Below, one piece after another: positions 1-64,000 of a DNA stretch of 64,000 nt. This DNA comes from Verrucomicrobiota bacterium (lineage in GTDB: Bacteria; Verrucomicrobiota; Verrucomicrobiia; Limisphaerales; CAIMTB01), in NCBI GenBank assembly GCA_963205105.1, contig CAUJJW010000351.1, positions 2,069 to 66,068 of the forward strand, written 5' to 3'. Both the position numbers and the translations under genes were made by a program. The first letter of the stretch is position 1; each line of letters begins with the position of its first letter. The notes under the pieces are model-generated. The model ran no database searches. It saw only the letters and a list, made by a program, of their open reading frames with translations, and was not told the DNA's origin.

Positions 1-573
1 TTGGCGAAGCTGGTCGAGGGCTTTTTTGAGACGATGGCGGGCTCGGAAGGCGCGCACCTTGACCAGGGTGGGGCTCCAGCCGGTGCGTTCGCTGATTTCG
101 CGAACGGTCTGATCCTCCAATTCCAACCAGCGGATGAGCAATCGGTCCCTGGGGTCGAGCGTTTCGAGGAGACGCTCCACGAGCTCCCGCGCTCCGAAGG
201 AGGGCTCGCTTGCCGTCACCGGTTGCGTGGTGGACAGCCACTCCAGCGCTGCGGCTTCGGCGGGTTCCAGATCGGCCCAGCGCAGTTCCGGGCGTGATCG
301 TTGGCGTCTCAGATGGTCGATGCAGGTGTTCACGGCCAGTCGTGACACCCAATGTTCGAAGGGGACCTTGCCGCGGAATTGATCCAGGCAGCTGATGACG
401 CGCAGGAACACCTCCTGGCACAGGTCCTCCTCCGGCATGCGGGAGGGGCGGTGCGCCCGAACGATACGGACGACCAAGGGGTACAGCAGCTCGACCATCT
501 CGTGCGCCGCCACATCGTCCTGCCGCCGGACGCGAGCCAGTCGTTCCGACCAGTCGTCTGGAGATAACGCCAT
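1..573 (-). CDS. ECF-type RNA polymerase sigma-70 factor (C-terminal few residues run off the window edge)
   Basis: Absent from the ORF track because it is open at base 1. My reverse translation from ATG (571-573) reads MALSPDDWSERLARVRRQDDVAAHEMVELLYPLVVRIVRAH. It continues ...EDLCQEVFLRVISCLDQFRGKVPFEHWVSRLAVNTCIDHLRRQRSRPE (region 2) and ...LLIRWLELEDQTVREISERTGWSPTLVKVRAFRARHRLKKALDQLRQ (region 4 HTH), in frame to base 1. Confidence 0.8.
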   Translation of the reverse strand, partial: MALSPDDWSERLARVRRQDDVAAHEMVELLYPLVVRIVRAHRPSRMPEEDLCQEVFLRVISCLDQFRGKVPFEHWVSRLAVNTCIDHLRRQRSRPELRWADLEPAEAAALEWLSTTQPVTASEPSFGARELVERLLETLDPRDRLLIRWLELEDQTVREISERTGWSPTLVKVRAFRARHRLKKALDQLRQ

Positions 574-1020
574 GCGTGGGAGGTCCTGACACCACGCAAG
601 ACAAGGCGGCTCAGCTCCGGAAAAGGTTACAGGCTCCACTCCCTGGACCGCGGTTGTCCCACCCTCGGGTGCAGGATTCGCAGCACATGAACTGGAACCT
701 GCATTGGAACTGGATCTCGAAGGTGGGTGGTTGCGCTCTCGTCCTGGCTTCGGCCTGGGTGTTTCTGATTCTGATCCTGTCCTTGGGTTGAAGCGTGCAC
801 AGCCTCGGCATTCGTTCCGTCACTGATTTCACATTCAGCACGGCATCAACCATGTACATGACCCATTCATCCTTGGACCCCTTACCGGCACGCCGGCGTC
901 GTCACGGTATTGTTCCGCCCCCGCGTCGAGCGCAGCGTTGCCTGGAGGCTCCGTTCCCGTTACGAGAGATCCGTGATACGTCGCCCCCTCCTGCTTCCCC
1001 CGTGCCAGCACTCCCTTTGG

Positions 1021-2346
1021 ATGGCGGCGCTGGGCTGGTTCGCCCTCATCCTGACCAGCCCTGCCCAGGACCAGTGGCCGGGTTTTCGCGGCGCCGGCGC
1101 CCGGGGCATCGGTGAATCCGATCGCCTGCCCATTGCCTGGGCTGCGGAAACCAACGTCGCGTGGCGCACCCCGATCCCGGGTCGTGGTTGGTCGTCCCCC
1201 GTGGTTTGGGGCAACCGAATTTTTGTCACCACCTCCGTCAGTGAGGGCGAACTGGAGGCGCCCAAGAAGGGGTTGTATTTCGGCGGCGATCGAACGGAGC
1301 CACCCCCGCATCGTCATCAATGGCAGGTGCTTGGTTTGGATGTGACGAGCGGCAAGGTCCTTTGGACGACGGAAGTCCGGGCCGCCAATCCCAGCACGCC
1401 GGTTCACATCAAGAACACCTATGCCTCGGAGACGCCGGTCACCGACGGTGAGCGCGTCTATGCGTACTTCGGCACCGTGGGGCTCTTCGCCCTGGATCTG
1501 AACGGGAAGGTCCTTTGGTCTCAGCCGGTTCCGGCGCGGAAGATGGCGCATGGCTGGGGGACAGCGAGTTCGCCAATCCTTCACGCCGGCCGGGTTTTCA
1601 TCGTGAACGACAACGAGGAGGAGTCGTTTGCTGCCGCCTATGACGCCAAGACCGGCAATCTGGCCTGGCGCATCTCGCGCGACGAACCCAGCAACTGGTC
1701 GACGCCGTATGTCTGGAAGCACGCCGCCCGGACCGAGTTGGTGATCACGGGACGGAACAAGGTGCGCAGCTACGATCTGGAGGGGAAAGAGCTTTGGCAA
1801 CTCAAGGGCATGTCGAGCATCACCATCCCCACCCCGTTCAGTGCGGGGGATCTGCTTTACCTCGCGGCCGGATATGTCGGCGACAACATGAAGCCCAACA
1901 AGCCGGTATACGCCGTCAGGCCGGGGGCGACGGGGGATCTCACGCTGCCCGAAGGGGCCACGAACAGCGCTCATATCGCCTGGATGGCGCCGAATGCGGC
2001 TCCTTACAACCCTTCACCACTCGTGTACGATGGCCGGTTTTATGTTTTGTGGGACTTTGGATTCCTCAGTTGCCGGGACGCGGTCAGCGGTCGGGAGTTG
2101 TACGACAAACAGCGGATCAAGACGGATGGCCCCGCCGGGTTCACGGCGTCGCCCTGGGCTTACCGAGGCCGAATTTTCTGCCTGAGCGAAGACGGCGACA
2201 CCTACGTGTTCAAGGCCGGGGACACGTTCCAGTTGGAGCGGATCAATGGGCTCGGTGAAATGTGCATGGCCACGCCGGCCCTGGCCACCGACAGCCTGTT
2301 CATCCGTTCCTTGAACCATCTGTATCGGATTCGCGAGACGCCTTAA
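1021..2346 (+). CDS. PQQ-like / BamB-like beta-propeller repeat protein, secreted
   Basis: ORF 910..2346. The ATG at 1021 gives a signal-like N-terminus, MAALGWFALILTSPAQDQWPGFRG. Repeated propeller blades are visible (WSSPVVWGNRIFV, GERVYAYFG, GRVFIVND, GDLLYLAAG, DGRFYVLWD, RGRIFCLSEDG). The start could be further upstream (910). Confidence 0.8.
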   Translation: MAALGWFALILTSPAQDQWPGFRGAGARGIGESDRLPIAWAAETNVAWRTPIPGRGWSSPVVWGNRIFVTTSVSEGELEAPKKGLYFGGDRTEPPPHRHQWQVLGLDVTSGKVLWTTEVRAANPSTPVHIKNTYASETPVTDGERVYAYFGTVGLFALDLNGKVLWSQPVPARKMAHGWGTASSPILHAGRVFIVNDNEEESFAAAYDAKTGNLAWRISRDEPSNWSTPYVWKHAARTELVITGRNKVRSYDLEGKELWQLKGMSSITIPTPFSAGDLLYLAAGYVGDNMKPNKPVYAVRPGATGDLTLPEGATNSAHIAWMAPNAAPYNPSPLVYDGRFYVLWDFGFLSCRDAVSGRELYDKQRIKTDGPAGFTASPWAYRGRIFCLSEDGDTYVFKAGDTFQLERINGLGEMCMATPALATDSLFIRSLNHLYRIRETP

Positions 2347-2371
2347 CCGATTCGGTTCCATCAAGCATTCC

Positions 2372-3079
2372 TCAGCCGTAGAAGTAACCCAGCTCCCGAA
2401 GTGACGTGAAATCCCGGGGCCTTTCGGTGGTGCGATGTCCCAGGATGACGTGATCGAGCACTTCGATCTTCAGCAATTGCCCGGCGCGGATCAGGTCTCG
2501 GGTAACCCGGATATCGGCTTCCGAGGGTGATGGATCCCCGCTGGGGTGGTTGTGGGCGAGGATGATGGCTGCGGCGTTGGCGGTGATGGCACGACGGAAG
2601 ACTTCGCGAGGATGGATGAGCAGGGTGTCGAGCGTGCCCTGGGCCAGGCGTTCCTTGGCGATCATCCTCCGGCGGGTGTTAACCAGCAGAAGATGAAACG
2701 TTTCCACCTCCAGATGGCGCATGTCCTCGCGGAGAAAGTCAGCCACGCGTTCCGGGGTGTCCAACAGCGGCGGTTCACGGCGGGTCTCCTGGCTCATGCG
2801 GCGGGCTAGCTCGAACGCGGCTTTCAGCGTGACCGCCTTGTCGAGTCCGATCCCGGCGACCTTGCGAAGATCGGTCAAGGTTGCCCCAGCCAATCGGCTC
2901 AGCGAGTGATCGAACGCCCGGAGCAAGTGCTCAGCCACCGTGGTCACCGGTGTGGCCTTGGCGCCGGTTCGGAGCAGAATGGCGACCAATTCGGCATCGC
3001 GGAGTCGGTCGGCACCCAGCGAGGCAAGACGCTCGCGAGGACGATCGTGGGCGGGTGTGTCCCGCATCAGGAGGCTCAT
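2372..3079 (-). CDS. radC: RadC-like JAB/MPN domain protein
   Basis: ORF 2372..3346, with the internal ATG at 3079 taken as the start (MSLLMRDTPAHDRPRERL...). It has a HhH region (LRKVAGIGLDKAVTLKAAFELARR) and a JAMM motif (ILAHNHPSGDPSPSEAD). The upstream ORF extension runs into the tandem repeat and is rejected. Confidence 0.85.
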   Translation of the reverse strand: MSLLMRDTPAHDRPRERLASLGADRLRDAELVAILLRTGAKATPVTTVAEHLLRAFDHSLSRLAGATLTDLRKVAGIGLDKAVTLKAAFELARRMSQETRREPPLLDTPERVADFLREDMRHLEVETFHLLLVNTRRRMIAKERLAQGTLDTLLIHPREVFRRAITANAAAIILAHNHPSGDPSPSEADIRVTRDLIRAGQLLKIEVLDHVILGHRTTERPRDFTSLRELGYFYG

Positions 3080-3196
3080 CCGGAGTCCGTTCGGGGAGGG
3101 TGGAGCCGTGTCACACTCAGAGAACGTGGGCGGCGGCCAAAATCTTACAGAAAAAGGCGGGACCCGCAGTTCTTGCCCCCGGCGCCATGCCAGGAA

Positions 3197-3612
3197 CCTG
3201 TCCCCCTGTGTGGATAAGGGTGCGACACCAGGTGGCTGTCCCCCTGTGTGGAGCGGGATCAGATTGCCTGTCCCTTTGTGATGGGAGTGGACCAGGGGAG
3301 GAGCGCCCAAGAAGCCTGTCCCCTTGTGTGGATAAGGGTGCGACACCAGGTGGCTGTCCCCCTGTGTGGAGCGGGATCAGATTGCCTGTCCCTTTGTGAT
3401 GGGAGTGGACCATGGGAGGAGCGCCCAAGAAGCCTGTCCCGTTGTGTGGATCTGGGTGCGACACCAGGTGGCTGTCCCCCTGTGTGGAGTGGGATCAGAT
3501 TGCCTGTCCCTCTGTGCGGGGGTGGACCAGGGGGGAGCGCCCAAGAGGGGCGATACCAGGTGCCTGTCCCCCTGTGTGGGGAGTTGCTCAGAAAGCCTGT
3601 CCCCTTGTGAGG
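3197..3612. repeat. Tandem repeat array: 118-bp unit x ~3.5, nested with 11 copies of a ~16-nt motif CCTGTCCC(C/T)(C/T)TGTG(T/A)GG
   Basis: Unit starts are at 3197, 3315 and 3433 (exact 118-bp period, near-identical units), with degenerate partial units at 3563 and 3596. Within each unit the short motif recurs at about 38/32/48-bp spacing. All six frames are open, which is typical of a GC-rich repeat rather than coding sequence. Confidence 0.85.
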
Positions 3613-3660
3613 AGGTCTCGTCGGTTGCTTCGAACGACGGGACCGTGGTAGGCCTACGAC

Positions 3661-3870
3661 GTGAACCTGATCCTGCCTCTTCTGGCTCAAGCCACGATTC
3701 ACACGACCAACACGGTGGTGCAGAGCGGTATCGGGCTCGGTTCCGCCATCGCGGTGGTGTGCTCGTGGCAACGCAATCGCTCCATTGTCTGGGCAATCGT
3801 GGCCGGGATCTTTTCCTGGTTTTACGTGATCTATTTCGCGATCACCCGCAGGCCTGATGAGGTCAAGTGA
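3661..3870 (+). CDS. small hypothetical membrane protein (2 predicted TM helices)
   Basis: 69-aa ORF with two hydrophobic stretches (GIGLGSAIAVVCSW and IVWAIVAGIFSWFYVIYFAI). It starts 49 bp after the repeat array. I did not recognise a family. Confidence 0.5.
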   Translation: MNLILPLLAQATIHTTNTVVQSGIGLGSAIAVVCSWQRNRSIVWAIVAGIFSWFYVIYFAITRRPDEVK

Positions 3871-3987
3871 TCGGGTTGGAGCGGAGCAAGGGGAACCGAT
3901 GGCCGAGTCCAGCCCCGACCTGAGCAGCGTGGGGCACGAAGTGGCCGAAAATGGTTCCTGCGGTCGAGTCCGGGGCGAAACTCCCCC

Positions 3988-4314
3988 TCAGGCCTTGCGC
4001 ACGAAGCACGCCTTCAGGCCGACCGAAATGCCGTCCATTTTGCAGGAGATCTCGTGGTCGCCGTCCACCAACCGGATGGGTTTGGACTTGGTGCCACCCT
4101 TCAACACGTGAGGAGCGCCCTTGAGCGGCAGGGCCTTAATCAGGATCACCTGGTCGCCGTCCGCCAGCACCGTGCCGTGGGCATCCTTCACGACGCGGGC
4201 TTTTTCAGGTTCAGCCGCGCGTTGCCATTCGTGACCGCAGGTCGCGCATTCCAAGCGCTCGGGATGTTCCAGGATTTCGGTGGTTTCGCACATCGGACAG
4301 GCGGTCTCGCTCAT
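3988..4314 (-). CDS. yjdM: PhnA/YjdM zinc-ribbon protein
   Basis: 108 aa. The N-terminus has a CPxC...CxxC zinc ribbon (CPMCETTE...CATCGHEW). The C-terminus (VKDAHGTVLADGDQVILIKALPLKG...LKGGTKSKPIRLVDGDHEISCKMDG) closely resembles E. coli PhnA/YjdM as I recall it. Confidence 0.85.
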   Translation of the reverse strand: MSETACPMCETTEILEHPERLECATCGHEWQRAAEPEKARVVKDAHGTVLADGDQVILIKALPLKGAPHVLKGGTKSKPIRLVDGDHEISCKMDGISVGLKACFVRKA

Positions 4315-4415
4315 GAAGCGAACACCCTAACCGAGAAGCCGCTTCCTGCTCAACCGCTCAAAACCGGTCCCAGCTTCGACCCGAGTGCCCAGGTCGAAGC
4401 TGGAACATAGGCAGA

Positions 4416-5678
4416 TCAGAACCGCCAGCTGAGATTGACGGTGAGGAATGACAGCCAGGCGTCCTCGAAAACGCCAGCCACGGTGCCCCGATAGGTGGAT
4501 TCCTGGGTGACGGTCAGGTCCCCGTTCCAGACGAACTCGTAGGCAGCGCCGAGTTGGATCTTGGAACTCAACCGCCATTGGGCACCCACGCCAAAGCGCC
4601 AGGATTCGCCCATGGGGAGGGTCAGGGTCCGGTTGGCGTCGTCGACCGCGGAACTGTCGTAGGCGACGCCTGCGGAGAGGATCCATGGCTCGGAAGGCTG
4701 GTACTGGGCGCCGAGAGCGGCGTGCCAGGTGTCCTTGTACTCGAGGTCGGTGGTGAAGTTGGTGGGATCGGCGGAGTCGACCCCGACATCGACCATTCCG
4801 AAGCGTTCCCAATTTTGCCAACCCACGTTGGCGAGCACCGCCCAGCAGTCGTTGACCTGTTGGAAGACGCTGAACATCACCGACTGGGGAACGGTGACGC
4901 CGAGGTCCAGTTCGGGCGGGGCGGCAAAGATCGGGCGACCGCTCAGCGGACCCAGATTGGAGAACCCCGGGGTGTCGGCGAAGTCGAGGTCCACCGGCGA
5001 CAGGTAAGTCAGACCCAGCCGGGTGCCTTCGCGGGGTTCCACCAGAATCCCCACGTTGGCGCCGAAGCCCCAGGTGGTGTCCTTGATCGACAGCCGTCCG
5101 TCCCCGGGTGCGCCGGTTCTGATGGCGATGTCGCTGTCGAGGTAGCCGAGCATGGCGTTCAGTCCCGCGCCAACGGACAGCCAGTCGTTCACCTTCACGC
5201 TGACCGAGGGCATGAACGACATGCCAATCAGGGCGCTTTCCTGGGCGTAATAGCGCCCGACCCAGCCGTCGTCGTATTTCGACATCAGTCCGAAGTACGA
5301 GAACGTGCCGAGACCGACGCTGACGGTGTCGGAGATGGGCTGGACGAAGAAGGCGCTGGCGCCCGGGAGGACTCCGAGGGAATTGCCGCCATCGTTGTCG
5401 CCGCGGAGTAGGGGGCCGGTGAGGTTGGGGTCTTTGGAAAACTCGATGCTTCCCACGAGCAGTTGGGCTCCGGATTCGAACTGGGCTCCGTCGAGTCGGC
5501 TCATGCCGGCAGGATTGGAGAACAGGGTGGAGGCGTCCTGGGCTCGGGCGGCATAGCCGGCGGCGGCAAGGCCGACGTCGGCGGTGGCGAGTTCGTACAG
5601 TGCAATGCCCGCGCCGTAGGTGTTGGGGAGCAGGGTTGCTCCTGCGGCAAGGGCGGCGTAGTGGAACGTTTTTTTCAC
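4416..5678 (-). CDS. outer-membrane transport protein, OmpP1/FadL/TodX family
   Basis: 420 aa with a signal peptide (MKKTFHYAALAAGATLL). The family-typical N-terminus is present (GAGIALYELATADVGLAAAGYAARAQDASTLFSNPAGM). The rest alternates in a beta-barrel pattern and ends in an aromatic residue (NLSWRF). Confidence 0.85.
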   Translation of the reverse strand: MKKTFHYAALAAGATLLPNTYGAGIALYELATADVGLAAAGYAARAQDASTLFSNPAGMSRLDGAQFESGAQLLVGSIEFSKDPNLTGPLLRGDNDGGNSLGVLPGASAFFVQPISDTVSVGLGTFSYFGLMSKYDDGWVGRYYAQESALIGMSFMPSVSVKVNDWLSVGAGLNAMLGYLDSDIAIRTGAPGDGRLSIKDTTWGFGANVGILVEPREGTRLGLTYLSPVDLDFADTPGFSNLGPLSGRPIFAAPPELDLGVTVPQSVMFSVFQQVNDCWAVLANVGWQNWERFGMVDVGVDSADPTNFTTDLEYKDTWHAALGAQYQPSEPWILSAGVAYDSSAVDDANRTLTLPMGESWRFGVGAQWRLSSKIQLGAAYEFVWNGDLTVTQESTYRGTVAGVFEDAWLSFLTVNLSWRF

Positions 5679-5702
5679 AAGTGGATGTCGGTGCGATGGC
5701 GA

Positions 5703-8150
5703 TTATTGGCGGCCCATGGCGGCGCGAACGGCTTCCTCGGGCGAGACCAGATGCCCGGAATTGTTTGGGTCATCGGCGATGGAGAGCAACACCCCCTTGA
5801 TGTTCCCGTTGAATCCATTGCCCACGGGGCCGTAGTCGGGGGACACCGCGGCGCCGGAATCCTCGCCGACATCACAACCGTCGTCGGCGGAGAAGATCAT
5901 GGCCTGGGTCATGGCGATGGGACCTTCGCCGGCGGCTTTGCCATCGACATAGAGCGTCACTTTGCCGCCCTTACCGAGGCCACCGCCGGCATAGGCGAAC
6001 TCCATGCGGACCTGGTGCTGGCCCGCAGGCAGGGGTTGGGTGGACTCGACGAAGAAATGTTTCACGCCGGCGACGTTGTAGCAGTACTTCAGTTTGCCGT
6101 TCCTGGCGTACAGGCTCCAGCCACCGATATTGGCGCCCTGGGCGACGATGACGCCTTCGGCGCCGGACGCCGGGATTTCGATCTCGGCGGTGATGGAGTG
6201 GGACTTGTTCTTGAGATTCAAGACGCAGTTTTCGCTCAGGCGCCCCATGCCGCCGAAGAGGAGCTGGGTCTTGCCGCGGATCAGGGTGGGCCGGCCGGCG
6301 GTGTCGGAGTTCAACCGTTCGCCCACGCGATCGTCGAGGGGCAGGACCTTGTAGCGGGTGGCCTCAATGACGAACTGGCGTTGGAGTTCGCGGAGTTTCT
6401 CGGGCATCTCCTTGGAGAGGTCCTTGGACTGGGTCCAGTCCTGATCCGAGTAGAGTTCCCAGACATCTTCATCGAAGGGGACTGTTTTGGCGCCGATGAG
6501 CAGCCAGGGTGTGCGGTGTTTGGTGACCGCGGTCCAGCCCTTGTGGTAGATGCCGCGGTTGCCGAAGATTTCGAAGTACTGGGTTTCGTGGCGTTCGGCT
6601 GCCTTGGGTTCGTCGAAGGAATAGCGCATGCTGACGCCTTCGATGGGGTCTTGTCGGATGCCGTTGACGGACTCGGGTTGGGGCAGACCGGCGACGTCGA
6701 GGATGGTGGGTGCGACGTCGATGACGTGATGGAACTGGGAGCGGACCTGACCTTTGGCGCGGATGCCCTTGGGCCAGTGAACGACGGTGCCGTTGCGGGT
6801 GCCGCCCCAGTGGGAGGCGACCTGTTTGGTCCATTGGAACGGGGTGTTGAGAGCGTGGGCCCAGCCGACGGCGTAGTGGTTGTAGGAATCGGGTCCGCCG
6901 AGCTTGTCGAGTCGGGCGGTCAGGAACTCCGGGGTTTCGAGGGCCGCCAGGCCATTGAAATTGGCCATTTCGTTGTAGGCCCCGTTGAGGGTGCCTTCGG
7001 CGGAGGCGCCGTTGTCGCCGACAATGAAGTAGATGAGGGTGTCGTCGAGGATCTTGAGTTTATCGAGCATGTCGATGATCCGGCCGACGTGGTGATCGGT
7101 GTATTCGAGGAAGCCGGCGTAGACTTCCATCTGTCGGCGGAGGACAGGTTTGAGAGCCTCGGGCATATCGGCCCAGGAGGGGATTTCCTTGGGGCGCGGG
7201 GTGATCTGGCTGTTGGCGGGAATGACGCCGAGCTGTTTCTGGCGGGCGAAGATCTGGTCGCGGAGCTGGTCCCAACCCTGGTCGAACTTGCCCTTGTACT
7301 TATCGGCCCATTCCTTGGGGGCGTGATGGGGTGCGTGGGTGGCGCCCGGGGCGTAATAGATGAAGAAGGGCTTGTCGGGGGCGAGGGCCTTTTGTTGACC
7401 GATCCATTTGATGGCTTTGTCGGTCATGTCGGTGAGCAGGTGGTAGCCCTGTTCGGGAGTTTTCTTGAGCTCCACCGGGGTGGTTCCCTCGAAGAGGGTG
7501 GGGTACCACTGGTTGGCTTCGCCGCCGATGAAGCCATAGAAGTACTCGAAGCCGCCGCCGCCGGTGGGCCAGGAATCGAAGGGGCCGGCGGGGCTGGTCT
7601 GCCAGACGGGGACCTCATGGCACTTGCCGAACTGAGCGGTGGAATAGCCGTTGTACACGAGGGTTCGTGCGAGCGGTGCCATGGAATTCGGAAGCACCGA
7701 GCTGTAACCGGGAGCGCCGCTGGCGATCTCGGTGATGTTGCCCATGCCGACGGAGTGATGATTCCGCCCGGTGAGCAGGGCTTGGCGCGTGGGCGAGCAG
7801 AGGGCGGTGGTGTGAAAGCGGTTGTAGCGCAGTCCGCCGGCGGCGAGCTTGTCGAGGGTGGGGGTCTGGCACGGGCCACCAAAGGTGCTGGAAGATCCGA
7901 AGCCGGCGTCATCAATGAGCACGATCAGCACATTTGGGGCTCCCGCGGGCGGGCGCAGTTGTTCGATCGGCGGGTACGCGGTGTCGGGGCTCTTCGCGTC
8001 GTAGGTGATCAGGCCCGGAGTGGCGGTGTTCCGCATCGGAAGATGGGAACGGTGGTGGGTGGGCTCCGAGGCGGGATGGGCCCCAAAGGCGACGGGGAGC
8101 ATCAGGCTCGCCAACGAGCAGAGGCTGGTCAGTAGTTTTCGGTGAAGCAT
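5703..8150 (-). CDS. arylsulfatase (Cys-type, formylglycine-dependent), ~815 aa
   Basis: ORF 5703..8279. The ATG at 8150 gives signal peptide MLHRKLLTSLCSLASLMLPVAFG and avoids overlapping the upstream porin gene. The sulfatase signature reads LIVLIDDAGFG...HTTALCSPTRQALLTGRNHHSVGMG (C-x-P-x-R). Confidence 0.9.
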   Translation of the reverse strand: MLHRKLLTSLCSLASLMLPVAFGAHPASEPTHHRSHLPMRNTATPGLITYDAKSPDTAYPPIEQLRPPAGAPNVLIVLIDDAGFGSSSTFGGPCQTPTLDKLAAGGLRYNRFHTTALCSPTRQALLTGRNHHSVGMGNITEIASGAPGYSSVLPNSMAPLARTLVYNGYSTAQFGKCHEVPVWQTSPAGPFDSWPTGGGGFEYFYGFIGGEANQWYPTLFEGTTPVELKKTPEQGYHLLTDMTDKAIKWIGQQKALAPDKPFFIYYAPGATHAPHHAPKEWADKYKGKFDQGWDQLRDQIFARQKQLGVIPANSQITPRPKEIPSWADMPEALKPVLRRQMEVYAGFLEYTDHHVGRIIDMLDKLKILDDTLIYFIVGDNGASAEGTLNGAYNEMANFNGLAALETPEFLTARLDKLGGPDSYNHYAVGWAHALNTPFQWTKQVASHWGGTRNGTVVHWPKGIRAKGQVRSQFHHVIDVAPTILDVAGLPQPESVNGIRQDPIEGVSMRYSFDEPKAAERHETQYFEIFGNRGIYHKGWTAVTKHRTPWLLIGAKTVPFDEDVWELYSDQDWTQSKDLSKEMPEKLRELQRQFVIEATRYKVLPLDDRVGERLNSDTAGRPTLIRGKTQLLFGGMGRLSENCVLNLKNKSHSITAEIEIPASGAEGVIVAQGANIGGWSLYARNGKLKYCYNVAGVKHFFVESTQPLPAGQHQVRMEFAYAGGGLGKGGKVTLYVDGKAAGEGPIAMTQAMIFSADDGCDVGEDSGAAVSPDYGPVGNGFNGNIKGVLLSIADDPNNSGHLVSPEEAVRAAMGRQ

Positions 8151-8217
8151 GAGATGGGGAGGGTTGAGAGTCGTTTGGTGTGCGGTGGTGCTGTTTGTCC
8201 CGGTTATGGCAGTCGGT

Positions 8218-9720
8218 TCATCGTGCCAGTTTGTACTGGAGACTGAGTTGAACCCGGTGCGCGTCGCCTTCGGATCCATCGCGTGTCCCTTTCAGTCCGT
8301 AGAGGTACTCCAAGCCAATGTAAAAGCTCTTGGACGGGGCCCATACAAGATTGGCTTGGGCGTAGTGAGTGTGGTTGTAGGCATTGGCGCCCTGTTCCGC
8401 GAGGTTGTCGAGTTCCATGTACCCGTAGGTCGCCTCCGATCGCCACTTTTCGCTCCAGAAATGGCGGTAGCCGATCATGGTGCCCCAGGCCGCCAGCATT
8501 TCGAGTTCTCCGGAACCCAGCGCAATTGCCGAACTGCCGCCGGGGAGGTCCTGCATGTACCTCCCGATCCCATCGCCGTACGTGAAGCTGGCAACGACAC
8601 CATCCTGACCCCAGGTGTGGAGGACGCCAGAGACGTTGGCGCCCCAACCCAGCGCGGTGTCATCCGGGCCGGTGGAGTTGTCATAGGCCAGGGCGCGGGC
8701 GAGTCCACCGACCTGAACGTGACCGCGCTGTCCTTCCCAGCGCCAATGGCCGGCGAAATCGGGCAGCACATTGCGGGTGGAACCGGAGGCGGGGAGGTTG
8801 CCGATGTCGCTCTTCGGTTGTTCCGCAGCAAGGGCGAAGTGGTGATGCTTGGGATCGGGTGAGTACGTGTATCGAAATTGCGGTTGGCGAAGAACCGACT
8901 GCATGCCGGGGCCCGCGAAGTCGAGGGTGTCCGGGATGGCGTCGGCGTCGAAGAAGGTCGACCAGGTCTGCCCCACGGTGACGTTGGCGATTTGGCCGTA
9001 GAAATGCCGGAGGTTGTAGGACATGTCCGGCGAGGAACTGCTGCCGAAGAAATCGTTCTCGTAGACGACGCGGAGGGACCCAAGTGCGGTGGGGGAGCGC
9101 AGTTCGAGGTTGAGCCGCGTTTGCTTGGCGTGCAGGGAGAATTCCTCGGACTTGCCGTAGTCCGCCTCGCCCTCCACCGGGATGGTGGAGGTGATGAATT
9201 TGTTGGGATTGCCGACACGGGTGGAGTCGGCGATGGCATCGACTTTGGCGTAACCGCCGAGTTTGACCCAGGTGGTGGTGCCGAAGAGGGGCATGAACCC
9301 GGCGTAGGTGGGGTCGATGGGGGCATTGCCAGGTCGAGGCGCGGCGGCGTTGTCCTCCATGACGGTGTCGCGGTGCTTCATGCGCGAGTCATGGTCGGCG
9401 AGGTCCGCGGGTGCGGTGGGGCGAACCTGAACGGCGGCCTTGGCGGTGGCGCCGTCCATGGCGGGTGTTGCCGGTGAGGTGGGCGGAGTGGTCGGGGTGG
9501 TCGCCACCGGGGTGGGCGCAGGAACCGCGGGACTGGAGGACTGACGTTGTTCCAGTTCCCGAATCCGGTTCTTCAGCTCTTGGATTGTCTGTTCCATGAC
9601 GGAAACGGACGATTTCAGCTGATCCAACTCGGGACTGCTTTGGGCGGAGGCAACGGGGCCAGTGCTGGCGGCGATCGCGGTGGCGACGGCGAGGTGGCGG
9701 AACTGGAGCAGGGGTTTCAT
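8218..9720 (-). CDS. putative porin with N-terminal coiled coil (DcaP-like architecture)
   Basis: 500 aa. A signal peptide is followed by a coiled-coil segment (LDQLKSSVSVMEQTIQELKNRIRELEQRQ), a Pro/Thr-rich linker, and a long alternating beta-strand region. The family assignment is tentative. Confidence 0.65.
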   Translation of the reverse strand: MKPLLQFRHLAVATAIAASTGPVASAQSSPELDQLKSSVSVMEQTIQELKNRIRELEQRQSSSPAVPAPTPVATTPTTPPTSPATPAMDGATAKAAVQVRPTAPADLADHDSRMKHRDTVMEDNAAAPRPGNAPIDPTYAGFMPLFGTTTWVKLGGYAKVDAIADSTRVGNPNKFITSTIPVEGEADYGKSEEFSLHAKQTRLNLELRSPTALGSLRVVYENDFFGSSSSPDMSYNLRHFYGQIANVTVGQTWSTFFDADAIPDTLDFAGPGMQSVLRQPQFRYTYSPDPKHHHFALAAEQPKSDIGNLPASGSTRNVLPDFAGHWRWEGQRGHVQVGGLARALAYDNSTGPDDTALGWGANVSGVLHTWGQDGVVASFTYGDGIGRYMQDLPGGSSAIALGSGELEMLAAWGTMIGYRHFWSEKWRSEATYGYMELDNLAEQGANAYNHTHYAQANLVWAPSKSFYIGLEYLYGLKGTRDGSEGDAHRVQLSLQYKLAR

Positions 9721-9804
9721 GGGCGCGGCGCGAGAGCCTGGCAGGGTGGATGCGACGTCCGAGCTGATGACTCGGGGACAGTGCGAGGGGTGGTGGAACG
9801 GAGA

Positions 9805-10653
9805 TCAGGGCTGGGTACTGCCGGCAACGGTAGCCGAGCTGACGGGGCGTCCGGCGGTCGATTGGACGGGGCGGTTGTTGTGGTGGAGGCGATCGGCGAA
9901 AGCCTTCAACTGATCCGGGCTGGCGGTGATGGGATCGCGGAAGACGAACCACTCGACGTTTTCGGTGCAGGGGGGAGTGGTGAACGATCCGACGTAGCTG
10001 TAGGCGGGCGCGTTCGCGGGCAGGTGAACGGCCAGATCGAGTTTCTCGTCGGGCAGGTGAAGCGAGTCGCCTTTGGCTTTGGGGAAATGCGCGATCAACT
10101 TGGCGAGGTTGTCATTGGCGGGGCCTTCGACGAACAGGGCCGAGGCGACGGCGAAGTTTCCGGCGGCACTCTGGTGGACGAAGTGCACCTCCATGGGATA
10201 GTGGCGACCGTCGATGGTGTGCTCGCTGGGGGTGTGGAAGTGAAACTGTTTGAGGAGATAGGAGTCCTTGGTGGTGGTGAGGGTGCTGCCTTCATCCACG
10301 GTGACCTGAATCGTGTGGCCGTTGTCCACGATGTCGATGACGTGCTCGTGATGGGCGATGCGGAGGGACGTGGAGGTGTAATTCAGCTGGATCGGGCTGG
10401 GGGAGCCGGCGCCAGCCTGGGTGATATTGATAGGCGACTGACCGGCCTTGTGGTCGCAGGCGGCGTACGCGGGGCTGAGGTGGCCCCAATGCTTCGGGCT
10501 GGCCTCGCCTTCATACGCCCAGTGCACGGGGCGTGCGGAACCGGGAGTGGCGGTGGCGGTGGTCTTCTTGGAGGCTGGGGAATCCGGGGCGGAACAGCCG
10601 GAGACCAGGGTGAGGGCAGGGACGAGCCAGGGGAGGAGGATGGCGGGCTTCAT
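9805..10653 (-). CDS. alpha-class carbonic anhydrase, lipoprotein
   Basis: 282 aa with a lipobox (LVSGC). Alpha-CA motifs: HWAYEGEASPKHWG, SPINI, QFHFHTPSEHTIDG, MEVHFVH, SFTTPPCTENVEWFVF. Confidence 0.9.
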   Translation of the reverse strand: MKPAILLPWLVPALTLVSGCSAPDSPASKKTTATATPGSARPVHWAYEGEASPKHWGHLSPAYAACDHKAGQSPINITQAGAGSPSPIQLNYTSTSLRIAHHEHVIDIVDNGHTIQVTVDEGSTLTTTKDSYLLKQFHFHTPSEHTIDGRHYPMEVHFVHQSAAGNFAVASALFVEGPANDNLAKLIAHFPKAKGDSLHLPDEKLDLAVHLPANAPAYSYVGSFTTPPCTENVEWFVFRDPITASPDQLKAFADRLHHNNRPVQSTAGRPVSSATVAGSTQP

Positions 10654-10677
10654 GGTGAGTGGGAATGGGAGTCGGGA

Positions 10678-11370
10678 TTAGGGGCGTCGGTAGCCGGAGT
10701 TTTCGACCTGGACCTTCAGATTCTTGCCCTTGGCCTCCAGGGTGGTGGTGCTGGGGTAGGTGGCGTTGTTGTCGAGCAACCCGAAGCGCACGTCCATCGA
10801 CACCGGTTCCTTCTGTGAATCCAGGTACGTCGAGACCTTGGCTTCCAGCGGTCGGCTGGAGGTGAGGTCGAGTTCGAGGATGAGGCTGTCTCCCGATTTG
10901 AGGTAGTCGGCGAAGGTCAACCGCACCTGGTTTCCTGGCTGGGGCGTGATCGAGACTTTGCCGGCATCCTTGGCGGCTTGGATTCGGGCTTGGTCCGGCG
11001 GGACGTATTGCTTCACCAGGGTAACCGCCTCGTGCATGTAGTCGGCGAGTTCCTCCTTCTTGGCTTCGGCGATCTTGCCGCGCAGGCCGCGTTTTTTGGC
11101 GGCAGGGGCGGGCGCGGTGACCGGGACCTTTTGAACCTTGCCGTCGGCGCCGTGGTAACAGCGGTTCATTTGCCGCGATTTCTCCTCGCCCTTGAGGCTG
11201 ATGACGGTGGTTTCCATCCATTCGTACGGCTTCAGCAGGGCCTGGCTGGCGGCGAGATTGGCCTTGAGCGTGGCCACCCGTTCGGCGGTGGTCGGTTGCT
11301 GGCCATGGGCAAGGGTTGCCGCTGACAGAATCCACGCGGCGCAGAGAACGTTTCGGATCGAGGTCTTCAT
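10678..11370 (-). CDS. hypothetical secreted protein
   Basis: ORF 10678..11436, with the ATG at 11370 giving signal peptide MKTSIRNVLCAAWILSAATLAHG. Composition looks coding. I did not recognise a family. Confidence 0.6.
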   Translation of the reverse strand: MKTSIRNVLCAAWILSAATLAHGQQPTTAERVATLKANLAASQALLKPYEWMETTVISLKGEEKSRQMNRCYHGADGKVQKVPVTAPAPAAKKRGLRGKIAEAKKEELADYMHEAVTLVKQYVPPDQARIQAAKDAGKVSITPQPGNQVRLTFADYLKSGDSLILELDLTSSRPLEAKVSTYLDSQKEPVSMDVRFGLLDNNATYPSTTTLEAKGKNLKVQVENSGYRRP

Positions 11371-11432
11371 GAGAACTGGGTGAGTGGGAAGTGCAGTTGC
11401 CGGGTTGGGTGGATGGGGGTGAGAAATGCCGA

Positions 11433-11795
11433 TCAAGGGTTGGATGGATGCAATGGCTTGAGGATCAGGTCCCGGAGCTGGAGCAGGTCCTCCTTGGGAA
11501 CAAAGGCGTCCGCGCCAGCCTGGATGGCGAGGTCGCGGAGATGCGGGTTGGCGTATTGGGTGATCACCACGACATGAACGGTCGGCTGGTGGTTTTTGAT
11601 CCAGGCGGTGACCGCGAAACCGTCCATCCCTGGCATCACCAGATCCACGATCATCCAGTCGGGACGATTTCGAGTCGCCTGATTCATGGCGGACAAGCCA
11701 TCGGCAACGTCCTCAATGTCCTCGGCGACGTCCGACAGGAGCCTGCGGACCAGGGTCCGGATCTCGGGATTGTCATCGACGATGAGGATGCGCAA
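11433..11795 (-). CDS. single-domain response regulator (CheY-like receiver)
   Basis: 120 aa. Reads MRILIVDDNPEIR...DWMIVDLVMPGMDG...VVVITQY...AGADAFVPKE. Confidence 0.85.
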   Translation of the reverse strand: MRILIVDDNPEIRTLVRRLLSDVAEDIEDVADGLSAMNQATRNRPDWMIVDLVMPGMDGFAVTAWIKNHQPTVHVVVITQYANPHLRDLAIQAGADAFVPKEDLLQLRDLILKPLHPSNP

Positions 11796-11943
11796 CGGAG
11801 GATGTCCCGCGGGTTGATCGGGATGGGACGATTGTGCACGTCCGACGACTGAGGGGAATCGGTGGGGCTCCGGGACCGCTCTGCGTAGGAGTCCCCGGAC
11901 CTCTGCGTAGGTTCACCGAGGCCGAATGGCCCTGGTACGGGGA

Positions 11944-12600
11944 TCAGAGCTGGGACCGGTGTTTGATGGCGAATTCCAGGAGCTTGTTGGCGCCCTGGAG
12001 ATCGAGTTTGCGGCAGAGATTGGCGCGATGGGTTTCGACGGTGCGCGGGCTGATGAAGAGTTCGGCGGCGATTTCCCGGCTGGTTTTGTTTTCGCTGACG
12101 AGTTGGAGGACCCGGTTTTCGGTGGGGGTGAGGGAGGCGAGGCCGGTTTTTTCCTCCTTCAGCGCGGAGGCCCGCTGCCGGCGCTTCAGGAGGAAGGCGG
12201 AGGCTGCGGGACTGACGTAAACACCGCCGGCGGTGACGGTGCGAAGACCGAGCAGGACGGCCTCCAAGGCTTCCTCCTTGATGAGGTAACCGCTGGCACC
12301 GGCGTCCATGGCCGCGTTGAAGCTGCCTTCGTCGGCGTTCATCGTCAGGATCAGGCACGGCGGGGCGTCGGGGCTTTTGCGGATGGCACGAACGAGGGCA
12401 ACGCCGTTGAGTTTGGGAATGTTGATGTCCACGAGCACGACGTCGGGCTTGAAGCGTGAACAATATTGGAGGGCGGATTCGCCGTCGCCGGCTTCGGCGA
12501 CCAGCTGGAAGGCGGGATCGGATTCGATGATCTGCCGGAGACCGTGTCGGAGGATGGGATGATCATCGACGATGAGGACGGTGGTTTTGCCGGGTTTCAT
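11944..12600 (-). CDS. NarL/LuxR-family response regulator
   Basis: 218 aa. The receiver reads VLIVDDHPILRHGL...DVVLVDINIP. The C-terminal LuxR HTH reads LTPTENRVLQLVSENKTSREIAAELFISPRTVETHRANLCRKL. Its start overlaps the kinase stop (ATGA at 12597-12600). Confidence 0.9.
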   Translation of the reverse strand: MKPGKTTVLIVDDHPILRHGLRQIIESDPAFQLVAEAGDGESALQYCSRFKPDVVLVDINIPKLNGVALVRAIRKSPDAPPCLILTMNADEGSFNAAMDAGASGYLIKEEALEAVLLGLRTVTAGGVYVSPAASAFLLKRRQRASALKEEKTGLASLTPTENRVLQLVSENKTSREIAAELFISPRTVETHRANLCRKLDLQGANKLLEFAIKHRSQL

Positions 12601-15600
12601 GTCGAATCCGGGGATGGGGGTAGGCTGAGTGTGAGGGTGATCCGGGTGCCCCGGCCGGTGGAGGATTGCAGGTCCAATCGGCCATTCAGGACCTTGGCGC
12701 GTTCCGCCATGGTGGAAAGGCCGAGGTGGGAGCCCTGAGAAGAGTGGGCGAGTTGAGCCTCGGGAGAAAAGCCCGTGCCATTGTCGTAGAGGGAAACGCG
12801 GATACTGCGGCCCTCGCGTTTGACCTCCAGGATAGCGTGTGAGGCGGCCGCGTGTTTGGCGACATTGTTGAGGGCCTCCTGGATGATCCGGTACAGGTGG
12901 ATTTCCCGTTCGGTTCCGAGCTGGCCATCGATGCAGTCCAGTTCGGTTTCGAAGCGAGTGGGCGATGATTCAGCGACCTTTTCGACCATCCATTCGATGG
13001 CGCGTGTGAGGCCGGTTTGTTCGAGGGCGGGAGGTCGGAGGGCGGAGGAAATGGCGCGCACTTCGGCAATGGCGCGCAGGGTGTGCTGGGAAATTTCGCC
13101 GATCTCGTGGGCCAGGTTGCCGGGTGGGGCAGGCTGGGTGGCGATCATGCGGAGGCGGTTGTTGATGAGCATGAGGTTCTGACCCAGGCCATCGTGCAGA
13201 TCCGCGGCGATGCGTTTGCGTTCGGTTTCCTGCGATTCGATGAGGGCGCGGGAGATGCTCTCCTGATTTCGGCGTGCCTTCTGGAGTGCTTGGACGCGGC
13301 GGCGATAGAAGCTGACGAGCGCGGCGACCACGGAGATGCATGCGATCGTGCGGAACCACGCGGTCTGCCACAGATGGGGTTGGATATGGATGGCGAGGGC
13401 GGCGCCCGCATCGTTCCAGGCGCCATCGTTGTTGGCGGCGCGAACCCGAAACAGGTATTGGCCTGGGGGCAGACCCTCGAAGGTGGATTGACGACGGATG
13501 CCGGCGTCTTGCCATTCGGAATCATGATTCTCCATCCGGGTTTGGAAGCGGACTTTTTCGGGTGCGGAGAAACTCAGGGCCGAGTAGCGGATCTCGATGC
13601 CGTCGCCACCGGGTGGAATGCGAACCGCGGAATCGAAGGGTGGGAGCAACTGCTCCACCAACCGCCTGCCGGACGGCGGTGGCTCCCCTCCAAGGTCGAG
13701 GGACTTTCCAGCTGGCGGGTTCGAGCGTGCGCGGGTGGATGCACGGGCGGGTTCGGTTCGAAACGCGATGGACTCGATCTGGATGGGCGGTGGCCGCTGG
13801 TTCGGATGGAAGTCGTCGGGATGGATGGTGGCGACGCCCTTGAGGGTGGCGAACCAGAGCCTTCCGGAAGGGTCAGCGGTGCAGATGGGCTGAAGTCCGC
13901 TGGGGCAATCCACGCTGACCAGACCGTCATGAGTATCCAGTAACTGGCAATGGATGCGGGACGCCCGGCCCTCGACCACGTCCTGGAGGTGGGAGCGGCT
14001 GACGCGGACAATGCCCTGTCGGGAGGGCATCCAGAAGAAGCCGTGGCGATCTTCCAGGATGGCGTGGACACCACGTGCGGGAAAACCCGTTGCGGCGTCG
14101 AGGCGGGTGGTTCGGTTGGGATGCCAGTGGAGGAGTCCGGCATTGCGGGTGCCCATCCAGACGGAGCCATCCGCGTTGGGTGCCAGGCTCAGAATGTCGC
14201 GCAACGGTTCGTGCGCCTCGTTGAACACCTCGATGACCTGTCGATCTTCGAGCCGGAAGACTCGTTCTGTGGTGGAGAACCAGAGGATCTGGCCGGGTTG
14301 TTCGGCCATGCTGACGACGCCAGGCAATCGTTTGCCCGAAAGGTCGGAGAACGGGTGAATGACCCCGGACTCCACGAACGCCAGGTCACGGTCGCCTCCC
14401 AGCCAGACGCGCCCGTGCGAGTCCTCGAACATCGACATGATGCTGGGACTTTCGAGCTGGGACGCGGGGATTTGTCGCATCCCTTGGGGTTCTCGAAGCC
14501 AGGCGCCGCGGTAACCGGTGCCCATCCACGTGCGGCCGACGCGGTCGCGGAGCACGCATTGGCCGTAGACCGTTTTGCTGGCGACCCCCAATTCCTCGAT
14601 CCGTCTGAACTGTCGGTCTTCATGGTGGAACAACCCGTATCCATAGGTGGCGACATAGACGTTGTCCTGACCATCGGGCCAGACCGAGCGGACGTTTTGC
14701 TCCGACAGCCCATGATCCTTCCCCACGACGAGAAACCGGCGGTTCTTGAATCGAAGGATGCCACCGCCGCTGGTTCCCACCCACAGGTTCTGTTCCTGAT
14801 CCTCGAAGGTGAAACGGGTGCAGTCGTAGGTCAGTCCGTTCGTGGTGGTCCATCGATGGAATCCGCCGTCGGGACGTATCCGGCAGATGCCCTTGATGTA
14901 GCTGGAGACCCAGACATTGCCGGCCCGATCCTCGGCCACGCTCCAGATGGCCTTGGGTTCCTCGGGCAGCCGAATGACGCCGGTCTTCACACCGCGCCGC
15001 CAGCGCTGCAATTCATTGCGCACCACGAGCAGCAGGCTTCCGTCCTGGCCGGTTCCGGCCCCCACTTCATCGGCGACCTGTTCATGGAGTCGAATCGTTT
15101 CCACCCAGCGTTCGCCGTCCCAGAGACCGACGAAACGGTTTTGGATGACCCACCAGCGCCCTTCTTCATCGGCGTGTGCATAATAACCGCGGCCTGGTTC
15201 GCCGGGCGGGCTGGGCAGGGGTCGAAGCCGGTCGTTGGCCAGTTCCATGACTTGGCCATTGAACGTGGTCAGCAGCAGGTCGCCATTGCCGCGTTCAGCG
15301 AAGGTGCGGACGAAGTCGCCCACCCAGCCTTCCGCGGGGCCGTAGGTGCGCCACTCGCGGTCAGTGCGGCAGACCAGCCCGCGGTCCGTGCTGATCCAGA
15401 GCCGATGTCGTCTGTCGAGGTGGAGGTTGACGATGAAGGCACTTGGCAGCTGCGGCGTGTTGACGGGAGTGAGGACGGAGAACCGGACGCCATCGAAACG
15501 AACGAGGCCGCTGAAGGTTCCGAACCAGAGATAGCCATCGGGTGTCTGGACCATCGCGGTGGCCGAGTTCTCGGGCAGGCCCTGCTCGGTTTGCCAGCTG

Positions 15601-15728
15601 TCGATTTGGTAATCGGTGTCTTCCGACGACCAAGCCGGGCGGTCGATGGCAGGCGCGACGGTTGTCGCGACCGCACCGACGGTGGTGTTGAGGCCTGCGA
15701 GCCAGATCACGCCCAGGAGCATGACCAT
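12597..15728 (-). CDS. sensor histidine kinase with periplasmic two-component-regulator propeller / Y_Y_Y-type sensor, HisKA_3 + HATPase
   Basis: ORF 12597..16082. I place the start at the ATG at 15728 (MVMLLGVIWLAGLNTTVGA), because the upstream ORF part is built from intergenic repeats. Repeated propeller motifs are present (LWFGTFSGLVRFDG, LWVGTSGGGILRF, VWLGGDRDL, FWMPSRQGIVRV). There is a TM helix (WFRTIACISVVAALVSFY), an H-box (AADLHDGLGQNL), and an ATPase region (NNVAKHA, YDNGTGF, GLSTMAERA). Confidence 0.85.
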   Translation of the reverse strand: MVMLLGVIWLAGLNTTVGAVATTVAPAIDRPAWSSEDTDYQIDSWQTEQGLPENSATAMVQTPDGYLWFGTFSGLVRFDGVRFSVLTPVNTPQLPSAFIVNLHLDRRHRLWISTDRGLVCRTDREWRTYGPAEGWVGDFVRTFAERGNGDLLLTTFNGQVMELANDRLRPLPSPPGEPGRGYYAHADEEGRWWVIQNRFVGLWDGERWVETIRLHEQVADEVGAGTGQDGSLLLVVRNELQRWRRGVKTGVIRLPEEPKAIWSVAEDRAGNVWVSSYIKGICRIRPDGGFHRWTTTNGLTYDCTRFTFEDQEQNLWVGTSGGGILRFKNRRFLVVGKDHGLSEQNVRSVWPDGQDNVYVATYGYGLFHHEDRQFRRIEELGVASKTVYGQCVLRDRVGRTWMGTGYRGAWLREPQGMRQIPASQLESPSIMSMFEDSHGRVWLGGDRDLAFVESGVIHPFSDLSGKRLPGVVSMAEQPGQILWFSTTERVFRLEDRQVIEVFNEAHEPLRDILSLAPNADGSVWMGTRNAGLLHWHPNRTTRLDAATGFPARGVHAILEDRHGFFWMPSRQGIVRVSRSHLQDVVEGRASRIHCQLLDTHDGLVSVDCPSGLQPICTADPSGRLWFATLKGVATIHPDDFHPNQRPPPIQIESIAFRTEPARASTRARSNPPAGKSLDLGGEPPPSGRRLVEQLLPPFDSAVRIPPGGDGIEIRYSALSFSAPEKVRFQTRMENHDSEWQDAGIRRQSTFEGLPPGQYLFRVRAANNDGAWNDAGAALAIHIQPHLWQTAWFRTIACISVVAALVSFYRRRVQALQKARRNQESISRALIESQETERKRIAADLHDGLGQNLMLINNRLRMIATQPAPPGNLAHEIGEISQHTLRAIAEVRAISSALRPPALEQTGLTRAIEWMVEKVAESSPTRFETELDCIDGQLGTEREIHLYRIIQEALNNVAKHAAASHAILEVKREGRSIRVSLYDNGTGFSPEAQLAHSSQGSHLGLSTMAERAKVLNGRLDLQSSTGRGTRITLTLSLPPSPDST

Positions 15729-15743
15729 CGCGCTGCTTAAGAC

Positions 15744-16005
15744 TGACCTGCTCACGGCCCATGAACCGGGGCGCGAGGAGTGGAGCGAGCGGCCCTCACC
15801 CCGGGCCTCTCCCGGAGGGAGAGGAAAAACATTCCCCGCGGGTTTCGGAGGGTGGAGCAGGAGTTTGTCAGCAGCGAGTCGCGACGGCTCGGATGGCTGG
15901 AGTGCGGGCATGACGCCGTGCGGCATATGCGACTCCCTCTCCCCCCGGGAGAGGGTTGGGGTGAGGGAGCCCGTTTCAACCCTCGCGAAGGCTTCCATGG
16001 GAAGG
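15744..16005. repeat. repeat-filled intergenic cassette (shared end motif plus inverted pair of 32-nt hairpin units)
   Basis: TGACCTGCTCACGGCCCATGAACCGGGG at 15744-15771 recurs at 19240 and 61827. CCCTCACCCCGGGCCTCTCCCGGAGGGAGAGG (15793-15824) and its inverted copy (15936-15967) each contain a CTCTCCCGG/CCGGGAGAG hairpin. A possible right end, TTCCATGGGAAGG, lies at 15993-16005. Confidence 0.65.
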
Positions 16006-16078
16006 CAATCCCGCAACCAGCCGTATCGCCGGCTCTCACCCTGGGCACGGGCCGCGGACTTTCCTGGGTGCGACGACG

Positions 16079-16795
16079 TCATCCTCCGGGCGATTTCCCG
16101 TTCTTCAGGCGGCCATCCTCCATGTGCACGGTGCGATCGAAGACGTCGAGCGCCCGGGCGTCGTGGGTGACCACGATGACGGCGGTGCCGTGTTCGTGGG
16201 CGACGCGGGCGAACAGTTCCATGACCTGCCGGCCGCGATGGCTGTCGAGGGCGGCGGTGGGTTCGTCGGCGAGAATGAGGCTGGGGTGATTGGCGAGGGC
16301 ACGGGCCACGGCCACCCTTTGCTGTTCGCCGCCTGAGAGCGCATCGGGGAGGTTGTCCGCCCGCGTGCCCACCCCAAGGTACTCCAGCAATTCCATGGCC
16401 CGTTGGTGCGCCGCGCGCGGTGGGACGTCGTTGACCTCCAGCGCCACCTGGACGTTCTCGCGGGCGTTGAGGAAGGGAATCAGGTTCGCCTTCTGAAACA
16501 CAAACCCCAGGTTTTTTCGTCGAAAAGCCCGCAGATCGACCAGCGCCCGGTCGCCGTCCATGACCAACTGGCCTCCAATGCGGATCTGACCGGAGGTGGG
16601 TGGGTTGATGAGGGCCATGGCGGTGAGCAGGGTGGATTTTCCCGCGCCGCTGGGGCCGAGCAAGGCGACAATTTCGCCACGGGCGACCCGCAGGGTGACG
16701 TCCTGAACCGCCACCACCTCCGTGTGGCCGTGGCCATAAATCTTGGTCAGCCGGGTGGCTTCGACGCCGGGCACGGATTCCATGGAGGAGCTCAT
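16079..16795 (-). CDS. ABC transporter ATP-binding protein (MacB/LolD/DevA-like)
   Basis: ORF 16079..16957, with the start at ATG 16795 (MSSSMESVPGVEATRLTKIYG). Walker A is GPSGAGKST, the signature is LSGGEQQRVAVARAL, and Walker B is LILADEPT. The start overlaps the permease stop (ATGA). Confidence 0.9.
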   Translation of the reverse strand: MSSSMESVPGVEATRLTKIYGHGHTEVVAVQDVTLRVARGEIVALLGPSGAGKSTLLTAMALINPPTSGQIRIGGQLVMDGDRALVDLRAFRRKNLGFVFQKANLIPFLNARENVQVALEVNDVPPRAAHQRAMELLEYLGVGTRADNLPDALSGGEQQRVAVARALANHPSLILADEPTAALDSHRGRQVMELFARVAHEHGTAVIVVTHDARALDVFDRTVHMEDGRLKNGKSPGG

Positions 16796-18006
16796 GTGGC
16801 GAGAACGGTGTTGGCCTCGACGTTCAAGGCCTTCCCGATGCCCAGGAGACTGGCGAGCATCGAGATTCCCAGGACGATGAAGGCGAGTTGGACGAGGTCG
16901 GCGGTTTCGATCACGACGAGGCGCGGGAAGTGGGGGAAGGCGAAGCCACCCAACCACCAGGCCAGGGCATAGCCGAGAACGCCCATGAGGAGTGCCTGTT
17001 GGAAGATGAGCCCGATGATGACCCGGTTGCGTGCGCCGATGAGTTTGAGCAGGGCGATGTCGCGGATTTTGTCGAGAGTCAGGGTGTAGATGATCAGGGC
17101 GATGATGATGGTGGAGATGATAATGAGCAGGGCCCGGAACAGCCCGAGTTGTCGGCGGGCCTTGTCGACCATGCCAGACAGCAGAAGGTCCTTCTGCTGC
17201 TGGGTGGAGTAGACGGTGACGTCGGGCCAGGTCGATAGGGTGGCGGCGACACGGGCTGGGTCGGCGCCTTCACTGAGAGTCACCAGGATGGCACTGACCT
17301 GCGGCGGACCGAGAGCTGGCAGTTCGCTGGTTGGACCGAGGGCCCTTTCGGACAGCTGGGGTGTCACGCGGCCGAGATCCAGGTTCTCGAGCCGGGCCTG
17401 TCGTGCGGCACGTTCCAAACGGACCGCCTCGCCGGGGACATCGAATTGAACCGCCATGGCGTCGCTCACTGTGAGAAAGGCCAGACCGTCACCGCCGGAA
17501 CCGACCATGCCCCGGGTCAGCCCGACCACCTCGTACATGTCCTTGCCCAGCCTCACCCTTTCGCCGAGCGGCAGCTGGAGGGACTGGTCCGCAATCATCT
17601 CGAAGTGGGCTTGTCGGAGTGGCCGGCCTGCCACGAGTGGCGCCCAGTCGCCCCGGTCCTCCGGCCACGAGAGACCCTGCACCACCAGGCGCAAGGCGCG
17701 TCCCTGGTGCTCGCGCTGGAACGTGTGGGAAACGAAACGGCGCGCGACCGCCACCCCGGGCACTGCCCGGACCCGGTCCTCCAGATTGGCTGGAAGCCTG
17801 GAAACCTCGGCGAACGGTCCCCGGGTGCTTCCTTGCACCACCCACAGATCCGCGCCCACCCGGTCGACCAACAAAGTCGCCTCGTGGATCAGCCCTCGGT
17901 AGATGCCGCCCATGCCCATGACGATCATGAGCAGAAGCCCGATGCCCACGCTGGTGAGCACAAACCGGCCGGCATGATGCCGGACATCGCGAACGGCGAG
18001 GTTCAT
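16792..18006 (-). CDS. ABC transporter permease, FtsX/MacB-type (DevC-like)
   Basis: 404 aa. It has an N-terminal TM (FVLTSVGIGLLLMIVMGMGG), a large periplasmic domain, and three C-terminal TM helices of the FtsX type. The start overlaps the MFP stop (ATGA at 18003-18006). Confidence 0.85.
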   Translation of the reverse strand: MNLAVRDVRHHAGRFVLTSVGIGLLLMIVMGMGGIYRGLIHEATLLVDRVGADLWVVQGSTRGPFAEVSRLPANLEDRVRAVPGVAVARRFVSHTFQREHQGRALRLVVQGLSWPEDRGDWAPLVAGRPLRQAHFEMIADQSLQLPLGERVRLGKDMYEVVGLTRGMVGSGGDGLAFLTVSDAMAVQFDVPGEAVRLERAARQARLENLDLGRVTPQLSERALGPTSELPALGPPQVSAILVTLSEGADPARVAATLSTWPDVTVYSTQQQKDLLLSGMVDKARRQLGLFRALLIIISTIIIALIIYTLTLDKIRDIALLKLIGARNRVIIGLIFQQALLMGVLGYALAWWLGGFAFPHFPRLVVIETADLVQLAFIVLGISMLASLLGIGKALNVEANTVLAT

Positions 18007-19217
18007 GGGGCGTGGATGCGTTGGCCCTCGTTGAGGGGCTGCTTCTGGCCGGCGGGCGGTTTCACCACCACATCTCCCTCGGACAACCCCTGGATGATTT
18101 CGAGGCTCTTCGGTCCGCGGAGACCGGGAACGACGTCACGCCAACGCGCCTTGCCGGCGTCGTCGACCATCACGCCGGGTTTTCCGTCGCGCCAAAGAAC
18201 GAAGGACTGTGGAACGACCACCACCCCTGAGGTGCGACCCGTCTCGATGAACACCTCGGCCCGCTGCCCCAATGTCCAGCGTTCGGGCAGTTGTTTGACG
18301 CGCACATCCATGACGAACTCCCGAGTCTCGCGATCCGCCTCGCGCCCGAGTCGAGCGACTTCGCCTTCATACGTCTTCGAAGGCTCGGAACGGAACACGA
18401 CACGGGCCGGTTGTCCCTCCTTCAAGGCGGTGACGGCGGTTTCATCGACCCAGGCCGACACCCAGATGTCATGGGCGACCAGCTGAAGAATGGACGAGCC
18501 CGGGACCACGACGCCGCCCGGGTCGCGGTCGCGACGGGTGATCAATCCATCGTAGGGGCTCAGCATTTCGGTGAAGGCGAGCTGCTCCCGGCGGAAGAGC
18601 AGGGACTTTTCGGCGGTGAACACCTGGCTCTCCGCCTCCCGGTTTGCCGACTGCGCCCGTTTCAAGTCGGCTTCCGCGACCTGCAAGGCTTCCGAGGCTT
18701 TGTCGAAATCGGCCTGGGAGGAAATCCGTCCGGCCAGGAGTTCGGAGGAGCGTTGGTGCTCCTGTTGTGCCTGTTTGAGCACCGCCTGGGCGCGGGGGTC
18801 ATCGGCGAGCACGCGATCGACGGTGGCCTTGGCGGCCGCGAGGGCAGCCTCGGCGATGGCGACCTGCTGTTTCGTTTCACCATCATCCAGGCGGGCGAGG
18901 CGTTGGCCGGCCTTCACGACGTCCCCCTGATCGACCAGCACCTCGGCGAGTCGTTCCTGAATGCGCGGACTGATGGTGGTCTTGACCCGGGCCTCCAGGG
19001 TGCCGGTACCCATGACCTCACCCCGGACTTCGCCGACCGTCACCTGATGCGCGGTCACCGGCAACGGCCGGAATTTCAACCGGTAACCAGCGAACGCGAT
19101 GAGTCCAGCCACGGCGAGCCAAGCGAGTGGGCGGCCCAGCGGTCGGCGCCTTCGGACGGGTAGCGGAGTCTTGGAAACCGGACTGGACCGCTGGGAAGGG
19201 TCGGTGAGTGGGCTCAT
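18003..19217 (-). CDS. HlyD/MFP-family periplasmic adaptor subunit (DevB/MacA-like)
   Basis: ORF 18003..19250. The listed start is a GTG inside a repeat element, so I prefer the ATG at 19217 (MSPLTDPSQ...). It has a TM anchor (LAWLAVAGLIAFAGY), a lipoyl-like motif (VLVDQGDVVKAGQRLARLDDGE), and a coiled-coil hairpin. Confidence 0.85.
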   Translation of the reverse strand: MSPLTDPSQRSSPVSKTPLPVRRRRPLGRPLAWLAVAGLIAFAGYRLKFRPLPVTAHQVTVGEVRGEVMGTGTLEARVKTTISPRIQERLAEVLVDQGDVVKAGQRLARLDDGETKQQVAIAEAALAAAKATVDRVLADDPRAQAVLKQAQQEHQRSSELLAGRISSQADFDKASEALQVAEADLKRAQSANREAESQVFTAEKSLLFRREQLAFTEMLSPYDGLITRRDRDPGGVVVPGSSILQLVAHDIWVSAWVDETAVTALKEGQPARVVFRSEPSKTYEGEVARLGREADRETREFVMDVRVKQLPERWTLGQRAEVFIETGRTSGVVVVPQSFVLWRDGKPGVMVDDAGKARWRDVVPGLRGPKSLEIIQGLSEGDVVVKPPAGQKQPLNEGQRIHAP

Positions 19218-19239
19218 GGGAAGCTTTCTGTTAAAGATG

Positions 19240-19337
19240 GACCTGCTCACGGCCCGTCATCCTGGGATTCCGGGAGGCGAGACGCCCCTCTCTACGGCAG
19301 GCGGGACGCCCGCCGCTACGCTGGGAAAGTTCATGGG
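19240..19337 (+). repeat. GC double-hairpin element with terminal inverted repeats (full copy A)
   Basis: Sequence: GACCTGCTCACGGCCCGTCATCCTGGGATTCCGGGAGGCGAGACGCCCCTCTCTACGGCAGGCGGGACGCCCGCCGCTACG...AGTTCATGGG. The core is near-identical to copies at 20176-20248 (inverted) and 61941-62030. The arsA stop codon (19331-19333) lies in its terminal TTCATGG. Confidence 0.8.
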
Positions 19338-21244
19338 AGAATGGGTTGGAGCTGGGACGCCGCCAGCCGGGCGAGGGCATCGGGGCCGACTGGTTCTTCG
19401 GGTTGCCACGGCAGCCAGGCGGTGCGGGAGGCGTGTTGCTCCGTGACCTCGAGCAGGTAACGGTGCTCCGCCTGTTCGCGGCGCTGGAGCAACGGGTCGC
19501 AGGAACCGCTATGGAGCAGGCTCTGGTTGATGACCCAGGCGAAGGGTTCGATCCGCGCCCGTCGCAGATCCTGCTGAAGGTCCGCCGCTTCATGCACGGG
19601 GGTGGCTTCGGGAAGAGTGACCAGCAGGATGCGGGTGAAGGCCGGGTCACGCAGCCTCTCCAACAGGCGAAGCACTGCTTCGGGCTGGGTGCTGCGCGAC
19701 TGGCGTTGCAGTTCACGGTTGTAAGCTTCGCTGGCGTCCAGCAGGAGCAGGGTGTGTCCGGTCGGCGCGGTATCCAGCACCACAAACCGGTCGGCACCCA
19801 GGCCCACCTCGCGGGCGAAGGCGCGGAAGACAGCGATCTCCTCGGTGCAGGGGGAGCGCAGGTCCTCCTCCAGCAAGGCACGGCCGGCGTCATCCAAGGC
19901 GGCACCTTGCTCCTTCAGGACTTCGGCCTGGTAGTCCGCGGTCTCCCGCGCGGGATCGATCCGGCCGACGGTCAGGCCGGCAACGTGTCCGTCCAAGGTC
20001 TGGGCCAGATGAGCCGCGGGGTCGGTGGTGCTCAGGTGCACCGGATGTCCGCGTTGGGCGAGAGTGACGGCGATCGCTGCGGCGACGGTTGTCTTGCCCA
20101 CCCCGCCCTTGCCCATGGTCATGACGACGCCCCGGCCTTGCCGTTCGATGTCGGCCACGAGGGCTTCGAGGCTTTCCATGAACCGTGCCTCCGTAGCGGC
20201 GGGCGTCCCGCCTGCCGTAGAGGGGGGCGTCTCGCCCCCCGGAATCCCTCCTGCTTCCGGGGCAGGGATCAGATCTCTCAAGGATCCATCCCGATGTGGC
20301 TGGGCCGGGTCCCCTTGGAGCGCGGATGGGGGCGACGATTCTCCATCACCCTGGAGGAGGCTGCGCAGGCCATCGAGCCCCAGGATGTTGATGGGACGGA
20401 GAGACACGAAGGAACTTGGGAGGCCCGCGATGAACTGTTCGGCGGAGACCATGGCGGCGCAACCGCGCTGCTGTAGGGCTTGGGCGACCGGGTCCGTCGA
20501 GCAGGCTGTTTCAAAGACCCCGTTGATGATGAGGGTTTGGTTGGCCACACCGAGTGCGCGCAGTTCCTTGGAGGTTCGTTCCGCTTCGCGAAGCGCGGCG
20601 AGTTGGGGACGGCTGACGAGCACCAGGGTGGTGGCCGAAGCGTCCGCGAGGGTTCGGACCGTGGCCTCGTAGACGGCGCGCTGCTTTTCAAGACCTGCGA
20701 GCGGACCCAGGCACGAGGTGCCGCTGGTGTTCTGGTCCAGGAACTGATCCCAGGCCTTCGCCAGACTCATCAGCCGGAGCGTGTGACCGGTGGGCGCCGT
20801 GTCGAAGACGACGTGGTCATAGGCCTTGGCCGTGTCCGGGTTGCCGATCAAACCCGAGAACTCATCGAAGGCAGCGATCTCGACGGTGCAGGAGCCCGAG
20901 AGCTGCTCCTCCATGCTCCGAAGGGCCGTTTCGGGCAGCAGCCCGCGCATGGGGCCGATGAGACGCTCGCGGTAAGCGGCGGCGGCGGCCACGGGATTGA
21001 CGTTCATCGCGTCGAGCCTGGGTGCGCCGGCAATGGAGGTGGGACGGTTGGTCAGGCGCGTCGCCAGCACTTCGTCCAGATTGGAGGCCGGGTCGGTGCT
21101 GACCAGAAGCACGCGGTGGCCGGACTGAGCGAGCGTCAGGGCGGTGGCACAGGAGAGCGACGTTTTGCCGACGCCTCCTTTGCCAGTGAAGAACAGGTAG
21201 CGGGTTGTCGGGGACGAGCCCGGTCGGTAGATGGGCAGATTCAC
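19331..21244 (-). CDS. arsA: arsenite/antimonite-stimulated ATPase ArsA (two-halves architecture, ~637 aa)
   Basis: ORF 19331..21541. The start is set at the GTG at 21244, which overlaps the arsD stop (GTGA), giving VNLPIYRPGSSPTTRYLFFTGKGGVGKTS. Both P-loops are present (GKGGVGKTS and GKGGVGKTT), as are the DTAPTGH motifs. The three metalloid Cys contexts match E. coli ArsA as I recall them (LSGSCTVE, GTSCLGP, LRSPCTEEIAVF). Confidence 0.9.
   Translation of the reverse strand: MNLPIYRPGSSPTTRYLFFTGKGGVGKTSLSCATALTLAQSGHRVLLVSTDPASNLDEVLATRLTNRPTSIAGAPRLDAMNVNPVAAAAAYRERLIGPMRGLLPETALRSMEEQLSGSCTVEIAAFDEFSGLIGNPDTAKAYDHVVFDTAPTGHTLRLMSLAKAWDQFLDQNTSGTSCLGPLAGLEKQRAVYEATVRTLADASATTLVLVSRPQLAALREAERTSKELRALGVANQTLIINGVFETACSTDPVAQALQQRGCAAMVSAEQFIAGLPSSFVSLRPINILGLDGLRSLLQGDGESSPPSALQGDPAQPHRDGSLRDLIPAPEAGGIPGGETPPSTAGGTPAATEARFMESLEALVADIERQGRGVVMTMGKGGVGKTTVAAAIAVTLAQRGHPVHLSTTDPAAHLAQTLDGHVAGLTVGRIDPARETADYQAEVLKEQGAALDDAGRALLEEDLRSPCTEEIAVFRAFAREVGLGADRFVVLDTAPTGHTLLLLDASEAYNRELQRQSRSTQPEAVLRLLERLRDPAFTRILLVTLPEATPVHEAADLQQDLRRARIEPFAWVINQSLLHSGSCDPLLQRREQAEHRYLLEVTEQHASRTAWLPWQPEEPVGPDALARLAASQLQPILP
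20176..20248 (-). repeat. GC double-hairpin element core (copy B), in frame inside the arsA inter-domain linker
   Basis: The reverse complement, GGGATTCCGGGGGGCGAGACGCCCCCCTCTACGGCAGGCGGGACGCCCGCCGCTACGGAGGCACGGTTCATGG, is near-identical to copy C. It is translated as [24 protein letters not shown], directly before ESLEALVADIERQGRGVVMTMGKGGVGKT (the start of the A2 half). Confidence 0.8.
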
Positions 21245-21573
21245 GGCGTGCTTTCTGCGCGATCTCCGACAGCGGTCCGGGTGAGGGCGTCCCGTTCCAA
21301 GGCGGTCGGGTAACGGCCTTTCAGATGAACCGCGCCATCGAGCAGGATGACGGGCAAGGCGTTGACGCCGTCGGAATCGAGCAGCGACTTCACCGCGGGG
21401 TTTTGGACAAAGGCCATGGGTTGTTGACTCAGGTTGTAGCGCTCGACCCGGACTCCTCGTTGCCCCAGTTGGGTGAGCATCGCAGCAAAACTGACCAGAG
21501 CGGGGTCGATGTCGGTGCCGCAGAGACCGGTGGAGCAGCACATGGGCGGGTCGTAGACTTGGAGGGAGGTCAT
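21241..21573 (-). CDS. arsD: arsenic metallochaperone / repressor ArsD
   Basis: 110 aa. It begins MTSLQVYDPPMCCSTGLCGTDIDPALVSFAA, carrying the Cys12-Cys13-Cys18 motif of ArsD. Confidence 0.9.
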   Translation of the reverse strand: MTSLQVYDPPMCCSTGLCGTDIDPALVSFAAMLTQLGQRGVRVERYNLSQQPMAFVQNPAVKSLLDSDGVNALPVILLDGAVHLKGRYPTALERDALTRTAVGDRAESTP

Positions 21574-21681
21574 GGGCGGATGGTGAAGTTGGACGGTTGG
21601 TTGAGAGGGGAGGGGGGATTCATGGTGCTGCTATGTTGAGGTCCGCTGGAGCGCGGGTGCGAAGGTGACGGCGGCAAGGGT

Positions 21682-21990
21682 TCAGGGACTGTGTGCGTTT
21701 CCCTTCAGGGACTTGATGCACTGGAAAAAGTTCATCACGCACGGGGTCATGAGCCGGTAGAAGACCTGGGTGCCGCGTTTGTCATCTTCGACGATGCCGG
21801 CATTTCGCAGGATGGAGAGGTGGCGGGACACGGTGGGCATTTCGGAGCCGACCATGGAGGCGAGTTCGCAGACGCAGCGTTCGCCGCGGGACAACTCATC
21901 CACAATGAGGAGTCGACCGGGATGTCCGAGGGCTTTGAAGATCTGGGCCTGGGGTTTGAAATCGGCCGGTTTGAGTGGGGTTTTGCGCAT
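21682..21990 (-). CDS. arsR: ArsR/SmtB-family metalloregulator
   Basis: ORF 21682..22068, with the start at ATG 21990 (MRKTPLKPADF...). It has a winged HTH and the CVC metal site (LSRGERCVCELASMVGSEMPTVSRHLSILRNAGIV). Confidence 0.85.
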   Translation of the reverse strand: MRKTPLKPADFKPQAQIFKALGHPGRLLIVDELSRGERCVCELASMVGSEMPTVSRHLSILRNAGIVEDDKRGTQVFYRLMTPCVMNFFQCIKSLKGNAHSP

Positions 21991-22012
21991 GGCGATCTCG
22001 TGGTTCAGCTTA

Positions 22013-22028
22013 TTCGCTAATATGCGAA
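22013..22028. promoter_or_regulatory. candidate ArsR operator (imperfect palindrome TTCGC-TAATAT-GCGAA)
   Basis: A/T-rich 5-6-5 inverted repeat 23 bp upstream of the arsR ATG, in an otherwise GC-rich region. The evidence is position and symmetry only. Confidence 0.3.
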
Positions 22029-22119
22029 ATATGTCAACCGCCCGGGGGCGGCGGCATTGATGAGGCACGTCCCTCCCGGATATCGGGGAAAACCCAGCCG
22101 GGCTGCGGGTGGGCTGGGC

Positions 22120-23175
22120 TCAGTTCTTGAGGGAGGCCATGTCGATCACGAATCGGTAGCGCACATCCTGCTTCAGCATGCGATCCCAGGCTTCCTGGAT
22201 CTTCTGAATGGGGATGAGCTCGATGTCCGACGTGATCTTGTGGGCGGCGCAGAAGTCCAGCATCTCCTGAGTTTCAGCGATGCCGCCGATGGCGGAGCCG
22301 GCGAAGTTGCGGCGCGGGAGGAGGAGGTTGAACACGGCGACGGGCAGAGGTTGCTCGGGGGCGCCCACCAGGGTGAGGGTGCCGTCCAGCTTCAGCAGAC
22401 TCAGGTAGGCGTTGATGTCGTGCTGCGCGGACACGGCATCGAGGATGAAATCGAAAGAGCTCTGCTGCTTCGCCATGGCGGCGGCGTCCTTGGACACCAC
22501 GACCTCATGGGCGCCGAGTCGAAGGCCGTCGGCGATCTTGCCGGGCGACGTCGTGAACAGGACAACATGCGCTCCGAAGGCGCGGGCGAACTTCACGCCC
22601 ATGTGACCGAGTCCGCCCAGACCGACGATGCCCACTTTCTGGCCGGGGCCGACCTTCCAGTGGCGCAACGGCGAGTAGGTGGTGATGCCGGCGCAAAGAA
22701 GAGGTGCGGTGGCGGCGAGGTCCATGCCGGCGGGAACGCGCAGGACGAAGGCTTCGTCGACGACGATGCTGGAGGAGTAGCCGCCGAAGGTGGGGCCGCC
22801 GAGGTGTTTGTCCTGGCCGTTGTAGGTGAAGATGGGGAACGAGTGGCAGTACTGCTCCAGACCGGCCTGGCAACTGGGGCAGGTGCGGCAGGAATCGACC
22901 ATGCAACCGACCGCGCCGACGTCGCCGGTCTTGAACCGGGTCACCTGGGGGCCGACGCGGGTGACGCGGCCGATGATTTCGTGGCCGGGAACACAGGGGT
23001 AGACGGTGTTATGCCATTCGTTCCGGGCCTGGTGGATGTCGGAGTGGCAGACCCCGCAGAACAAGATCTCCATTTCGACGTCCAGGGATCCGGGTTCTCG
23101 CCGGTGGATGTCGGAACGAGCCAGGGGTGAACTGGCGTTTTGGACGGCGTAGGCTCGGGCTTGGCTGGTAGGCAT
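22120..23175 (-). CDS. NAD(P)-dependent zinc-type alcohol dehydrogenase (YahK/cinnamyl-ADH-like)
   Basis: 351 aa. Catalytic Zn motif: CGVCHSDIH...PCVPGHEIIG. Structural Zn cysteines: CRTCPSCQAGLEQYC. Rossmann motif: GIVGLGGLGHMG. Confidence 0.9.
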   Translation of the reverse strand: MPTSQARAYAVQNASSPLARSDIHRREPGSLDVEMEILFCGVCHSDIHQARNEWHNTVYPCVPGHEIIGRVTRVGPQVTRFKTGDVGAVGCMVDSCRTCPSCQAGLEQYCHSFPIFTYNGQDKHLGGPTFGGYSSSIVVDEAFVLRVPAGMDLAATAPLLCAGITTYSPLRHWKVGPGQKVGIVGLGGLGHMGVKFARAFGAHVVLFTTSPGKIADGLRLGAHEVVVSKDAAAMAKQQSSFDFILDAVSAQHDINAYLSLLKLDGTLTLVGAPEQPLPVAVFNLLLPRRNFAGSAIGGIAETQEMLDFCAAHKITSDIELIPIQKIQEAWDRMLKQDVRYRFVIDMASLKN

Positions 23176-23248
23176 GGCGGCAGCATACTTGGCCTGGGCT
23201 GGACGTCACGGGCCATGACGCGGCGTCGACGTGCAGGGGCGCATCTCC

Positions 23249-23405
23249 GTGTTGTCGTAGAACACAGCCCTCTTTTCGACAGGATGAACACGATGGACAG
23301 GATGAAATGCCGTTCCGCTTGGGTTCCTGAGCATCCTGTTCATCCTGTGAATCCTGTCCAAAACCCTCCGATGCTTGGAGATCTCCCATCCACAACACGG
23401 ATTGC
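23249..23405 (+). repeat. ~145-bp hairpin repeat (family H), copy 1
   Basis: GTGTTGTCG...TTTTCGACAGGATGAACACGATGGACAGGATGAAATGCCGTTCCGCTTGGGTTCCTGAGCATCCTGTTCATCCTGT(GAATCCTGT)CCAAAACCCTCCGATGCTTGG...CCACAACACGG. It aligns along its full length with 31480-31625. Confidence 0.85.
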
Positions 23406-23529
23406 CCCGCGGACGTGCAGGGTGGCCCGGGCGCGCTCCGGATCTTCGTTGGATGGGAGGATGCGGATGCTGGAAATCGCCCCTGCAACCTTGCGGCACC
23501 GTGATTCCTGAGCCGGAATCGCGCCGGTT

Positions 23530-24582
23530 ATGCCAGCATTTCCCCTCCTGACGTCGTCTTCGGTGACCCAACCCAACGCCTGGGCTCGAACCGCACCTCT
23601 GGGGATCCTCCTGCTCGCCCTCGTGGCGGGTGGTGAAGCGCGTTCCTGGGCTGCTGACAGTTCCACTGCTTCTCGGTCCGGCAATCCGATCTTCCCCGGC
23701 TGGTATGCGGACCCCGAGGTCGCGGTGTTTGGGGACCGCTACTGGATCTACCCCACGTTCTCGGCTCCCTACAACCAACAGCTGCACTTTGACGCCTTCT
23801 CCTCGCCGGATCTGGTGGCCTGGACTCGACATGAGAAGATTCTCGATAGTCGGCGCGTGAAATGGGCGAAACGCGCCATGTGGGCGCCGGCGGCGGTTGA
23901 ACGAAAAGGGAAATACTACCTCTTCTTCGGCGCGAACGATGTCCATGAGGGCGAGGTGGGCGGCATCGGCGTGGCGGTGGCCGAGCGGCCCGAGGGCCCT
24001 TACACCGACCTGTTGGATCGACCCCTGGTGAACCAGATCGTTCACGGCGCCCAACCGATCGATCAGTTCGTATTTCAGGACCAGGATGGCCAGGACTACC
24101 TGATTTACGGCGGTTGGTCCCACTGCAACATCGCGCGGTTGGCACCGGGTTTCACCGCCCTCCTGCCCTTTCCGGATGGGGCCTTGTTCAAGGAGATCAC
24201 CCCCCAGAACTACGTCGAGGGACCCTGCATGTTCATTCGCGGGGGGCGGTATTATTTCATGTGGTCGGAGGGCGGATGGACAGGCCCCAATTATTCCGTT
24301 GCGTACGCCATCGGCGATTCCCCGCTCGGACCGTTCCGTCGCATTGGAAGAATCCTGGCCCAGGATCCCGCGGTCGCCACCGGCGCAGGGCATCACTCGG
24401 TCCTGCGCGTTCCGGGAACCGAGGAGTGGTATATCGTGTATCACCGGCGTCCTCTGGGGGAGACCGATGCCAACCACCGTGTGACCTGCATCGACCGAAT
24501 GGAGTTCGACGAGCAGGGTCACATCAAGCCGGTGCGCATCACCCACACCGGCGTCGAGCCTAGGCCCCTGCCCGTGAAGTGA
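23530..24582 (+). CDS. glycoside hydrolase family 43 (beta-xylosidase/alpha-L-arabinofuranosidase type)
   Basis: 350 aa with a signal peptide. GH43 N-terminal motif: GNPIFPGWYADPEVAVFGDRYWIYPT. Further blades: AMWAPAAVERKGKYYLFF and YVEGPCMFIRGGRYYFMWSEG. Confidence 0.9.
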   Translation: MPAFPLLTSSSVTQPNAWARTAPLGILLLALVAGGEARSWAADSSTASRSGNPIFPGWYADPEVAVFGDRYWIYPTFSAPYNQQLHFDAFSSPDLVAWTRHEKILDSRRVKWAKRAMWAPAAVERKGKYYLFFGANDVHEGEVGGIGVAVAERPEGPYTDLLDRPLVNQIVHGAQPIDQFVFQDQDGQDYLIYGGWSHCNIARLAPGFTALLPFPDGALFKEITPQNYVEGPCMFIRGGRYYFMWSEGGWTGPNYSVAYAIGDSPLGPFRRIGRILAQDPAVATGAGHHSVLRVPGTEEWYIVYHRRPLGETDANHRVTCIDRMEFDEQGHIKPVRITHTGVEPRPLPVK

Positions 24583-24615
24583 TCCCCGGGCACCTGCCGG
24601 GCCTACACGGCCCGA

Positions 24616-27600
24616 CTATTCGACCCGAAGTTTGACGACCCGGGCTTCGTAGACCACGCGGTAGCGGCGGCCGTTGCCGAGTTCCAGGCCGGTGGTTTCA
24701 GTGAAGGTCCCTGTGCGGCTGCTGCCGGTCATCAGGGTGAACTCCTGGCCAACCGAGGGTGTGAACCCGGGCGACGTCCGTATCTCCAGGGTGCCACCGT
24801 CGATGTCGAGGGTGCGTTCGGCCACGATCTGATCGTGACTCACACCGGGGACTGTTCCGCCGATGTCGAAGATGCTCCGGCTGCCGGGCAGCCAGTTGGG
24901 GGAGCCCTGAAAAGCGAACGTGAAGATGCCGTAGGGGTTCTCGGGGCTTCCCGGAGCCACGGTGGCCTCCAGGCGGCACCCTCGGTTGATGGAGTCCGAG
25001 ATGATCGAAAGCGTGCCGGAGCCGGTCAGTTCGCCGCCGAGCAGACGCATGGCATCGGCGACGAACCGGGTTCCCGAGGCCAGGTGCAACCGGCCTGCTT
25101 CCTGAACAAAGAACGGGGCACCGGAGGGGATCGAGAGGAGGCCTGCCTGGACGTCGATCAAGGACCGGTTGGTCACGCTGTCGCCGCCTCCCTGGGAACT
25201 TTCACGGAACCGTTGCAGCGACAAGTTTCCTGAACCGGTCTTGCGCAGAATGCCTGCCTGGGGAAACGGCAGTCGCAACGTGGCGTTCGTTGTCGGGGCG
25301 AGATCGAGCACCACACCGGGCGCGATGTGCACATTCCCCGACACGGTGCCGCCGTTCCACAGCGTGTCCGCCAACAGATCGACCTGCGCTTCGGCGGAGA
25401 CCGTGAAGTTCGTCGGAATTGTTGTGGGCGCTTCGAGACGCACCCGCACGGTGTCGAGGAAGTTGATGGGATGAGTCCAGGTGCGCGGTTCCCGGATGAC
25501 GAGGAGTCCGCTGCCTCCAATCAGGTTTCCACCGCCGAACCTAGGGTCCACTTCCAAACGCAGGTCGGGCACGCGTGATTCAGCGGGTGAATTGAGAATC
25601 AATCGTCCGCCCCGAAGCGTGACCGGACCGAGCAACTCCACCGTGGCGCCGTTGAACGTGGCGCTTCCGGTGATGAGCCAGCTGGCGGTCGAGCGGATAG
25701 GCGCGTTGAATTGGGCACTATTCTGCGCTCCGGACACTTCCGTCATGCCCGTTCCGTCGTACGTCCCGTCCAGCACGGCGTTGTCGGGCATCCGGATGTA
25801 GCCCTCGTTGGTGATCCGTCCGTTGAAGGCGTGACGGAACCCCGAGCCCACGTCCAGTCGGCCTGCCGGGGAAACCAGAATGGTTCCGGTGTTGGTAAAA
25901 CCGCTGCCTGTGTTGAGCGCCCCTTCCTCCACCTGAAGTCTCCCGGTGTTGAGCAATTCCATGCGCGTGAAGAAAGACGTCGCCGCGCCGCGCTTGATAA
26001 AGTCGCCTTCGTTGACCACCAGCGCACCGGTTTCAACCTGGTTTCCAACGAAGCTCACCGCGTTGAATTGGGTGTTGGTGGGGGTCAATTCAAGCCTGGC
26101 CCCGGCGGCGATGATGAAGCGTGAACTCGTGCCTCCGAATGCCACCTGGGAATCGCCCAGAGTGGCGATGGCTCCGGGTTCCAGCGTCAACACATGCGCT
26201 CCCAGACTGATGTGCTGTCGAAGATCCAGCCGGTTGAAAAAGCGTGAACGTCCGCCGTTCAATGAAAGGGATCCGGCGGTCACGCTCGCGGGCCCGGAGA
26301 CGACGGCCTCGGTGCCGATCTGCAAGCGTCCTGCCAGACTGGCGCTGCCATTGAATTCAAAGAACCGCCCCTCAAGGTCCCCTCCGGAAACCACCATGTT
26401 CAAGGGTCCGTTGAACACGGCCCGGTCCAATACGGTGAGACTTCCGTTGAAGTTATCGAACGTCAGGGCCTCCTCGGAACGGAACGACGTCAGCGTGACG
26501 GCGCTCCTCAGCGAGATCGTGGGATTCGCATTGGGCCGGTCGATGACGACATGATCGTTCAGGATCGGCAGGGTTCCGGCGCTCCAGTTTGTCCTCCCCG
26601 TCCACACTCCGCTCAGGTCGTTGGTCCAAAGGGCCGGACCCTTGACCAGGAAGGTCATCGGGAAGTTCGTGGCGACCGGTGAACCGTACACGTCGCGAAT
26701 CTCAGGAGTGATGGCGATCCGATAGCCTCCGTTGGGGATGGGCTGGGCAAACTCCAGGACCGCCGCGCGCGCATCGGGAGAGGCGAAAGCCACGCCTCCG
26801 GGAATGCGGAGCGGGTTGACCTGGTTGGTGGTGAACACGCTGAGAGCATCCGCGGTGACAGATGCCGCACTCAGGCGTTCGTCGAAGTGCACTTCCACGC
26901 GGCGCAGGCTGTCGCTCAACCAGACCGATTGATGAGCGGGGGTGGAGGCGACGGCCAGGGCTGTTGGAATGGTGAAGTCCCAAGTGACATCGGCGCCGAT
27001 GGGATTGCCTTGAAGGTCCTTCACAGAGCCGGCCAACCGGGAGCGATAGCGTCCCGAGAGCAACGGGGCGCCGAATTGGAGACTCGCCGTGCGATCCGGT
27101 TGGTCGAACGTCATTCGACCGCCCGTCACCGGCACGTCGTCCGCCGTGCCGGGACTTCCATCCGGACCGGCGTTCTGGAGGGTCCATGCATTCTGGATGC
27201 TGGCTGGATCGATCTCCGAGTCGAAGGCTGCCGTGAGGCGCGAGACGGAGCCGCGAGGCCGGGTGCTGTTCGGGGCGGGAGTTGTCGAAAGCACCACGGG
27301 GGGCGTCAAGTCCGGCAGCAGCGTGATGGTTAGCGCATCCGACCAGCCGATGTTGCCGCCCGTGTCCGTGGCTTTGGCGCGCAGCTGGAAGGAGGTCTTC
27401 GCGCCCGTCCTGGCCGGCGCGCGAAGCGTGGAGGCGAACGGGAACTTCCCGATGAGTCCGGCCACGCTTCCATCGATGTAGAACTCCACGTCGCGCACTT
27501 GCACGTCATCGCTCGTGGTGGTGCTCACGAAGAACAGTTCATCCGCTTCCTGGCCGGCGGCGGCGTGGGAGGTGAAGGGTCTGAGGCTAACCGTGGGCGC

Positions 27601-30600
27601 GTTGGTGCCACGGTCAGGGGCGAGGAAGTTCACGGAGGCCATCCCGGCCGTGCCATCGGCCGTCAGCGCATACCCACGATGCAACGCCACGGCGCGCGTT
27701 TCGCCGGGCGTGTCGAAGGAGGTCAGGAAGTTGGTCGATCGATCACTCCGGATGTCGTAGGCCGAAAGGGACAGGGTGACAGTTCCGGAGAAGCTGGTCA
27801 CCGGCAGGAGCAGACCGGAGCCGTTCAGGGCGAAGTCATGGATCGCCGCCTGGGTTGTTGGCGGATCGTAGAGCAGAACTGGCGTGGCGGGATTGGAACC
27901 GTCCACCACCTGGAAGCCGGTGAAGTCACCCATGTACACGCGTCCGTTGCCGGCGGTGAGTTCCGGTCCTGGCTCCAGAGGCGCAGGAGACAGACTAGCG
28001 AGGTCGAGTTGACCGACCGGTTGCAGGTCGTCACCGACGATTCTGAAACTGTGAAGTCGTGTGCGGCTCAGGGCCCACAGCAGGTCGCCGTCGATGGCCA
28101 GCGCGGTGATCTCGGTCCCGCCGGGCACAGGCACATGCCGCACGAGCCTGCTGTTGCTGAGTTGCACCACGGCCAGGGTGCGCACATTGGAAGCTCGTCC
28201 TGGTGCGTACGCGTACCGGCCGGCCGCTGCCACAGTTTCGGGAACATCGCCGAGCGGGGTGCTGCCCGCGGGCAGGAGCACGCCATCGGCGGAGAGTCCG
28301 AAGATCGTGACGCCAGGAGGACTCGCCCCCGGAACCGCGGCCACATAGGGGCCCGCCATGGCCACGGCATTGAACGTGGCGCTGGCGGGGTCGAGTTGGC
28401 TGAGGAGCACGGGATCGAGGGGATTCGAGACGTCGAACACGGCCAGGCCGGAGGCCGAATCCGCGACCACGGCGAAATCGTTTGCGCTATCGATTTCCAC
28501 GGCCGAGCCCGGTGTGTCGCGCGAGGCCATCACGCCCAGTCCGAGCGGTTGACCGTCGGAAGGGTTCGTTCCATTGGAGATCTCCGCTCCATCCGGAACG
28601 CCGTCGTCATCCGTGTCGATGTCGTCCGCCAAGGTGCCCAGCACGCGCTCGGCCAGATCGGCAAGTCCGTCGCCATCGGCGTCCGGGATGGCTGGCGGAC
28701 GAGCGAGCGGCGCTCCCGGAATGGTCGTGATTTGCCCGGCCTGACGGGAGGTGAAGAAGGCTGCGCCCGAACGGAGGGTGGAGGCATCGAAGTAAACCAC
28801 GACATAGGACGCCTCGGGCCGAAGGATGACGCCGTCGAAGCGGCCTTGGGCGTTGAGACGTCCGCGTTGCTCGAATCCTGATTGTAGATCGGCGAGCAGA
28901 TAATGCAGCGGACGCGCCGGCATGGCGGCCTCGGTCGGGGCGCCGGCCTGAAGCTGGGCTGTGGAAGCCAGCGTGGCCATGGAAGCGGAGGCGTTTCCGG
29001 TCTGGGACAGGGACCGCGCCAACGCCACGCCACGGGTCCATCCGTCGTAAATCCGGTTCCATCCCTCGGCGGACACTTCGGTGAGAATGGCGCTGAGGGC
29101 GTTGGACTCCTGCTCGATGCCGGCGAGGTCGAGTTCGCCTTCCGCCGGTGTTTCATTGGCGGTCAGCTTCTCGATGCGCTCCAGGAGAGCCTCGACATGA
29201 TTCGGCGTGATGAGATCAGGGCGGGGCAGCGCCAGGATGGCGGCGCGTTCGGCGCTGGTGATCACGGTGCCGTCGGCGGAATTCGCCTCCACGGAGGTCC
29301 TGATGGCGCGCACAATGGCCGCCGACAGTGGCCATTCCGTCGGGTCGATCTCCGCCCACACGGCGTTGCCATAAATCAGGCCGATGAGCCGGTGCAGCCG
29401 AGTTTCCACTTCGTATTGCTGAAGAAACGGATTGCCTGCGGTGGGGAATCCTCCCACGACGATGGCTTGCAGCCGGGGACCTCCCGCGAGTCGGGAAGGC
29501 GCGGTGTCCTTGCACAACTCCCAGTTGGCGTAGGCCAGACCGACGTCGAACAGGCCTTTGACCCGCTTGATCCAGGTGATGGCCTCCCTGAACGACTTGG
29601 AGCCGGGGACAAAACTCAGTCCGCAATCGATGGCGAAGTCCGCGGTCTTCACCGCCACCGTCTGCTCACAGCCCATGGGGTCAATCGCGCAGTCGCGCAC
29701 TCCCTGGGCAAGGCTCTGGGAGCCTCCGACCAGGCAGGCGCCGAGCGGCCCCATGTCCGGTGAAGGCACGAAGCCGATGGTGGCGTCCACGCCCGCAAAG
29801 ATGGTCTTCAGTTTGTCGGTCTCGCACCGCTTGGCGTCGTCCTCGTCACAGAACCCGTTCGCATTCTCGTCCTTGCAGTCGCCTCCGTTGGGACCTCCGC
29901 CACGGGGACCTCCTCCCCCAGGTCCACCGCCGCCGCTTCCCGGTGCGGTACCATGCCAGCCGGGCTGGCGCACTCCCACGCCCGGGTCACTCACCGCGAA
30001 CAGTCCATCCGCGCTGATGGTCATGGTTCCCTGCGGTTCCCATCGGCCCGTGTCGTGATTGAAACTCCACAACACCGTCTTCTCGCCGGGGCCCAGCTTC
30101 AGTCCTGTCACCGGATCCGGCAGGTTGGGGAACTTCACTGGCACGGGGACGTCGAAATTGCTGGGGCCATCCGTCTGGATGGTGATGACCAGCGGCAGGT
30201 TCAGTCCGGCCGGCAGCGGCTCGGGAAGCCGGTCGGAGGCCACCGGCGCGATGCCCACCTGACCACCTCGCGTGCCGTTGTCCGAGAACAGCGCGTTGGG
30301 CGGAACGAGGATCTCCACGCCTGCCAGCGCGGGGTTTGTCGCCAGAACGGAGGCGGCGAAGGTGATCCGGGTCTCGCCAGAGGCGCTCACCGTGCGAAGG
30401 GCGTCCGCCTGGATCCGCGGCAGGTAAACGACGCCATCGCCGCCCGCGAGATTGTTCGTCCTGCCGGGGGCCGCCTCCCATGCTTTGCCGACGAACGGGT
30501 AGTATGCCCCGCCCGGCCATTGGCTGCCTTCCGCCGTCCTTCCATCCACCGAGACGAAAAACCGACCCGCAGGACAGGGCATGAGCCGAAAGAAGCCGTT

Positions 30601-31407
30601 CGTATCCGTCGTGGTGCGCAACGTTTCCTCCATGCCATCCACGCTGATGGTGACGTTGGTGAGTGGGCGATTGCTGCCATCGACGTTCTTCTCGGAGGCG
30701 TACACGCGGCCTTCGATGCCGGTGGTTGAGAGCGCCGTGGTCGAGAGGGTCTGGAATTGGAGGGTTGCTGCGCCGCCAGCGACCCCATCGCCATCCAGGT
30801 CGACCGGGCGGTTCGCCGCATCAAAGACGCCGAGGCCGTCGAAGGTCACCTCGATGCGGGCATCCGCCGACAGTCGTTCCAGGTAGAAGAGAGTGGCGGT
30901 GCGCCGGTCGCCGCTGAGTTCGACCCGCGACAGCATGCGCCGGCCGCCTGCGACGGCAAACAGATGGTTCGTGGTCAGGACGGTGTCCGCAGCCAGCGCC
31001 CCCGTGAGACGGAAGATCGTTTCCCGCGTCACCGCCACGCCACGCTCACCCGGGGCGGGCGAGCTTTCCGCAACGGTGAGCATCGTGCCGGATATCTCCC
31101 GCAGTCGGTAATACTGCGCCCCATTTTCCACCGTCACGCTGACGGTCCGCTGATCACCGGAGAGAACGGGTGTCAGGGGCAGTGTCTCCCAAGAAATGGG
31201 CGGAACCAGCGACGCCGTACGTTCGACGACGAAGTCACCGCCAGCACTTGGCCAGGCGAGCACTGCGGTCTGCGGGGTCGTCGCACGGATGGTCAGACTG
31301 GGGGGCGACGAAACCTGTGCACGTGTGGGAAAGAGAGCGGATGCCCCCACCACGGCCGCCACGGAAACCCAGAATGCCCGCTTCACGAATTGCCATTGCC
31401 GCATCAC
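24616..31407 (-). CDS. giant secreted multidomain surface protein (2263 aa)
   Basis: Signal peptide: MMRQWQFVKRAFWVSVAAVVGASALFPTRAQ. A CarboxypepD_reg-like segment follows (GRVYASEKNVDG...TDTNGFFRLMPCPAGRFFVSVDG), then a Gly-run and a Cys-rich module (GSGGGGPGGGGPRGGGPNGGDCKDENANGFCDEDDAKRCE). TSP3-type Ca-binding repeats are present (DADGDGLADLAE...DTDDDGVPDGAEISNGTNPSD), along with LVIVD-like propeller repeats (FAVVADSASGLAVFDVSNP). Ig-like modules and a long C-terminal parallel beta-helix / autotransporter-associated beta-strand-like repeat region complete it. The domain names are tentative. Confidence 0.85.
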   Translation of the reverse strand: MMRQWQFVKRAFWVSVAAVVGASALFPTRAQVSSPPSLTIRATTPQTAVLAWPSAGGDFVVERTASLVPPISWETLPLTPVLSGDQRTVSVTVENGAQYYRLREISGTMLTVAESSPAPGERGVAVTRETIFRLTGALAADTVLTTNHLFAVAGGRRMLSRVELSGDRRTATLFYLERLSADARIEVTFDGLGVFDAANRPVDLDGDGVAGGAATLQFQTLSTTALSTTGIEGRVYASEKNVDGSNRPLTNVTISVDGMEETLRTTTDTNGFFRLMPCPAGRFFVSVDGRTAEGSQWPGGAYYPFVGKAWEAAPGRTNNLAGGDGVVYLPRIQADALRTVSASGETRITFAASVLATNPALAGVEILVPPNALFSDNGTRGGQVGIAPVASDRLPEPLPAGLNLPLVITIQTDGPSNFDVPVPVKFPNLPDPVTGLKLGPGEKTVLWSFNHDTGRWEPQGTMTISADGLFAVSDPGVGVRQPGWHGTAPGSGGGGPGGGGPRGGGPNGGDCKDENANGFCDEDDAKRCETDKLKTIFAGVDATIGFVPSPDMGPLGACLVGGSQSLAQGVRDCAIDPMGCEQTVAVKTADFAIDCGLSFVPGSKSFREAITWIKRVKGLFDVGLAYANWELCKDTAPSRLAGGPRLQAIVVGGFPTAGNPFLQQYEVETRLHRLIGLIYGNAVWAEIDPTEWPLSAAIVRAIRTSVEANSADGTVITSAERAAILALPRPDLITPNHVEALLERIEKLTANETPAEGELDLAGIEQESNALSAILTEVSAEGWNRIYDGWTRGVALARSLSQTGNASASMATLASTAQLQAGAPTEAAMPARPLHYLLADLQSGFEQRGRLNAQGRFDGVILRPEASYVVVYFDASTLRSGAAFFTSRQAGQITTIPGAPLARPPAIPDADGDGLADLAERVLGTLADDIDTDDDGVPDGAEISNGTNPSDGQPLGLGVMASRDTPGSAVEIDSANDFAVVADSASGLAVFDVSNPLDPVLLSQLDPASATFNAVAMAGPYVAAVPGASPPGVTIFGLSADGVLLPAGSTPLGDVPETVAAAGRYAYAPGRASNVRTLAVVQLSNSRLVRHVPVPGGTEITALAIDGDLLWALSRTRLHSFRIVGDDLQPVGQLDLASLSPAPLEPGPELTAGNGRVYMGDFTGFQVVDGSNPATPVLLYDPPTTQAAIHDFALNGSGLLLPVTSFSGTVTLSLSAYDIRSDRSTNFLTSFDTPGETRAVALHRGYALTADGTAGMASVNFLAPDRGTNAPTVSLRPFTSHAAAGQEADELFFVSTTTSDDVQVRDVEFYIDGSVAGLIGKFPFASTLRAPARTGAKTSFQLRAKATDTGGNIGWSDALTITLLPDLTPPVVLSTTPAPNSTRPRGSVSRLTAAFDSEIDPASIQNAWTLQNAGPDGSPGTADDVPVTGGRMTFDQPDRTASLQFGAPLLSGRYRSRLAGSVKDLQGNPIGADVTWDFTIPTALAVASTPAHQSVWLSDSLRRVEVHFDERLSAASVTADALSVFTTNQVNPLRIPGGVAFASPDARAAVLEFAQPIPNGGYRIAITPEIRDVYGSPVATNFPMTFLVKGPALWTNDLSGVWTGRTNWSAGTLPILNDHVVIDRPNANPTISLRSAVTLTSFRSEEALTFDNFNGSLTVLDRAVFNGPLNMVVSGGDLEGRFFEFNGSASLAGRLQIGTEAVVSGPASVTAGSLSLNGGRSRFFNRLDLRQHISLGAHVLTLEPGAIATLGDSQVAFGGTSSRFIIAAGARLELTPTNTQFNAVSFVGNQVETGALVVNEGDFIKRGAATSFFTRMELLNTGRLQVEEGALNTGSGFTNTGTILVSPAGRLDVGSGFRHAFNGRITNEGYIRMPDNAVLDGTYDGTGMTEVSGAQNSAQFNAPIRSTASWLITGSATFNGATVELLGPVTLRGGRLILNSPAESRVPDLRLEVDPRFGGGNLIGGSGLLVIREPRTWTHPINFLDTVRVRLEAPTTIPTNFTVSAEAQVDLLADTLWNGGTVSGNVHIAPGVVLDLAPTTNATLRLPFPQAGILRKTGSGNLSLQRFRESSQGGGDSVTNRSLIDVQAGLLSIPSGAPFFVQEAGRLHLASGTRFVADAMRLLGGELTGSGTLSIISDSINRGCRLEATVAPGSPENPYGIFTFAFQGSPNWLPGSRSIFDIGGTVPGVSHDQIVAERTLDIDGGTLEIRTSPGFTPSVGQEFTLMTGSSRTGTFTETTGLELGNGRRYRVVYEARVVKLRVE

Positions 31408-31479
31408 CCCAGGTTTATCACCTCGATCCCCGCGACAGGCAAGGCGTCATGAATCAGGAGAATCAGGGGGGCGCTCAGC

Positions 31480-31625
31480 GTGTTGTCGGAAGACGCGGCT
31501 CTGTTTTCGACAGGATGAACACGATGAACAGGATGAAATGCCGTTACGCTTCGGTTCCTGAGCATCGTGTTCATCCTGTCCAAACCCCTCCCATGCTTGG
31601 TTCACCCATCCACAACTCGGAGATC
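31480..31625 (+). repeat. ~145-bp hairpin repeat (family H), copy 2 (best copy)
   Basis: Perfect 18-bp inverted arms, GACAGGATGAACACGATG (31509-31526) and CATCGTGTTCATCCTGTC (31563-31580), flank a 36-nt loop. It lies between the stop of the 1922-aa gene and the start of the 2263-aa gene. Confidence 0.85.
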
Positions 31626-31644
31626 GCTCGAATCAACTGCCCCC

Positions 31645-34600
31645 TCAATGCGGGGTGGCGGACATAGCGCGTACGCGCAGGAAGCCGGGGGCGGGCGGCA
31701 GCATCAACCGGGCTTTCAGGTTCATGGTCGGGGGTGTGGCTTCGATCCAATCGCCCGAGCCGAGCGACTCACGCACTTCCAGTGCGAAGGGTGGTGAACC
31801 GTGTTGCCACGCCACCTCGGTAGTGCCGTCCGGAAGGGCGGTGATGTCGGTGATGACGGGCAGACTGCCCGGCAGGGTGATGTCGCTGCCAAGGAAACCG
31901 GCGGTGTTCAGCGTGTAGAAGCCAGCGCTTCCGACGCGATTCGCGAGCTCGGGCACCGACCAGGCCTGGACCACATTGGTTCCCCGCCGGACCTCGACGT
32001 CCATTCGGTCCGCGAGCGATCGAATCACGAGATCGTAGTTTTGGCCGGCAACCCAGGGCACGGCGTTGGTCCCGTAGGTGGTGACCCGCATAGGGTCGGT
32101 TCCGGACCAGAGATCGGCTCCGCTGGGGGACACGCCTGGTGGGAGGTGGAATTCCCGGAGCCGCATGCCCCGCGGAGCGAGCCCGTACACGGGGTGGTTG
32201 GTGGGCGCGATGTTCCAATCGAACAGCACGAAATTGCCGGCGTCCTGGTAGGCCACGGCGAAGCCGATGAACCCCGAGGTCCCACTCCCGCGGATTCGGG
32301 CGCGAACCTCCGGGTGTCCGGCGGTCTCTGGAACAATGAGCAGGCCGGGATCGGACCGGTTGGTGACGGTGACGGATCGGTCGGCGAGGTTGAGCGTCCA
32401 GGTGGGAGCGGGACCGACATCGACCGGGATGGTCATGGCCTGTGCCTCGGCGAGGCCCAGACTGCCCGGCGTGAGGAGCGGACCGAGGCCCGCTCTGCCA
32501 GCGAGGTAGGTTTCCACTTCGAGACACTCCTCCGGCGACAGGCAGCGGTCGTAGACGATCCACTCCAGGATGTCCCCGCCGAGGTGGCTATTGCCGGTCA
32601 GGTAATTGCCGAGGATCACATTGGTGGCGACGGCGGAGTAGGGGCGCTGATTGGAAGTGTACGTACTGAGGAGCGTCTCGGAATTGCGGGCGAGCCGGTG
32701 GTGGGCGGGGTTCTGTTCCCCGTAGACCTGGGTGAACACCATCCAATTCGTGCCTGCGATGGTGTTGTCGGCATTCCGTTCCGCCGCCCCGTCATAATGA
32801 TAGGCACCGTCGCCGCTGCGTCGCGCGAGGGTCATCATCAGTCCGGAGAAGTTTCGGGTTCCAAAGGTGTACACGTACCGCCCGCTCCCCGTGCTGAGGA
32901 AACGGCAGACGCTGAAGATCGTGGCGTTGGTGAGCGTGCGCTGGAGATTGGCTTGGAGTTGTTCGCGAGCGGCCGTGCCGAAGTTGAGCGCGGGCTGCCC
33001 ATTGACGGCGTTGGCCATCCAGCTTGGACCCTGGGCTTCGGTCGGAGGCCGGAACACGAACTGATTCGGCGACTGATCGTGCCAGGCGGTGACGTTGGTG
33101 CCGGTCATTTCCACGCCTGCGTCGGATCGCAGCCAGACGACCAGATTGGCCGGGGTGGGCAGCGCGCCTGGGGTCGTCTGGCTATCGGCCACGCCGGAGA
33201 GGAACAGCACCGTGGTGCCCATTTCCTGCGACGCGTTCAGCGGTCGATCGAGCGTGAAGGGCTGCACGGTCACCAGGATCGCGAACTGCTCGCGCGGGCC
33301 GCCCGGGTCGATCACCACCCGGTCGCCCGCGGCGAAGAACTGGCTGCCGCCGGGCAGATCCATCTCCGCCCGCGTCAAGGCTGGCAGCACCGTCGCCCCC
33401 GCCGGCGTGTCGCTGGTCAGGTAGGTGAACGGGGCGATTCGGAAGCCCTGGCCGGAGATCCCGCCCTTGATTTCGTCGGCGGTCGCCGGTCGCCATTGGC
33501 CGCCCGACGCTCCCGGTGCGCGCACGATCGGTTCCGGTGACCACCCGGCGGTGGCCAGCGCGTTTTGATCGCCGTTGAGGGATTGGTCGATGGGATCTTC
33601 CGCCATCAACCCGACGAGACCGGAACGGGAGGTGCCGCGCGTGCCGAACGAGGCCAGGTTGGGTGATCCCTGGGAAGCAGCGTTTTCTTCGTAAACCTCG
33701 GGATTTCCGTCAGGCCCCATGCGCACCGGTGGGCCGACCTGGCGGTCCACGGTGGCGGTGAGTTCGTCCACCATGCGGGCGAGCGCCGAGGCGCTCACGA
33801 GTGGGATGAGCTGGTTGTGGATGAGGCCGGGAAGTTCCTCGGACGCGGCCCGGATGGCGCTTTCCCGTTCGAACAGGGTTCCTGCGAAGAAGGCGAACTC
33901 GTCATCGCCCACCTTGAGGGCATTGTTGGCACCGCCCTCAATGAGGGAGAGGTTGTCGACGAACTGGGTGGTCAGCACCTGGTCATGCGGCGTGACGGCC
34001 AGCATGCGTTCACCATCGCCACCGCGGGAGGTGGGTGAGCAGCAACGCAGGAATTTGGTCCGGAGATCCTTCATAAAGAAGGAGAAGGATTCGCCGTGTT
34101 GGGCGCCCATCGCGCGGAGCTTTTTGTAGAGGCGGATACGCTGGAGCAAGGATGGCAGTTTACCGTCCAGCGTGAGAATCGCGATGAGGTCGATGTCCCC
34201 GGTGATCGGCTTGAACCGTTTGCTGCCGGGACCGTCCTCCATGAGCAGGCGGTAGGCCCGGCGTTTACCGCCTGTGTAGGGATCCGCGAACTCGTGGTAC
34301 TCGAGCTGCGCCGCCCGCTTCGGTTGGCCGTTGCGTACGTCGGCCAGACCGAGCTTCAGCTTCTGCTTGTCGATCCTGAAATCGATGTCGATTCCCTCGG
34401 CCTTGAACTTCTTGAAGTTGCCGATTTGTTTGGGCCATTCCGCGAGTTGAAACTTGAGCCGCTCCTCCACCTGTGCCCGGAGGTGGCGCGAGGCGTCATC
34501 GCTGCCCTTCAGGTCCGGGAAGCGGTCCAGGAACGCGTTGACGGCTCCCTGGTACCCGGGGTTACGCGGGTCCATCCAGGGGATAGGCGGCGACACCAGC

Positions 34601-42621: not shown

Positions 42622-43068
42622 TTATTCAGGAATCTCGGCTTCGACCAGCTTGGCGAGAAGGATCAGGGACTCCTGCCAGCCCAGGTAGCACGCCTCGGCG
42701 GGTATGACTTCAGGCACGCCCTCCTGGACGACGCTCAACTCCGTCCCACAGGAGACTTGCTTCAAAGTAACCGTCACCTGGATGACGCCGGGCAGGTTGG
42801 GGTCGTCGAATCGGTCCGTGTAGCGGATCCGCTCGTGTGAAGCCAACTCCAGGAACTCACCGCCAAAGGACATGGCTTTGCCGGTGGTGAAGTTGGTGAA
42901 CGACATCTTGAAGCTGCCACCCACTTTGGCGTCCAGGTGGTGAACCTTACCTGTGAAGCCATTTGGGGGAAGCCACTTGCACATGGCGTCCGCATCGATG
43001 AAAGCCCGATACACTCGCTCGGGCTTGGAGCGGAGAATGCGATGAAGTCGGATGGTGTGTGTGTTCAT
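42622..43068 (-). CDS. SRPBCC-superfamily protein (AHSA1/START-like)
   Basis: 148 aa. MNTHTIRLHRILRSKPERVYRAFIDADAMCKWLPPNGFTGKVHHLDAKVGGSFKMSF...GEFLELASHERIRYTDRF is the typical Aha1-like SRPBCC pattern. Confidence 0.8.
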   Translation of the reverse strand: MNTHTIRLHRILRSKPERVYRAFIDADAMCKWLPPNGFTGKVHHLDAKVGGSFKMSFTNFTTGKAMSFGGEFLELASHERIRYTDRFDDPNLPGVIQVTVTLKQVSCGTELSVVQEGVPEVIPAEACYLGWQESLILLAKLVEAEIPE

Positions 43069-43225
43069 GGGCCGTTGTTCGTTCGTCTCGGTTCAGGTGT
43101 GTTGCCCGGAGAATGCGCCATGCCGCCTTGCCGGCCCAGGCCCTGCCACCCGGCCCGCCGCGGCGCAGACTGAGATCGGAGTGCCGAGGCTGAGCCCGAT
43201 GCGGCGCATGGCAGGCGTCGACGCT

Positions 43226-43735
43226 TCATTGGGTTGCGGGTGGTGCCGTGCTCTTTTTCGCGGGTTGGATCTTTTTCATGACGTAGCGGCTCATGGCGGC
43301 TGCGAACGACTTCGGCGGCTCGCCGGGTAGGACGTAATCCGCCAAGGTGAGAGTCCCGTTATCAACCTTGAAGATGGCTCCGACAACTTTGCCGATGCTA
43401 TCGGCCTGTGCTGGCGGACAGTTCCTGATGGTGGCGTGCAGCTGCTTGGGGTCGGTGCCCGGAGGCAGCGTGATCGTCGTCTCAAACCAAAAGTTGGTGT
43501 CCCGGTGAAAATGGAAGGAGCTGCCGGTGATGGTGATGGTGATTTTCTCGGTCGACTTCTCAACCGCATCGGCTTCCTCCCTCACGCCCTCCCATGTTCC
43601 CTGAAGAAGTTGCAGTTCCGCAGCGATTGGCGGAATCACAGCGCATTTGAGATTGGCTGCGAGTTGTTCGCCTGCGTGGGTGCGGAAGGAGGCGATCAAG
43701 CAAGCAAGGGCGATGATGTGTCGGAATGAGTTCAT
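43226..43735 (-). CDS. TIGR03067-like lipocalin-type secreted protein (PVC-typical)
   Basis: ORF 43226..43894, with the ATG at 43735 giving signal peptide MNSFRHIIALACLIASFRTHA. The pattern LQGTWEGV...KITITITGSSFHF...DPKQLHATI...GKVVGAIFKVDNGTLTLA matches the family as I recall it. Confidence 0.7.
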   Translation of the reverse strand: MNSFRHIIALACLIASFRTHAGEQLAANLKCAVIPPIAAELQLLQGTWEGVREEADAVEKSTEKITITITGSSFHFHRDTNFWFETTITLPPGTDPKQLHATIRNCPPAQADSIGKVVGAIFKVDNGTLTLADYVLPGEPPKSFAAAMSRYVMKKIQPAKKSTAPPATQ

Positions 43736-44033
43736 GGCTTCAAAGATCTGCCGGATGGGGTCACAAGTTGTTCTGAGCGGCGTTCTTGAAATCCCCGGGG
43801 ACAAGCTCCGCATTCCAGTCGACCTGGTCCGGGACGATCCAGATGAGGGATCCTTTGGTCGCGTCGATCGCCCGCGCCAAGGGTTCCATTTCATACGCCA
43901 TCCTGCCGGGTCGTTGCGGTTGCTGGAAGTCCGGGATTTGGGTGGCAGACCGCGGGATCAGTGTGCGGGGAATGCGGCGCCGATGAACCTGTGGTGAAGC
44001 CAAGAAAACCAGGGGTTTTTAGAGGCTTGGAAG

Positions 44034-44110
44034 TGGTGCGCGGGATGAGGGTTGAACTCATAACCTTCGGCTCCGGAGGCCGACGCTCTAGCCAATTGAG
44101 CTACCCGCGC
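44034..44110 (-). tRNA. tRNA-Arg (anticodon CCG), CCA encoded
   Basis: The reverse complement, GCGCGGGTAGCTCAATTGGCTAGAGCGTCGGCCTCCGGAGCCGAAGGTTATGAGTTCAACCCTCATCCCGCGCACCA, folds as a cloverleaf. Acceptor GCGCGGG/CCCGCGC, D stem GCTC/GAGC, anticodon stem TCGGC/GCCGA with loop CTCCGGA, T stem ATGAG/CTCAT. Length 77 nt. Confidence 0.9.
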
Positions 44111-44212
44111 ACTGCGGTAACGGGCCGACAAGGTAGGCGCACGGTGACGGGCCGGGCAAGCAGTTTGGCGGCCCCTTTGACTTGGGCGGTTTCGCTCTCT
44201 AGGGTCGCAGCG

Positions 44213-44725
44213 ATGGAGCACCTCCACGCGCCGTGGCGCATCGAGTACATCCTGGCACCCAAGGGGCCTCTGGAAGGTGGCGTTTCGGTGTTTCGCACCA
44301 TTGCTGAATCGGCGGATGACGTGGCCAACCTGGTCATCGCCCGCGGCCGGCAATGTTTCGCACTGCTGAACCGGCACCCGTACAATGGCGGGCATTTGAT
44401 GGTGTTGCCGTACCGGCAGGTGTCCGGGTTGGACGAATTGACCGACGACGAGATGCTGGAGCTGATGCAATGCGCGCGCCGCTGCATGGCGGCGCTGAAG
44501 CAGACGATGAAGCCGGACGGGTTCAACGTGGGCTTCAATCTGGGCAAGGTTGCCGGGGCGGGGATTGTGGAGCACCTGCATCTTCACATTGTTCCGCGCT
44601 GGAACGGCGACACCAATTTCATGCCGGTGCTCGCCGGCACCACGGTCCTGCCGCAGGCGCTGGAGGAAGTGGCGGCCAGGCTGAGGGAAGCGCTGTCGGC
44701 TTCCAGCGGCGCCGGTACCGCCTGA
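44213..44725 (+). CDS. HIT-family nucleotide hydrolase/transferase
   Basis: ORF 43961..44725, which overlaps the tRNA. The ATG at 44213 gives MEHLHAPWRIEYI... Histidine-triad motif: GIVEHLHLHIVPRW. A further match is CFALLNRHPYNGGHLMVLP. Confidence 0.85.
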   Translation: MEHLHAPWRIEYILAPKGPLEGGVSVFRTIAESADDVANLVIARGRQCFALLNRHPYNGGHLMVLPYRQVSGLDELTDDEMLELMQCARRCMAALKQTMKPDGFNVGFNLGKVAGAGIVEHLHLHIVPRWNGDTNFMPVLAGTTVLPQALEEVAARLREALSASSGAGTA

Positions 44726-44762
44726 ATCCATCTTTGAATTCCGTCGAAACCCCATCGTATTC

Positions 44763-45746
44763 GTGATCCCGATCATTGAGGAAATCCTGCATTTCGAGAG
44801 CGCGCGCCAGGCGCAGTCGCTCTTCAACAACGACCCCAAGAACCTTCAGGCGGTGGAACGCGCCCTGGGGGTGAAAGCGACGTCGCGGGAGGGTTGGATC
44901 AAGCTGGAAGGCACCAGCGAGGCGGTGGCCAAGGCGCGCAAGATGTTCGAGCTGTTGGACGCCTCGGTGAAGTCGGGGCAGACGGTGCGGGGGAAGGAGT
45001 TCGCCTACGCCTTGAACGTGGTTCAGCACGAGGGGGCGGAGGCGTTGCAGGGGTTGTTCGACACACGGATCACGACCTCGACGCGGAAGGCGCAGGTGAC
45101 GCCGAAGACGTCCGGACAGAAGCGTTACGTGGAGGCGATCAAGCAGTTCGACCTGACCTTGGGCATCGGTCCGGCGGGAACGGGCAAGACCTATCTGGCG
45201 ATGGCGATGGCGGTGTCGGCGTTGCGGGAGGAGAAAGTGGCCCGGATCATTCTCACCCGGCCGGCGGTCGAGGCGGGCGAGGCGCTGGGGTTTCTTCCGG
45301 GTGACCTGTACGAAAAGATCGCGCCGTATCTGCGGCCGTTGCACGACGCCCTGCATGACATGATGCCGGCGGACGAGATTCAGAAGAGCACGGAAAAGGG
45401 GGTGATCGAAATCGCGCCCCTGGCGTACATGCGGGGGCGGACCCTGAACAACGCGTTCGTCATTCTGGACGAGGCGCAGAACGCGACCGCGGAGCAGATG
45501 TTCATGTTCCTGACCCGCCTGGGGTTTAATTCGCGGGCGGTGGTGACCGGCGATCCGACCCAGGTGGATCTGCCGAAGAACCGGCCTTCAGGCCTGATCG
45601 AAGCCATGCGGGCGTTGCGCGGGATCGAAGGGATTGAGATCTGCGAATTTTCCCGGCGGGACGTGGTGCGGCATCCGCTCGTGCAGCGGATCATCTCCGC
45701 GTACGAGGATCACCGGGGGCGGCGCAAGGCGGCGGAGGCGGAATGA
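44763..45746 (+). CDS. phoH: PhoH-family ATPase (YbeZ-like)
   Basis: 327 aa with a GTG start. Walker A: GIGPAGTGKTYLAMAMAV. Further motifs: ILTRPAVEAGEALGFLPGDL, FVILDEAQN, VVTGDPTQVDLP. Confidence 0.9.
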   Translation: MIPIIEEILHFESARQAQSLFNNDPKNLQAVERALGVKATSREGWIKLEGTSEAVAKARKMFELLDASVKSGQTVRGKEFAYALNVVQHEGAEALQGLFDTRITTSTRKAQVTPKTSGQKRYVEAIKQFDLTLGIGPAGTGKTYLAMAMAVSALREEKVARIILTRPAVEAGEALGFLPGDLYEKIAPYLRPLHDALHDMMPADEIQKSTEKGVIEIAPLAYMRGRTLNNAFVILDEAQNATAEQMFMFLTRLGFNSRAVVTGDPTQVDLPKNRPSGLIEAMRALRGIEGIEICEFSRRDVVRHPLVQRIISAYEDHRGRRKAAEAE

Positions 45747-46297
45747 GCGTGGAAGTGGAGGTGGAGATCCGAAACCGCCAGCGGACCTGGAGGGTGGAAG
45801 TGGATCGTTTGCGTGCCCTGACCGAGGGATTGCTGGAGCGCGAATTGGGTTTGTCGGCGGCCTGCCTGGGGATCCACCTGATCGGTGCGACGGCGATGGC
45901 GTCGATGAACTGGCAATGGCTGAAGCACGAAGGTTCGACCGACATTCTGACCTTCGACCATCGATCGGAATCGGGTGAAGCGCTGCATGGGGAACTGTTC
46001 ATCAGTGTCGACGACGCCGTGGCGCAGTCGGCGCAGTTCCGGACCACGGCGGATGCGGAACTGGTTCGGTATGTGGTCCACGGGGTGCTGCATTTGTTGG
46101 GGCACGACGATCTGGAACCTGAGGCTCGGCGTTCGATGAAGCGTGAGGAGAACCGGTTGGTGAGACGGCTGGCGGCGGGATTCGACTTTGAGGGGTTGGT
46201 GAGTCGGGCGAAGCGGGAGCGGGTGAAGGAGAAGGGGAGGCGTGGTTCGGCGGGGCGTGTGGCGGTTGGGAAACCGCGGGGAAGGCGAATGTCGTGA
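45743..46297 (+). CDS. ybeY: rRNA maturation endoribonuclease YbeY
   Basis: 184 aa. Zn motif: HGVLHLLGHDD. The start overlaps the phoH stop (ATGA). There is a basic C-terminal tail. Confidence 0.9.
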   Translation: MSVEVEVEIRNRQRTWRVEVDRLRALTEGLLERELGLSAACLGIHLIGATAMASMNWQWLKHEGSTDILTFDHRSESGEALHGELFISVDDAVAQSAQFRTTADAELVRYVVHGVLHLLGHDDLEPEARRSMKREENRLVRRLAAGFDFEGLVSRAKRERVKEKGRRGSAGRVAVGKPRGRRMS

Positions 46298-46956
46298 GGA
46301 TGTCGGCGACGGAGGGCACGACGGGGGTGATTCTGAGGACCCGTCCGTTGACGGAGACATCGCTGATCGTGCAATGGCTGACGGCGGATGCGGGGCGGGT
46401 GTCAACCGTGGCGAAGGGTGCGCGGCGGGCGAAATCGCCGTTCCGGGGGAAACTGGATCTGTTTCATGTGGCGGAACTGACGTTTCGGCGGAGTCGGAGT
46501 TCGGAACTGCACACGCTGGCGGAGGTGGGATTGCGGGAGACCTATCCGGCGCTGCGCACGGATTGGAGGCGGTTGACGCGGGCGTCGTATGGGGTGGCGT
46601 TGATTGAACAGACGACGGAGACGGACACACCGGTGCCGGAGACCTACGAGCTGTTTTTGGGGTATCTGGGGCACATCAACGGGACGGGATCGACGCCGTG
46701 CAGCGTGCTGGCGTTGGAACTCAAGCATCTGGAGGAGATGGGGATGGTGCCCGACCTGGATCGCTCGGCATTGCCGGCGGAAGCCCGCCGGTTGGCGGAG
46801 GAACTGCTGGTTCGGGAGTGGGACGACCTGGCCGGGAGGGAGGTGGGGCCGGCGGTGGTGACGCCGCTGGTGCTGTTTCTCCAGAGCTTTTTGGTGTTCC
46901 AGTTGGGGCGACTGCCCCGGGGGCGGGCGGAAGCGCTGGGGGCTGGTTGCGCCTGA
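46294..46956 (+). CDS. recO: DNA repair/recombination protein RecO
   Basis: 220 aa. The N-terminal OB-fold pattern reads [47 protein letters not shown]. It overlaps the ybeY stop. Confidence 0.85.
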
Positions 46957-47032
46957 ATGCGGGCTTGCCGGACCTCCGCGACGACGCAAGAATTCGCTCT
47001 CGTTCTCTTCCTCACGCCTAACTTTTCCGCAT

Positions 47033-48028
47033 ATGGGACGCATCTATAACAACATCGTCGACACCGTGGGGAACACGCCCCTGGTCCGCTTGAACCGCAT
47101 TCCAGCCTCCATGGGGGTGGATCCCTCGACCTCGATTCTGCTGAAGTGCGAGTTTTTCAACCCGCTGGGCAGCGTGAAGGACCGGATTGGGATGGCGATG
47201 ATTGATGACGCGGAGCGCCGGGGAGTGTTGAAGCCGGAGACGACGATCATTGAGCCGACCTCGGGCAACACGGGCATCGCGCTGGCGTTTGTGGCAGCGG
47301 CCAGGGGTTACAAGCTGATCCTGACGATGCCGGAGACGATGTCGGTGGAGCGCCGCACGCTGCTGGCGATGCTGGGTGCGAAACTGGTTCTGACACCGGG
47401 TGCGGACGGCATGAAGGGGGCCATCCGCCGGGCGGAAGAACTGGCGAAAGAGACGCCGAACGCGTGGATTCCGCAGCAATTCGAGAATCCCGCGAACCCC
47501 GATGTGCATCGTCGCACGACCGCCGAGGAGATCTGGCGGGACACGGATGGCGCGGTCGACATTCTGGTCGCCGCGGTGGGCACGGGTGGCACGCTCACGG
47601 GCTGCTGCGAGGTGATCAAGTCACGGAAGCCGACGTTCCAGGCGATCGCGGTCGAGCCCAAGGATTCGCCGGTGATCACTCAGACGTTGAAGGGTGAGGC
47701 GGTGAAGCCCGGGCCGCACAAGATCCAGGGGACGGGAGCCGGGTTTGTGCCGGCCAATCTGCATCTCAAGGATTCGGCGGGCGCGACGCAGATTGCGGAA
47801 TGCGTGACGGTTTCGAATGACGACGCCTTCGCGATGGCGCGGCGGCTTTCGAAGGAAGAGGGCATCCTGGCGGGCATCTCTTCGGGGGCGAACGTGTGGG
47901 CGGCTTGTGAGATTGCGAAACGCCCGGAGAACAAGGGCAAGGTCATCGTCACCATCGCGTGTTCGACGGGTGAACGGTACCTCAGCACGGCGTTGGCGGC
48001 GGAAGCCCGGGCGGAAGTCGGGGCTTGA
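47033..48028 (+). CDS. cysK: cysteine synthase A (O-acetylserine sulfhydrylase)
   Basis: 331 aa. Reads [10 protein letters not shown]...[16 protein letters not shown] (PLP lysine), [12 protein letters not shown], and [12 protein letters not shown]. Confidence 0.9.
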
Positions 48029-48049
48029 GGGCGCGGGGCCGCTCTCAAG
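48024..48049. terminator. hairpin between convergent genes (possible bidirectional terminator)
   Basis: CTTGAGGGCG-CGGGGC-CGCTCTCAAG forms a 10-bp stem with one mismatch. It spans both stop codons (cysK TGA at 48026-48028 and the minus-strand gene stop at 48045-48047). There is no U-tract. Confidence 0.3.
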
Positions 48050-48605
48050 GGGCGGCGAGGCCCTGGGCGATGCGGTCCAATTTCTGACTGGCGTTGGTTC
48101 CTGGCAGATAGGGGCCTGAGACATGGGCCAGGAGCCGGCCGTCCTTGCTGATGGCGAAGATGTTGGCGGCCTTCTTTTCGCAGGGAAGGCCGCCGGTCAC
48201 TTTCCCCTCGAAATCGAGCAGGAGCGGTTGGGTCCGGCTTTTACGAATGGCATCGGTGATGCGGCCCCGCAGGAACCGTGGCACGGCCTGCACGTCGGCG
48301 ATTCCCTGGATGTCGGCGACATCCTTCCAGCGCTGTTTCAGGGGATTGATCCAGGCGTCGATTTCCTCGGAGCCGCGGCGATCGCCGACCAGAAGGAGCA
48401 ACGGGCGGGTCCTGGGAAACCGGATGGTGTGCTGGGTGCCGAATTGGTCGGCGAGCTGGAACGACTCGATGCGAGGGGATTCAGGGCGGGGTGCGGCCCC
48501 TGAAGCGGTCACGAGTCCGAGGCACCCGAGGATGACGAACAGGCCGAGAAGCGGGGTTCTCCGGGGTGTTTTTGAGGCAGCGAGGGGTGAGTGTGGGGAG
48601 GTCAC
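48045..48605 (-). CDS. hypothetical lipoprotein, last gene of the carotenoid operon
   Basis: ORF 48045..49010. The GTG at 48605 overlaps the glycosyltransferase stop (GTGA) and gives VTSPHSPLAASKTPRRTPLLGLFVILGC (lipobox-like ILGC). It may have a thioredoxin-like fold without CxxC, but that is a guess. Confidence 0.55.
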   Translation of the reverse strand: MTSPHSPLAASKTPRRTPLLGLFVILGCLGLVTASGAAPRPESPRIESFQLADQFGTQHTIRFPRTRPLLLLVGDRRGSEEIDAWINPLKQRWKDVADIQGIADVQAVPRFLRGRITDAIRKSRTQPLLLDFEGKVTGGLPCEKKAANIFAISKDGRLLAHVSGPYLPGTNASQKLDRIAQGLAAP

Positions 48606-49864
48606 GCCGTGGGATGAGAGTTCGCGGGTACGCTTGCCGGATGCGCGTACTGACGTCCACGCCATTCCATGGGGCGACCGCGCCAGCGGCGGACGAGGGC
48701 CTCCCATTGAATGAGAACGAGCGCGGTGACTCCCAGGGGGTGAAGAAGTGCACCCAGAAGGCTTTGGCGGAATCTCCAGGCGGCGGCGAGTCGCATCACC
48801 GTGCCCAGGCTGGCGGCGATGCTGGCGATGAAGAGGGTGGTGGTTTCGATCGGGAGGAGCAGCCCCGCGGCGAGAAGGATCCACGGGAGGACATGACCAC
48901 TGAGGAGCAGCACGGACCAGGGAACAATTGCCGCCGGGTGGGCCATCCCCTCGGTGGCGTTCTTGCCGAGACCACGCCAGACGGTGCTGGCGGAGGAGTA
49001 CATGCGGCAATTGGCGAGGTCGGTGGCGTCGAAGAGGCCGGTCTGAAGCCCGTGCCGGCGAAACGACCGTGGCAATTGCACTCCGTCATGGAGCGAGGAT
49101 CGGATGTTTTGATGGCCGGCGGCGGCGAAGTAGGCGCCACGTCGGGCGACAAACAACTGGCCGCAACCGGCGGCGAACGCGCTCCAGCGCGTCCATTGGG
49201 CCGCCACCATGGGCAGGTACCCGAGCAGGATGGTGTGAATGAGGGGGATCAGGAGTTTCTCGAGGAACGTTCCGGTGAATTGCCGGGGGACGCCGCTGGC
49301 GAGTTGCACGTCCGGGTGGGTTTCGAAGTAGCGCGCGAGGCGGGGGAGAGCCCGGGGAGCGAGGCGCACGTCCGCATCGAGGAACACCAGGAAATCGCCA
49401 TGGGCCGCCTGGGCCAGCTGCCAGCAGGCATGCTGTTTGCCGCACCAACCCTCGGGCAGACGTTTGCCGGTCACGAGCCGCACCCGGGGGTCCTCGGCGG
49501 CCACGCTCTGGACCTGCGAGGCGGTGGCGTCGGTGGAATGATCATCCAGAACGAGCACTTCGAACTGCGAATGGACGTCGGCGAGGATGGCCTGGAGAGC
49601 CGGAACGATGGCGTGCTCTTCGTTGCGTGCGGGGATGAGGATGGAGAAGGAAGGATTGGCGCAGGCGTTTCCAGGGCTTCGCGGGTTGGTCGTCTCGGGA
49701 TGAGCCGGAGTCGTTTCGTCGGTGGGGAGCGCGGTGCCGCCCGGAAGGCGGCGGTAGAACGGCAGATTGGCGACAAAGAGCAGGGCTGGAAGTGCTGCCA
49801 AAGCGAGGCTGAACCAGGCGAGGATTCGGGGGAGTTGATCGAGGCTGAAGGAAAGGTCGCTCAT
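48602..49864 (-). CDS. membrane glycosyltransferase family 2 (carotenoid glycosyltransferase CrtQ/CruC-like by context)
   Basis: 420 aa. GT2 core: FSILIPARNEEHAI...VLVLDDHSTDAT...GKQHACWQ...FLVFLDADV. It is flanked by TM helices. The start overlaps the acyltransferase stop (ATGA). Confidence 0.85.
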   Translation of the reverse strand: MSDLSFSLDQLPRILAWFSLALAALPALLFVANLPFYRRLPGGTALPTDETTPAHPETTNPRSPGNACANPSFSILIPARNEEHAIVPALQAILADVHSQFEVLVLDDHSTDATASQVQSVAAEDPRVRLVTGKRLPEGWCGKQHACWQLAQAAHGDFLVFLDADVRLAPRALPRLARYFETHPDVQLASGVPRQFTGTFLEKLLIPLIHTILLGYLPMVAAQWTRWSAFAAGCGQLFVARRGAYFAAAGHQNIRSSLHDGVQLPRSFRRHGLQTGLFDATDLANCRMYSSASTVWRGLGKNATEGMAHPAAIVPWSVLLLSGHVLPWILLAAGLLLPIETTTLFIASIAASLGTVMRLAAAWRFRQSLLGALLHPLGVTALVLIQWEALVRRWRGRPMEWRGRQYAHPASVPANSHPTA

Positions 49865-50718
49865 AGACGTCCGTGTTTCGGATCGAATCGTTTGCCCCGG
49901 ATCAGGGAGCGCAGTCGGCGCCAGGAATCGTACACGACGCCGACGCCGGCAGTGCCCTTGAGCAAGGGGAGAAAATCATCGGCGTGTCGGCGGAGCGCTT
50001 CATCGGCGAGGGCCTGCATGGCGACATCGAGGCGTTGCTCCAGCAGTTGAGTCCACACCTCGGGGCCTCGCTGATGGGCGGATGCCGCGAAGACATCGAG
50101 CGGTTGACCGAAGCGCAGCAGGATCTCGGGAAGGCGCTCGTGCCAGAAGGTGTATTCGATGGCGAGAGGCACGAACTGGATGCGATGGGGTGCGGATTGA
50201 AGCAGGGAGGTGGCTCGACCGAAGCGGGATGCCACGTGGCCGAGGCCGTGCTTGAAACGCACGGGGCGTTCGCGGACATCGGCGAATTGCCCCTGGGGCG
50301 TGACCCAGAGGATGTTCCAGGGTTGGCCGAGGATTTGGTTGGCGACTCGGAAGAACCGGGCGGCGCCGCGGGGGGAGTCGGTTTCGACGCCGAAAAAGCC
50401 GAGGCGCTTGAAGAAGGCGTATTTTTCGACGGCTCGGGCGTCGATGGGTGCGTAGGCGGTGTGTCGGGCGAAGAGTTGGCGCTGAAGGTGCAGGCAGACC
50501 AGGGGGTCCCACCAGGAGGCGTGGTTCAGGAAGATGACCTTGGGCACGCTGTTCTCATTGTCTGGAAGCCATCCCGAGGTGCTGACCCGGATGGCATGGA
50601 AATGGCGTCGGAGGTACCAGCGTGTGTAGAGCCCGAAGGCGCGGAGCAGGAAGCCCGAAACCGGCGGCTGCTCCATGGATCCTGGAGCCCTGGGGGAACG
50701 GGTGCCGATGTCGGGCAT
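49861..50718 (-). CDS. PlsC-type (lysophospholipid) acyltransferase (carotenoid glycoside acyltransferase CruD/CrtO-like by context)
   Basis: ORF 49861..51111. Plausible starts are ATG 50718 (MPDIGTRS...) or ATG 50676 (MEQPPVSGFLLRAF...). HX4D motif: FLNHASWWD. A later motif reads VTPQGQF. Confidence 0.8.
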   Translation of the reverse strand: MPDIGTRSPRAPGSMEQPPVSGFLLRAFGLYTRWYLRRHFHAIRVSTSGWLPDNENSVPKVIFLNHASWWDPLVCLHLQRQLFARHTAYAPIDARAVEKYAFFKRLGFFGVETDSPRGAARFFRVANQILGQPWNILWVTPQGQFADVRERPVRFKHGLGHVASRFGRATSLLQSAPHRIQFVPLAIEYTFWHERLPEILLRFGQPLDVFAASAHQRGPEVWTQLLEQRLDVAMQALADEALRRHADDFLPLLKGTAGVGVVYDSWRRLRSLIRGKRFDPKHGRL

Positions 50719-50732
50719 GGCGGGTGGGGACG

Positions 50733-52313
50733 CTACGCGGCAGCGACGAGGCTGTCGGCGCTTCGGTTGGTGGCGGCGGATTTGGGGGCGATGCCGTCCT
50801 GGTCGAGGGTGTCGGCGGCGATCCAACCGGACATGAGGACCATCGGCATGCCGGGTCCTGGATGGGCGGCGCCGCCGGCGAGGTACAAGCCCTGGAGAGG
50901 GGAGCGATTGTTGGGTTTGAAGGCGCCGAGGAACCGGCCGTGGCTGGCAAGGCCGTAAATCGCGCCGTTCAGCACCTGGTATCGGTTGTGGATATCCTGG
51001 GGCGTCAACCAGCGCTCGGTGACGATGCGGCTTTCGATATCCTTCATGCCGCCGGTTTCGGCCAGCTTGCGCAGGATGACGCGACGGTACTCGGGGAGCA
51101 TGCGGCTCCAATCATGGTGCGGGCGAAGGTAGGGGGTATGAACCAGGACGTAGAGGGCCTCACCGCCGGCGGGTGCGACCTGGGGTTCGGTGAAGGACGG
51201 CGCGCAAACGTAGGCTGTTGGGTCGGGGGCGGGCTCTCCCTTGCGGTAGATGGCGTCGAACTCCTCATGGGGATCGCGGGAGAAGACGAAGTTGTGATGC
51301 AGGATGTGCTCGTAGCGCTGGCGAAGTCCCAGATAGAGCACGACGCCGGAGCAGGCGGCCTCGAAGCGCTTGCCTCCCAAGAAGCGACGGGCAGCGGGAT
51401 GATCGGGGAGGAGATCGGAGAAGGTGCGAACGCTGTCCCGATTGGAGACGACGCCGGCGAGTGGGATGGTCTGGCCGTTCTGAAGTTCGACGCCAGTGGC
51501 CCGGTTGCCCTGGGTAAGAATGCGGGTCACGTGGGAGTTGGTGCGGATCTCCACGCCCAGTTCCTCCGCCAACCGGGCGAGCGCGAGCGGCACGGCCCGT
51601 GTTCCGCCGATGGGGTACCAGACGCCTTCGTTGCTCTGCATATGGGCGATGCCGCAGAGGACCGCCGGGGATTGTTCCGGGGATGAACCGACGTATTGCG
51701 TGTAGTGATCAAGCATCTGGGCCGCACGCTCATCCGGAACGTACTTGCGGATCGTGGCGGCAACCGTGCTGCCCATGCGCATTTGAAGAACGTCGCCCAG
51801 GACGGAAGGACTGGCGGCGGTCTTGAACTGGAACATGTCGCCGATCCCGCCAATGGGCTTGTAGAAGAAGTAGCGCTGGGAGATGTCGTCCAGGCGCATC
51901 GAATGCTTCATGAACCGCCGGTAACCGTCGCCGGAACCGGAGCCTGGGGCGTGCTGATCCAGGCGAGTCGCCATGGCGTCGACGTTCTGGAGCAGGTCCA
52001 GGGAAGAACCGTCCTGGAAGAAGCAGCGCCATTGGGGATCGAGGCGACGGAGGTCCAGGTAGTCTTCCAGATCGCGACCGGCCTCCTCGAAGACGCGCCG
52101 GAGGACCGACGGCAGCGTGAGGATGGTGGGGCCCATGTCGAAGCGGAAGCCCTGCGATTCGTGGATGGCCGCCTTGCCGCCGATCCAGTCATTCGTCTCG
52201 AACAGGACCACGCGATAACCGCGGGCAGCGAGAGTGCAGGCGGCGGCGAGACCGGCGAGGCCTCCGCCGATGACGCCGATGGGATGATCCGAGGAAGTGT
52301 TCATGGACGGCAA
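50733..52313 (-). CDS. phytoene-desaturase-family FAD oxidoreductase (CrtI/CrtN/CrtP-like)
   Basis: 526 aa. Dinucleotide fold: IGVIGGGLAGLAAACTLAARGYRVVLFETNDWIGGKA. Further motifs: FRFDMGPTILT, and the C-terminal LYLAGGAAHPGPGMPMVLMSG. Confidence 0.85.
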   Translation of the reverse strand: MPSMNTSSDHPIGVIGGGLAGLAAACTLAARGYRVVLFETNDWIGGKAAIHESQGFRFDMGPTILTLPSVLRRVFEEAGRDLEDYLDLRRLDPQWRCFFQDGSSLDLLQNVDAMATRLDQHAPGSGSGDGYRRFMKHSMRLDDISQRYFFYKPIGGIGDMFQFKTAASPSVLGDVLQMRMGSTVAATIRKYVPDERAAQMLDHYTQYVGSSPEQSPAVLCGIAHMQSNEGVWYPIGGTRAVPLALARLAEELGVEIRTNSHVTRILTQGNRATGVELQNGQTIPLAGVVSNRDSVRTFSDLLPDHPAARRFLGGKRFEAACSGVVLYLGLRQRYEHILHHNFVFSRDPHEEFDAIYRKGEPAPDPTAYVCAPSFTEPQVAPAGGEALYVLVHTPYLRPHHDWSRMLPEYRRVILRKLAETGGMKDIESRIVTERWLTPQDIHNRYQVLNGAIYGLASHGRFLGAFKPNNRSPLQGLYLAGGAAHPGPGMPMVLMSGWIAADTLDQDGIAPKSAATNRSADSLVAAA

Positions 52314-52351
52314 TGGGTGAGAGGGAAATGTACGGGTGCGGGCGGGCGGAA

Positions 52352-53899
52352 TCAGGCGGTGTGCATCAGTTCGGAGGGATGCGCGTGAGCGGATACGGAG
52401 GGAGGGGTCGCCCAGGCCGCGGGCATTCCGAAATCCTCCAAGAGCAACCTGGAACTGATGCGGGCGCTTTCGAAGATGACGGGGAGACCGCTGCCAGGGT
52501 GGGTGCCGCCGCCGACGAGATAAACGCCGTCGAGATCCTCGAAGCGATTCCGGGGCCGGAGGTGGAGCATTTGGTCGAGCGAATGCGCGAGGTTGAAGGT
52601 GGCGCCGCGGTAGATCTCGTAGCGTTGTTCCCAGTCGGCGGGAGTGATGACCCGCTCGAAGCGAATCTGCTTTTCGGAGACGTCGAAGCCGGCTTCGGCG
52701 ATCCGACGGAGGGCCAGTTGCCGGTAGCGGGGGCGTTCCCGGGCCCAGTCGACGTTCGGATGCTGATGCGTGACGGGGAGCAGGACGTACAGGGCGCTGT
52801 GGCCCTTGGGCGCGAGGGTGGAATCGGTGATGGACGGATTCTCGACGTAAAAGGACGGCTCGTCGCCGAGGGTGTGGCGGTTCTCGATGTCGTCGAGGTT
52901 TCGGCGGTAATCCTTGGCGATGTAAATGTTGTGATGCGGCTGCGAGAAGGTGCCTTCCACGCCCAGGTACATCATGAAGGTCGAGCAGGAGTACTTTTTC
53001 TTGGCGAGTTTGGCGTCGGTCCAGCGGCGTCGGAGGTGGTCCGGGACGAGCTTGGACATCGAGCGGGCGAAGTCGGCGTTGACCACGAGGGCGTCGGAAC
53101 GGTGGACACCAGAGGAGGTGCGGACGCCAACGGCGCGGCGGCCTTCGAAGAGGATTTCCTCGACGGGTTCACCGAGGTGGAACTCGACCCCGAGACGTTC
53201 GGCGAGGCGAGCCATGCCCTGGGTGATGGCGCCGCAGCCGCCGATTGGATGGAAGACGCCGTACTCGTATTCCAGGAAGGACAGAATGCTGAAGAGGCTG
53301 GGGCACCGGAACGGCGACATGCCGAGGTATTTGGACTGGAAACTGAAGGCGAGCCGGATGCGGGGGTCACTGAAGAATCGGGCGAGGTAGGTGTCGACGG
53401 ACTGATGCGGCCGGACCATCGGCAGCATTTTCAGCATGCGCAGATTGAGCAGGTCGGACCATCCGAGGAAGGGATTCTGGAGGCACGGCATCATGGCGTG
53501 CAGCTTCACGCGGTTCTCCTCGAGAAACCGGCGGAAGTTCGGGGCGTCCTGCGGGGCGACGGCCGCGATCTGACGCTCCATGGCCTGCACATCGGATGTG
53601 CATTGAAGTTCGCCGCCGGCGCCAAAGATGAGTCGGTACTGGGGGTCCAGGCGGACCATGGGAACCTCGGTGTCAAGCCGTGCTCCGGCGGCGGCGAAGA
53701 TCTCGCGCAACACCTGGGGATACAGGAAGAACGTGGGGCCGAGATCGAATTTGTAACCGCTGGCCTCGATGGTGGAGGTGCGTCCCCCCACGAACGGCAT
53801 GCGCTCAAAGACGCGGACGCGTTGGCCACTGGCGGCGAGGAGGATGGCGGAAGCGAGGCCGCCGGGTCCGGCTCCGATGATCGTGATCTGTTTGCTCAT
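52352..53899 (-). CDS. phytoene-desaturase-family FAD oxidoreductase (CrtI/CrtN/CrtD-like)
   Basis: 515 aa. Reads ITIIGAGPGGLASAILLAASGQRVRVFERMPFVGGRT, then YKFDLGPTFFLYP, and the C-terminal VYLVGGGTHPGSGLPVIFESA. Confidence 0.85.
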   Translation of the reverse strand: MSKQITIIGAGPGGLASAILLAASGQRVRVFERMPFVGGRTSTIEASGYKFDLGPTFFLYPQVLREIFAAAGARLDTEVPMVRLDPQYRLIFGAGGELQCTSDVQAMERQIAAVAPQDAPNFRRFLEENRVKLHAMMPCLQNPFLGWSDLLNLRMLKMLPMVRPHQSVDTYLARFFSDPRIRLAFSFQSKYLGMSPFRCPSLFSILSFLEYEYGVFHPIGGCGAITQGMARLAERLGVEFHLGEPVEEILFEGRRAVGVRTSSGVHRSDALVVNADFARSMSKLVPDHLRRRWTDAKLAKKKYSCSTFMMYLGVEGTFSQPHHNIYIAKDYRRNLDDIENRHTLGDEPSFYVENPSITDSTLAPKGHSALYVLLPVTHQHPNVDWARERPRYRQLALRRIAEAGFDVSEKQIRFERVITPADWEQRYEIYRGATFNLAHSLDQMLHLRPRNRFEDLDGVYLVGGGTHPGSGLPVIFESARISSRLLLEDFGMPAAWATPPSVSAHAHPSELMHTA

Positions 53900-54005
53900 G
53901 AAATTGCTGCTCGCACTTGATTCGCATCCATCAGGGGCACGACAAAGCCCATGGCACGGTCATTCGTCCGTGCGTTGATTTCGGTGACTTGTGGTTGAGG
54001 CAGGA

Positions 54006-54746
54006 CTACCTCGACTGGACGGTGCTCATGCCGCCGTCGACGCCCAGAATCTGACCAGTGATCCAGGACTGTTCCGGTGACAGCAGCCAGGCGATGGCGC
54101 CGGCGATGTCTTCGGGGGTGCCGATGCGTCCGAGCGGGTGGAGTGCGGTCGAAAGCTTGAGGTTGGCATCGCTGGCGGTGATGGAGGCGGTGAGAGGGGT
54201 GCGAACAAGGCCGGGAGCCACCGCGTTGAAGCGGAGTCCCTGGCGGGCGTACGAGGCGGCGGCGGACCTGACAAGGCCTTCCACACCGGATTTGGCCGCC
54301 GCGATCGCCTCGTGATTGGCGAGTCCGCGTTGGCCGGCGACGGATGAAACAAGAACGACCGAACCTCCTGGCGTGCGGGCCATCTGTCGGGCAGCGGCGC
54401 GGACCACGAGAAAGGCGGACGTCAGGGAGGTGGAGATGGTATGAGCCCACTCGGCGTCGGAGGTGAGGTGGGCAGGTTTGAGAAGAATGGAGCCGACACA
54501 GTGGGCGACTCCGGTCACGGGGGCGAGGGACTCGGCGATTTTCGCGAAAACATCATCCACCTCAGCGGCAACCGTGGCATCAGCGGGGAAGGAAGGAGCG
54601 TCGAGTTCGCGACTGAGGGAGGCGAGACGCTCCGGGTTGCGACCGGAGAGGGCAAGGCGGGCGCCTTCACGGTGAAGGCGCCTCGCCAGGGCAGAACCGA
54701 TGCCCCCTGTGGCACCGAAAATCAGGATGACGCGGTCGGACGTCAT
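54006..54746 (-). CDS. short-chain dehydrogenase/reductase (SDR)
   Basis: 246 aa. Cofactor motif: IFGATGGIGSALARRL. Catalytic motif: YAAAKSGVEGLVRSAA. The C-terminus (GQILGVDGG) is typical of classical SDRs. Confidence 0.9.
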   Translation of the reverse strand: MTSDRVILIFGATGGIGSALARRLHREGARLALSGRNPERLASLSRELDAPSFPADATVAAEVDDVFAKIAESLAPVTGVAHCVGSILLKPAHLTSDAEWAHTISTSLTSAFLVVRAAARQMARTPGGSVVLVSSVAGQRGLANHEAIAAAKSGVEGLVRSAAASYARQGLRFNAVAPGLVRTPLTASITASDANLKLSTALHPLGRIGTPEDIAGAIAWLLSPEQSWITGQILGVDGGMSTVQSR

Positions 54747-54783
54747 GAAGAGTGTGGATGCTGGAGGGGGCTATGGATTGGAT

Positions 54784-55815
54784 TCAGGTCGCCTCCGGAA
54801 CCGATTCGCGCTGTTCAATCCATTTGCGCAATTTGCAGAGCGCGATGTTTTGCAGCTGCCGGATGCGTTCCCGGGTCAGGCTGAACATTTCGCCGACCTC
54901 CTCGAGCGTCTTCTCGGAGCCGCCTTCGAGGGCAAAGCGCTGGCGGAGAATGGTGAGCTCCCGGTCGTTGAGCCGGCTCAACAACTCGCGAACCATATCG
55001 GCTCGGGTGCGCTGATCCAGATCCTGGTAAGCGGTCGTGGAGCGCTCATCCGCCACCACCTCGGAGACCGTGCTGCTGTCGTCGTCGCCGAGTTGCGCGT
55101 CGAGCGAGATGGTGCTGAGCATGGCCCGTCGCATCTTGCGGATGCGAGCGATGGGCATGTTCATCTCGTCCGCGATCTCCTCATCCGTGGCTTCACGGCC
55201 AAGCTCCTCGTGGAGTCGGGAGTGGATGCGCCAGAAGTGGGCGATGCGGTCGCGCAGATGGATCGGAATCCGGATGGTGCGCGACTGGTTGGCGACGGCT
55301 CGCTTCACCGCCTGCTTGATCCACCAGGAACTGTAGGTGGAGAACTTGGCACCCTTGGTGGGGTCGAAGTAATCCACAGCCTTCATGAGGCCGATGTTGC
55401 CTTCGTTGACGAGATCAAGCAGCGGAACGCCGTGATGTTCGTAGTCGCGGGCGATCTTGACGCACAACCGAAGGTTGGCGCGGATCATGTGTTCGCGGGC
55501 TTTCTTGTCGCCGCGCTGGATGCGACGCGCCAGTTTGACTTCTTCGCCGGGGGTGAGCAGGGGGACCTCGGAGATCTCACGCAGATATTGCTCGAGCGGC
55601 GATCGGACCCCGAGAGCGCGGGAAACAGGTTCCAATGGCAGCGTCGCTGGCAGGGCATCCTTGGCCGTGACGGCGGTGGAGTCCGGCAATCTCGGCGGCT
55701 CGGTCGCACTCGCGAGCGGCGCCGCTTCGATGCGGGCCAGGGTCGAGGTTGCCATCGAGGGGTCGATGTTCTTGGCGTTGGACTTCTTTCGGATGCTATT
55801 CATTTCCGTGGTCAA
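54784..55815 (-). CDS. RNA polymerase sigma-70 family factor, RpoD/RpoS-like (regions 1.2-4), first gene of the carotenoid operon
   Basis: 343 aa. Region 2: MIRANLRLCVKIARDYEHHGVPLLDLVNEGNIGLMKAVDYFDPTKGAKFSTYSSWWIKQAVKRAV. It continues TIRIPIHL. Region 4: LEEVGEMFSLTRERIRQLQNIALCKLR. Only 37 bp separate it from the downstream SDR gene. Confidence 0.9.
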   Translation of the reverse strand: MTTEMNSIRKKSNAKNIDPSMATSTLARIEAAPLASATEPPRLPDSTAVTAKDALPATLPLEPVSRALGVRSPLEQYLREISEVPLLTPGEEVKLARRIQRGDKKAREHMIRANLRLCVKIARDYEHHGVPLLDLVNEGNIGLMKAVDYFDPTKGAKFSTYSSWWIKQAVKRAVANQSRTIRIPIHLRDRIAHFWRIHSRLHEELGREATDEEIADEMNMPIARIRKMRRAMLSTISLDAQLGDDDSSTVSEVVADERSTTAYQDLDQRTRADMVRELLSRLNDRELTILRQRFALEGGSEKTLEEVGEMFSLTRERIRQLQNIALCKLRKWIEQRESVPEAT

Positions 55816-55954
55816 AGGTTCGTAGACTTAAACCAGACTAAACCTATCCGATTTACTACCGCCTCCTTGACTGGTTTGACTGTTGAAACGTTCAAATCGG
55901 CTCTCGAAATCTTTTCAACGCCGCCAGTTTGTTCCTCAGAATTGATGCTGTCAA

Positions 55955-56200
55955 TGCTTTGTCTATAAAATGTCTGTCTAAATCTAACATCGGCTTTGGC
56001 TGTGTGTGGGTTTGGGAGAGCTTCTGTTGAGCGGGATGGGTTGGGTGAATGTCGGCGGAGAGAAGGCGGTTGTGGTGCTTTTGCGGATGTTTAGGTTGCT
56101 GGAGGTTAAAGATTCTTGCGGTGACCGTGGATCCGGCGGCGAGGGGTGAGGTGGTGTTGCAGGATTTGGGGGTTGAAATTGTCTAGTGTTTGTCTAATTT
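55955..56200. promoter_or_regulatory. divergent promoter region with TGTCTA/TAGACA repeats (candidate CarH/LitR operator)
   Basis: This intergenic region (55816-56205) is conspicuously AT-rich. TGTCTA occurs at 55961, 55976, 56180 and 56191. The last two are exactly 11 bp apart and end 10 bp before the GTG of the MerR-B12 gene. Read on the minus strand, AAATTAGACAA and ACACTAGACAA fit (perfectly and 4 of 5 positions, respectively) the 11-bp nAnnTnnACAn direct-repeat consensus I recall for CarH operators. Confidence 0.45.
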
Positions 56201-56205
56201 GAGGC

Positions 56206-57297
56206 GTGGTTCCGCTCCAGCACCCCATTCAAGTTGTGTCGCATCTTACCGGGTTGAGTCCTCATGTGATCCGGGTTTGGGAGAAGCGATACGGCGCGGT
56301 GACGCCGGCTCGGACCGATACCAATCGGAGGTTGTATTCCGATGCGGAGGTGGAGCGATTGCGGCTCTTGGCGCGGGCGACCGAGGTGGGGCACAAGATT
56401 GGGATCATCGCCAAACTGGAGATGGCGGACCTGCGTCGGCTGGTGGCGACCGTGTCGATGGGGGTTCATGGATTGGACGCGGTGAGTCACGCCGCCCCGG
56501 AGGCGGGGACCCCGCTCAAGGAAACCAAAATGGGTGGATCCGTGGTGAAACCCTGGATGCCTCCCGAACCCGAGGGAGCAGCTGTTGGGCCGTTGCCAGG
56601 ATCCGCGGAGCAATCGGATGCGCGTCTGGTGGTGGAGGCCCTGGAGGCGACGCGTTCCTTCCGCTCGGATGCACTTCAACGAGTCTTGGAGCAAGGCTCG
56701 GTTCGAATGGGGCACAACGGGGTGCTGCATCGGTTGATCTGTCCGTTGGCGCAGGAGATTGGGGAACTTTGGCAACGGGGAGAGGTCACGGCGGCTCACG
56801 AGCATTTTGCCTCGGCGGTCATCCGGGATTTTCTGATGCGCAGTGCGCGGCCGTACGCCACGGAGGACGGTGCTCCGCGGGCGATCGTGACAACACCGGC
56901 GGGGCAATTGCACGAGTTGGGGGCGGTGATGGTGGCGGCGGCGGCGGCGAATCTGGGGTGGCGCCCGATCTATCTGGGGCCGAGCCTGCCTCCGGCCGAG
57001 ATCGCGGGAGCAGCGCTTCAGAACAGTGCCCGCGCGGTTTTATTGAGCATCGTGTACCCGGCGGACGACCGCTGGCTGCCGCGGGATCTGATTCAATTGC
57101 GCAAACTTCTCCCGCCTTCGGTGGAGATCGTGGTGGGTGGACGGTCGGCGCGGGCTTATGCGGACGTGCTGAAGGAGATCGGGGCCATCTCACCGGATGG
57201 ATTGGAGGAACTCAGCGATCTGCTGGAGGAGATGCGTGAGGAGAGTGGGGCGGAGGAAGGTCAGTCGGGTAGTGTTGCGGGTGGGAATGGAGCCTGA
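56206..57297 (+). CDS. MerR-family HTH + B12-binding domain regulator, CarH/LitR-type (putative AdoCbl photoreceptor)
   Basis: 363 aa with a GTG start. MerR HTH: IQVVSHLTGLSPHVIRVWEKRYGAVTPARTDTNRRLYSDAEVERLRLL. Wx9EH motif: ELWQRGEVTAAHEHF (W at 56770, EH at 56800-56805). B12 lower-ligand motif: TTPAGQLHELGAVMVAAAAANLGWRPIYLGPSLP (His codon 56911-56913). Confidence 0.85.
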   Translation: MVPLQHPIQVVSHLTGLSPHVIRVWEKRYGAVTPARTDTNRRLYSDAEVERLRLLARATEVGHKIGIIAKLEMADLRRLVATVSMGVHGLDAVSHAAPEAGTPLKETKMGGSVVKPWMPPEPEGAAVGPLPGSAEQSDARLVVEALEATRSFRSDALQRVLEQGSVRMGHNGVLHRLICPLAQEIGELWQRGEVTAAHEHFASAVIRDFLMRSARPYATEDGAPRAIVTTPAGQLHELGAVMVAAAAANLGWRPIYLGPSLPPAEIAGAALQNSARAVLLSIVYPADDRWLPRDLIQLRKLLPPSVEIVVGGRSARAYADVLKEIGAISPDGLEELSDLLEEMREESGAEEGQSGSVAGGNGA

Positions 57298-57381
57298 GCC
57301 GGGCTTCGGGTGGGTCCGGGCCTGACGGCCGGGGGAGGACGTGTGTAACCTGGTGTGCGAAACCCATCAGGAACCCGGCGT

Positions 57382-60090
57382 ATGAGCATTGATTCGACTT
57401 TGAGCCAACCGGGAGCACTTCGGTGTCCCGTGTGTGGTGCTCCCCAGTCCGCCACCGCTCCTGACGGTCTGTGTCCCAAATGTCTGTTGGAAGGCGCCCT
57501 GCTGCCGACGGAGCCCGGCGAACCAGGACGATCCACGCGTCCGGGCGTGCCGGATCTGGCGCGGCTGGCGGAGGCCTTTCCGGAATTGGAAATCCAGGGG
57601 CTTTTGGGCGTGGGTGGCATGGGCGCGGTCTTCCGGGCGCGGCAACCGCATCTGGATCGGTGGGTGGCGCTGAAGGTGCTTCCCGAGTCGTTGGCGGCGA
57701 AGCCGGCGTTTGCGGAGCGCTTCAACCGCGAGGCGCGCACGCTGGCGCGGCTGAACCATCCCAACATCGTGACCGTGCACGATTTCGGACGTCGGGCCGG
57801 GTTCTACTTCCTGCTGATGGAGTTCATGGATGGCGTGAACCTGCGTCAGGCGATGCGGGCCGGGCGGTTCACCCCGGAGCAGGCGTTGGGGTTGGTTCCG
57901 AAGATCTGTGAAGCCCTGCAGTTCGCCCACGAGGAGGGCGTGCTGCACCGGGACATCAAGCCCGAGAACATCCTGTTGGACGGGCGTGGGCGGGTGAAGA
58001 TCGCCGACTTCGGTATTGCGAAGCTTCTGGGCGAATCGGAGGCGGACCCTTCACTGACCGTGAGCGGCGCGGCGTTGGGAACCCCGGCCTACATGGCCCC
58101 CGAGCAGATTGAGAACCCCTCGCAGGTGGATCACCGGGCGGACATTTATTCGTTGGGCGTGGTGTTCTACGAAATGCTGACGGGCGAACTGCCGCTCGGC
58201 CGATTCGCGCCGCCCTCGGAGAAGGGGACGGTGGACCCGCGGGTGGATGAGATTGTGATGCGGGCCCTGGCGAAGGAACGGGAACTCCGTCAGCAGAGCG
58301 CGACCCAGGTGCGGACGGAAGTGGAGGGTGTGACGCAATCGGCGCCCACTCGCGGGAAGGCGGACCGGGCGCCATCGGCGGTTGGAAACCACGGCTCCGG
58401 GAGGGCGCAACCGGATTTTGTGCTGTGCCATCCGTGGCTGCCCAGCATGGCTCAATGGATCACCGTCTACGCCCTGGTGGTGATGCCGGTGTTGTGGCTG
58501 CTGGGTCTGACCACGTTGGAGGACATGAAGGATCCGAGTCCCTACGCGCAGTTCCTTCAGTCCATCATGAATGTTCTGCTGGTCATCGGCGAACTGGCCG
58601 TGGTGATCACGCTGGGGGTCGGGGGGTGGAAGTTGCGGGCGTTGCAGGTGTCGGGACCGCGGCTGCTCCGGGCGGGGATCTGGGCGCATCTGGTTTTGGG
58701 TGTGGTGTTGGTGACGCTCGTGGTCTGGCTGGAGACCGTTCGTCGGGTGCCTTCGGCCGAGGGGATTGCGCCTGGGGAGGCGTTGCTCGCGGTGGCGGGG
58801 TTGGCGGCGATGGTGTTCGAGATTTCGGCGCTGATCTGGCTGAGGCGGCACGCGCACCGGTTGGCGGTCATCTTCGCGGAGGAGGCTCCTTCATCGGTGG
58901 ATGCGGCGGCGGAGGTGGCGATGACGGCTCCCACGGTGGGGGTGGCGCGGTATGCGACGCTGGGGGCAATACTGACGGCGTTGAGTGTGGTGTTGGGGCT
59001 GGCGGCGATCGGGGGCGGGGCGTTGTTAGGGGTGTCCTGGTACCAGAACCGATTGGACCATGGGCCCGGCTTTGGACTGGGATGGGTGGATATGGTCCTG
59101 GCGCTCGTGGGCGTGCCAGTGGTCGGCGGCGGCGGCGTGGTGGGATTGATTCTGGGTTGGTCCTCCTTGCGTGAAGTCAAGCGGAGTGGAGGCACGCTGG
59201 GGGGTGTGGGGCGGGGGATGTGGGCCGGGCTTGCCTGGCCGTTGATCCTGGCGGAACTGGCGGTGCTGGTGGGGTTGGGCTGGATGTTCCATCGGGTCGG
59301 GGGCGGATTCTGGGTGATGTTCCTGATCACGCTGGTCGGAGCGATGGCGGTGGCGGAGTGGATGGTGCGATCGACCTGGCGCTGGGTCCGGGGGATTCCG
59401 GCGGGTCAGCGCATGGGTCGTTTGTCGGGAAGTGGGCGCGGGTTGGTGGTGGGATCGGTATTGGCGGCGGTGGTGACGCTCTTTCCGGCCTATTCGGTGG
59501 GCTGGACGAACTACCTGCGGTCGCAGGTTCCGGAGATGGTGGCGGTGGTGCGGCCGGCGGATGGAGGACCGCGAAATGGCGACTGGGTGGCCGTGTATCC
59601 GCCGCGGTCGATCGTCAAGTTGAGTGCGACGGTTTATCGGGATGGTGTTTTGCAGGCCGAACCACGCTTCGAGGCGCATGTGCTGAACGGTTCGGTTTGG
59701 GAATCGGTGGAAGCGCCGATTCACCTGGAGAATGCCGTCGATGGGGACGGGCACTATTGGGGTGGCTGGCGGCTGAATGTGGTGACGGAGCGACACACGG
59801 TGGCCTACACCTCGTCGGCGGAGTGGAGTCGACGGGTTTTATGGCAACCGCCGGCGTCGGGCCGGGAACTGCGCATTGCGGTGAACCGGATGGACGAGGC
59901 GGTTGTTCTGGTGGGACGGGTGTTGGGACCGGTTCCGGAGGGGCCGGAGTGGCAGGTGCGTCTGAAGATCCGGGTGGAGCCGCTGCCGCCTAACTACATG
60001 TTCGAGGGTGCGATCGCCGGGCAGGGCGACGACTGGGAGAAGACCGCGGCGTATGCCGTGTCCCTAGAGGAATCCAAAAGTGATGAATGA
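57382..60090 (+). CDS. membrane Ser/Thr protein kinase with N-terminal CxxC..CxxC zinc-ribbon-like motif, polytopic TM region and C-terminal extracytoplasmic domain
   Basis: ORF from 57355 (GTG), with ATG at 57382. N-terminal motif: CPVCGAPQSATAPDGLCPKCLLEG. Kinase motifs: GVGGMGAVFRA, VALKVL, HRDIKPENILLD, DFGIAKL, GTPAYMAPEQ. About 8-10 hydrophobic helices follow, then a C-terminal domain of roughly 200 aa. Confidence 0.9.
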   Translation: MSIDSTLSQPGALRCPVCGAPQSATAPDGLCPKCLLEGALLPTEPGEPGRSTRPGVPDLARLAEAFPELEIQGLLGVGGMGAVFRARQPHLDRWVALKVLPESLAAKPAFAERFNREARTLARLNHPNIVTVHDFGRRAGFYFLLMEFMDGVNLRQAMRAGRFTPEQALGLVPKICEALQFAHEEGVLHRDIKPENILLDGRGRVKIADFGIAKLLGESEADPSLTVSGAALGTPAYMAPEQIENPSQVDHRADIYSLGVVFYEMLTGELPLGRFAPPSEKGTVDPRVDEIVMRALAKERELRQQSATQVRTEVEGVTQSAPTRGKADRAPSAVGNHGSGRAQPDFVLCHPWLPSMAQWITVYALVVMPVLWLLGLTTLEDMKDPSPYAQFLQSIMNVLLVIGELAVVITLGVGGWKLRALQVSGPRLLRAGIWAHLVLGVVLVTLVVWLETVRRVPSAEGIAPGEALLAVAGLAAMVFEISALIWLRRHAHRLAVIFAEEAPSSVDAAAEVAMTAPTVGVARYATLGAILTALSVVLGLAAIGGGALLGVSWYQNRLDHGPGFGLGWVDMVLALVGVPVVGGGGVVGLILGWSSLREVKRSGGTLGGVGRGMWAGLAWPLILAELAVLVGLGWMFHRVGGGFWVMFLITLVGAMAVAEWMVRSTWRWVRGIPAGQRMGRLSGSGRGLVVGSVLAAVVTLFPAYSVGWTNYLRSQVPEMVAVVRPADGGPRNGDWVAVYPPRSIVKLSATVYRDGVLQAEPRFEAHVLNGSVWESVEAPIHLENAVDGDGHYWGGWRLNVVTERHTVAYTSSAEWSRRVLWQPPASGRELRIAVNRMDEAVVLVGRVLGPVPEGPEWQVRLKIRVEPLPPNYMFEGAIAGQGDDWEKTAAYAVSLEESKSDE

Positions 60091-60814
60091 CGAACGCCCA
60101 GGTGCGGATGGCGTGTTTGCCACCACGCGATGGACGCTGGTGGCGCGGGCCCGGGGCGAAAGTCCCGAGGCCCGCATGGCGCTCAGCGATCTCTGTGCGG
60201 CGTACTACGGGCCGGTGGAGGCGTTCATTCGCCGGCAGTCCACGGAGGTGCAGGAGGCGAAGGATCTGACGCAGGAGTTCTTCGCGCGCCTGCTGGCGGG
60301 ATCGGGGGTGGGCGGAGCGGATCGGGAGCGTGGTCGGTTCCGCTCCTATCTCCTGGGAGCGGTGAAGCATTTCCTGCACGCGGAATGGGTGCGGCGATCG
60401 GCGGCGAAGCGGGGGGCGGGGGCGGAGCATTTGCCGTTGGAATCCGAGGGAACCACGGAACCCGGGATGCAGGTGGCGGATACGGGGGCGGTGCCGGCGG
60501 ATGTGGCCTTCGACCGGGAATGGGCGCACGCGCTGTTGGACCGGGCGTTAACCCGGCTGGGTGTGGAAATGGCGGCGGAAGGCAAGGCGCGGCACTACGA
60601 GGTGCTCAAGGGATGCCTGCAAGGAGCGGCGGTGGTTCGGCCGCAGGCGGAACTGGGCGAGGCGCTGGGGATGAGTGAAGCGACGGTGAAGGTGGCGATT
60701 CACCGGCTGCGGAAGCGGTTCCGGCAAGTGGTTCGGGCGGAAATCGCGGAGACACTGGCGGATGGGGCACAGGTGGACGAGGAGATGTGGCACCTGATCC
60801 AGGCGCTCGGCTAG
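60083..60814 (+). CDS. ECF-type sigma factor associated with the Ser/Thr kinase (ECF43-like context)
   Basis: ORF from GTG 60080 or ATG 60083, overlapping the kinase stop (60088-60090). The N-terminus reads FATTRWTLVARARGESPEARMALSDLCAAYYGPVEAFIRR. Region 2-like: RFRSYLLGAVKHFLHAEW. Region 4 HTH: ELGEALGMSEATVKVAIHRLRKRFRQ. There is no anti-sigma-like gene next to it. Confidence 0.8.
   Translation: MNDERPGADGVFATTRWTLVARARGESPEARMALSDLCAAYYGPVEAFIRRQSTEVQEAKDLTQEFFARLLAGSGVGGADRERGRFRSYLLGAVKHFLHAEWVRRSAAKRGAGAEHLPLESEGTTEPGMQVADTGAVPADVAFDREWAHALLDRALTRLGVEMAAEGKARHYEVLKGCLQGAAVVRPQAELGEALGMSEATVKVAIHRLRKRFRQVVRAEIAETLADGAQVDEEMWHLIQALG

Positions 60815-64000: not shown

Follow-up and report, generated by a model that had tools for sequence, protein, structure and literature searches.

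A CarH/LitR-type B12 photoreceptor gene is divergent from a full-length RpoD-like sigma gene at the head of carotenoid genes in a Verrucomicrobiota bacterium

Gene content of the locus

The window, that is, the whole 64,000-nucleotide stretch of a Verrucomicrobiota contig that we analysed, carries a carH/litR-like gene and, divergent from it, a sigma-70 gene that is followed on its own strand by carotenoid-type genes:

48602-49864, minus strand: GT2 gene (Pfam)
49861 to about 50718, minus strand: PlsC-type acyltransferase gene (Pfam)
52352-53899 and 50733-52313, minus strand: CrtI-family genes (TIGR02734, 518 and 409 bits, both above the cut-off)
54006-54746, minus strand: SDR gene (Pfam adh_short_C2, E 1e-61), 37 bp past the sigma stop
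54784-55803, minus strand: alternative sigma-70 gene encoding 339 aa; Pfam finds regions 1.2, 2, 3 and 4, region 1.1 is absent, and the N-terminal tail of about 70 aa is basic and variable
56206-57297, plus strand: carH/litR-like gene, GTG start, 363 aa; its MerR winged helix-turn-helix is followed by a long disordered linker, then by four-helix-bundle and Rossmann B12 domains

The operon genes after SDR span 48602-53899 on the minus strand, and this order of genes is seen again in related loci. The initial annotation had placed the sigma gene 37 bp upstream of SDR, desaturase, acyltransferase and GT2 genes, and the layout is as it described, with the SDR start at 54746 and two genes of the CrtI family. 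No promoter-like site was detected in the 37 bp between the sigma stop and the SDR start, and the gap from sigma to the next gene is 14-42 nt in 15 related loci; the SDR gene is probably co-transcribed with the sigma gene. Such co-transcription is not universal, because in some relatives the sigma gene is followed by a gap of 120-390 bp or by a terminator-like hairpin. A hairpin of that kind at 54746-54727 of the window was discarded, as it lies within the SDR coding start and the hairpin count is near shuffle expectation.

A search of 80 related loci up to 6 kb from carH returned no crtB gene. Of the two SQS_PSY genes in the genome, one is on contig C322, where it sits behind a sigma-54 activator, and the other is on C111; both genes are unlinked and devoid of CarH repeats, and a phytoene-synthase-type gene was therefore not taken as a member of the module. 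A Ser/Thr kinase-ECF sigma pair sits downstream of carH; it was also rejected as a module part, being kept only in the nearest relative, L008.

The CarH-like protein

Pfam divides the protein into MerR_1 (residues 8-71), B12-binding_2 (residues 154-207) and B12-binding (residues 225-326) domains, and alignment to Thermus thermophilus CarH (TtCarH) and modelling place the following features, all on the plus strand:

56227-56418: MerR-type winged-helix DNA-binding domain, residues 8-71 (PF13411, E 4e-14; aligned to the TtCarH DNA-binding domain)
56476-56586: linker insertion, residues 91-127, predicted to be disordered (pLDDT below 50)
56761-56805: GxxW-x9-EH motif (G186, W189, E199, H200), which contacts AdoCbl on its upper face and is the mark of light-sensing CarH (aligned to TtCarH)
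56902-56922: GQLHELG, in which His236 is the predicted lower axial cobalt ligand (aligned to TtCarH H177)

The best phmmer match of the protein is TtCarH (5c8d/3whp, E 1e-28). Its AF2 model has a pLDDT of 88, the top 50 Foldseek matches are all TtCarH, and the modelled cobalamin-binding domain superposes on that of dark-state TtCarH with a TM score of 0.81 and an rmsd of 2.9 Å over about 204 residues. The linker insertion lengthens the protein by about 45 aa over its typical relatives, which measure 305-325 aa in the length distribution. Segment H20-Y29 of the MerR domain (HVIRVWEKRY) is invariant in an alignment of 45 homologues (A2).

Light-sensing signatures around the GxxW and EH positions have been defined (PMC11796333, PMC9304148), and the four light-response elements of SignatureFinder (GxxW, EH, GxxH and GxxxP; PMC11796333), the first three of which we checked across relatives, are all found in the window protein as GELW, EH, GQLH and GPSLP. 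The Wx9EH string ELWQRGEVTAAHEHF supplies W189, x9, E199 and H200, and W189, E199, H200 and H236 pair residue for residue with W131, E141, H142 and H177 of Thermus CarH. GxxWx9EH occurs in 80 of 81 homologues and is invariant in alignment A2; GxxHxxG occurs in 78 of the 81, with Q234, H236, E237 and G239 invariant among the 45 aligned. The B12-binding domain (PF02310, E 5e-13) contains the QLH236ELG, S260-L-P and G311-G312 motifs. Both strings on which the first reading had relied, Wx9EH and a B12 lower-ligand motif (GQLHELG ... YLGPSLP), are thus present and align to TtCarH.

Two features depart from the classic picture. The NCBIfam CarH equivalog model NF052513 is the top match, but at 126 bits against a cut-off of 400 bits the protein is not an equivalog of the modelled set, and Gln replaces the Asp or Glu of the classic D/ExHxxG motif, a substitution invariant in the 45 homologues. 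Both would suit a MerR protein that binds B12 to monitor the supply of cobalamin, or a B12-independent repressor like CarA, instead of a light sensor. Against this, CarA-type proteins lack the Trp of Wx9EH (PMC9304148), which the window family retains, the predicted fold is that of the dark-state TtCarH domain, and the apparent targets are carotenoid genes, a classic photoprotective output; we regard a regulator blind to light as extremely unlikely. The same genome encodes a PduO-type adenosyltransferase and therefore should be able to make AdoCbl. By its sequence, signature residues, predicted fold and operator type (see below), the product of 56206-57297 is confirmed as a class I AdoCbl photoreceptor-repressor of the CarH/LitR type, in agreement with the original assignment of the MerR-HTH protein, and it would be expected to bind AdoCbl and respond to light.

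The sigma factor

Read from its first TTG, the sigma ORF covers 54784-55815; the public gene call starts at the ATG at 55803 (339 aa, 100% identity). Its best NCBIfam scores, 290 bits for RpoS (cut-off 379) and 274 bits for Sig70-cyanoRpoD (cut-off 385), lie under every curated cut-off, so that it belongs to none of the named curated families (RpoS, cyanobacterial RpoD-like, SigB). Its regions 1.2-4 and RpoD/RpoS-like scores bear out the initial annotation, which had called it a full-length, group-1/2-like sigma-70 and not an ECF factor; we read it as group-2-like. That annotation had also asked whether another rpoD exists in the genome: a 712-aa RpoD with region 1.1 is encoded on contig C66 and scores 391 bits with RpoD_Cterm (cut-off 354), against 259 bits for the window sigma, which is therefore not the housekeeping factor. 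A second short sigma gene lies on contig C13.

In region 2.4 the window sigma reads WWIKQAVKRA, where the RpoD of the same genome reads WRIRQAITRS, while TRERIRQ of region 4.2 is identical in the two. The Thr-to-Lys change is common to all short Verrucomicrobial sigmas and falls at a position that we take to be T440 of E. coli, a -12 contact. Unlinked short sigma paralogues lack CarH repeats. In the paralogue tree the short-sigma superclade has carH-linked sigmas in several of its clades, interspersed with paralogues that are not linked, and we do not argue for a single origin, which this tree neither shows nor excludes.

Operators and promoters in the divergent gap

The carH and sigma genes are separated by 390 bp counted from the sigma TTG, or 402 bp from its ATG. 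The GC content of the gap is 48%, with a 200-nt minimum of 42%, compared with 64% for the window, so the gap is indeed as AT-rich as had been claimed, and its quoted 390-bp length is that from the TTG. We located in it the following elements:

55867-55895, minus strand: conserved leader element, TTGAAC, exactly 17 nt, AGTCAA (GGTCTA in relatives), then AAATCGGA and AGTCTGGTTTA blocks (window and L008-L013)
55926-55954, minus strand: candidate sigma-operon promoter, -35 TTGACA (55954-55949, inside O1), 17 nt, -10 CAAACT (55931-55926), proposed from conservation
55949-55981, plus strand: operator O1, three repeats in 11-bp register (TGTCAA at 55949, TGTCTA at 55960, TGTCTG at 55971) and an overlapping TGTCTA at 55975
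56173-56200, plus strand: candidate carH promoter, TTGAAA, 16 nt, TAATTT, with O2 filling spacer and -10; read from the sequence and missed by the consensus scan
56179-56200, plus strand: operator O2, two perfect 11-bp direct repeats, TTGTCTAGTGT and TTGTCTAATTT, which on the minus strand are nnnnTnnACAn; it ends 5 nt before the carH GTG

Both operators consist of tandem 11-bp TGTCTA-type repeats and match the published CarH operator, in which nnnnTnnACAn repeats are arranged with the -35 within one of them (PMC9304148). The strict repeat motif has only two copies in the 8.18-Mb genome, both inside this gap. At least one tandem repeat pair is present in 50 of 61 related gaps, always in a single orientation; the opposite orientation gave 0, shuffles averaged 0.5 and coding controls gave 0/61. 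The conserved partner within O1, TGTCAA-n5-TGT(C/T)TA, is found in nearly all related loci, and a pair equivalent to O2 lies 5-25 nt before carH in most of them. The existence and the conservation of the operators are thus confirmed computationally. The spacing of O1 and O2, 231 bp and in helical phase here, varies from 73 to 169 bp in relatives, and DNA looping between them is for this reason not claimed.

The positions of the two promoters are proposed more cautiously. A TTGACA that points to the sigma or crt gene is kept without variation in 56 related loci, most of which have a CAnnnT hexamer 17 nt further on and an additional TAGACA pair over the -10 region. The proposed -10 of the sigma promoter in the window, CAAACT, is weak. 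For carH, related loci are arranged alike, with the repeat pair after a TTGC-type hexamer. From the position of the candidate promoter in the window, the carH mRNA would be leaderless or have a very short leader.

The sole match in a consensus promoter scan of the gap, TTGATG-18-TAAAAT (55942-55971), lies on the plus strand and overlaps O1. Together with the leader element, conserved at a fixed 17-nt spacing between O1 and the sigma start, it could indicate that O1 serves only a plus-strand carH promoter, in autoregulation, and that the sigma gene escapes CarH and is read from another leader promoter, for example TTGAAC-N17-AGTCAA, in response to another signal. We consider this very unlikely: the leftward TTGACA is the invariant element, mostly with its TAGACA pair, carH has a repeat pair and a -35-like hexamer of its own beside its start, and the leader element, with its conserved blocks and non-conserved spacers, is confined to the window's own small clade (window and L008-L013). 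The element could, however, act as a second, independently regulated promoter of the sigma gene. A genome scan for TTGAAC-N17-(A/G)GTC(T/A)A returned the gap site and one coding match, with no other intergenic copy, so it was discarded as a regulon promoter. The sigma leader showed only a weak 9-bp hairpin (-5.2 kcal/mol) with almost no covariation, and no riboswitch or known RNA was matched by Rfam over 55600-56400 at E up to 1.

Distribution of the pairing and place of the sigma gene

The loci closest to the window belong to Verrucomicrobiota MAGs, in line with the PVC-type host first guessed from the sequence. In an even sample of the window's order, with the window genome left out, a short sigma-70 gene is divergent from carH in 30 of 58 other CarH-bearing genomes; about half of the sampled species with CarH in this one Verrucomicrobiota order thus keep the pairing, which confirms its conservation. 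Among 62 related loci, namely those with an identifiable gene upstream of carH, 24 have no sigma gene, and the same TTGACA and repeat promoter drives SDR/crtI directly.

The initial annotation had proposed a cascade from light through a CarH-like repressor and the sigma factor to the carotenoid genes. Part of it stands: the sensor is of the CarH type, the sigma gene lies behind a promoter with its -35 in a CarH-type repeat, and the pairing is conserved. A strict relay, in which CarH represses just the sigma gene and itself, the crt promoters depend on sigma and sigma is obligatory for pigment, is unlikely in our judgement, although several observations point to it. Its topology is that of the bidirectional litR-litS promoters of Streptomyces (PMC11519972); in L072, L082 and L083 a terminator-like hairpin and no crt genes follow the carH-linked sigma gene, and in L009-L012 and L035 120-390 bp separate sigma from crtI; the unlinked crtI genes of G011 and G013 have no CarH repeats within 1.5 kb; and the Lys of the short sigmas may allow them to read a different -10. 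On the other side are the 37-bp same-strand gap and its lack of a promoter-like site, the 24 sigma-less loci, a second carH in G011 that is paired directly with SDR/crt genes, and a fasciclin gene on contig C3 that is a candidate further direct target, so that CarH seems to have at least one other. A shared candidate sigma-dependent motif was looked for and none was found; GGGCGGAGCTTTG, which lies between sigma and crtI in L010-L012, has four scattered matches in the genome of the window, none tellingly placed. We also dropped the notion that extra operators are fewer in genomes with the sigma than in those without it, as counts are 0-5 per genome in both groups.

Because the crt genes follow 37 bp on and sigma-less loci use the same promoter and operator, the sigma gene reads best as the first gene of the operon and not as an obligatory relay: a light-induced member of the CarH regulon, apparently dispensable for reaching the adjacent carotenoid genes. 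At unlinked genes, or in relatives with a hairpin after sigma, the factor may act as a relay.

Discussion

Light sensing by means of B12 has its model in the CarH/LitR switches, which have also found wide use in optogenetics. We think it likely that the window encodes a class I switch of this kind, with the sigma gene as the light-induced first gene of a crt operon that is read through into SDR/crtI. In the dark, the AdoCbl-loaded repressor, presumably as an oligomer, would occupy O1 and O2 in the 402-bp divergent region by binding their tandem 11-bp TnnACA-type repeats; O1 would cover the TTGACA -35 of the leftward promoter, and O2 would cover the carH promoter from its spacer through its -10. 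On exposure to UV, blue or green light the Co-C bond would be photolysed, the repressor would leave the DNA and both promoters would fire. The leftward transcript would then encode the spare group-2-like sigma-70 first and, by read-through of the 37-bp gap, the SDR, two CrtI enzymes, acyltransferase and GT2, which would make and tailor a carotenoid. The sigma factor would then probably pass on the light response, or strengthen it, at promoters elsewhere in the genome.

A bolder reading, which we put forward tentatively, is that the sigma factor encoded beside carH is devoted to the light response, as a 'light sigma'. It would be the first sigma of a non-ECF, group-2-like type to stand directly under the control of a B12 photoreceptor, and would, once derepressed, redirect RNA polymerase to photoprotection genes that are unlinked. 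Through the Lys that replaces Thr, it might recognise -10 elements with a non-T at -12, and it might reinforce its own operon. If so, the switch would have no output other than sigma in lineages where the sigma gene stands alone behind carH.

The known switch is wired in a new way here, in that the first gene under the CarH operator codes for a full-length RpoD-like sigma. In the literature that we found, the sigma downstream of CarH/LitR, where there is any, is an ECF factor, and the unusual wiring noted at the outset is upheld by the non-ECF nature of the window sigma; our literature search for B12 photoregulation in Verrucomicrobiota found no paper. The comparative data define an operator, T(A/G)(A/G)ACA-n5-TTGACA-n13-TAGACA-n5-TAGACA plus a proximal TAGACA pair, and the predicted direct CarH regulon comprises carH, the sigma-crt operon and a secreted fasciclin protein.

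Comparison with known systems

With Thermus thermophilus CarH/LitR (PDB 5C8D, 5C8E, 5C8F, 3WHP) the window protein shares domain order, Wx9EH and the His lower ligand, and in both systems the operator is built from nnnnTnnACAn repeats of 11 bp in tandem, with the -35 inside one of them (PMC9304148). They differ in that identity is only about 28-31%, the window protein carries an insertion of about 40 residues, a disordered linker, and QxH in place of ExH, the window has two separate operators, and the main operator in most relatives is not a run of three contiguous repeats but two pairs that lie 19 bp apart. The downstream regulator in Thermus is the CRP/FNR protein LdrP, not a sigma factor.

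In Myxococcus xanthus, CarH blocks Pcrt, a housekeeping-sigma promoter with a TTGACA -35 inside a repeat (PMC9304148, PMC8156234). A CarH-blocked promoter directly before carotenoid genes would thus be common to both systems, whereas the Myxococcus carH lies within the crt operon, and CarQ, the sigma of that network, is an ECF factor in a separate, B12-independent singlet-oxygen pathway. The cyanobacterial group 2 sigmas SigB-SigE are non-essential, RpoD-like factors without region 1.1 whose expression changes with light; we know of no B12-photoreceptor control of them and no carotenoid-operon linkage. Compared at the general level of the sigma-70 family, the window sigma resembles them in being RpoD-like and in lacking region 1.1.

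In Streptomyces coelicolor and S. griseus, the litR and litS promoters, which are bidirectional, are kept silent by AdoB12-LitR in darkness; light induces litS, and LitS-dependent crt promoters have the form GCATCCR-N15-CVGAAD (PMC11519972). As there, the photoreceptor and sigma genes of the window stand back-to-back and share an operator-bearing control region. In contrast, LitS is a small ECF (group 4) factor, whereas the window sigma has regions 1.2-4 and is closest to RpoD/RpoS, and instead of being served by LitS-dependent promoters, the crt genes of the window appear to follow the sigma gene in one operon.

Predicted photoreceptor gene and its neighbourhood

The reading frames of the initial annotation, a MerR/B12 photoreceptor-like gene divergent from a sigma-70 gene with an SDR gene close behind the latter, were found again in the same arrangement:

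56206-57297, + strand, carH-like ORF of 363 aa with a GTG start, as earlier described
54784-55815, - strand, sigma-70 ORF counted from the first TTG, with Pfam regions 1.2, 2, 3 and 4

In public gene calls the sigma gene starts at an ATG at 55803, giving a protein of 339 aa, so that the divergent gap measures 402 bp (or 390 bp if the first TTG is taken as the start); GC makes up 48% of the gap but 64% of the window. The SDR gene begins 37 bp past the sigma stop and is followed by two CrtI-family genes (TIGR02734, 518 and 409 bits; cut-off 238), then by an acyltransferase and a GT2 gene. The nearest relatives of the locus are Verrucomicrobiota MAGs.

On the other side, after a 58-bp gap, carH is followed by the gene of a polytopic Ser/Thr kinase (911 aa), which runs into the start of an ECF sigma gene (57355-60814). 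Among relatives, L008, the nearest, is alone in keeping this pair beside carH; the pair may share a transcript with carH and would then be light-induced too. Twelve related loci (L014 and 11 others) encode, immediately 3' of carH, a protein of ~145 aa with a weak SRPBCC/polyketide-cyclase likeness (Pfam E 0.003, below cut-off).

The 363-aa protein contains three Pfam domains:

residues 8-71, MerR_1
residues 154-207, B12-binding_2
residues 225-326, B12-binding

Its best PDB matches in a phmmer search are Thermus CarH/LitR (3whp, 5c8d; E ~1e-28), and in the alignment W189, E199, H200 and H236 fall on W131, E141, H142 and H177 of Thermus thermophilus CarH (TtCarH). CarH is told from the B12-independent CarA by an intact Wx9EH (PMC9304148), and a 2024 study defined the light-response signature as GxxW, EH, GxxH and GxxxP (PMC11796333); all four elements are found here, as GELW, EH, GQLH and GPSLP. 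Across 81 homologues, GxxWx9EH is conserved in 80 and GxxHxxG in 78. An AlphaFold model built with 45 homologues (pLDDT 88) has a disordered linker at residues 91-127; its top 50 PDB matches are TtCarH without exception, and its cobalamin-binding domain superposes on TtCarH with a TM score of 0.81 at 2.9 A. The protein departs from the usual pattern in that the acidic first residue of the textbook B12 motif is replaced by a Gln, invariant in the clade, and in that the linker is ~40 residues longer than in the usual CarH; on the narrow NCBIfam equivalog model for CarH, where the cut-off is 400 bits, it scores 126. Sequence, signature residues and predicted fold agree, and are consistent with the CarH/LitR-type sensor first proposed from the Wx9EH motif and the His ligand. 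We infer that the protein binds AdoCbl and responds to light; a PduO-type adenosyltransferase is encoded in the same genome.

Predicted operators and promoters

Published CarH operators consist of tandem 11-bp direct repeats, nnnnTnnACAn, with the -35 element inside one repeat (PMC9304148). Two predicted operators of this kind were found in the divergent gap:

55976-55949, - strand, predicted operator O1, cAGACA-n5-TAGACA-n5-TTGACA
56196-56180, - strand, predicted operator O2, TAGACA-n5-TAGACA

The final repeat of O1 is a perfect TTGACA aimed at the sigma gene, with CAAACT 17 nt further on. O2 stops 5 nt short of the carH GTG and possibly lies within a carH promoter, TTGAAA-16-TAATTT. These promoter positions are predictions from sequence. 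The 8.18-Mb assembly contains exactly two copies of the strict motif TGTC[AT]A-N5-TGT[CT]TA, both of them in this gap.

Among 61 related loci with an identifiable gene upstream of carH, the gap contains at least one tandem pair in 50, in one orientation throughout and never in the opposite one; the corresponding figure was 0.5 loci on average for shuffled sequences and 0/61 for coding controls. With TTGACA as anchor, the consensus in the direction of the sigma or crt gene is T(A/G)(A/G)ACA-n5-TTGACA-n13-TAGACA-n5-TAGACA, and its third repeat overlaps a -10 of the form CAnnnT. The layout thus comprises two pairs of repeats with an offset of 19 bp, unlike Thermus and Bacillus operators, in which three or four repeats are contiguous. 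The small clade of the window lacks the downstream pair; instead it has three repeats in a row, of which the most downstream contains the -35.

The sigma leader shows a further element, present in the window (55867-55895, - strand) and in L008-L013: TTGAAC, exactly 17 nt, and (A/G)GTC(T/A)A, after which come the conserved blocks AAATCGGA and AGTCTtGTTTA. The element may act as a second promoter (ECF-like GAAC/GTC) or as an RNA element, or may represent two inverted CarH half-sites with a spacing of 22 bp.

Conservation of the pairing

Of the best 80 CarH loci, 62 allowed the gene upstream of carH to be identified; it is a sigma gene in 38 (36 within 1 kb) and an SDR or crtI gene in 24. In a less biased set of 151 genomes drawn evenly from the window's order, CarH was found in 59, and a short sigma gene lies divergent within 2.5 kb of carH in 30 of the 58 other CarH genomes. 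Phylum-wide, CarH is rare (14/401 genomes), and among the 13 other CarH genomes of that sample the sigma accompanies it solely in the one from the window's order. Several MAG records titled 'uncultured Bifidobacterium/Bifidobacteriaceae' (L020, L026, L028, L038) carry a Verrucomicrobiota-type locus, and their sigmas cluster inside Verrucomicrobiota clades, so that their record taxonomy looks wrong.

The sigma factor

That the window sigma might be the sole RpoD, a possibility considered in the initial annotation, is answered by a separate RpoD on contig C66 of the same assembly (391 bits, cut-off 354; 712 aa, region 1.1 included); the window sigma is therefore not the housekeeping factor. Further sigma genes of the assembly are a second short one (C13) and a group-3-like one (C190). 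In a tree built from the carH-linked copies and 70 sigmas of 11 genomes, a long RpoD clade stands apart from a superclade of short sigmas (support 96/82). One clade of this superclade, to which the C13 copy belongs, is represented by a single member in 10 of these 11 genomes. The carH-linked sigmas are spread over several clades that evolve faster; with this sampling (70 sigmas, 11 genomes), the tree is compatible with a single origin of the carH-linked sigmas or with more than one. CarH repeats were looked for near the unlinked short paralogues and none were found. TRERIRQ of region 4.2 is common to all short sigmas; their region 2.4 reads WWIKQ(A/S)(V/I)KRA, against WRIRQAITRS in the RpoD of the same genome, and the Thr-to-Lys site is presumably E. 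coli T440, a -12 contact.

Relay or passenger

The initial annotation proposed a cascade from light through a CarH-like repressor and a non-ECF sigma to the carotenoid genes. Its first part is supported by the CarH-type operator with TTGACA in front of the sigma gene; a relay to the adjacent crt genes is disfavoured by the 37-bp gap and by sigma-less loci. In 15 relatives 14-42 bp separate sigma from the gene that follows it, and sigma and SDR/crt genes would be co-transcribed. In sigma-less loci the same promoter and operator are placed directly on SDR/crtI, so the adjacent carotenoid genes need no sigma for light regulation. Other arrangements point the other way: gaps of 120-390 bp to the next gene in L009-L012 and L035, and a terminator-like hairpin after sigma, crt genes being absent, in L072, L082 and L083. 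One relative has two carH paralogues (L136, G011:C5:134000-152000, and L082), one with a stand-alone sigma gene and the other, which has operators of its own, directly with SDR/crt genes. A candidate sigma-dependent promoter motif was searched for and none was found; L010-L012 share a conserved GGGCGGAGCTTTG(T/C)C motif in the 216-290-bp sigma-crtI gap, where the window has its SDR gene.

Taken together, the evidence favours a passenger role as to the adjacent carotenoid genes, and a relay elsewhere is possible. The best reading is that the sigma would be a light-induced member of the regulon.

Other candidate regulon members

Extra strict operators in three relatives each precede a fasciclin-domain gene, and a fourth stands before genes of an SDR and a PQQ-type beta-propeller. 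In the genome of the window itself, the stretch G000:C3:43299-43889 holds a relaxed CarH-type array and, directly behind it, the gene of a 162-aa secreted fasciclin-domain protein:

C3:43299-43326, relaxed array of three tandem 11-bp repeats, TGCACA-n5-TAGACA-n5-TGAACA
C3:43385-43401, pair at the fasciclin ATG, TCAACA-n5-TACACA

A further candidate comes from L023, L047, L056 (after sigma) and L155. In some loci a gene whose product has a signal peptide and a WPQWRGP start follows the carH-linked sigma. If this protein is of the same kind as the PQQ_2/BamB-like beta-propeller encoded, with an SDR, behind a CarH-type operator in G004, the regulon would gain another recurrent member.

The genome has just two genes of the squalene/phytoene-synthase family (G000:C322:6133-7008 and C111:34677-35567). 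Neither is linked to the carotenoid operon, which places pigment precursor supply outside CarH operator control; the one on C322 is preceded by a sigma-54 activator gene and a small Ser/Arg-rich ORF.

Comparison with known systems

No paper dealing with CarH in Verrucomicrobia, or with control of a non-ECF sigma by CarH, was found in a literature coverage that was incomplete and gives absence of evidence only. The closest system is litR-litS of Streptomyces, in which bidirectional promoters are under repression by AdoB12-LitR and the crt promoters are read by a light-induced ECF sigma (PMC11519972). In contrast, the sigma described here is full-length and RpoD/RpoS-like, and itself heads the carotenoid operon.
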